Source: Guillardia theta CCMP2712
Taxonomy: Eukaryota; Protista; Cryptophyta
Length of the DNA stretch: 43,803 nucleotides
Assembly: GCF_000315625.1 (NCBI RefSeq)
Contig: NW_005434548.1
Coordinates: 153,997 to 197,799 of the forward strand
Direction: 5' to 3'
In this document: piece by piece, positions 1 through 43,803 of the stretch
Layout: each line of letters opens with the position of its first letter
Numbering within the stretch: the stretch's first letter is position 1
The notes under the pieces: generated by a model
The model's input: the letters and a program-made list of their open reading frames with translations, nothing else
Told to the model about the DNA's origin: nothing
The model's database searches: none
Made by a program: the position numbers and the translations under genes

Positions 1-815
1 GGATGCCCGGGCAGCTCACGCTTCCTCCCGAGAGCATCTCTGCTGCCCACTGAGACGAGGAGGAGGAAGAGGAGTAGGAAGAGGAGGAGGAGGGGGGGGA
101 GGGAGGAGGAGGGGGAGAACGGGAGGATAGGGTGCAGGGGGGGGAGGACGAAGAAGAGGACGGGGTGGGTTAGGGAGGAGGGGGAAAGGAGGAGGAAAGC
201 TACGAGGCTGATCTGACACCTTATGAAGGATCGCTGCGCCAAGGAAGAGGAGGAGGAAGAGGCCGAACGTTGCAGCTGATGATCTGAGGAAAAGTGAGGG
301 ACGAGGAGGAGAATGCAGGTGTAGGAGGGGGAGGGAGAGGGAGAATGAAGAGTGTAGAGCAGAGTGTCAAGATGGTAGAGCATCACGAATGACGTAGAGA
401 GGTCTTGGAAGGGAGGAATGGAAAGTTGAAGACGGGGAACGAGGTGGCGATGGTGGTGGTGGAGCAGCTGCAGCAGCAAAGGAGGAGGAGGAAGAGGAGG
501 AGGAAGAGCAGCAGGAAGACAAGAAGCAGCAGCAGTGGAGGAGGAGGAGAGGACAGCAGTGGTGGAGGAGGAGAGGAGGGAGGAGAAGGAAAGGGGCAAG
601 GAGTGGGGGGTTCACCTGGAAGGGCATGAGACACGCCCATGGCATCTTTGATAGAGGAGGACGTGCGAGGAAGCGTATGAGTGACCCCGTCGCGTTCATC
701 ATCCTGGTGTAATGTCAGATAGAAGGAGGAGGAGGGAGAGGAGGAGGAGGAGGGGGGGGGGGGCGTGGAGGAGGAGAAGGAGAAGGAGGAAAGGGGGGGG
801 GGAGGGAGGGAGGCA

Positions 816-863
<48 letters not shown>

Positions 864-963
864 NNNNNNNNNNNNNNNNNNNNNNNNNNNNNNNNNNNNN
901 NNNNNNNNNNNNNNNNNNNNNNNNNNNNNNNNNNNNNNNNNNNNNNNNNNNNNNNNNNNNNNN

Positions 964-1016
<53 letters not shown>

Positions 1017-1110
1017 CTCACCGGATGTTCATCGTGTTTGTTTTTTGTCCGGCACGTAATGCTTTTTACCCATTGCGTCCCTCACACACTGAAATATTCC
1101 ATTACAAGTC

Positions 1111-1142
<32 letters not shown>

Positions 1143-1634
1143 CAACAACAACAACGACCACAACGACCACAACTACACTAACATCGTCGTCATCATCATC
1201 ATCATCGTCATCATCATCATTATCATCACCATGACCACCTCCACCATCATCTTCATCATCTCCATCATCTCCACTATCATCTCCACCATCATCCCTCTTC
1301 TCAACCTTCATTCCGCCATGGAGTTCCTCAAGAGGAGACTTGTGTTTGACGTAAGTGATCTGCAAAATGTCTCAGCCTGTCTTGACACCTCTTCTCAACT
1401 TCTCACGCAGATCTCAACATCCGACAGCTTGATCAGAGGGTTCATGCTGTGGTCTGCGAAGCTGCAGGGAAACGTCCCGATCACAGAGAGCAGCAAGAGC
1501 AGGAGCGGGAAGAAGCGAGGGAGATGCTGAGGGAGATACTGGTGCTGCACGGAAAGTAGGTCGAGAATTTTTCTGCGGAGAACAAGAGCAGGAAGAGCAG
1601 GAGAAGGAGCAGTAGAAGCACAAGAAGGAGCATT

Positions 1635-1672
<38 letters not shown>

Positions 1673-2009
1673 TAAGTTCACAGTCTTGACGTGTAGTCAC
1701 CTTGTGACCTCTACGATCTCCGCAGGAGCTGTAAACGCATCATCTCAGGTGTCAATCCTTCCTCCGTCTCACTCAACCTTCGCTGCTGTCCTTGTAGAAC
1801 TCAAGAGTGCCGTCTGCATGGAGGACGCACCAGACCCTCTTGCTGGAGGAAAAGAAAAAACCGTCCGATCGCCGCATCAGCATGCCTCTGATGATAGGGG
1901 TGAGGATGGGGACAGGAGAACAATAGCAAACTCACGAAAACAGGTTGTTTCCGCTTCTCTCAGTTGGCCGATTGCTGGCTCGAGAGCTGAAGCTTGATTG
2001 TTTCATCAT
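1..2009 (-). CDS. Multi-exon gene with N-terminal PH domain (downstream exon structure uncertain; may be two genes; runs off the window start)
   Basis: ATG at 2009 gives MMKQSSFSSRASNRPTERSGNNLFS, spliced via GT-AG to exon 1778-1887 GMLMRRSDGFFFSSSKRVWCVLHADGTLEFYKDSSE, a typical PH-domain beta1-beta3 pattern. Further short exons lie between microsatellite introns (e.g. ~617-703 MMNATGSLIRFLARPPLSKMPWACLMPFQ; ~220-284 hydrophobic ATFGLFLLLFLGAAILHK). Confidence 0.5.
816..1014 (+). repeat. (CAG)n microsatellite interrupted by a 100-N assembly gap (864-963)
   Basis: Pure GCA/CAG repeats on both sides of the N run. Confidence 0.95.
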
Positions 2010-2744
2010 GGTGACTTGATCAGAGTCAGTGTCAAAGAACGATGCAGTTCAACATAACATCCTATGTTTCCCTCTGACAAGAAACCATGTCCTTATCAGA
2101 GCAGTGCCCCGATATACGATCACATTGACAAACGCTTTCTTGGTTGCTCCTCTGTCGACTCTTTCACCATGGTTCTTGCATCGCGCTCTAACTTCGTCTG
2201 GTCTCGACATCATAATCTCTCCTGTTCGTCTCTTCTTCCTGCTGCCCTCACTCCTTCATTCCATCTTCGGCTCCCTTCACGTTTTGCCCTGCAACCGTCT
2301 GGTCTACAAAGCAACAAACTTGAGCTTGACTTGTCTTGCTCTCTAGTTCGCATCTCCCGACCCTTCCACCTGCGACAACGAAGGAGAACAGGATTCTTCT
2401 CGTACTATCGTCGCTTCCTCTCTGCTAGTGCCCCTTCTCACATGAGTACTACCACTAGCTCCCCATTTTGTACCAACAGCTAAAAAAGAACGTAGTCAGA
2501 GGAAGTAAATGAAGTCCGCCTCAGATAAATGCTAGCGGGGGCAGCAACTTTGCTCTACTGAGGTGTATTGAGAGTCTCACTGCCCGCACTGGCACCCAGT
2601 TATCAGAGTGCCCGGCACTGTCGCAGGTTGACTCAGTCAGCGTACTGAGAGGCCGGGCGGCAGGATCGGACAGGTGTGCGGGGCCCGGTGCTCCTCTCCG
2701 AACTCAGTCTGGTGGTTGGCCTTTCTGCTCTCCTGATCATCGGA

Positions 2745-2786
2745 TTGTCCTCGTACTGATTTTTGACTTAACTTTGGGTAAAGACT
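2745..2786 (-). other. Dispersed ~40-nt conserved intergenic motif, copy 1
   Basis: Reverse complement AGTCTTTACCCAAAGTTAAGTCAAAAATCAGTACGAGGACAA matches 12086-12124 and 37486-37527. Confidence 0.85.
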
Positions 2787-3040
2787 CAAACCGCCGGGCC
2801 CGCCCTTTCCGAGGCTCAGTCAGTGGGCCTTTCTCAGTTAGTACTGACGGTATTTATTTTCCGGGCGGCCAAGTCGTAGTTGGAATGGTCAGCTGCCACT
2901 TTAAGATCATACAAGTCTCAGGCTGTTGAAATGATGATGTTGAGGGTCAGAAACGTTTATCCACAAAGGTTGATATCTGAGAGTCGACACTTCATAGCCA
3001 GACAGCTTCGGAGCCCTAGTAAGCTTCACAAGCCTGTGCA

Positions 3041-6000
3041 CTAAAACTTCTTCTCCTCTAACAGTTGTTCCGCACTATCAAAGGCTCTGGAGATGCTGGA
3101 CACCAGCTGCTCTCGTTTCTTCTCGTTCCCTTGCAAGATCGTTGACCTCTCAATCGTCGTCAGGAGCTGATTCAAGTTGGTCGCATCTGGGAGTATAAAC
3201 TTCTGATTTTTGATGTTGTCGTCAAGTGCTTTCTTGTACGCTGCCTTGGCGCGTTTGATCTCTTCGCGGAACCTCTCATACTCCTCGTACGCCTTCTGCT
3301 CTCTCTGCTGGACAGCTGCTGAGTCTCTCTTCTCCTTGCCCATCTGTTGCCACTGGTCAACGGCGCCAGTGAGTCTGGATGACAAGTGCTTCAGCTGCTT
3401 CCCGCTCGAGCTCTCGAGGCTGGCGATGTCACGACGAAGCGCGCCGACTTGCTGAGTGAAGGGAAACACGGGCGGGGGGTGAGCTCGGTAAGAGCTGTTC
3501 TTGATCTCGTCGGTCAGGCTGTTGACTTTCTCTGCCAGGATCTGCACGTCATACTCGAGCTTGGCCTTGCCGATCTTGTCGGCAGACGAGCGGATCTTGT
3601 CGTTGACCTGCTGGATGAGACCGTCGTACCTGCTGTCCTGCATCTGCTCCATCTTGGTCTTGATCTGCTGCAGCTTAGAGCCGTTGGGACTGCCGAACCG
3701 CTCCGAGGCGATCAGTCTCTCTACCGCCATATCGTAATCCAGCAGCGCCTCGTGCAGCTCCAGCATGAGCTGATTGGCCTGCTGGTTGGCTTTACGTTCT
3801 TGGCTGAGCTGGGCGACTTCTTTAGCGCTCTGGAGCCTGGAGGAGAGATCACTTTGAAGCTTGTCGACTTGGTTGGTAAGTATGCTCAGCGAGGCCTCGT
3901 CGAGGGTTTTTTGCGAGGACTGTATCTCCTTTCTGACTTTGTCCAGGGGTGACATGTCAAGCGGCGAGAAGTCTTGCCTGTTGATCTTTCTGTCGAGCGT
4001 TGACCTTAGATTTCTCTCTGCTGTGCTGAAATGTTTGTTCACCTGAAGCATTTTGGTCTTCCACTTTGGATCGACAGACGAGATTCTTTCCCTTTGTTTC
4101 AACGCTTCTCGCTTTGCCGTCGCAAGCCTCTCAAGCAAGTGTTTCTTATCGTGTTCAACAAGCTCACACCGCTCGACATCGTTCTGCAGGCCCTGCAGCA
4201 TGTCTCTGTACATAGCGTCCACGTCGGGGTTGGCCTGCTCCATCACCTTGTAGTGAAAGGATCGGACACACCTGTCAGTTCTCTGACTCATGGCATTGAA
4301 GAACATCTGCATCGCTTTCTGCCGGGTGGTTCGAATCTTGGCGAGGAGATCTGAGCGTTGTGACTCAGAGATGTCAGGGTCGACTTTGATGCTCATCTTG
4401 AGCATCCCCAAGTGATTGAAGTCAGGAAGCTGGACAGAGTCCAAGTCGTGCCCGATCATCTCCCACACATCCGAATCGATCTTGGCGATCGCGGTATCCA
4501 CCTCCCTCACAAGCTTCGCAACGTAATGCTCACTGTTTCGTTCCAGGAGGCACTGGGTAAAGTTGCGTTGAAGGGATTTCACTTCAGCAATGACTCTGTC
4601 AGCTCCAGGCACTTTGCACTTCCTGAGCACCTTTAGGAGGTTCATTTCCTCTTCACATGCAGCTGCAAAATCTTCGCGCGTTGCAGTTGTTTGTTCAAAT
4701 CTAGTTTCAATCTTTCTGGCTGCATTTCGTTTGACTCTACGAAGAATTGACTTCAGATCCGACTGGATGGATTGAGTGAGAGGCAAGCCCAGGTGCAAGG
4801 CTTCGTACACCCGACAGCGAGTCGTTTGGAAGAGATCCATCAGGTCGTCTGCGTTGGTGAGCCCTGTGTCCTCTTTGAAGGCATGCATCGCGCTTGTGGC
4901 CACCAGGTTCTTGGCGAGAGTCTCGCAAGCCATCTTGTCGTCGCTGTTGGAGCTGAGCAGGGAGAGGAACATCTCGCGCAGGTTCTCGATGGTGACCTGG
5001 TCCCCGCCCTCATCAAGCTTGGGTGTCTTGAGCACGAGGGGGATGACAGCTTCCAGGCCGGAGAGGTCCTCGTCCTTGACGGAGAAGATGGACCGCAGGC
5101 TCTGCAGCAGCTCTCTCAGCACATCCCCGCGTCCCTCAGCAGAAGCGATGCTGGCGTAGGGGAAGGCGGCGACGATGGTGACCGACTTAGCGACGGTGAT
5201 GATCCCGCTGATGTTGATGGCGTTGGCGATCTCGAATGTCTTGCCACGCGTATCCTTGAAGCCGGGGCAGTCACAGATCGCCACCTTCCGTTTGGCGTCT
5301 CTGTACACGCCTGGCACGTCAGTCTGCGACTTTCCGCGGTCATGTCCGATGACGAAGATCTCGTTGCCATGGTCATCAGTGATGGGATCGCCCTCTGATA
5401 CGAGGTGGACAGCGCCTCTTTCTTTCTTTGCATGCAAGGAAGACATTCCTTTGATCATGGCAGTGAGGATGGTACTCTTGCCTATGCCAGTTTCACCGAT
5501 GACCATGATGCAATGCATTCCAGCAGCTTTCTTGATCTGTTTGGAAGTTGTCTGCATTTGTTTGTGAAACTCATCTAAGTCCAACTTTGTTGTATCCTCT
5601 GATTCCGTGTCATCGATTTCAGAGCGTGGGGATCCTCGTTGTGTATCACATAATTGATGATCTTCCATCTGATTGATAGAGTGCTCTTGCGATGTTTCGT
5701 TGATGCATTTATGATTGTGACGTCCAGCTTTCTTCTGTTTTGATGGTCGGGATTCGAGGAATTGAGGTTGCTCTAGAATCAAGTTTTGATGGTGATGAGG
5801 CACTAATGAGCAAGTTATTTCTGTTTTGTTCTCATGGATGCTCGAACAAAATGACTCAAGCATGGACGTCTGTGATTCACAGTTAAGATCAAGATCAAAT
5901 CAAAATCTCAGATGTTCATACATCACACGTGTTTTCTTCGACAAGATTTCCATCTTCTCGCTCACGTTTTCTATTTCTGTCCTCGGTTGTTGACTTAGCA

Positions 6001-8562
6001 ACTGCCACAAGCTCCTTAGTTCTTGATCATCGCAAACTTACATCATGTTTCACCTGTTCGCAGCTGCATTGCCGGTCTGGTCCATTCTGCCGTGAAATGA
6101 AGCTGTGACAGCCGTTGAAAGGAAGTGCTCAGTGTGTCAACCCAAGTCTCTCTGATCGCGGTCCATTCCTCCTGGTTGTCACCATCGCTGATGAGCCAAC
6201 CGCTGCTGCTCATCCAAGTCATGAGCTGAGAGACATGAGATCCTGTCAGAGCGCCTTCTTTGTGCTTTCTTGCACTTCTTATCACGAAATTACCAAAGAA
6301 AGCGCTGTTTAGTTCGCTCATCTTCAAGATCACCATGTTGCTGAATGCCTTGTCCAATCTTAAAGAATGGCCATCGAGCAAAATACTCCGACCTTCATCA
6401 GACTGAAAGAAAGTTTTCAAGAATTCTTCCATACGATGCAACGCTTGCTCTAAACTTGTGTTCACGCAGTAACAATCGGGCATGATCTGCTCTCTCCACA
6501 TCTGCAATGTTCCAAGTGAATGTCGCTTGAGCTCGGTCATAACGGTGTAGTCTAGAATTCCTATGGAAAGTTTTTCATTCGAAATTTTTATCCCCTTGGA
6601 GATCCTCCATGACTCAAATGATGGAGAAACAATCTTATACCAAAGCAAATCATTATTCAATTTCTCGAAATCGGATTTGCGAAATTTAGATGCTTTTGAT
6701 CTGTACTGAGAGAGCAACCATTCAGGATCAGACTTTGTGTCTCTTGACCATAAGAAGAAAATCAGGAATGATGAAAGAAAAAAGCAAGAATGAGAATCAT
6801 CGTCGAATATCGAGGTATCTGTTTCACATAGATTCTTCAATACTTCATCGGGAATGACTCCAACAACCCCTGGTTCACTGGAATAAGCTACCAAAACCGT
6901 CGTGCTATCTAAAAGATGCTCTGAGACTGAAGATGAAGGGATTGAGAGGCTTTCAACCAGATCAGCGATAGCCTTGCTGACGTTCTGAATCTGATCTCTT
7001 GACTCCTTTGTTTTGATAAGGCAAAGGTCTCGTGGGATTTGATGTGGGTTCAAAATCACTGCAGAATTCTGTTCTCCATTGGTTCTTGTAACACATGACA
7101 ACATGGTTTCTCGCATCTTCCTGTTATTTCCAAAGATTCCATATTGGTAATCCATGATGGCATTGAAGAACTCTGAACCTTCCACCTGGCAGCCATGATA
7201 AGTATTCCTGCAAGAAATACACCAACACCACGAAGTCGGAACAGACTCGCTGCTAGGTCTTCGAGCAAGAAATTGAGGACAACTTGACTGAGAATATGTG
7301 TCCGTGATGACAACGAAAGTCATATCATTTTCTTCAAGCATGTTTCTGTCTTCAAATTCTCTCAGCAACGAGAATAGTGTGTTTAGGCTTAGAGAATAGT
7401 CTTGAAATTCAACCTTTGTCTTGCTGTCAAACTTGAAAGTGCATGGAGCAAAGAACATCTCATTATCATGAGTCACACTCCTCCCAGCTAAAAAGACTAC
7501 AATCAGCTCGGGTAGAGCTTGGTCGTAACATCGCAAACTCTCTCGTATGAACGTGATCAAATCTGTCTTGCTCCCTGGGTCCTTCAGGATCGAGGAATGT
7601 GCTCTGGAGCTTTGAGAAAGAGATCTGTCAAACTGAGTTGCTTCTTGCACAAAGCATGAAAGTCTGTAATCTTCGGTTGCATAGTTGTCAGCACCGATGC
7701 TAAGCCCAACAACCCTTGGTGCCTCGAGAAAAATGACTTCATAGGAATAGGGAAGGACATCTTTGATTGGAACGACTTCTTGATCATTCCTGGAAGAGTG
7801 TCCGATCTTGCTTGCACTGAAAAACAAAATTTCAGCTGAGCAAACTCATGGCAAGCAAGAGTATTCATAATTCAAGAAATAGAATGGAGCACTGCCTAAT
7901 TATTATTTTCATCATGAGAACTTCAAATCTCAGTTACAATCTTCATACGTCTAGTACCAATTCTTTCGAGCGAAAAGTTTTCTTGCCTTCTCGCTTCGTG
8001 TTGCAAGGCATAATAGTTTCATCAGAGACAGAGGGCATTCACCACGATGCTGCTGCTGATTGTTCTTCTCGGAGAAGATTCCATCCCTGTCAAACACAAC
8101 GTAACTTTTTTTCGTTTCTGTTCTTCTTGACATTTCGTTTTTCCTCTCAATACTTTGGACCACTGCAATGTCAAAATCCCTTGCGCGGTTGAAAATGGGC
8201 TTCGAGGATGAGCGATTTGACCATTCATCAGATGTGAAGATTTCAAGACACACATCTTGCAGCTCATCATCTTCAGTATGGAAGAAATAAAGACGCGCAA
8301 GAGCATCAACCCAAGCTCCCCGAGGAGTTTCAGGAACAAGGCCCTCTCTTGCATAAGGTCTATCAACAATGCATGACAACCTCGTCGACCCGCTTGCGAC
8401 TCTCTCATATAAATCATCCAAGATGACCTTGTCTGCTACAAATGCACCCACTCCTTCGGGAGATTGCTGGGTGTTGCAAATAGCAAAGCGTCTTAGAAGA
8501 TCCGAAGAAATGCGACAAACATGCTCGCGGTCCATAAATTTTTTTCTGCATTGAACGATCAA
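3041..8562 (-). CDS. Predicted fusion gene: unknown N-terminal region + inactive caspase-fold (peptidase C14-like) domain + TRAFAC-type P-loop GTPase + long coiled coil (true start probably ~8.6-8.7 kb)
   Basis: ORFs 7951-8562, 6043-7827 and 3041-5863 join in frame through GT-AG introns 7817-7957, 6087-6141, 6015-6053 and 5870-5921 (bridging exons NGPDRQCSCEQ and ELVAVAKSTTEDRNRKREREDGNLVEENTCD). GTPase motifs VIGETGIGKST and DCPGFKDTRG. Caspase-fold pattern VVGLSIGADNY...LIVVFLAGRS...FVVITDTYS. Confidence 0.7.
3089..5539 (-). repeat. Left arm of ~2.45-kb inverted duplication (GTPase + coiled-coil coding region)
   Basis: Reverse complement of 9418-11865. Alternative-frame ORF translations are identical between arms (e.g. 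4776-5159 vs 9798-10181; 5116-5433 vs 9524-9841). Confidence 0.97.
7017..7715 (-). other. Caspase/metacaspase-like (C14) domain lacking the catalytic dyad
   Basis: Order and spacing match ALxIGNxxY / xVFxxAGHG / xVILDACR, but the His position is R (AGRS, ~7477-7488) and the Cys position is Y (DTYS, ~7291-7303). Confidence 0.65.
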
Positions 8563-8899
8563 GCAAAGGCAATGCTAACTATTCAACAACAGGTAGAAAA
8601 CTCGCAATTTTCTACTTGAGACTAAAACGATATGAAATCTCTTATCTCTGCCTCGCACCTTGCACCACTTCTACGACAACATCTTGCATGGCTTTCATCC
8701 TGCATGTGTTGCTCATGGTGAAGTAAGTACAAAATTCTCTCTTGTTACTGCCATCAGCATTTCCTTCACGCTTTCTTTAACCTCCTACCGCGTCGCTCTC
8801 TTGGTATCTTGCTTCTTTCCTCCTCCTCCCCTCTTCACTTCTCCTCCTCCTCCCCTGCTACCTTCCCTCAGACCATGCTTGTGTGCATTCCAAAGTTCC

Positions 8900-9240
8900 C
8901 ACCAACCTGCATCACCCCACCCTACTGACATCGACCTCGCGCCAAAAAGTCGCCCTCCACCCCAGCATCCTACTCTGAGTACCCACCCTTCTTCATGGTT
9001 GCCTACCCCCACTCGATCTATATGATAGTTCCTAGCTCAAGTTTACGACCTTCTCGTGGCCGCAAGGGTACTGGGGCTGAGTCCAAGGTGAGTGTGCATT
9101 GCAGGGAGGGGTGGTATATGATTGAGCAAAGTGGGGGTGATAGAGGTAAGTTGGTGGGGTCATCCAATGTAGGATGCAATGCCGATGGGGGTAGTGTAAT
9201 TCATCAGTCATCGGTAACGAGGGGTAGGGTAGTTCACAAA
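8900..9240. promoter_or_regulatory. Probable bidirectional promoter between the divergent GTPase genes
   Basis: CACCCC/TACCC-rich left half switches near 9040 to a GGGGTG/GGGTAG-rich right half, so each sense strand is G-rich just upstream of its gene. Confidence 0.45.
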
Positions 9241-9249
9241 AGCGCAGAT

Positions 9250-11988
9250 ATGGGAGACGAAGGAAGAACGAAAAGAGGACGAGAACAAAAGAAACAAAGC
9301 CAGGAAGCAAATACACCCAAGAAAGCAAGAAACAGTCTAGAAGATGCTGAAGAGCAAGAAACAAAGATCGACATTGACATCCAAACCCTCAATGAGCTGG
9401 TTCATGCTTCATCAGAGCAGATCAAAAAAGCTGCTGGAATGCATTGCATCATGGTCATCGGCAAGACCGGAATAGGCAAGAGTACCATCCTCACTGCCAT
9501 GATCAAAGGAATGTCTTCCTTGCATGCAAAGAAAGAAAGAGGCGCTGTCCACCTCGTATCAGAGGGCGATCCCATCACTGATGACCATGGCAACGAGATC
9601 TTCGTCATCGGACATGACCGCGGAAAGTCGCAGACTGACGTGCCAGGCGTGTACAGAGACGCCAAACGGAAGGTGGCGATCTGTGACTGCCCCGGCTTCA
9701 AGGATACGCGTGGCAAGACATTCGAGATCGCCAACGCCATCAACATCAGCGGGATCATCACCGTCGCTAAGTCGGTCACCATCGTCGCCGCCTTCCCCTA
9801 CGCCAGCATCGCTTCTGCTGAGGGACGCGGGGATGTGCTGAGAGAGCTGCTGCAGAGCCTGCGGTCCATCTTCTCCGTCAAGGACGAGGACCTCTCCGGC
9901 CTGGAAGCTGTCATCCCCCTCGTGCTCAAGACACCCAAGCTTGATGAGGGCGGGGACCAGGTCACCATCGAGAACCTGCGCGAGATGTTCCTCTCCCTGC
10001 TCAGCTCCAACAGCGACGACAAGATGGCTTGCGAGACTCTCGCCAAGAACCTGGTGGCCACAAGCGCGATGCATGCCTTCAAAGAGGACACAGGGCTCAC
10101 CAACGCAGACGACCTGATGGATCTCTTCCAAACGACTCGCTGTCGGGTGTACGAAGCCTTGCACCTGGGCTTGCCTCTCACTCAATCCATCCAGTCGGAT
10201 CTTCAAGAAATTTACAATGACTTGAAGGAGACAGCTAATGTGAAAATGGCTCAGGTTTCCATGGATCAGGCTGAGCCAGGAGATTTCGCAGCTGCATGTG
10301 AAGAAGAAATGAACTTCCTAAAGGTGCTCAGGAAGTACAAGGTGCCTGGAGCTGACAGAGTTCTGAACGCGATTCGAGCGACAACGTATAGAAGAAAAAA
10401 GACTGTAAAACAACAGAATACAAACAACAAAGAAAAAAAGCTTACGAGGGAGCTGGATAACGCTATCGCCAAGATTGATTCGGATGTGTGGGAGATGATC
10501 GGGCACGACTTGGACTCTGTCCAGCTTCCTGACTTCAATCACTTGGGGAAGCTCAAGATGAGCATCAAAGACGACCCTGACATCTCTGAGTCACAACGCT
10601 CAGATCTCCTCGCCAAGATTCGAACCACCCGGCAGAAAGCGATGCAGATGTTCTTCAATGCCATGAGTCAGAGAACTGACAGGTGTGTCCGATCCTTTCA
10701 CTACAAGGTGATGGAGCAGGCCAACCCCGACGTGGACGCTATGTACAGAGACATGCTGCAGGGCCTGCAGAACGATGTCGAGCGGTGTGAGCTTGTTGAA
10801 CACGATAAGAAAGACTTGCTTGAGAGGCTTGCGACGGCAAAACGAGAAGCGTTGAAACAAAGGGAAAGAATCTCGTCTGTCGATCCAAAGTGGAAGACCA
10901 AAATGAATGAAATCAGCTCAATTCTGAGCACAGCAGAGAGAAATCTAAGGTCAACGCTCGACAGAAAGATCAACAGACAAGACTTCTCGCCGCTTGACAT
11001 GTCACCCCTGGACAAAGTCAGAAAGGAGATACAGTCCTCGCAAAAAACCCTCGACGAGGCCTCGCTGAGCATACTTACCAACCAAGTCGACAAGCTTCAA
11101 AGTGATCTCTCCTCCAGGCTCCAGAGCGCTAAAGAAGTCGCCCAGCTCAGCCAAGAACGTAAAGCCAACCAGCAGGCCAATCAGCTCATGCTGGAGCTGC
11201 ACGAGGCGCTGCTGGATTACGATATGGCGGTAGAGAGACTGATCGCCTCGGAGCGGTTCGGCAGTCCCAACGGCTCTAAGCTGCAGCAGATCAAGACCAA
11301 GATGGAGCAGATGCAGGACAGCAGGTACGACGGTCTCATCCAGCAGGTCAACGACAAGATTCGATCGTCTGCCGACAAGATCGGCAAGGCCAAGCTCGAG
11401 TATGACGTGCAGATCCTGACAGAGAAAGTCAACAGCCTGACCGACGAGATCAAGAACAGCTCTTACCGAGCTCACCCCCCGCCCGTGTTTCCCTTCACTC
11501 AGCAAGTCGGCGCGCTTCGTCGTGACATCGCCAGCCTCGAGAGCTCGAGCGGGAAGCAGCTGAAGCACTTGTCATCCAGACTCACTGGCGCCGTTGACCA
11601 GTGGCAACAGATGGGCAAGGAGAAGAGAGACTCAGCAGCTGTCCAGCAGAGAGAGCAGAAGGCGTACGAGGAGTATGAGAGGTTCCGCAAAGAGATCAAA
11701 CGCGCCAAGGCAGCGTACAAGAAAGCGTTTTTTGACAACATGGATAGGGAGAAGTTGATGCTTCCAGATGCGACCAACTTGAATCAGCTCCTGACGACGA
11801 TTGAGAGGTCAACGATCTTGCAAGGGAACGAGAAGAAACGAGAGCAGCTGGTGTCCAGCATCTCCGATACGCTTTCCCAAGCGAGCTCACAGCTAGATGA
11901 CTTTAAAGCACGACATAAGGAAATGGAGATATCTCGGCGGCGAGAGGCTCAAGCTTCTGGCCATAATCAGTCATGCGTTGTTTGTTGA
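9250..11988 (+). CDS. Large P-loop GTPase (AIG1/GIMAP/MMR_HSR1-like G domain) with coiled coil and C-terminal CaaX (CVVC)
   Basis: Within ORF 8995-11988; likely start ATG 9250 (MGDEGRTKR). G1 VIGKTGIGKST, G2-like SQT, G3 DCPG. Several hundred aa of helical/charged tail; ends ...HNQSCVVC*. Confidence 0.85.
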   Translation: MGDEGRTKRGREQKKQSQEANTPKKARNSLEDAEEQETKIDIDIQTLNELVHASSEQIKKAAGMHCIMVIGKTGIGKSTILTAMIKGMSSLHAKKERGAVHLVSEGDPITDDHGNEIFVIGHDRGKSQTDVPGVYRDAKRKVAICDCPGFKDTRGKTFEIANAINISGIITVAKSVTIVAAFPYASIASAEGRGDVLRELLQSLRSIFSVKDEDLSGLEAVIPLVLKTPKLDEGGDQVTIENLREMFLSLLSSNSDDKMACETLAKNLVATSAMHAFKEDTGLTNADDLMDLFQTTRCRVYEALHLGLPLTQSIQSDLQEIYNDLKETANVKMAQVSMDQAEPGDFAAACEEEMNFLKVLRKYKVPGADRVLNAIRATTYRRKKTVKQQNTNNKEKKLTRELDNAIAKIDSDVWEMIGHDLDSVQLPDFNHLGKLKMSIKDDPDISESQRSDLLAKIRTTRQKAMQMFFNAMSQRTDRCVRSFHYKVMEQANPDVDAMYRDMLQGLQNDVERCELVEHDKKDLLERLATAKREALKQRERISSVDPKWKTKMNEISSILSTAERNLRSTLDRKINRQDFSPLDMSPLDKVRKEIQSSQKTLDEASLSILTNQVDKLQSDLSSRLQSAKEVAQLSQERKANQQANQLMLELHEALLDYDMAVERLIASERFGSPNGSKLQQIKTKMEQMQDSRYDGLIQQVNDKIRSSADKIGKAKLEYDVQILTEKVNSLTDEIKNSSYRAHPPPVFPFTQQVGALRRDIASLESSSGKQLKHLSSRLTGAVDQWQQMGKEKRDSAAVQQREQKAYEEYERFRKEIKRAKAAYKKAFFDNMDREKLMLPDATNLNQLLTTIERSTILQGNEKKREQLVSSISDTLSQASSQLDDFKARHKEMEISRRREAQASGHNQSCVVC
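9418..11865 (+). repeat. Right arm of ~2.45-kb inverted duplication
   Basis: Reverse complement of 3089-5539; 3 nt shorter, matching a one-residue indel in the first variable block. Confidence 0.97.
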
Positions 11989-12085
11989 TTCTGTCAGTTT
12001 TATTGAATGCAGTTACCACCTCACGGTTGTACCGTGTGTGAGTTGTTACTAACCGTGTGTTGGTGTTTGGTACGCCCCCGTAGTG

Positions 12086-12167
12086 CTTTACTCAAAGTTA
12101 AGTTAAAAATCAGTACGAGGACAAGGTAGTAGTTAAAATGCCGGCTGAGTACGAGGACAAGGTAGTA
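12086..12167 (+). other. Dispersed ~40-nt conserved intergenic motif, copy 2, followed by a partial duplication
   Basis: CTTTACTCAAAGTTAAGTTAAAAATCAGTACGAGGACAA (12086-12124), then a second AGTACGAGGACAAGGTAGTA. Confidence 0.85.
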
Positions 12168-12668
12168 CTGAGCAGTGCCGCGCATGCAGTGCGCCGCACC
12201 GCCGCAGCCCGGAGCGCCTCTAAAACCCGAGGGCTCAGCAGTGCCAGTGCACTGCGGCAAGCTGGGCCGGCCCCGGCTACGGATTAAGGCCGCTAATCCT
12301 GGTACAAGTAACCCCGGGCGGGGCCCGGGGTGTGACTGCCTAAACTTTAAAATCACTGTCGCGGGGCCGGCCCGGTTGAAACGAAGTTTCCGATCACCGC
12401 ATTGAAACGGCAGTGCCCGGCGCCGCACCCCGCTGGCCCCCGCATCTCGGTGCCACTGGGCCAGGCTGGGCTTGAGGCTCTACGAGCCCGGTCCCCGGTG
12501 ACCGTGCGCGGTACCGGCGGTCCGACACCGGACCCGGCCCGGGGGGCTCCGGCCCTGCCGCCACGCCGGGGTCACTCAGTGACCGTACACCACTGATACC
12601 GGGCGGGCACTCGCCCAGCGCCAAAAAACTAACACCCTGAGCTAATTGCTTTAGGAGGCCGACAATCA

Positions 12669-20126
<7,458 letters not shown>

Positions 20127-20477
20127 ATCAAGTTGTCTTTCAAGTAGATTGGGCTATCCGAGTGACGCAACTCGTTGAGTAAGCTCACTGAGCTCTGCCC
20201 GGGCCCCAGGCCGGCGCTGTGCCCCGGCCCCGGCCCGTAATACACACGGCTGAGTCCACCAGAGAGTCCACAGTCTGGTCCACAGCTGGGTCCGGGAGCG
20301 GGTCCCGATCGGATGCGCAGGGCGAGTCGATGCGTCCCGCGATGCGTCGGAAGTTCGGAATGAGCGGGGATGCGGGGAGCAGTTGGGATGGCGAGGGACT
20401 CGGGGAGGGATGGGTGAGTGAAGGAGGGGGGAAGAGGACGAGAAGAGCATGACGGGACAGCCATCACCATGAGAGCT

Positions 20478-22749
20478 ATGCGTCATGCTCCTTCCACATG
20501 AACCGCCAAGCTCGCAGGCAAGGGGTGACAGGAGCGAGCGTCATCCTGGCTCTGCATGGACAATGCGGGCGATCGTGGATGCTGCGGATCTTCTTCGCCA
20601 TTACAGTCCTGCAGCTTCTGGTCGTTATCCGATGGGGTCAAGACGAGATGAGGAGGGAGCAGGAGGCCATTCAGGTTGATCTCCTCGCAAGACCTGTCAG
20701 CCCTTGACCTCTTCATCGCAGGCGATTGGACGAACCATCGTCGACGAGAGGAGCCTCGTCAAGAGAGCGCAAGGTTTGCTGCTTGTCCTGCCTTAGTCCT
20801 GGCTTACTCCACTTACCTGACGCAGAAGCATCGGAGAAGTTGAAACAGCAGCGACTTGCTCGTTTAATCGATCCCTTTCAGTCCCCTCTTCCTTCCAGTT
20901 CGCACGAAGCAGCATCAGCTCTGTTCTCTGTGCTGCGAAAGTGGTGGCAAGGAGCGGCGATGGATCCTTCTATGGTCGAGGACTCTGACAGCTGCCTCGC
21001 TCGTTCCTCGCAGCAGGATCTTCTGCTTGCCGTCTCCTCCACTGCTGTCACCGTGGAGGGTCCGGACTATGGTGGTGGTATCGTAACGTGGAAGTTTCCC
21101 GAAGAGGCGGAGGACGAGGAGGAGGCGATTTACTGCGTGTTTGGGCGCATCAAGAGGCCTGCTAGAGTTGATGTGGCAGGAGGGAATAAGGTTGTCTCCT
21201 GTCAGGCGCCTCCGCACGTGCACTACTTGCAGCAAGCAGAGTCCCTTCGTTCTGTAGCAGCGACGTACGGTATGACGATCGATGACATCCTGCGGCTCAA
21301 TGTCAACATTGGGGATCCAAACAAAGTCTTCCTCGGACAGAAGATTGCGCTGTCGGAGGAGCAGACCCCCATGTTCCTCGCACACCCTCGCCTCTCTGCG
21401 TCCAGCCGTCACTACTACAGGTACATAAGCGTGGAGCTTGAGAGCATACGACCCCACAGCAGCCTCCTCAGAGGAGGAGAGACGCTCACCCTACGAGGCT
21501 CCGGGTTTGTCAGCTCCACGGAGCCTTGCAGGTCCGTCTGCAGGGTCGGGAACTTGAGGATCGTAGCGAATGTTGTATCATCTTCGGAGATGACATGTGT
21601 TGTACCATCTCGTTGGCGAGTCAACACCGTTGAGTCCTCCGGTCGCTCTTCAGAAGGCACTGGAGACAGCTGCTTGGGAGAAGTTTCCTGCGGGCAGGCA
21701 GCAGTGGAGGAAATGAGCTCCAGCTCTTGATGCGCTTCACCTGAAGCACCTGCAGGTGTCCATGAACGGGAAAGACTTCACGAGAAGCGGCCTCTTCCTC
21801 ACTTACTCTCGTGCGCCAATCTGCCTTCTCCCTATGCTGGAGAAGGGGCAGCTCTTGAAAAGATATCGCTTGCTCAAATCCCATGTTGTCTTGCCTGTGT
21901 GGTCAAGCGAACATGGAGAAGAGACGGAGAGCATTCTCCGCTTAGTCAAGGTGAAGTTGAGATGAAAGAAGTTTGCGATGATCGGGAGACGCAGAGGTGG
22001 AAGAGCGTCAAAGGCGTCGCAGGCGTTTCGCTCGTTACGTCGCTTCCTCTCCCTCTTGGCCTTGAAGGTACCTTGGGCTTTTGAGCTCACTGACTTAGCC
22101 TGATGTGTCTCCGTTAATCCAGGTGTAAACGTGATTCAACAGGATTCAAGCTCGTGGGTAAAATCGGCAACCAGGACTCTGAGCGTCGGGGAAGAAACGG
22201 CGTTGCTACGAATGCTCTTGTGCCTTGGGCTGGAGCACATGAAAGGAGAGGAGGAGATCGATTATCTGACTGTTGCTAGTCCGTACGCGCTCGTTCGCAA
22301 TGACCTTTCCATCGCCCTGTCGAGCCTTGAAGCTGAAGCAGGTACCAGCAGGAATGAGTCATGACCTGTGCGTTTTGATGTTTCAATGTTCCAGCGGGAA
22401 AGTTCAGCCTAATAGGAAGCGCAAGCTTTGTGCCTCTTCATCTGGAGGCGGGTGGAGCAAACGGAGGGGAAGATGCGAGTGTGAGCATTCGAGGATTTGC
22501 TTGCGGCATGTGCGTGACTGGAGCTGCTTCAACAGTCGATCAAACTACCTGCATCTTCCCAGAGCGTCGCCTTCGTTTCCTTTCCCATGTCTGCCGTCAG
22601 GTCAATCTGCAAGTCTCAGGACTCGTTGACGAGGTGCGAGTATGTGTGCATGGACCCTCGGGTTGACATCTCGCAGCCCTCTCAACCTCTTGCGAAACAA
22701 CAGGACGAGGCTGGTCGATGCCTCATCCGCCGTCACAGCACAAGTTGAG
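20478..22749 (+). CDS. Membrane-anchored protein with LysM and IPT/TIG domains (ends approximate, multi-exon)
   Basis: N-terminal TM segment WMLRIFFAITVLQLLVVIRW; LysM HYLQQAESLRSVAATYGMTIDDILRLNVNIGDPNKVFLGQKIAL; IPT ELESIRPHSSLLRGGETLTLRGSGF...CRVG...ANVVSSSEMTCVVP and VSMNGKDFT. Confidence 0.75.
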
Positions 22750-22981
22750 AATGGACGAGGAGGTTTTCTTGGTATGTGGAAGTCGAGCAGTGGCAAGAGA
22801 CCAGGCGAGGAGAGGGATCGCACAGCTCGCGCGTCAGGGGATTTAGAGGCTCCTGGTCCCAATTTGTTCGATTACGCCAACTGGGCTCTTCGAATTTGTT
22901 AACCCTGATACGCCGAACTGGTGTGAATGGAGAAACAACATATCTTGGTCGCCTACTCCTTCCAATACCTTCAGCCTGCTT

Positions 22982-24050
22982 CTATGGGCAACCCAGGCTC
23001 TCTCGCGTGTCTGCTTTGGTGACGGGGTTTGTTCCGGTGGCGTCGCTCCTCTTGCAGAGCTTCGCCTGACAGAGCGAGTGAGGAAGGCAAGAAAGGCACA
23101 ACGTGTCGTCACCAAGATGTCCGGGCGGACAAGAGCGTCGGTAAAGTCGGCCCCGGAGATGTCTTTGACCTTGTCAAGTCCCAGGTTCGTGTACGAGTTG
23201 CTCAAGATCTGGCAGGATGTGAGCGCAACAAGGCGAATCGCGACATCTCAACCGCATTTTTGAGCACAACGCCGTCTAGCTTCGCGTCTTCTAGAGAGGC
23301 AGTGGACAAGTCAGCTCCTGTGAAATCTGCTCCCGTTAAATCGGCCTTGAAGAACCGAGTTCCTCGCAGCTTCGTTCCGACAAACTTCGCCTCTTTGGCA
23401 GCGCATCCACTGAAGTCTTTCTTAGAGAAATCCTTTCCGCTCAGGTCCTGTCCTTGCACGTCTACAAAGTCCGCAACCCCTCCAGAGACTGCGTTCACAT
23501 GCGAAGGTGAGAGCAGAAGAGGAACCACAAGTAGAATCCCCAGCAGACCAGCAGCAACCCTTCTTTCATGCGCCCGCACCTGATCTTTCCCTCAGTCCTT
23601 TAAGAAGAGCACACCACAAACCATCACAAAGATAATTTCATCAACGCCTGCATCAAGATCGTTCGATTCAAGACCATGTAAGTAACAAGATAGGGCAGTC
23701 TACATGACACAGTTTCAACTTTCAGCAGTAAACTGCCGACACAAACTGGTTTAGAGAACCACAAAACAATAATCAGGTGAAAACATGAGGCAATAGAGGG
23801 CGAACCCAAATTTGATAATGCATGTCAAATTTCAGAACCCCAGCAGGACAATCCGCATTACCTCAACGGCAGAAGGTCGCCAGGCAGCTGCAGTTCTCAG
23901 CCTGTCGGTCTCATGCATGGAGAGGGAGATTGGGGAGAGAGTAGCCGGCCTCATGCCGTCTACGGCTTTCAGTCTCAACCGCTCGAGGCTCATTGATCCG
24001 CCCACTGCTGCCCTGCATGGCGAGACAAAACCGCTGGTGCATCCAGCCAT
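22982..24050 (-). CDS. Thylakoid-lumen pentapeptide-repeat protein (TL15/TL17-like)
   Basis: A(D/N)LxG repeats (ADLTG ADFTG ADLST ASLED AKLDG); C-terminus ATGTNPVTKADTRESLGCP*; lumen signal RRVAAGLLGILLVVPLLLSPSHVNA; upstream exon with TSG-FVSP. 5' exon structure uncertain. Confidence 0.85.
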
Positions 24051-25642
24051 GTTCAAGTTGCGCCTTCCACCCTACCCCTCCCTCAGGTTCCACCCTACCC
24101 CTCCCTGTATGACGTTGTCCATGGACCAAGCACCACCCCTTCCAAAGACCGTTCCAAAGACCGTTCTAATGATTAGTCTCCGGCTGTGAGTCAATTTGTG
24201 CCACACCAATTGTTCCACCGATGCATTCAGTTTTAAAAGCATGCAATCTAATCCGGACAGAAGATCGAATGCGTATGCAAAGGGCCTGCTGCACCCGTGT
24301 GAGGTTCCAGCATCAGGTTTATTGCATGATTCTCTCATGTAGTATGCCTGATGCTGTCATGTAGAACATCAACAACATCAAACGGTAAATTATGCAGACT
24401 CGCCTTTTATTGCATGAACAAACCTCCTCACTTCAAGCGGATGCCCGCGATGTTCAGGCTTCCATTCAGGATTAGCGGCTCCAATACACATTTTCCAAAG
24501 AGCAATTCACTGGAATCTGCATAGCTTGATGCACTGATTCTCAGAAAGCAGCAGCGTTTGCCCGTTGGAATTTCCGCTTTACCTCTGCTTATTTCGTAAC
24601 ATACCAAAGTATGTTACTGTGAAAAGGTGCTGTATGTAACCATGTGTTCAAGTAAATGATGTCATTCAGAATATCAGAGTTATTGTCCTCATTGAGCACA
24701 CAACAGGGATGCATCAGTCATCATCAAAAAATTGCTGTTTCAGTGATGTTCAACGAGCGACACGACCCAATAATAAAGAGTCAGGGTACGCTCATGGCGC
24801 GACGTGCATGCTTGAACGAAGTCTATTCTGGCAGGATGAGCCTGTTGACGTCAAGTTGTCAGTCAGATGGAGAGGCCAAGGTACCCGGCATGGAGGTCAG
24901 ACGAGCATGCTCGCGCCACGTGAACGCGATGTGGAACGCCCTGCCTGGTTCATCTCTTCTCGCCGGCAAGCATGCTATATCAAGTCGTGTTCGCAGGTGC
25001 GTGGCAAAAGGCCTAATGGGAGCCTATGATTTGTTTCTTGTGCATCGGTATTGTTCTTGTTGATCATAGCAAAGCATGGTTCAGGTCTGCATCTAAGTTC
25101 TGATTGCAAGCGGTTGTGTGGCCCTTGTACATGTTGCTGGCAGATTCATTTCTCACGTGGCGCAATGGTGATTCGTGGCGGTGGAATACGACATGCGAAC
25201 CAGACCCTGCCGATAGGTGAAGATCTCCATGACCGTATACAGAGGAGGTAGACGAATGAAGAGAGAACGGGAGAAGGTAGAGAAGAGGAGAGTGATAGAA
25301 GAACGAGGGATCAGGAACGTTGGGGCAGAACACAAAGAATTGAAGAAGCAGGTATTGCAACTTCGTGACAAGGGGGTAACCAGAAGTTCATCAAGAAAAC
25401 AATGCAGGAAATAAAGTACCTTCGAAAAAAAGAGGAGCTACTTCGAGCAGAAAAGCAGGACTCGGTGACGCGCGAACTTTGAAGGCCGTCCTTCCCTTCA
25501 CTGGAGGTACATACGGATGGTCCGTCTGCGTCACAGTCGTTACCCAAACTCACGATCCCACTGCAAATATTATATTCAGTAGTGTCACACCTAGAGGCTC
25601 GAACCTTGAGGAATAGCACCAGAGCAATCACTGCTGCATTCA

Positions 25643-25905
25643 CTAGAGCACAACGAGCACCACAGACTACTGCTGTCGGCTAGAGCACAACGAGCATCAC
25701 AGACTACTGCTGTCGGCTAGAGCACAACGAGCACCACAGACTACTGCTGTCGGCTAGAGCACAACGAGCACCACAGACTACTGCTGTCGGCTAGAGCACA
25801 ACGAGCATCACAGACTACTGCTGTCGGCTAGAGCACAACGAGCACCACAGACTACTGCTGTCGGCTAGAGCACAACGAGCACCACAGACTACTGCTGTCG
25901 GCTAG
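25643..25905 (+). repeat. 37-bp tandem repeat x7
   Basis: Unit CTAGAGCACAACGAGCA(C/T)CACAGACTACTGCTGTCGG starting at 25643, 25680, 25717, 25754, 25791, 25828 and 25865; no spacers. Confidence 0.98.
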
Positions 25906-26014
25906 GACTTGAAAGATGTTGCCCTACTCGTGCGCGGCACGGTGTGTCAGCCTGTGCCACAATCCTCGAGACATGGAGGACTCGGATGATCAGAGGTTCG
26001 CTGCAGGGACCACT

Positions 26015-26350
26015 GTTATCTTCAAAGATATTGACTCATCGTTATCTTCAAAGATATTGACTCATCGTTATCTTCAAAGATATTGACTCATCGTTATCTT
26101 CAAAGATATTGACTCATCGTTATCTTCAAAGATATAGACTCATCGTTATCTTCAAAGATATTGACTCATCGTTATCTTCAAAGATATTGACTCATCGTTA
26201 TCTTCAAAGATATTGACTCATCGTTATCTTCAAAGATATTGACTCATCGTTATCTTCAAAGATATTGACTCATCGTTATCTTCAAAGATATTGACTCATC
26301 GTTATCTTCAAAGATATTGACTCATCGTTATCTTCAAAGATATTGACTCA
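26015..26350 (+). repeat. 26-bp tandem repeat, ~13 copies
   Basis: Unit GTTATCTTCAAAGATATTGACTCATC; one variant copy; last copy is 24 nt. Confidence 0.98.
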
Positions 26351-27050
26351 CACGAGCAACTAGGGATCATCAAGTCTGGCATGTCACAGCAGAGACATGT
26401 ATTATCGCATGGTTGTATAGGAAAGCTTTGTTGCAAACAGTCAGTCACGAAGGCGGGCTGAACAATTCGCATCAATTCACGTAATATGTGGATGGTCTCA
26501 GAGAAAACCAGTGCCTTCAATCTATCCTTGAGCAGGCTTGCATTGAATTTCCACAATTTTGTGCGCCAGCCATTTTACGGTTGACGCCTCGCACTTGAAA
26601 TACTGCCTACTACGGCGAGCGAGAGAACGCAGCAGAAAGAATAGAAGCATTTCGTAAAGACTACGATATACCAAGATTGGGCAAACTTTTCTTCGTGATT
26701 GGTTGGATAATGTTTACTTAAAACAATTGGAGGCGAGGAATCTGTTCGGCGGGGGAATTTAAGACCATGTCTTGCCTCAGAAGTTTTATGAACGCCGTGT
26801 GCGACAACAATCTGGGTATAGATAGAGAGGGCCCTGGAATGTAGAGGGCCCTAGAAATGTTAGTACCTGGCTTGCATACAGATCGGCATTGGGGTATCCT
26901 TCCAGTGTGAGAAAACGTGGATTTCAAGTCAAAAATGTCAGCATGCGACAAATCATTGAGGACTTGCGGTTGGCTTTGCAGAGATAAGTAGAATGCAAGC
27001 AGGCACGGGTTGTTCAAACGAAATCATTTCGCAAACCCAACAATTGATGC
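26351..27050 (+). pseudogene. Decayed ORF of unknown product
   Basis: Protein-like frames (YVDGLRENQCLQSILEQAC..., AYYGERENAAERIEAFRKDYDI, LRDWLDNVYLKQLEARNLF, RNVSTWLAYRSALGYP...MRQIIEDLRLALQR) interrupted by several stops and frameshifts. Confidence 0.4.
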
Positions 27051-27383
27051 ACCTCTTGTAATTCGTGAGCCAAGTGTTGGGGAAAGGACAGACCACCTTA
27101 GCAGTTGAAAATTAAACTTCATATCTCTACTCTTCACCTTTGTGTGTGATCCAGCGGACTGAGATGCCTTGAGCCTTTGCTGTAGACGTCTGCAGCCCGT
27201 ACAGCTTCGTGGTGTGACACGATATCGTAGCGTCAAGTGTTGTCGTGAGTTGTGAAGGTTCCTTTTGCATCCCAACCGTCTGCGTGAAGGTGCGGTCTTG
27301 CTCCAGGCGCAACTGCGGCAGGCAGCCTCTACAGATGCACCAGACAGTGGATCCCAGCTCGCCAGATGAGATGTTGGACCACT

Positions 27384-28046
27384 TCACACGCTCACCGCCG
27401 GGTCGACGGTCGCGCCGTCGGCATCGACGCCTCTTGCCGTCGAAGGAGACACCAGGAGTACCGTCTCTTGGCTGAGGAAAACAGGAGTGTTCTCTCCTGG
27501 AAAGTTGACAAGCTTTCCTCCTTGCCAGATGTTTAGCCCTTCGAGAGACAACCTTGCTCTAAGTCTCGCAGGGAAGAGAACCCCGTCCTCGCATGCCAAC
27601 AGGCCGCTTCCAACGGGTTGTACTCGGTGACCAGACGCACCCGTCCATGTGAAGCAAGTACACTTCAACACGTATCCACGGGTCCCGTGCAACGTCGGAA
27701 CTTGCGGTTGTCGAACTTCTTTGTGGCCGTCTCGCATGTTGATATGTTCAATGTAAGCGGTACATTCGAGTCGAGTTCTCCAGACTTTGTGTTTGAGATC
27801 AAGTGTGTGGTCCACGACTGAGTCCATTATTGCACCAGGATTCATCGTGCATGCGCGTGCATCATCAGGCTTCATCCCTGTACGCAGTGCTGTGACATCC
27901 GGCCGCGGAGGGGAGATGTCTGGACCTTGTTCGCACAATCGCTTCCTCTGATGATTGGGAAGCTGGCTCGGCTCCACTGTCATTGTAGACTCAGGAAAGC
28001 TGGTATCCTCGGCGGAGGAAGGATGCGCATGAAGGGGACGATTCAT
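27384..28046 (-). CDS. Hypothetical intronless ORF (220 aa)
   Basis: ORF track; its ATG overlaps the stop of 28043-28393 (ATGA). Confidence 0.35.
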   Translation of the reverse strand: MNRPLHAHPSSAEDTSFPESTMTVEPSQLPNHQRKRLCEQGPDISPPRPDVTALRTGMKPDDARACTMNPGAIMDSVVDHTLDLKHKVWRTRLECTAYIEHINMRDGHKEVRQPQVPTLHGTRGYVLKCTCFTWTGASGHRVQPVGSGLLACEDGVLFPARLRARLSLEGLNIWQGGKLVNFPGENTPVFLSQETVLLVSPSTARGVDADGATVDPAVSV

Positions 28047-28393
28047 GACCGCTGAAGGATCATTGCCTGTAGGTGCGCATGCTCTGACCTTAGTGCAGAC
28101 ACTGGCACTGGATGAAGGTTCACACCTCTTCTTGCATACAACACCCGCACCCCGGTGAGGATACCAGTAGAAGGTGTGTATGGCATGTCGAGTACAAAGT
28201 GTCCATGTTGGATAAGTTGTTCAACGGAGGACCCAGCCGGAACATTGAACTCCATTCTAAGCTCGTCCAGCATTGTTTCAAATGATATTGATGGCTGATC
28301 ATTCCTCACATTCTGGTCTATCCCCTTGAATGTGCAACTCCCGGGATCCTGCATTGCGACAGTGGGAATGAAAGTGGTCACGTTACCTAACAA
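28043..28393 (-). CDS. Hypothetical intronless ORF (~100-116 aa)
   Basis: ORF track; helical-looking segment FETMLDELRMEFNVP...VEQLIQHGHFVLDM. Confidence 0.3.
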   Translation of the reverse strand: MLGNVTTFIPTVAMQDPGSCTFKGIDQNVRNDQPSISFETMLDELRMEFNVPAGSSVEQLIQHGHFVLDMPYTPSTGILTGVRVLYARRGVNLHPVPVSALRSEHAHLQAMILQRS

Positions 28394-29145
28394 TGTCAGA
28401 ATGTTGGCTTACTCTGTTCTAGATTCGTTCAATCACAAAAAGTTTGAAATTTGTGTATCTATGAAATTTTGGAATCGACTTTTCCTGTTCTAGTGAAATT
28501 TACTGCCCTCCTCCGATCAGCTTGTAAGCCACCACGGGTTCCAGTGACTGAACGAAGACCTCCAGCCTCGGAGTGGTCCTTTTAACACGGGCCAAGAACA
28601 GCAATTGTTTCAGTTTGCGGTGGTTCCCTACACGCGACATTGCGAGGAAAAACACGCCGCAGTTTCGAACACGAATACGAGACAGCCAACTGTGACAGTC
28701 CAGACAGTGGAATCTCACGCCGGGTCCGAAGCTTCTTTTCGGACAGTCGGCGAGTCCGAGTCACGGTTAACCTTTGTCTGACTCGGGTCATGCTTATGAG
28801 CTCCGCGTTTCAACTAGAACACAACGATGGCCAAGATAGGACAACTTAATGATTTGTTCTGGGAGAAAAAATGTCGCGGCGTCAACACCCCCTTGGTCCA
28901 TTGTTCTCTATTAGGTCAAATACCCTTTCTTGTCGTCGTCGTCGCTCCTGCAACATGGCGTCATTTGCTCTGCTGGATTGCATTTTTCGGGCAGTTCTGG
29001 TTCATGTTGCTCCATGCATTGTCATCGAATTCCATCCGTTTAGTGCGCCAAAGTTATATTAGTGAGTGCCTATCAACTGTGGGGGAGCCAACTTGTGGAG
29101 CTTTGACTAAACGTTTGTACCAAGATTAAAGTCCGTTTTTGGCCT

Positions 29146-29295
29146 CTTGGAAGTTAACACTTGAAATGAGAAAGTCGATATCTTTTTTTTTTCAAATGCA
29201 CTCCTTATTTATTAGTGCTAGTACCCCCCCTTGGAAGTTGACATTTGCATTCACTACCCCTGCTTGGAAGTTTACACTTGCTTTTACTACCCCTG
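29146..29295 (+). repeat. Imperfect 33-bp direct repeats
   Basis: CTTGGAAGTTNACAYTTGCWTTYACTACCCCTG at 29230 and 29263, plus a partial copy at 29146. Confidence 0.75.
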
Positions 29296-29432
29296 GTCCC
29301 GCCTTTTACACAGGGGTGGTATAGCCCTCCCACCACTAAACCGACCTTCTGAGGACCCGGAGTTTGTAGGGGTGGGGGGGTCGATTCTACAATATCACAA
29401 AACGAGGGAAGGTCCAGGCAAGAACTTGAAGC

Positions 29433-30151
29433 ATGCCCTCCGTCCATGCTCCCTGTGCCCCCCCCCGCTTCCTCCTCCTCCTCCCCCTCCTCCTCGCTCT
29501 GTCGACTCTTGCTGCCGCAAGCAAATGCTACCTTTCTACCCAGGAGCTCACTGCTGGTAAGCATCCAAAGCTCTCAAACTAGATGGCGTGACCTGTGCGC
29601 GCACTAGGGGCATGCCCGAAGACGAAGGTAACGTATGGAAGCTGCCAATCGCAGGCTATCGCCGATAATAATCCCAAAATGACTGCTGCGGCAATTGCAT
29701 CATCAGTATCATCCGATGCTGTTTGCAAGACCCGGATAGAAGCTCAATGCACCAGCATTGGACTGGTGAAGTACATGTTATTGCAGCGATGACCTCTGAG
29801 CCTTGTTGATAGAAAGCGAAGGCTACGACTTGCGGCCCCATTTGCAATTTCGTATTTGCAGGCCAGATAGGAAACGCTCCCGGTTGCAAATCAGACTCGC
29901 AATGCACGTCTGCGACTTCGGATCCTAAAGTTAATGTGTGCTGCAGCCATCTCAAGACGTTGGTGACCGACCTGTGCGAGGGCTCGATAGACACGGCAAT
30001 CGCTCAGGCGAAGGCCGGTGGAGAATGCAGCGATGCTGCAGACTGCACCGTTCCAATCAGCAAGTCCGGACCATCAGCCTACAGCTTCGCTTCCCTACCT
30101 CTCCTAGTTTTCTCTGCAGTCGTGGGTCTCGTCAGAAGCGGAAGCATTTAG
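29433..30151 (+). CDS. Small secreted cysteine-rich protein, probably GPI-anchored (3 exons)
   Basis: MPSVHAPCAPPRFLLLLPLLLALSTLAAA signal peptide; two short GT-AG introns keep the frame; many Cys; C-terminal hydrophobic tail SAYSFASLPLLVFSAVVGLVRSGSI*. Confidence 0.8.
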
Positions 30152-31959
30152 CTCTAGAAAGGGAAAGATCCCGTATAGCTAGACGAGGAGCAGCCTCTGC
30201 TTGGTTGACTAGCCATAAACCTCTTCTTGCAGTCCAGCCACGACTCTTGTCCAAGGCTCCATCAGTCCCAGGACGTCACTCCACTTCTCCAGCTATTCCA
30301 GTGTAGCCAGTCAAGCTGCTCAAGTGTGCTCTGGTCGAAAACGGCCGGCTGGTCGTAGATCTTGAATGCACAAGGGCGACAGCACGGCAGTTGACTCGCT
30401 TCGAGTGCGGGAGCAGCTCAACAGCTTCTGCCGACCTCGAGCAAGCAGCGAGGTGTCTCCGTCAAACTTGAACGCGACTTAGCCGCGGAATCTACGAAAG
30501 AGCTCAAACAATCCACAGCGAGCGAGGCGAGGCGAGGCAGACCCACATGTTCATGTACAAGTCGCTTGCAGACCTACACAAAGAGAGATATCAGATAGAT
30601 CTATCATGGTCAGTCAGGAATGCATCCGGCTCATACTACTGCACCGCGGCAACCTTTTGACAAAGTACGCAGGTGCTGTGTTGTATCCATGAGGATCCGG
30701 AACCACGGATACTCGTCGGATACTCTGCCGGATATTCTCTATTTAACGCTTCCTCAGCGGCAGGCCTTCTGAATTTCCCCCACTTGCATGCACAGTGAGT
30801 GTGGTGGTTGTGCGTAGTTTACCTCCCAGTAAACTTAGAGACTTCTATCTTCTGTTTCTCTATCTTCTTCATCCTTACTTTACTCGTGTCGTTGACAATC
30901 TTTGTGTTGTTTATACAACATGCTGCCTAATCAGGCGGTGTAGCCAGCCGTAGGCTCTTGTGCCCGGGGACCTGTTTCTCGATTCCGGTGGTATTCATGC
31001 TGTCTCAAGAAATCAAGAAAGCACCGGATCCTTGTCGCCTTGCCACCTCTTGCTATCTTCATACACGGGACATGGCCTACATTTCTGATAACGGTCGGAT
31101 ATTAGGGCCCACCAGCATGTACTGTTATTGTCATCAGGCCTCCCTGATCACCTGATAGTAGAAAATATGCAAACCTCAACAGGGTTGATGTACTCAGCTG
31201 CAAAATCATTCGCAGGCTCACCGTCCCTATTTTGACCAACACCTTTCCAAGGAAATCAAATGGATCTGTTATTCACCAATCGCCCCTGTGAGAGAATGTT
31301 GAACTCGAGAAATAACAAGCAAAATGACGTAACAACCTGATCGACAATGCTGGAGGAGACCGTGCGACGACTGATGTCAGTAGCAGTGCTGTTCATCACA
31401 TAGATTAGACTTGTCCATTAAATCATGCTCTTTTCAAGATTGCTTCTTCCAAGTTTGAGCTTGCTCAACACAGCCTCGCCTCGCGACCTTGAGCGAGATC
31501 TTCCGTGAGGACAAGCTGTGTCAATCGGGTGTCGTTGCACCAAACGGCTGCTACCATGGTACGCATAGGAACCCAAGTTTCCATCACCAAGCTCTCAGTC
31601 ATTACCCCAGACTCCTCTTGACCCATCTGTGACAGTGGGCTCTGTAACAGTTTGAATTCTCTTGTTGGCTTCGCTGCTCGTAGAGGTCAGGTAGGAGGAT
31701 TGTGCTGCCTTTAGTCCAAACTATCTGCAAGCGTTGCCTCTACATGTTTCGCTTCCCTCATTTCAAGAAAAAATTTCTGTTTCAAAGATTGCGACAACAA
31801 TGCCTTGGAGCCGCCTGACAGATTGCCAGGCAAGCCAACGAATTTGATAAATTCCAAATTCCTTGCTGATAAGGTCCTTGCTAGCTGTTGGAAGCCTGAA
31901 ATGCTTCATGGCTCACCATGAATCGACTATGGCGGATCGATCAGCAATGACGCACTAGT

Positions 31960-32540
31960 GAGTGAGAGAGAGAAAGGGAGAGAGACAGAGAGACAGAGGG
32001 ACAGAGGGACAGAGGAAGAAGAAAGAGAGAGAGAAGGAGGGAGGGAGGAGAGAGAGGGAGAGAGGTAGGGAGGGCAAGAGGGAGGGAGGGAGGGAGGGAG
32101 GGAGGGAGAGGAGGGAAGGAGGGAGAGGAAAGAGAGAGAGAAGGAGAAGGAGAGAGAAGGAGAGAGAAGGAGAGCCGGATCCAACTCATCGCCGTCNNNN
32201 NNNNNNNNNNNNNNNNNNNNNNNNNNNNNNNNNNNNNNNNNNNNNNNNNNNNNNNNNNNNNNNNNNNNNNNNNNNNNNNNNNNNNNNNNNNNNNNNAAGA
32301 GAAGGGAGGGAGGGAGGGAGGGAGGGAGGGAGGGAGGGAGGGAGGGAGGGAGGGAGGGAGGGAGGGAGGGGGGGAGACAGAGAGTGGGTAGGGGAGAGAG
32401 AGCGTGGGCGAGAGAAAGAGTGAGAGACAGAGAGGGGGGGAGGGGTTGAGACAGAGAGGGAAAAAGAGAGTGAATGAGAGAGATGTAGAGTGAGTCAGAG
32501 AGAGCCAGAGGGGGGCAGAGGGAGACACAGATGATGAGGG
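31960..32540 (+). repeat. Polypurine (GA/GGGA)n low-complexity tract with a 100-N gap (32197-32296)
   Basis: Direct reading. Confidence 0.9.
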
Positions 32541-32822
32541 AGAGTTTGTGTGAGTGTTTATTTGTGGGAGTGTGTTTGCGGCTCGTGTCATGCCAAGGAC
32601 TCAGCTGTGTCGTTGTGGGTGGTACGGTCGCGGCTGACCGTCGGCAATGGCATCCGTGATAGTGGGACTCTAGCATAGGGTTTAGGTCCTGCACCGAGAG
32701 CACAATGATGGGTTGATTAGCCAAGCCCCCTCGATATTCAAAGTGAGCGGAGCATTTTGACTCACTTTACTTGACAATCAGGATTTTTGAGATGAAAGAA
32801 TAAGATTGAAATTTACAAGCAT

Positions 32823-33410
32823 TTATTTGCCAGAAGTGTCTTGGTGAGTCTTGTTGAGTCGGCTGAAATACTTCTGCGCATGAGACCGGACTTGCGAAGC
32901 TGTGCGAGTTCTGACGTGCAAAGAAATCAGTTGCGCTACCCCTTCTCCCAATCCCACGCTCTTGTTGCCCCTTCTCTTCGAATTCATTCGCAGATCACCG
33001 TACTTCTCCAAGCCAGCCAGAAAAAGATTATGCTCTTCTTCTGTCCATGCGTTTCTGAGCAAGGGCTCTGGACTCCACGACTCCGTAGAGCATTGCTGCG
33101 GAGGCCACGAAGCTGAAGTGTTGCTGACGTTGTCTGATTCGGAGACAATATTGGAGCTGAAGTGCCCAGATGCAGTGAAAAAGTCTGGTGTTTCATGATG
33201 GCTGGGAGCTAAATCATAGAATGACGCGCCCTGATTGCAGCATATCTCGCAATCCTCATCGCAGACGTCGAATGAGCTCGAGTGGTGATGCTGATCCCAG
33301 CTTTGATTATTGCAATTTTCCGATCTCAGCCCGTGCATGTCATCGATAACAGGTGCAACAGTCGAGCTTGAAGCATAATGCAACCACGACGACTGCAAGT
33401 CTTCTGCCAT
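32823..33410 (-). CDS. SHAQKYF-class single-repeat MYB transcription factor
   Basis: WTEEEHNLFLAGLEKYG...ISLHVRTRTASQVRSHAQKYF; probable ATG at 33410 (MAEDLQSS). Confidence 0.93.
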   Translation of the reverse strand: MAEDLQSSWLHYASSSTVAPVIDDMHGLRSENCNNQSWDQHHHSSSFDVCDEDCEICCNQGASFYDLAPSHHETPDFFTASGHFSSNIVSESDNVSNTSASWPPQQCSTESWSPEPLLRNAWTEEEHNLFLAGLEKYGDLRMNSKRRGNKSVGLGEGVAQLISLHVRTRTASQVRSHAQKYFSRLNKTHQDTSGK

Positions 33411-34084
33411 GCTGCTGTGCGAACCAGATTTCGGCGTGCACGCTAAGAAGCCAGAGCAGAGCATCTGTAGTAAATGTCATCTGTAGTAATTGGAGTTGTT
33501 TTAGTGTAGTAATCTCGGAAAATGTCAGCGATGTCAGCAAACCGGACTTCAAGACTGTAGTAAGAGGTCATCGATTGGCGCATCACGTCGCAAAACACAA
33601 CGATAATTTATTTTACCACATGTCAGCACCACACAATGATGTTGAACACGTGCCTACATTTTGAGACCCCCGTGATCTCTATGATCCGGACGACATCCCC
33701 GCAGGTCAGCCCGCCCAGGCATGTTGGCAAGGGCAGCAAAGAAACCATTAGAATTTGATGGGTCGGTCCTGGGGCATCACGTCACTCCCGCCCTACGGCC
33801 CCATGGTACAAACGTACCTCGTAGTAGCTTGATTGTTGAGTAAAGAATTCAGCGAAGGCAATGGCGATAGCAACCATAGCAGGCTTTAACTTTAAGATAG
33901 AATTCCAGACTAGCATGTGATTGGTAGATCATTGATGCAAGTCGAGAGTGTAAGCTTAACAGGAATCTCGAAAATGACCAGGTTCTTTTGTTTGAACGAA
34001 CAAGCAGCGTTTAAGCTACGATATTATCAGAGAAAATCACTTGCGACGTAAAAACTGTGTTTTGCAATTCCACTGACGTTTTCT

Positions 34085-36040
34085 TTGGCTCCTCAGGTAT
34101 GGCTTTCGCAAGCATATGACAGCTGCTTTGGGGAACCTTTCAACAGAAGCGTGTTTAGGTGGCAGAATCTGAGGTCGAAAGAGGTTCTCATTGATTGTTG
34201 GACTATGAAGGGCAGCGTTCTCAAGCGAAAGGCGATGATGGGAGGAGTTAAGACGCGTACAGATGCCCCCAATCATCTTCATAATAGCGCTCTCATGGTC
34301 CAGAACAAGTTTACGACAGAGCTGCAACAAGCTGTGGACAATCCTGGGCAGGCTGGTCAGAGTCTATCGCAGTATGAGAATATCCGACAAATCGGACAAG
34401 GATCGTCCGGCGAAGTCTACCTTGTGCGGAGGAAAAGTGACAACACATTTTGGGTGTCAAAGCAAGTGAAGCTTTCGCAAGCGCAGGTACAATGATTTGT
34501 AATGATCCCTGTTAGTCAGCTTGTCGAGAAGATAGCATGCAGTGTACTTATTGATTCTTTATGTCAAGGGCAAGATGTCGATGCCAAGCTCAGACCGAGC
34601 AGCTATCATGCACAGACGTGCAAGAGAAGCTGTTTTACAGGAGGTCTTGCCAATCAAGCTGAAATGACTGTGAGTGTGATGACGTTGTCATAGGTGAGAA
34701 TGATGGAGGGGATCAGTAGCCAACACATCATACGGTTCTATTTGTTCATCTCTTCGACTGCTTGCTTGCTATCTTATTGTTTTTTATCTGCAGATTTGAG
34801 GCTTCTTTTGTTGGGGTTGATGAAATTTTCATTGTTATGGAGTACGCAGAAAATGGTTCGGTTGCTGATATGATCAGGTCAATGTTAAGATGATCTTGGA
34901 TTGGAATGATATGATCTGATGCAGCCAAGCACATAATCGACATGATTGTATCAATGAATCTGATGTCTGGAAATGCTTCATACAGGTAAATTTCGTTGAC
35001 TTTGTCCCCTGCTTCTGAGCGCGTTACCTGCTCAGGTGATAGCAGGTTTACAAGTGTTACACTCATTGAACATCGTACATCGAGACATCAAACCTGCCAA
35101 CATTCTGGTTGTCTCACAAGATCTCGTTAATTCATCTGCTCATCTTATAAGTGCAGGTTGACAAGAACAACAATTTTAAGATTGCAGATCTTGGCATCGC
35201 GCTTAGGATCGGAAACACAGTTCAGGGAAGAATCAGACATGCAAAGGGAGGAACGATTATGTGCATGGCGCCTGAAGTCAACATCGTTTTGATCATCTTA
35301 AGTTTTTTATTCTTTTTGCAGATTTGTATGGACAAACCTTTCGACTCACGTGTCGATGTTTGGTCACTGGGATGCACAATCTATGAAATGGGGGCTCTTG
35401 AGCCAGCATTTTATGTCAACACAGGGCAGCTTGAGACTGTAAGGGATCAAGTCATTGAGAACTTTGTGACCAAGATTCAGGACATCAAGGCGGTGAAGGA
35501 GCTCCACCTTGAACGATCTATTTTCTCCCTCCCGTGGTTGCGTCTACATCGCTCGGCGTACTTGTCGGACTCATTTCTCATGCAGGGGCCTTGGAAGTGC
35601 GCTCGAGACGCTGGTCACTTCATGTCTGACGTACGATCAGGTGAAGTCAACATGCTACCTGATTCTCATAATTGGATGTCAACAGAACAAGCGGCCGTTT
35701 GCTCATCAGATCTTACTTGAACACATCGTGAAGGAAAAAATCACTGAGCTGGGCTTGACTCTGGATACAGTGCAACGTGAGAAGGCAAGTCGTCACCCTC
35801 CGAGCGAGATTTCGAAAGCGTCGCAGGTCAAGTCACAACATGGAGGACTTGAAAGAGAGGCTGGGAGAGGCCTGCCCCCTTGGTATCATGGAATCAGCTG
35901 AGAGTCAAAAGCTGCCGTCTCTCAGTGCCAGGCATCGCCGCTACAGGGCGTAGGCCCAAGGATGCAGCTGTGCTGACTTGTCGAGGAAGCCGTCAGGATA
36001 TCTGCACCGGTTTCCCATCGCCACAGGGCAACTGAACTGG
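34085..36040 (+). CDS. NEK/NIMA-like Ser/Thr protein kinase (multi-exon; ends approximate)
   Basis: YENIRQIGQGSSGEVYLVRRK, VSKQV, IVMEYAENG, IVHRDIKPANIL, KIADLG, GTIMCMAPE, DVWSLGCTIYEM. Confidence 0.9.
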
Positions 36041-37485
36041 ATGGACTCAGACACTCCAACTGATGGCAGTGATTTGTGCTGAGTCAGAATCAGAGGCTGC
36101 AGTCTTCCAAGACTGCCATCGTCGCAAGCCAACAGTCAACTTTGGCTAGCAGCTCAACATAGGCTAACTCTGAAAATCACATCATCAGGTCTCCGATCGG
36201 ACTTCGATTTAACTGAGAAGCTTGAGGCTTGTACAGAAGGACTCATCGGCTTCACGCCATCATGACCATCATGGACCACATACAACGTACAGTTCTGATT
36301 ATTATTCACGACGGTTGGTGTGAAATTGCAGCCTTGTTTGCCTTTATGCTTCAAAAGTTGTCAGACTGAACGCTTTGAGCTGCCAGTGGCTGGCCAAGGG
36401 GCCGCGCCCCGCGCGGCTGTCAGGTCACCGTGCTGTCAGCTGATGAAGTTTCAATTGTTCACAAATACTGGCTCGTTTTGGAGTTATCATTGCTGTCGGG
36501 GCCCTCACTTCTTGAATCAGACCGCCGGATCTTCAAGTCGAGTCTACTAGTGACTCAGTGATCTGAGTCGCCGCCCGGCAGCACACTGCCATCACAGCGC
36601 TGAACCCTGAAACAAGTTCCGATATGGGCAAGTACCGTACGGTACCAACAATACTCAACGGTTGACAGCCGCTGACTCGGAGTCAGGGCCGGGCCGGCGG
36701 GAGGGGCCGCCTGGACTGCGGCCGCTCCTACTACTTGAAGACTCTTCAACGGTTGCTTGACGGAGTACAAGTTTGTTAGACTTGTACTATGCCAATTTGT
36801 ACTATGCCAAAGTAATGCAGACACCATGTCGACCTTAGTTGTAACAAGACAGTTTTTGCTCAACTTCGCACCGAGTTTGCTACGATGCACACAGGCGCGG
36901 CTGCGAAACAAGGGTTCGGAGGAGGCAAATGAGAGATAGATTCAGTATCAGGCTTGTGCTAGGATGGGCCAAGCCTGGCATCCAGACATGAGAGGACCTT
37001 AGCAAGACGGCTAGGAAGGCCTCAGGGCCTCCGAGGCTTCGTCACTGTGAACGCACGGTACTACATTGCCGCCTCAGGCTCGCTCGCCTCAGTTGTGACT
37101 CGTGTGACGGTCGCCGTCTTGGGCAAGTTTCAAGTTACAGGACCGTTCACATATCCGAGGCTCAGGCTGACTGGCCCGTGGCGCGGCCGCGTGCCAGCCG
37201 CAGTGGCATGCAGTGCGATCCGCATCATCAGATGTGCTTCACTGAACGGTGCCGCGGGGGCATGTCACAGTGACCGTCACGGCCGCGGGCGTTGCGGCGC
37301 CGGGCCGCCCCGGGGGGCCGGGCGGGCGCCGCCGGTACTAGGCTACATCACGGTCACCGCGGTACTCCCAGGGGGTGCCAGCATTCTTTGCTCAGGCTGT
37401 CTGATCCGGCATCGGCGCCCGGCCCCACCGACTCGGTCTCCGAATCATCCGATCCGACTGGGCCGTTGAAACGCAGTTGGAGTCC

Positions 37486-37527
37486 AGTCTTCACTCAAAG
37501 TTAAGTTAAAAATCAGAACGAAGACAA
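37486..37527 (+). other. Dispersed ~40-nt conserved intergenic motif, copy 3
   Basis: AGTCTTCACTCAAAGTTAAGTTAAAAATCAGAACGAAGACAA. Confidence 0.85.
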
Positions 37528-37891
37528 TCAGGAGAGACGAGGAGGCGTGACCGAAGGTCGCACACTGGCTGGGCCGAACGGCGAGAAGAGAAAAGACAGC
37601 GAGAACCAAACCTATTCCTGCCGACTGCTGTCCCCCAAACTTAACTGATCCAGTCAGGCGCAGGCTCACGGTTTGGAGCCGCTTATTTATTCTTTTATTA
37701 TTTTGACCAGGCCGCTTACGCATAAAGGGCATCACAAATGCTCTACTTACACTCTGGTTCATCGTTTCTGCCAAGAGAAGACCTGAAGAACAAACGTGTT
37801 TTGATGTGGCAGAACCTAGTTGACATGAAGCTCTAATCCATGGTCGAGCAAGGCATCTAAAGAAGCAAAGGCAAAGCTGCTTGCGTTCTCC

Positions 37892-39714
37892 ATGTCTTGG
37901 CTCCTCCGATTCTTTAGTTTTGACAACGAAAATATTGCTAGTCGCCACATAGACTCACGACAACGAGCAAGGAAGACGTGGAATGTTGGTGAAAAGGAGC
38001 CGCAGGTTAAGGTAGGGGACATCATTGAAAAATATGGACAGGTGAACCAAATTTGGATTGGCCAACATGATCGTATGACTTTCAGGTGTTCACATGGTCA
38101 GACTTACATGTCATGCCCTCGAGGCTTCAATGCCTGCGATCAGAAGGTGATGTCATGTGCGATATGCTGCTAGAAACGTTCAACCCGCAACCCAAGGTGC
38201 AAACACTCCACACCTCCTGTCTATCCCGTTTCGTCTGAGGACCATACAGGATGACGTGCTAGACAAGATCCTTGACGATGCTAAAGAAAGCTCTGATTTG
38301 AATGCGAAGAACTTTATTCACGCATACAGTGAAGTGCCAGCATGGGTTGACTGGGAGCAAGTGAGAAGAGGGCAGAAAGTTTTTATTCGCGACCTCCCAG
38401 CCTGCGGAATTTCGCTCTACTACCTCAGTTTGGTAGGAGGATTTAGTGCTCCCTTGATTACCAAAGTGCTGAGGGCCACAGGATATCTTACAAGTGGAAG
38501 GAAACAAGTGATTCGACGACTGGCCGATACCTCTCAGATGATCTTCGAGTGTTTGATGCCTGACTCGCTTCTTCCCAACAACAAGGGATGGCTGTCTGTT
38601 CTGCGTGTACGCTTCCTGCACGGGATGGTTAGGAGACGGTTGAAATCGAGACCATATTGGAATGAGAAGGAGTGGGGAGTGCCAATCAATCAAGAAGATA
38701 TGTCTGCGACATTGCTTGCGTTCTCCTACAACGTGCTGATTGGAATAGAACTTGTGCTTGGAAAACCTTTGAACCGGGAGGACCAGGAGTGTTACATTCA
38801 TCTATGGCGCTACATCGGATGGTTGATTGGAGTTGATGACAAGCATAATCCTTGCACCTCAGTAGATCGAGCAAAGGCAACTTTAGAATCCATCGTGATG
38901 CACATCTTGGAACCAGATGAGGATAGTCGGGCAGTTGCTTTTCACCTGCTCCAGGTCGGTCTCTAATTGCTGATGGTGGCTAACACAATTCTTCAGGTTC
39001 CAAGAAATGGACGAGGACTAGCTTTCAGGTTTTATTTCTTGTTTGTTTCTAACTGACCATCGTCTTCGCAGGCAACATCTCTGTCGAAAATTCATAGGGG
39101 ATAAGTTGGCGGATTCTTTGGGGCTGCCAGTCTCTACATTATGGCAATCATTTACATATTTTTTCATGATCTGTATCAGATTGTACAGGTATATTCTCTC
39201 AATGTATTCTTAGATCAAATCTAACTCAGGTTTTGAAGTTGGGTAATTCGTTTACCCATAGTGAAGGATAAAGCATATACTTTCCACTACAATCTAATCC
39301 GAAAGGCTTTATATGAAGGTTTCAGATTCGCTTGATTGCTGGACGCTGAGCCTTGTCTCAGGGGAACTCAAGAATGCGCAGCACGTTCTGACTTCAGATC
39401 CGCCAGAGTTCTTTACTTTGAATGAAGAATCGTACAAGCTGGGACACGACAATCTTCCTTCGCCGATTACTGGTAGGGTTGAGTTTAAAGTGCTGTCTTG
39501 CGTCTGATTGTTTTTGATAAGGTTGCCCAGTTTTAAGGACTCACGAGATAAGAGATACAAAGGTTTCCATGACATGCAGAATTTGCATCCTTCACATGTG
39601 TCTCAGGTCGCTGGGTATCCAGTATGGCAAAAGCTTCTTGTTTCAACTGCCCTGTTTACATTCGGCACTGTCTGTCTGTTGTCCAGGAGTTTTCCTGAAC
39701 GATCCTTGGTATAA
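37892..39714 (+). CDS. MpaB/latex-clearing-protein (DUF2236)-family heme oxygenase with C-terminal TM anchor (multi-exon)
   Basis: PAWVDWEQVRRGQKVF, RRLADTSQ, LRVRFLHGMVRRRL, WGVPINQEDM, LWRYIGWLIGV; C-terminal LLVSTALFTFGTVCLL. Confidence 0.88.
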
Positions 39715-39865
39715 TTGTGCCTAAAAGGCACAGCAGTACAAAACCACAAGAAATCAACAAATTCACGTTTACTCAGTGTATTTGTACGTAAAAAATATTC
39801 ACATGTAAATGGCACACAAGAATTCGCTTGAGTGGTAAGAACGAATTCTGTTAATTTTGATTTCA

Positions 39866-40462
39866 CTAGACTATCACGCGACTGCATGGTTCCTCCTTTG
39901 CACTTGGTCTCTCGTAGTCACACCGCACCAACTTGTCATCATTGACGGAGGTTAGTACCAAATCCTCATACAGTCCACGGGATTGGATGGAGGGTGATCC
40001 CGAAGTCATGTCACGATCAGAGGATCTAGAGGAAGTCAGCGAGGTTGATCCTGAGGCCGTCCCTGATGACGAGGTTGCTTCGATGATTCGCTGAGCCCAA
40101 TCCTCGTTAAGCCAGCTCTCCTCGCCAGCGGCTTTCACGTTGGATTCCAAGAGCAAAGACGAGCTGCTCTTATAGTCAATATTCCCAACTCCCAAGCCAA
40201 TTTCATCCCAAAGACTCCTTCTTGCTGAAAGATCAGCATGGAGGGATTGCCTTTTGGCACTTTTTCTTGATCCTCCTGACGAGGTACCGAAACTGAAAGA
40301 CGATCTTGAGAGAGCTGTCCGCTGTTTTGCACTCTTGGGAGACAATGAGATGCTTTGATGATCGAAAGGCTTTGATTTGGCTGATGATTCATGACTCTTG
40401 GTCTCTGTTCCAGATGGCGCAGGGCGTGAGAATGACGGGAAGCATGTGAAGCAGGATGGCAT
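39866..40462 (-). CDS. Hypothetical Ser-rich protein
   Basis: Long open frame starting MPSCFTCFPSFSRP (Cys pair near the N-terminus, possible palmitoylation); no recognisable domain. Confidence 0.5.
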   Translation of the reverse strand: MPSCFTCFPSFSRPAPSGTETKSHESSAKSKPFDHQSISLSPKSAKQRTALSRSSFSFGTSSGGSRKSAKRQSLHADLSARRSLWDEIGLGVGNIDYKSSSSLLLESNVKAAGEESWLNEDWAQRIIEATSSSGTASGSTSLTSSRSSDRDMTSGSPSIQSRGLYEDLVLTSVNDDKLVRCDYERPSAKEEPCSRVIV

Positions 40463-41591
40463 GGTGGATGTAAAAATGCTTCGCAAGGAGGTAACAATAT
40501 AAGGAGCTCAAACCAAATCTTACAATACATTTTAGATATATTAAAATACAGTACCTACCCCCGCTGTTTCTCGGAAGCTCAGTTTGGAAAACATACTCCG
40601 AAAATTGAGAGCTTATATGATAGATTCAAATATTCTTTGTACATTCAACTTTGATTTGAATGAAAAGCTTGAACTTGACCAGAAATCTAAGTCCGAATTA
40701 CCGATTGGCGAGGAGCATATGGATACGGGCAATGTTTTAGATTATAAGACGCGGCTAACTCACCGAAGGCGTACCATTCCGATATTTTATCATTTGTATG
40801 AAACTTTGTACCATATTAGTTTTAAAATCCTCATTTGCTACCATTACATCGGTCTGTATCCGAGACGTTGCGAGTTTAAAACAGAATGTGTAGAAACTCA
40901 AAAACAAACAAATATATTGTACGCAAGTTTCCGATGCATTCCGAAGACCCGAAATGAAAGTATTGTTATCATGATTCAGCCTATTTTTGAAAATTAGTTG
41001 ACAGTGCTATACGAAATTTGAAAACGATTCACGAGTTGTCTTCCGCGAGGCTATGTATATAGTTTTAAGAAGTACCGAAACTTGCATTAGAATTGTTTTA
41101 AATCACTCAAGTTAGGGTTGTAGGTGTTAAAGTAATCAATCAGCATTTTACAAATTCGGGTGTAGTAAAAAGGCAGCGCTCGGAGGAAACAGAGCCGTTT
41201 TGTGATATAGTAGTAGCAGTTGGGTCCGGGCAATTAAAGTTTAGAGTGGCGAAAAGGTTTTGAGCAAAAATCTTCGGGTAGGTTAAGCATATTAAAACGA
41301 GGCCGAAAACAACCGGTCATATTCAAGGCTATACTACCCGTGCGAAACCAACCGTTCCGTTTCACAATCGAAGGACCACCCATCAATTGGATGGAGATTG
41401 AGAAGGTGGTATAAAAGTATAGTATATTCTGACAACATACAAATAGTTATAAACATCCCAATACCTCATACCCAGTACGGTAGTAAAATCAAGGTGCATG
41501 GGTGGGTCCAAAACGGCTAGCAGAGAGGGGTGAAGAAAATAGTCCCACATCCCCTCTTTGACCGGGCCCATCCGGGATGTCCTCTGGGGTG

Positions 41592-41747
41592 TCCTGCCCC
41601 GACAGCCTACTCCGCCCTCCTGCCTGACGGCTATCCTGCCCCCCGGACAGCCTACTCCGCCTCCTGCCTGACGGCCGGCGTAGCATCCTGCCCCGACAGC
41701 CTACTCCGCCTGCTATCCTGCCCCGACAGCCTACTTCGCCTCCTGCC
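41592..41747 (+). repeat. Four imperfect copies of TCCTGCCCCGACAGCCTACTCCGCC (subtelomere-like)
   Basis: Copies at ~41592, 41634, 41686 and 41716, abutting the telomeric tract. Confidence 0.85.
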
Positions 41748-41800
41748 TAGGGTTTAGGGTTTAGGGTTTAGGGTTTAGGGTTTAGGGTTTAGGGTTTAGG
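41748..41800 (+). repeat. Interstitial telomeric repeat (TTTAGGG)n, ~7.5 units
   Basis: TAGGG(TTTAGGG)6TTTAGG, Arabidopsis-type telomere motif. Confidence 0.97.
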
Positions 41801-42166
41801 AGGCGCCGTTATTTTCGGCAGGCGCCGTTATTTTCGGCAGGCGCCGTTATTTTCGGCAGGCGCCGTTATTTTCGGCAGGCGCCGTTGTTTTCGGCAGGCG
41901 CCGTTATTTTCGGCAGGTGCCGTTATTTTCGGCAGGCGCCGTTATTTTCGGCAGGCGCCGTTATTTTCGGCAGTAGGCGCCGTTATTTTCGGCAGGCGCC
42001 GTTATTTTCGGCAGGCGCCGTTATTTTCGGCAGGCGCCGTTATTTTCGGCAGGCGCCGTTATTTTCGGCAGGCGCCGTTGTTTTCGGCAGGCGCCGTTAT
42101 TTTCGGCAGGCGTTGTTATTTTCGGCAGGCGCCGTTATTTTCGGCAGGCGCCGTTATTTTCGGCAG
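41801..42166 (+). repeat. 19-bp tandem satellite x~19
   Basis: Unit AGGCGCCGTTATTTTCGGC with few variants and one 3-nt insertion. Confidence 0.98.
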
Positions 42167-42269
42167 CATGGCTCCTTGTCAGGTGTAGGGGAAGCCGCCA
42201 GGGCGCCAAGGAAGCTGCAAGCGAGAGGTTTGTATACTTCAAATAGCTTTCTAAGTATGGTTCTCCAGT

Positions 42270-43675
42270 ATGATGAAAGTGTGGACTTGTGGATGCCTCT
42301 GTCCTCGAACTTGCGCTGATCTCGTCGAGAGGGTGAAGAGCTTCGCGAAGCGTTATCCGAACAGCAGGACAGCCCAGGCTTGCAAGGCTGTGGAGGGATG
42401 CACCCCCGACGCTATCGCAGAAGCCATCCGCTCGACATGTCAGCAGGCACGACGTGAGCTTCTGCAAGAAGCAATGACTGGATGGAGTGACGCATCCAGA
42501 GAGTGGTTTATGCAGCAGATTGAAGAAGCCAAGAAGGAGAAGGTCGAGACATACACCGCCTCAGCAGGCAACGAGGTGACTTCCTTCATCTCCATGACTC
42601 TCCTGGGCATCTCCTCGGTGTATGTCAACCATCAGTGAAGAGAAGCTGATGAAGAAATTCGAAGAGATCGGACTGATCGTAGACTCAGTGCAAGAGAGTA
42701 AAGCAATCATGTGGAAGGCTCCGTATAGACCCGAGACTCGATAGCGAGTGCTGAGGAGATCCCGGTGACTGTTTCCTTCCTCCGCAATGCCAAGCGGAGA
42801 AGCTCTGGCAGGGAAGAGAGGACTTCGCGGTCGATGGTCGCAAGTTCACAGCTGTACATGTCACAGTGAGCATCGTGCACGATCGATCTTTCCAGATTCG
42901 AGCCAAGAGAGGACCCTGGGGCAAAGGGGGCAGCTTGGCAGAGCTGACCCACCTGCTAACCTTGGGCGGCATGACAACAGCAGAGATAGCTGCCGTCTAT
43001 CGCTATCAGCTGCTGCGCCAGTCCCTTGCAGCGGTCCAACTCCAGCCGCTGGCAGGCATGCTGGTCGCTGGGGCGCCAGGCCAGCAAGTCCACAAAGGCT
43101 TAGGTCAGAAAGGCTTCATCGCTGTAGGGGCCAACGTCATCTGGAGACAGAGGGAGGTGGAGTGGATCGTCTCCTCGAGCTGCCCAGAGGCGAATGATAC
43201 AGCATTTCGAGCTTTCCGAGAGAGCGAAGCGATGGAGGGAGTATGACACCTGACTCTGTTCAGCGAGGACCCGAAGATCAGAGAGGCGCTCGCAGTCGAG
43301 TTGACAGCTGATCGCTTTGTGTCCAGAAATAAGTTGAAGAAGGCATCAAGACTGCAGAAGAAGGCAGGCGGCAAGGACGGCAAGGAGATCAAGATCATCA
43401 TCAAGTCGCCGACGGCGGCATCTGGTCGCTTCACGAGGAAGGAGATGGAGGGGCTGTGCAACGGCGGCAACACGTCCATCGCAAGAGTCAAGAGAGTCTT
43501 GTTGGAGATCGCTAACAGGCTCGAGATCAAAGTTGAAGGCATCGACATGGAGGAGGATTTGAACACCAAGTCCTGGAACGGGTCCTGGCAAGCTATGCAT
43601 CCTCCTCGGCTCCACGGAGGATGCTCGATGCATGATGAAGGAGCTGCCCTTCTATCTCGAAGGCGCAGCAACTAA
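42270..43675 (+). pseudogene. Broken intronless ORF, possibly ORF1/gag-like of a telomere-associated retroelement
   Basis: 42866-43246 and 43301-43675 are in the same frame, separated by one TGA. Upstream pieces join by frameshifts (...MTLLGISSVYVN / SEEKLMKKFEEIGLIVDSVQ, RRM-like). Bounded by telomeric repeats. Confidence 0.5.
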
Positions 43676-43691
43676 GCTCGAAGCAGTCGGC

Positions 43692-43708
43692 TTTAGGGTT
43701 TAGGGTTT
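43692..43708 (+). repeat. Short second telomeric tract (TTTAGGG)2TTT, followed by ATCGCTTTCTT repeats to ~43761
   Basis: Direct reading. Confidence 0.85.
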
Positions 43709-43803
43709 ATCGCTTTCTTACGGACAATGCATCGCTTTCTTGCATCGCTTTCTTACGGACACCCTCAGATGGTCTACCATGCAGTATGAAGACGAGCTCG
43801 TAT

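What the first reader, a model, noticed from the sequence alone, without database searches (positions are those of the whole stretch)
3041..11988. Head-to-head pair of large GTPases, one with a pseudo-caspase and one prenylated: candidate paired sensor/executor immune system
Seen: two divergent genes share a ~2.45-kb GTPase+coiled-coil module (3089-5539 / 9418-11865) but differ at both ends. Copy A carries a long N-terminal extension with a caspase fold and lacks CaaX; copy B has a short N-terminus and ends in CVVC. Established: divergently paired immune genes where one partner carries an integrated domain are known for plant NLRs (RRS1/RPS4, RGA4/RGA5), and animal GBPs (GTPase-helical-CaaX) polymerise on membranes and recruit caspase-4. 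Inference: the two products could hetero-oligomerise through their identical coiled coils, B giving membrane anchoring and A a caspase-fold adaptor or decoy. I know of no such system described in algae.
Basis: partly seen in the sequence, partly recalled or inferred. Interest (0 to 1): 0.9.

Follow-up and report, generated by a model that had tools for sequence, protein, structure and literature searches.

The report
Paired algal GTPases, one with dead caspase
Two back-to-back genes in a probable cryptophyte alga encode almost identical large GTPases, one fused to a catalytically dead caspase-like module and one ending in a lipid-anchor motif; gene conversion keeps them alike, which fits a partnership possibly in cell death or defence, but that partnership is untested.

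Summary
Inverted repeats at 3089-4516/10438-11865 (97%) and 4755-5539/9418-10202 (99%) belong to two divergent genes.

**Copy A.** Spliced RNA contigs from two studies join four exons into a 1749-aa ORF. It runs: unknown N-domain, caspase-fold domain with the His/Cys dyad replaced (R, Y), helical domain, GTPase, long helical tail.

**Copy B.** It is 912 aa: GTPase, tail, and a C-terminal CVVC.

- The GTPase is not GBP-type. It is a TRAFAC G domain, tied closest to Toc34/GIMAP7.
- A continuous coiled coil is not supported.
- The pair is old. A related metagenome organism has both an A-type tail and a B-type tail ending CIVC.
- The near-identity comes from gene conversion. 1726 nt of perfect A=B identity carry 60 differences from the relative.
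- Short type-specific patches escape conversion.

**Context.** The caspase module belongs to a family of at least 29 loci in this genome, joined or adjacent to NACHT-WD40, kinase, ART-ankyrin and dsRBD parts.

**Binding and expression.** A G-interface dimer is predicted (0.49 against 0.03 for the best control). Co-expression is unresolved. The sensor/executor immune reading stays inference.

The scan had already noted parts of this stretch (s1-434722, s1-434797).

The parts
3041..8847 (-). Copy A transcription unit: four exons (8847-7958, 7816-6054, 6001-5922, 5869-3041). CDS from the ATG at 8535 to the stop at 3041, 1749 aa.
   Evidence: Spliced RNA contigs in runs X1 and X2; open spliced frame.
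7958..8535 (-). A exon 1 coding part: N-terminal domain of about 190 aa, fold unknown. It is also found upstream of the caspase-module paralogues.
   Evidence: No Pfam hit; best Atlas score 0.75; one homologue detected by search, on C64; unaligned ORFs of about 200 aa ending ..SFSRRNR lie just upstream of several other paralogues.
7050..7715 (-). A pseudo-caspase domain (Peptidase_C14 fold). Catalytic His is replaced by Arg (FLAGRS) and Cys by Tyr (ITDTYS).
   Evidence: Alignment A2; PF00656 hits 11 of 17 family members but not A; Foldseek matches MALT1 and caspase-3/7; Atlas neighbours; dN/dS 0.39 against the relative.
6054..6918 (-). A conserved helical domain that follows the caspase or CHAT domain in all family members.
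   Evidence: Alignment A2 with invariant W/F/K columns; model secondary structure; dN/dS 0.47.
4739..5566 (-). A G domain (P-loop GETGIGKS at about 5492-5515; DCPG switch II).
   Evidence: dN/dS 0.09.
3041..4738 (-). A helical tail, ending LLEEKKF with no CaaX.
   Evidence: the A-type end is conserved in the relative (P0003, LLEETKL).
8848..9249 (.). Shared divergent upstream region between the 5' end of the A mRNA contig and the annotated B start codon. Bidirectional promoter use is inferred.
   Evidence: A contig reaches 8847; B model P0001 starts at 9250.
9250..11988 (+). Copy B CDS (912 aa; the frame is open from 8995): short N-terminus, G domain 9382-10284 (P-loop GKTGIGKS), helical tail.
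   Evidence: 30% of the words of 8900-9417 occur in three putative RNA runs.
11974..11985 (+). CVVC, a CaaX-like prenylation motif at the B C-terminus.
   Evidence: CIVC in the relative's B-type tail; three prenyltransferase beta loci in the genome.
10203..10437 (+). Divergent block i of B (counterpart in A: 4517-4754), in frame, about 44% aa identity to A.
10906..10926 (+). Divergent patch ii (B NEISSIL, A LQVNKHF). The B type is conserved in the relative.
11728..11760 (+). Divergent patch iii (B FFDNMDREKLM, A LDDNIKNQKFI).
9463..9465 (+). Codon for Lys72 of B (Glu in A, 5510-5512). It is the only A/B difference inside the G domain proper (P0001 57-318) and lies in the predicted dimer interface.

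Best explanation
This is an old, divergently arranged pair of paralogous large GTPases in a probable cryptophyte, about 30 kb from telomere-type repeats.

**Shown**
- Both have a TRAFAC G domain closest in fold to Toc34/GIMAP, followed by a helical tail of about 570-600 aa.
- A is additionally fused, through three spliced introns, to a tripartite N-terminal module: unknown domain, caspase fold without the catalytic dyad, helical domain.
- At least 29 other loci in the genome hold relatives of this module, 14 of them covering most of its length. In the 14 paralogues aligned, 11 have a caspase domain and 3 a CHAT domain. The dyad motifs are kept, except the Cys in L016 (DAGRE).
- B ends in a CaaX-like CVVC.
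- The duplication predates the split from a relative with about 6% nucleotide divergence. After the split, gene conversion erased all A/B differences over 1726 nt. Both termini and short internal patches stay type-specific across the two lineages.

**Inferred mechanism**
- GTP-dependent dimerisation across the nucleotide face lets A and B form mixed oligomers.
- B's prenyl group places them on a membrane.
- A's dead-caspase module acts as a non-catalytic adaptor or regulator, in the manner of cFLIP, towards the active caspase-module paralogues.
- The process served is a regulated cell-death or defence response.
For: - **Repeat and ORFs:**
- **Spliced fusion transcript in two studies:**
- **Caspase fold and lost dyad:**
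- **Purifying selection against the relative:** pseudo-caspase dN/dS 0.39, G domain 0.09.
- **G-domain family and fold:** 1244 homologues; MMR_HSR1 hits 47 of 55 aligned members; VIA Z 13.5 for Toc34 and 13.4 for GIMAP7.
- **Module family and its partner domains:** NACHT-WD40 and CHAT-ankyrin lie in the same open frame as the module; kinase-ARM, ART-ankyrin and dsRBD lie in adjacent same-strand ORFs.
- **B-type patch ii and a tail ending CIVC in the relative:**
- **Gene conversion:** 60 sites where A=B differ from the relative inside 1726 nt of perfect A=B identity.
- **Prenyltransferase beta genes are present:**
- **G-domain homodimer prediction (ESMFold2, GTP riding along):**
  - Score 0.49, best control 0.03.
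  - The mark was reached by 21 of 30 proteins solved as pairs and 0 of 23 solved as single chains. For eukaryotes the counts are 17 of 29 and 0 of 30.
  - Runs agree in at least 72% of contacts, and the partner pLDDT is at least 65.
  - The interface covers the P-loop and switch regions.
Against: - No experiment or expression series links the locus to infection or cell death.
- Co-expression is not shown. X1 and X2, where A is spliced, hold 0.00 of B's unique 5' words. B's words appear in other runs where A's share is low.
- Gene conversion in a subtelomeric inverted repeat can occur without any functional partnership.
- The dimer prediction may reflect memory of solved GIMAP, Toc and septin dimers. 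It was a homodimer of B's G domain, not full-length A with B.
- The head-to-head arrangement could not be checked in any relative, because the contigs are too short. Two JGI scans were empty.
- The Hanusia homologue of the caspase module is a 591-aa protein without a GTPase, so the fusion may be young or that transcript may be incomplete.
- No G4 NKxD motif is evident, so GTP specificity is assumed.
Confidence: 0.4

Rival explanations
1. The two genes are independent paralogues. A subtelomeric inverted duplication is kept similar by mechanical gene conversion. A and B work separately, for example B as a membrane-bound GTPase in trafficking or organelle dynamics and A in another pathway, and there is no paired system.
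For: - The locus lies about 30 kb from TTTAGGG repeats near the contig end.
- Conversion tracts are evident.
- A and B were not co-detected in the same RNA assemblies.
- The other roughly 7 family GTPases in the genome are unpaired and have diverse architectures.
Against: - Type-specific patches and both termini resist conversion and are conserved by type in a relative. This points to selection for two distinct but compatible proteins.
- The G domain is predicted to dimerise and is the same in A and B at all but one residue of P0001 57-318. If that holds, mixed dimers would be hard to avoid wherever both proteins are present.
- The two start sites lie within about 400 bp of each other.
Confidence: 0.3
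2. The pair has a housekeeping structural role and is not immune. It forms a septin- or GIMAP-like membrane scaffold, and the dead caspase domain is only a protein-binding fold.
For: - The G-domain profile's best PDB sequence hits are septins.
- The G domain is under strong purifying selection (dN/dS 0.09).
- A transcripts were assembled from cultures with no recorded challenge.
Against: - The family is close to lineage-restricted. Only a near relative and Hanusia have the module.
- The module family is expanded and tandemly arrayed, and it is combined with NACHT-WD40, ART, kinase and dsRBD parts. That pattern is typical of conflict systems rather than housekeeping.
Confidence: 0.2
3. Copy B is an assembly artefact or a decaying duplicate.
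For: - DNA contigs of run X9 break near the repeat boundary (9389-9430).
- X1 and X2 hold no words from B's 5' region.
Against: - B has an intact 912-aa frame with in-frame divergent blocks.
- B's patch ii and CaaX tail recur in an independent metagenome assembly of a relative.
- 30% of the words of window 8900-9417 (B's upstream region and unique 5' coding part) occur in three putative RNA runs from two studies.
Confidence: 0.04

Closest known systems
GIMAP / AIG1 (IAN) GTPases and Toc34/Toc159 (septin-related TRAFAC clade)
   Same: They are the best structural matches of the G domain (Toc34 Z 13.5, GIMAP7 Z 13.4). Dimerisation across the nucleotide-binding face is predicted. Like GIMAP/AIG1, the family occurs in lineage-specific multi-domain and multi-copy forms, and helical extensions and membrane anchoring are known in some GIMAPs (my own knowledge).
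   Different: A and B give no AIG1 Pfam hit, and only 2 of 55 family members do. EngB and Era score within 1 Z unit, so the assignment is tied. The tail is a helical region of about 570-600 aa. The anchor motif is CaaX rather than a transmembrane helix. No GIMAP is known to be fused to a caspase fold.
Guanylate-binding proteins (GBP1/2/5) and the GBP coat that recruits caspase-4
   Same: The layout is large G domain, long helical domain, then C-terminal CaaX. G-domain dimerisation is predicted, and there is a link to a caspase-fold protein.
   Different: The G domain is not of the dynamin/GBP type. There is no GBP or GBP_C Pfam hit, and GBP1 ranks below GIMAP/Toc in Foldseek and is absent from the VIA top 50. 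The caspase fold is fused in cis to the paralogue and is catalytically dead. Any likeness would be convergent.
Pseudo-caspases and paracaspases (cFLIP, MALT1)
   Same: A has the caspase/paracaspase fold, with MALT1 as the top Foldseek match. As in cFLIP, both catalytic residues are lost while the domain stays under purifying selection.
   Different: There are no death-fold or Ig domains. The domain is fused to a helical domain and a GTPase. The related active enzymes are p20-only metacaspase-like or orthocaspase-like proteins. Such proteins were mentioned for Guillardia theta without detail in PMC3734836.
Head-to-head paired plant NLRs with an integrated decoy (RRS1/RPS4, RGA5/RGA4)
   Same: The genes are divergently arranged, and one partner carries an extra, non-catalytic domain related to active host proteins.
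   Different: There is no NB-ARC/NACHT domain and no LRR. The partners here are kept near-identical by gene conversion, whereas NLR pairs are divergent. Interdependence is untested.

Membership tests
GBP (dynamin superfamily) | GBP-type large G domain (Pfam GBP, PF02263) followed by the GBP_C helical domain | tested here: not met
   The Pfam scan at E<=1 lists no GBP or GBP_C hit for A or B. Structural matches to GBP1 are weaker than those to GIMAP/Toc34.
GBP (dynamin superfamily) | C-terminal CaaX box in some members | tested here: met
   B ends in CVVC. The relative's B-type tail ends in CIVC.
GIMAP/AIG1 | AIG1 domain (PF04548) above the curated threshold | tested here: not met
   A and B give no AIG1 hit. 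2 of 55 family members hit it, and the paralogue on C34 scores 24.9 bits against a cut-off of 27.
GIMAP/AIG1 | GIMAP/Toc-like G-domain fold that dimerises across the nucleotide site | tested here: inconclusive
   Z is 13.4-13.5 for GIMAP7 and Toc34, but EngB scores 13.2. The homodimer prediction passes, 0.49 against 0.03, but this may reflect memory of solved dimers.
TRAFAC-class GTPase | G1 (GxxxxGKS/T), G3 (DxxG) and G4 (N/TKxD) motifs | tested here: inconclusive
   G1 is present (GKTGIGKS in B, GETGIGKS in A) and so is G3 (DCPG). No clear NKxD is seen: the sequence has LKTPKLD and the family consensus is ILLGIT..P.
Peptidase C14 (caspase, metacaspase, paracaspase) | Caspase/hemoglobinase fold | tested here: met
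   Foldseek E is 3e-7 to 1e-5 for MALT1, caspase-3/7 and CED-3. Ten of ten Atlas neighbour clusters are PF00656. 11 of 17 aligned homologues hit PF00656.
Peptidase C14 (caspase, metacaspase, paracaspase) | Catalytic His-Cys dyad | tested here: not met
   A has Arg and Tyr at the dyad columns, and the Hanusia homologue has Arg and Phe. The aligned paralogues have a His motif (AGHG/AGHA, ACHG in the CHAT type) and DACR or LCW, except L016, which has DAGRE.
Paired NLR with integrated decoy | STAND NTPase (NB-ARC or NACHT) in both partners | tested here: not met
   The P-loop domain is a TRAFAC G domain. The only NACHT or nSTAND Pfam signals are sub-threshold matches at the P-loop.
Paired NLR with integrated decoy | Head-to-head arrangement and functional interdependence | not testable with these tools
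   The arrangement is met in this genome. Interdependence needs genetics.
Prenylated CaaX proteins | Cys-aliphatic-aliphatic-X at the extreme C-terminus, with the modifying enzymes present | tested here: met
   The motif is CVVC here and CIVC in the relative. Three prenyltransferase beta loci are present. Actual lipidation was not tested.

The most novel reading that the evidence does not exclude
This would be a convergent, GBP-like defence machine in a unicellular alga. A farnesylated GIMAP-like GTPase (B) and its gene-conversion-locked partner (A) co-polymerise on a target membrane. A's dead caspase module then nucleates or restrains the active caspase-module paralogues (ART-ankyrin, kinase, NACHT-WD40), giving an inflammasome-like cell-death switch outside animals and plants. 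The conserved type-specific patches and the Lys/Glu difference in the P-loop interface would set the A:B stoichiometry.
Probability: 0.12. Interest if true: 0.9.

Novelty: new variant of a known kind. Interest (0 to 1): 0.62.

Why it matters
Cell-death and immune machinery in unicellular algae is poorly known beyond metacaspases. This locus gives a concrete, testable pair: a prenylatable large GTPase and a near-identical partner fused to a pseudo-caspase.

The pair sits within a cryptophyte-specific family in which the caspase or CHAT module is joined or adjacent to NACHT-WD40, kinase, ADP-ribosyltransferase, ankyrin and dsRNA-binding parts.

It is also a clean natural example of concerted evolution with selectively protected patches. 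Those patches point to the residues that distinguish the two partners.

If the partnership is real, it would show that the theme of GTPase scaffolds recruiting caspase-fold proteins arose independently outside animals.

Tried and rejected
- **PDB sequence searches** with the G domain and with the module gave nothing above chance.
- **Pfam on A and B** gave only sub-threshold P-loop matches.
- **PADLOC** gave only P-loop-level LeoBC and mad8 hits, which I do not count as membership.
- **A profile search with the module alignment** found only the near relative and Hanusia. Longer fusions lie outside the tool's length window.
- **The exon-1 domain** has no Pfam hit, and its best Atlas score is 0.75.
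- **A donor for B's block i elsewhere in the genome:** none found.
- **Two JGI metagenome scans**, with A's exon-1 domain and with B, found no relatives. Pairing in relatives could therefore not be checked beyond three short ENA contigs.
- **Crude heptad scoring** does not support one continuous coiled coil.
- **GBP membership** is rejected on Pfam and fold ranking.
- **NLR-pair membership** is rejected for lack of a STAND domain.
- **Misassembly** is rejected because B-specific patches recur in an independent assembly.
- **Literature searches** found p20-only metacaspase-like proteins mentioned for Guillardia (PMC3734836, PMC5756287) but no description of this fusion or pair.
- **L045/P0157 is a mosaic.** Its 5' part, block i and patch iii are A-type; patch ii and the tail are B-type. 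This may be a k-mer assembly path across identical tracts. I use it only as evidence that B-type patches exist in the relative.
Full report
**1. Observation**

The window holds a two-part inverted repeat: 3089-4516 against 10438-11865 (1428 nt, 97%), and 4755-5539 against 9418-10202 (785 nt, 99%). The arms lie inside two long divergent ORFs: 3041-5863 on the minus strand and 8995-11988 on the plus strand. The second ends in CVVC. The window is the last 43.8 kb of a 197.8-kb contig in an 87.1-Mb, 669-contig genome. TTTAGGG repeats lie at 41753-41801, so the locus is subtelomeric. The only outside homologue of the upstream module with a species name is from the cryptophyte Hanusia phi. The genome is therefore probably a cryptophyte near Guillardia/Hanusia; this is my inference and no tool stated it.

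**2. Gene structure of A**

I laid four runs on 5440-9520. Contigs of X1 and X2 come from two studies and carry two organism labels, and both match the window without a single differing letter. They skip 5870-5921, 6002-6053 and 7817-7957, each with GT..AG on the minus strand, and they run from 8847 into the GTPase. The contigs of X9 are unspliced, so X9 is DNA. Joining the exons gives one open frame of 1749 aa, from the ATG at 8535 to the stop at 3041.

**3. The N-terminal module**

- The 590-aa exon-2 product has at least 29 hits in the same genome, including a tandem array on contig C97.
- In the alignment, the paralogues carry FFYAGHG and (V)IDACR(E). A has FLAGRS and ITDTYS, and the Hanusia protein has LACRC and ADTFSH.
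- PF00656 (caspase domain) hits 11 of 17 aligned members, CHAT hits 3, and neither hits A.
- An AlphaFold model (pLDDT 69.6) shows the beta-alpha-beta core.
- Its best PDB matches are MALT1 paracaspase, caspase-3/7, CED-3 and a bacterial caspase homologue.
- All ten nearest Atlas clusters are Peptidase_C14.
- Against the relative's orthologue, dN/dS is 0.39 for the caspase part and 0.47 for the helical part. The dead domain is therefore maintained.

Pfam finds the following in the same frame as paralogue modules, or in the next ORF on the same strand:

- NACHT plus WD40, in a single 1695-aa frame.
- CHAT plus ankyrin, in a single 1428-aa frame.
- Kinase plus ARM.
- Kinase, then Arb2.
- ADP-ribosyltransferase plus ankyrin.
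- Two dsRBDs.
- ARM/RCC1.

For ORFs separated by short gaps the fusion is inferred; it is shown only for A and for the single-frame cases. An ORF of about 190-200 aa also sits upstream of several paralogues. Homology to A's exon-1 domain was detected only for the one on C64. Its fold is unknown.

**4. The GTPase**

- HMMER against 1.84 billion representatives gave 1244 hits at E<=0.001.
- A 55-sequence alignment has the consensus GNTGAGKST ... IGH..S.T ... CDCPGF.DNRG ... N.ANA.NI.
- Members hit MMR_HSR1 (47 of 55), RsgA (31), Dynamin_N (13), AIG1 (2), Septin (1) and IIGP (1).
- The AlphaFold model is confident (pLDDT 87.6).
- Foldseek ranks GIMAP7 first, and GBP1 appears lower.
- VIA-align gives Toc34 Z 13.5, GIMAP7 13.4, EngB 13.2 and GIMAP2 13.2, which is a tie. 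GBP is not in the top 50.

It is therefore a TRAFAC G domain nearest the Toc/GIMAP group and is not a GBP. No NKxD motif is evident, so GTP specificity is assumed. The genome has about 8-9 members of this G-domain family with varied architectures, and only A carries the caspase module. A crude heptad score against shuffles flags only short segments of the tail. I therefore call it a helical tail.

**5. A against B, and a relative**

At the protein level A and B differ in the following places:

- Both termini.
- One P-loop residue: Lys72 in B, Glu in A.
- Two blocks just after the G domain (P0001 319-344 and 372-404).
- Two short patches (553-559 and 827-837).
- A few single sites.

Three contigs come from two metagenome assemblies of one ENA project (PRJEB17505) and belong to a relative 92-94% identical in DNA:

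- **L009** carries the module.
- **L010** carries an A-type GTPase ending LLEETKL. L009 and L010 overlap by 212 nt at 90% identity. L045 independently carries the module's 3' part and the A-type GTPase start on one contig. The module-then-GTPase order thus appears conserved.
- **L045** encodes P0157, which has a B-type patch ii and a B-type tail ending CIVC.

The evidence for conversion is as follows:

- Five tracts totalling 1726 nt are perfectly identical between A and B, yet they hold 60 sites that differ from the relative.
- B's patch ii matches L045 at 48 of 51 positions, against 37 for A.
- B's tail matches L045 at 92 of 123 positions, against 29 for A.
- The flanks within 45 nt of the relative's B-type patch carry the relative's own substitutions. 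An assembly chimera cannot explain this.

The duplication is therefore older than the split. Gene conversion has homogenised most of the length in each lineage, and the termini and patches are protected. No donor for block i exists elsewhere in the genome. CaaX survives as CVVC and CIVC, although the 40-residue tail around it is only about 40% identical.

**6. Binding and expression**

- *Dimer prediction.* I folded two copies of B's G domain with GTP.
  - The score was 0.49 and the best of three controls 0.03.
  - That mark was reached by 21 of 30 proteins solved as pairs and 0 of 23 solved as single chains. For eukaryotes the counts are 17 of 29 and 0 of 30.
  - The runs agree in at least 72% of contacts, and the partner pLDDT is at least 65.
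  - The interface is the P-loop, the switch regions and residues 139-150 and 188-210.
  - Because related dimers are solved, this shows likeness rather than binding.
- *The one G-domain difference.* It sits in this interface next to Glu147 of the other chain. Whether it biases homo- against hetero-dimers is an idea, not a result.
- *Prenylation machinery.* Three prenyltransferase beta loci exist in the genome.
- *Expression.*
  - A is assembled and spliced in X1 and X2.
  - B's unique 5' stretch has 0.00 of its words in those runs.
  - It has 0.30 in X4, X6 and X15, which are putative RNA from two studies and where A's share is low.
  - Both A contigs end exactly at 4755, where A/B identity stops. 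That would fit a graph branch caused by B-type reads.
  - I could not test this.

**7. Interpretation**

The anatomy and evolutionary history are well supported. Three points fit two proteins selected to remain compatible yet distinct:

- The G domain and most of the tail are identical.
- Distinct ends and patches are protected from conversion.
- The genes share an upstream region.

Mixed G-interface oligomers on a membrane are the simplest mechanism. The family context suggests cell death or defence: expansion, tandem arrays, and NACHT, ART, kinase and dsRBD partners. No functional data exist. Independent paralogues homogenised by subtelomeric conversion remain a serious rival.

**8. Comparison and novelty**

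The pair is analogous to GBPs (G domain, helical domain, CaaX, a link to a caspase-fold protein) and to cFLIP-type pseudo-caspases, but it is a member of neither family. It is not an NLR pair. Papers mention p20-only metacaspase-like proteins in Guillardia theta without detail (PMC3734836, PMC5756287). My searches found no description of this fusion or pair. I rate it a new variant of known kinds.

**9. Operators' notes**

Read laying was given 4081 letters.

Noticed in passing
G000 contig C97:155000-232000 (loci L036-L044, L016, L018, L020, L022-L024): A tandem array gives at least 11 hits to the module, six of them near full-length copies. The layout is an N-domain, a caspase domain with intact dyad motifs except the Cys in L016 (DAGRE), a helical domain, and a downstream ORF. 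By similarity to the C64 copy (ART plus ankyrin), the downstream ORFs are probably ADP-ribosyltransferase-ankyrin parts.
   Followed up: partly
G000 C118:110000-119900 (L030, 1533-6617, minus strand): A single 1695-aa open frame combines a CHAT-type caspase-like domain, the same helical domain as in A, and then NACHT, pentapeptide and WD40 repeats. This is an NLR-like protein with a protease head.
   Followed up: partly
G000 C52:288000-297900 (L028, 2080-3987 and 4018-4866, plus strand): A caspase-module paralogue is followed 30 nt downstream, on the same strand, by an ORF with two dsRNA-binding motifs.
   Followed up: no
window 41753-41801: Five overlapping matches to three TTTAGGG units (none expected by chance) lie about 2 kb from the contig end, so the GTPase pair is subtelomeric.
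   Followed up: partly
window 13822-15175 and 15405-15600; 57-805: These stretches hold long triplet-based low-complexity tracts (GAT/GGT, TCC) and purine-rich GAGG tracts flanking the locus. Some lie in open frames (Asp/Gly-rich, Glu-rich).
   Followed up: no
L010:1-340 against window 6178-5860: The relative's contig L010 is 100% identical to the window across the intron and mini-exon region, but only 89-98% identical in the coding sequence that follows. The cause could be unusual conservation, a chimeric metagenome contig, or a mix of strains.
   Followed up: no
G000 C50:456500-466400 (L035): A G-domain paralogue (1217-aa frame, G domain at about residue 680) is followed directly by a 1438-aa frame with a SecA_DEAD-like helicase hit.
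   Followed up: no

Follow-up and report, generated by a model that had tools for sequence, protein, structure and literature searches.

Here we describe a gene in the nuclear genome of Guillardia theta CCMP2712, a cryptophyte, in which splicing joins a catalytically dead caspase-like domain in frame with a P-loop G domain. The analysis was done on a window of 43,803 nucleotides (the whole stretch of DNA that was analysed), and the stretch under study is the 5′ two-thirds of this one gene, which has four exons and lies on the minus strand (8535 to 3041). The protein is composed, in order, of an N-terminal region of ~190 aa, the dead caspase-fold domain, a further domain of ~290 aa (C-dom), a linker, the P-loop G domain and a tail of ~600 aa, and it belongs, as an inactive representative, to a large family of proteins with caspase heads whose function would lie in signalling. 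Taken as a whole, the data are probably best explained by a fused gene of 1749 aa whose dead domain acts as a non-cleaving binding module tethered to a scaffold.

The gene model is based on spliced RNA contigs from two independent studies (X1 and X2). Three GT-AG introns were found on the minus strand (CT..AC on the plus strand), at 7817-7957 (intron 1, 141 nt, phase 2, joint 7816|7958), 6002-6053 (intron 2, 52 nt, phase 1, joint 6001|6054) and 5870-5921 (intron 3, 52 nt, phase 0, joint 5869|5922). All three joints occur in X1 and in X2, in the former on one contig of 3848 nt that extends from 8847 to 4755, and a DNA run (X10) contains all three intron stretches unspliced. The joints were read from assembled contigs and do not by themselves prove that a single molecule reaches from exon A into the G domain (the raw RNA reads numbered six, too few to decide), and within exon D the RNA contigs cover only 4755-5869. 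The initial annotation had linked three open reading frames through four introns; the single frame is borne out by the RNA contigs, but the introns are three in number. The introns it had placed at 7817-7957 (phase 2) and 5870-5921 agree exactly with the contig joints, the one at 6015-6053 had the right donor (6053) but a wrong acceptor (6002 being the real one), and the one at 6087-6141 is coding sequence, as the RNA contigs are gapless over 6054-7816 and this segment encodes the family-invariant Phe566. Of its two bridging exons, the one given as 93 nt is exon C (5922-6001, minus strand), which is 80 nt long and consists of 2 nt and 26 stop-free codons of basic and acidic character, and the one of 33 nt does not exist, since 6087-6141 is no intron.

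Coding starts at the first ATG (8535) in exon A (7958-8535, minus strand; aa 1-192 and two bases of codon 193), upstream of which a 5′ leader with eight ATGs (8536-8847) is present in the X1 contig, and it ends at the stop codon 3041-3043. The joined exons hold 1762 open codons in total, the 1749 aa being counted from the first ATG. Both in-frame stops, the TGA at 6043-6045 that closes the 594-aa ORF and the TAA after it, lie inside intron 2, and the junctions on either side of exon C restore the frame. In L030, a related strain from the environment, the same two 52-nt introns occur, with a 1010-codon open frame across them. Because intron 2 removes both stops, the junctions restore the frame and L030 keeps both introns and frame, the fused frame is more than a product of chance. 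The length and ends of intron 2 are identical in the relative L001 and in L030, and exon C is conserved in both; compared with L001, the introns carry non-triplet indels (in intron 1 they are not divisible by 3) and the exons only a single indel of 3 nt.

In the public gene call the GTPase is a separate protein of 838 aa and no public call was returned for the caspase-like part, leaving the gene of 1749 residues unannotated; the fused frame given here corrects that model. It is conceivable that two separate proteins are made, a pseudo-caspase of ~780 aa or less and a G protein that starts either at the ATG at 5863 or at the Met of the 838-aa call, and that the spliced form arises by read-through that conjoins the transcripts of adjacent genes. 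The public call for the G domain alone, the apparently self-contained protein recorded in Hanusia (P0002, 591 aa) and a neighbouring paralogue that is a stand-alone G protein would agree with this, and so would the linker (5552-5869, minus strand, ~105 aa), with which exon D starts and which includes the ATG at 5863 that heads a free-standing 940-aa ORF. Compared with L030, the linker has a pN of 0.068 and a pS of 0.064; it evolves neutrally, with no detectable constraint, as an untranslated region would also show. However, the only form assembled in both transcriptomes is without intron 2, in which all of the stop codons lie, no intron-retaining contig was seen among the RNA contigs of X1 and X2, the upstream ORF would lack a stop without the downstream exons, and the exactly restored frame also persists in a divergent strain. 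Separate proteins are on this evidence unlikely, and an additional internal promoter may also be present.

The dead caspase-fold (C14-like) domain lies at 7003-7728 (minus strand, residues ~223-464) and was delimited by AF2, Foldseek, VIA and alignments. Its AF2 model has a pLDDT of 85.3 and a pTM of 0.83. The top 50 Foldseek matches are all caspase-fold proteins (MALT1, caspases, metacaspases, GSU0716), the best being MALT1 at E 7.6e-10, and MALT1, procaspase-1 and CED-3 were matched at E 7.6e-10 to 1e-5. By VIA the model was aligned to MALT1 with Z 21.5 (198 aligned residues, rmsd 2.8, model residues 15-253) and to caspases-7, -8 and -9 with Z 19-20, and Atlas features gave 0.95 to C14 clusters. 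Structure prediction followed by Foldseek, which the initial annotation had suggested, thus returned the caspase-hemoglobinase fold that it had named. In the Pfam check that it had also suggested, the domain's own sequence is below the PF00656 gathering score, and neither the 594-aa ORF nor the 284-aa domain matched at E up to 1.

Arg305 (codon 7480-7482) stands in place of the catalytic His and Tyr367 (codon 7294-7296) in place of the catalytic Cys, at alignment positions occupied by His and Cys in at least 90% of the relatives. The reading of AGHG as AGRS and of DACR as DTYS was recovered in the alignments, in which LAGRS (Arg305) and TDTYS (Tyr367) fall on the AGHG and DACR of the paralogues; the Gly of HG and the Arg of CR are also replaced. 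The presence or absence of the dyad is not always predictive of activity in C14 homologues (PMC5756287), and the domain could in principle still be a protease through other catalytic residues, but both dyad positions are changed, to the very pair of the inactive cFLIP(L), and the adjoining Gly and Arg are changed with them, which makes this extremely improbable. By fold and homology the domain is assigned to C14/clan CD as a homologue and not as an active member, and it is predicted to be unable to cleave.

Searches within the genome were done over 87.1 Mb in 669 contigs. The caspase-fold family has at least 30 matches in Guillardia theta, where it is expanded in tandem arrays, and the paralogues, one of which is GUITHDRAFT_146844, were matched at E 9e-70 to 1e-8. 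With the window's protein as query, phmmer returned 28 proteins, and PF00656 was found in 21 of the 29 relatives that were scanned; the profile matches 11 of 11 paralogues, with 28.7-38 bits for four scanned singly against a cut-off of 21.4. Paralogues that retain His and Cys, for which the initial annotation had proposed a search, are the rule: 18 of the 20 examined keep both AGHG and DACR, and the window's lineage alone is without both residues.

The C-dom (6055-6918, minus strand, ~290-300 aa) is a conserved alpha/beta domain with invariant Trp, Phe and Ser positions. It always stands after the caspase-fold domain in the family, and in paralogues also after CHAT domains; fold searches gave no match and its fold is unrecognised. 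The module formed by the two domains, like the caspase-fold family itself, has so far been found only in cryptophytes and in metagenomic relatives. Paralogous modules are located just upstream of kinase ORFs, or are fused to a GREB1-type helicase, to NACHT-WD40 or to ankyrin repeats, and one paralogue (L026) has a CHAT-like domain, the C-dom, NACHT (29 bits against 26.7) and WD40 in one open frame. Among the other G-domain loci found, none shares a contig with a listed caspase-like module. The architecture had been called unusual, and within this genome the pairing with a G domain does appear to be so, but fusion as such is a habit of the family. The product of exon A had no family match in the Pfam scan, and its residues 78-190 have weak similarity to stretches directly upstream of eight paralogous modules.

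AGRS together with DTYS or DTFS is present in the window's gene and in its orthologues from a metagenome relative (P0001) and Hanusia phi (P0002), and these three sequences form a clade supported at 100/100, whose stem is long (1.47 changes per column). The Hanusia orthologue is 44% identical and has the same substitutions. The alignments and the tree indicate that the dyad was lost once, before the Guillardia-Hanusia split, and the dN/dS values against L001 (0.44 in exon A, 0.42 in exon B), at about 0.4, indicate moderate purifying selection on the dead domain since the loss. It may be asked whether the caspase-like part is a decaying, functionless relic that is carried along by a working GTPase gene, as both catalytic residues are gone, the stem is long, the domain is under the Pfam threshold and such a dN/dS is moderate constraint only. 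Against this, the shared substitutions at that level of identity place the survival of the domain before the split of the genera, neither a stop nor a frameshift interrupts the domain region, a complete caspase fold is predicted with confidence, and the gene is transcribed and spliced, so that a relic is very unlikely. The recorded Hanusia P0002 protein corresponds closely to exon B, with its Met close to the beginning and its end close to the end of that exon, and from this extent the fusion may have arisen later than the pseudo-domain, or a stand-alone form of the module may be produced as well.

In human cFLIP(L), R315 and Y360 replace the His and Cys (PMC7586951). The window's domain is like cFLIP(L)/CFLAR in its complete caspase fold, in the absent dyad with identical His to Arg and Cys to Tyr replacements and in being a paralogue of active enzymes within the same genome. 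Unlike cFLIP, which bears two death-effector domains and ends with its caspase-like domain, the window's protein continues with the C-dom, the G domain and the long tail, and no death-effector domain was found in it by the Pfam scan. In the tree its domain is placed inside a clade of Guillardia, Hanusia and metagenomic sequences and not in the caspase-8/10 lineage. We regard it, on tree and architecture, as a cFLIP analogue of independent origin and not as a member; the Arg/Tyr match may reflect easy mutations, as each is one base change from the His and Cys codons.

In cyanobacterial pseudo-orthocaspases and in TbMC4 of Trypanosoma brucei both catalytic residues are substituted, and the proteins are nevertheless maintained and expressed (PMC6426788, PMC5756287). 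They are likewise non-animal C14 homologues without the dyad, but they have mostly Tyr and Ser at its positions, the former are bacterial and the latter belongs to another protist lineage, and for neither has a fusion with a G domain been described. MALT1, the best structural match, is likewise a scaffold protein of several domains, in which another domain comes after the caspase domain, but it is active (His and Cys), flanked by death and Ig domains and only ~15% identical. From Guillardia theta itself the metacaspase-like proteins GtMC3-GtMC14 have been reported, GtMC13 without the dyad, and algal metacaspase-like proteases are reviewed as consisting of the p20 domain only (PMC5756287). These share organism and superfamily with the present gene, but the caspase homologues described here are not p20-only and form the heads of large multidomain proteins, one of them NLR-like. 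It seems unlikely that GtMC13 is this gene, because the domain is invisible to PF00656; neither a metacaspase-type prodomain (zinc finger, proline-rich repeat) nor a rearranged p10 was reported by the Pfam scan. L026 resembles the NLR-like/STAND proteins with an N-terminal caspase fold, the module being in the position of the N-terminal effector head. The window's protein differs from them in having a small TRAFAC-type G domain and helical tail as its NTPase part, and in the Pfam scan it gave, for NACHT or other STAND NTPases, only sub-threshold nSTAND matches through its P-loop.

The P-loop G domain (4844-5551, minus strand) was recognised from Atlas features (0.97 to MMR_HSR1/AIG1-type G domains, 208/256 shared) and from its G motifs, with G1 as GETGIGKS at 5474-5497 (residues 932-939) and G3 as DCPG at 5261-5272 (residues 1007-1010). 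For G4, only PKLD at 5012-5023 (residues 1090-1093) is found at the place expected for [NT]KxD, as a possible candidate. The Pfam G-domain profiles were below cut-off (MMR_HSR1 14.9 bits against 21.9, RsgA_GTPase 17.9 against 30), and the PDB search gave weak septin, Rab and dynein-LIC matches. The domain is assigned to the MMR_HSR1/AIG1 type, a small TRAFAC-type domain with putative use of GTP rather than ATP. The tail with the stop codon (3041-4843, minus strand, ~600 aa) is rich in Leu, Lys, Gln, Glu and Arg and has no Pfam domain; from its composition it is presumed to be long and helical or coiled-coil.

We infer, as the initial annotation did, a regulatory, decoy or scaffold role for the fused dead domain. 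By analogy with cFLIP(L) or the pseudo-metacaspase TbMC4, it would most likely be a binding module, which may bind the active paralogues or their substrates, and the bound partners would be tethered to a scaffold assembled through GTP binding and the coiled coil. A bolder and rather doubtful proposal is that cryptophytes have a repertoire of their own for cell-death or immune signalling, with heads of caspase-fold protease and C-dom on NACHT-WD40, kinase, helicase and GTPase bodies, and that this gene is its cFLIP, of independent origin and with a convergent Arg/Tyr dead site, which would bind the active heads while anchored to a GTP-controlled coiled-coil scaffold. In either case a eukaryotic, non-animal pseudo-caspase with the Arg/Tyr pair of cFLIP(L) is added in a new domain combination, and a concrete protein is provided as a starting point for testing whether dead paralogues came to regulate caspase-type proteases on more than one occasion.

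The dead domain might also be an integrated decoy, a mimic of the active paralogues which traps a viral or parasite inhibitor or protease and so switches on the GTPase and coiled coil, as in plant NLRs. The occurrence of paralogous modules on NACHT-WD40 and kinase proteins, architectures of immune-type appearance, the tandem expansion of the family and the head-to-head pairing with the neighbouring paralogue are in keeping with this, but the domain is conserved between genera and not visibly diversifying. No pathogen factor for this is known, and a decoy is considered improbable beside the binding module proposed above. The neighbouring paralogue (8995-11988, plus strand, a 997-aa ORF) consists solely of a G domain and tail preceded by a different N-terminus, lacks any caspase-like part, and is an inverted copy of 3089-5539 with 97-99% identity.

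The window (C126:153997-197799) lies in the nuclear genome of the cryptophyte alga Guillardia theta CCMP2712, and the searches of that genome were done on its 87.1-Mb assembly of 669 contigs. Three minus-strand ORFs were read at the locus, of 203 aa (7951-8562), 594 aa (6043-7827) and 940 aa (3041-5863), and four sequencing runs were compared over window positions 4600-8990. The RNA run X1 (study P1) gave a single 3848-nt contig composed of the segments 8847-7958, 7816-6054, 6001-5922 and 5869-4755, and a second RNA run, X2 (study P2), gave the same three joints spread over two contigs. All of the skipped pieces have GT..AG ends when read on the minus strand (CT..AC on the plus strand), and the DNA run X10 covers the same places without joints; therefore the joints represent splicing and not deletions. 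The X1 contig breaks off at 4755, at a branch in the assembly graph that coincides with the end of a near-identical inverted copy. The raw RNA reads X15 contained six reads at the locus, which are insufficient for defining starts, ends or strand.

The hidden fusion described in the initial annotation is real, largely as first described, with its introns corrected. The introns placed at 7817-7957 (phase 2) and 5870-5921 coincide exactly with joints of the RNA contigs. For the one placed at 6015-6053 the donor (6053) was right, and the acceptor at 6015 is superseded by 6002 according to the RNA contigs. The fourth, at 6087-6141, is ruled out as an intron, since the RNA contigs keep the stretch and it codes for conserved residues, including the family-invariant Phe566. 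Intron 2 (6002-6053) holds the TGA which closes the 594-aa ORF as well as the next TAA, and the four joined exons (A to D) are open over 1762 codons; translation from the first ATG, at 8535, gives 1749 aa before the stop at 3041. Among the contigs assembled from the RNA runs at the locus none retains an intron; the upstream ORF consequently lacks a stop codon unless it reads on into the G-domain exon, and it is improbable that separate proteins are made from a conjoined transcript. In the protein collection an 838-aa gene call covers the G domain alone, the neighbouring gene is a 912-aa call, and the caspase-like ORF had no gene call among those returned. The 5′ leader in the RNA contig (8536-8847) has eight upstream ATGs; either the true transcription start is further downstream or the leader overlaps transcripts from the divergent neighbour, which has its ATG at 8995.

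Comparative support came from two metagenome contigs, L001 and L030, both of one environmental sample (ERZ930064). L001 is about 7% diverged from the locus and its protein has 88% amino acid identity to that of the window. Its intron 1 carries indels of 12, 1, 1 and 5 nt, and exon B has a single 3-nt indel in 1761 nt; intron 2 has kept its length and GT..AG ends, and exon C is open with two amino acid changes. Constraint is seen in the dN/dS values against L001: exon A has 0.44, the caspase-like part 0.375 and the conserved domain that follows it (C-dom) 0.49. It is very unlikely that the caspase-like part is a relic domain. Pseudogene status of the gene is rejected on its expression, intact frame and dN/dS. 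L030 spans the junction; after removal of the same two 52-nt introns as in the window (6002-6053 and 5870-5921) it has an uninterrupted frame of 1010 codons, running from the C-dom end through the G domain. The linker of about 105 aa at the start of exon D has 17 non-synonymous and 4 synonymous changes relative to L030 (pN 0.068, pS 0.064); it lacks constraint, as either a disordered linker or untranslated sequence would. Upstream of exon D, L030 matches the window exactly, and from there on it differs by about 6%; it may be a recombinant or a chimeric assembly of two strains from the sample.

Scanned directly against Pfam, NCBIfam and PADLOC, exon A, the pseudo-caspase domain and the C-dom gave nothing significant, so the proposed assignment to PF00656 is not obtained from the window's own domain. 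A search of the same genome with this domain returned at least 30 matches, 12 of them near full-length at 26-30% identity and many of these in a tandem array on contig C97. PF00656 was matched by all 11 aligned paralogues (four scanned individually exceed the curated cut-off) and by 21 of 29 scanned sequences comprising the window's domain and the relatives found in an exhaustive protein search, which gave only 28 relatives among 1.84 billion representatives. The suggested caspase-hemoglobinase fold was borne out by structure prediction. The AlphaFold model from a 33-sequence alignment has pLDDT 85.3 and pTM 0.83, and its top 50 Foldseek matches are all caspase-fold proteins, led by MALT1 (E 7.6e-10) and followed by procaspase-1, GSU0716, CED-3, caspase-9 and metacaspases. 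VIA gave MALT1 at Z 21.5 (198 residues, 2.8 A) and caspases-7, -8 and -9 at Z 19-20, and the ESM Atlas feature search gave C14 clusters (0.95). A search of PDB sequences with a 14-member family profile matched RsfS only, which was judged to be chance.

The motifs had been read accurately at the outset, the window having FLAGRS and ITDTYS where the paralogues have FYAGHG and IDACR. The recommended search for paralogues with an intact dyad found both residues in 18 of the 20 examined, the remaining two having Cys replaced by Gly; compared with these 20, both residues are lost in the feature gene only, the His of one (L028) being masked. With both catalytic residues replaced, residual protease activity of the domain is considered extremely unlikely. 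The two Cys to Gly copies belong to the tandem array and read DAGR instead of DACR: L005 (G000:C97:226514-231175) keeps its His, and in L028 (G000:C97:165500-170500) the His stretch is masked (N). Judged from sequence, they are possible further pseudo-variants of independent origin.

The maximum-likelihood tree groups the window's domain with the L001 protein (P0001) and a Hanusia phi protein (P0002), with 100/100 support for the clade and a long stem of 1.47 changes per column leading to it. P0002 is a predicted protein of 591 aa with 44% identity which reads ACRC and DTFS, and an active Guillardia-Hanusia pair (L003 and P0003) is placed near the dead clade. As the dead copies of Guillardia and Hanusia form one clade, loss of the dyad preceded the split of the genera, and the domain has persisted ever since. 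Human cFLIP(L) has R315 and Y360 at the dyad positions (PMC7586951), and the feature gene has the same two replacements, Arg for His and Tyr for Cys. Arg and Tyr are each one base change from His and Cys codons, and mutational ease may explain the match. Dead C14 homologues are also known among cyanobacterial pseudo-orthocaspases and in TbMC4 (PMC6426788); according to a review, algal metacaspase-like proteases have no domain besides p20, and GtMC13 of G. theta lacks the dyad (PMC5756287). The feature gene sets a pseudo-caspase, itself of a known kind, in a new architecture and brings into view a family seen so far only in cryptophytes and metagenomic relatives.

The partners of this family are varied. 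At two paralogous loci the downstream ORFs are protein kinases; these kinase domains (L003:3-995 and L004:2-1336, minus) lie directly downstream of active caspase-like modules in a different frame, and by analogy with the window's locus are probably joined to them by introns. In annotated paralogues, of 2974 and 3011 aa, C14 occurs together with a circularly permuted GREB1-type helicase, and a TAGT glycosyltransferase match below threshold is also present. The C-dom is also found after CHAT domains. In L026 (G000:C118:110000-119000) the frame 1533-6617 minus encodes 1695 aa with a sub-threshold CHAT-like domain, C-dom, NACHT (29 bits, cut-off 26.7), pentapeptide repeats and a WD40 propeller, a predicted NLR-like cryptophyte protein with a caspase-fold head. 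In L027 (G000:C4:308000-316000) the frame 1596-5879 minus encodes 1428 aa with CHAT (26.7 bits, cut-off 24), C-dom and ankyrin repeats. From these varied partners, the caspase-fold and C-dom unit is regarded as a mobile head placed N-terminally on signalling bodies, of which one is NLR-like. At least ten caspase-like modules stand in tandem at G000:C97 ~155000-232000, where the public annotation is fragmentary (e.g. GUITHDRAFT_116565 of 126 aa and GUITHDRAFT_116560 of 277 aa).

Exon A had no family match in profile scans; its residues 78-190 gave weak matches (E 1e-4 to 5e-3) to eight stretches, and because each lies directly upstream of a paralogous module, exon A is taken as part of the family's unit. 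The C-dom, of about 290 aa, has invariant Trp, Phe and Ser positions, and the named proteins carrying it are all from Guillardia or Hanusia. Its best Foldseek match against PDB had E 0.036 and TM 0.14, the ESM Atlas shape search reached TM ≤0.34, and the VIA-wide search gave at best Z 6.0 with RRM-like pieces, within noise. Its fold is unrecognised, which does not imply novelty as the model is of moderate confidence only (pLDDT 73).

The 940-aa ORF has the P-loop GETGIGKS, DCPG and a possible G4 motif PKLD. Pfam gave only sub-threshold GTPase matches, the Atlas feature search gave 0.97 to MMR_HSR1/AIG1-type G domains, and the weak PADLOC matches, LeoBC (E 5.5e-6) and mad8 (E 1.1e-4), are both driven by the P-loop region. 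The tail is rich in Leu, Lys, Gln, Glu and Arg and is presumed, by composition, to be a coiled coil. We propose that the dead domain would bind active paralogues or their substrates without itself being catalytic, anchored on a coiled-coil scaffold under nucleotide control. A complex prediction of the dead domain with the L003 caspase domain scored 0.00 without controls, and speaks neither for nor against binding. A role as an integrated decoy is unlikely. The G-domain family has few members: besides the feature gene and its inverted neighbour there are one relative at 33% and a few more distant ones. None of the other G-domain loci found shares a contig with a listed caspase-like module, and the pairing is unique to this locus.

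The G-domain and tail genes at 3089-5539 and 9418-11865 lie head to head as inverted copies; three blocks (1428, 785 and 81 nt) are 97-99% identical, and short diverged stretches separate them at ~4517-4592 and ~4674-4754, which suggests a recent duplication or gene conversion. The plus-strand copy ends in CVVC, a possible prenylation box. In 1-kb bins, positions 1-1000 and 32001-33000 have very strong GC skews of +0.54 and +0.50 together with AT skew, unlike the rest of the window, and are probably strand-biased repeats.
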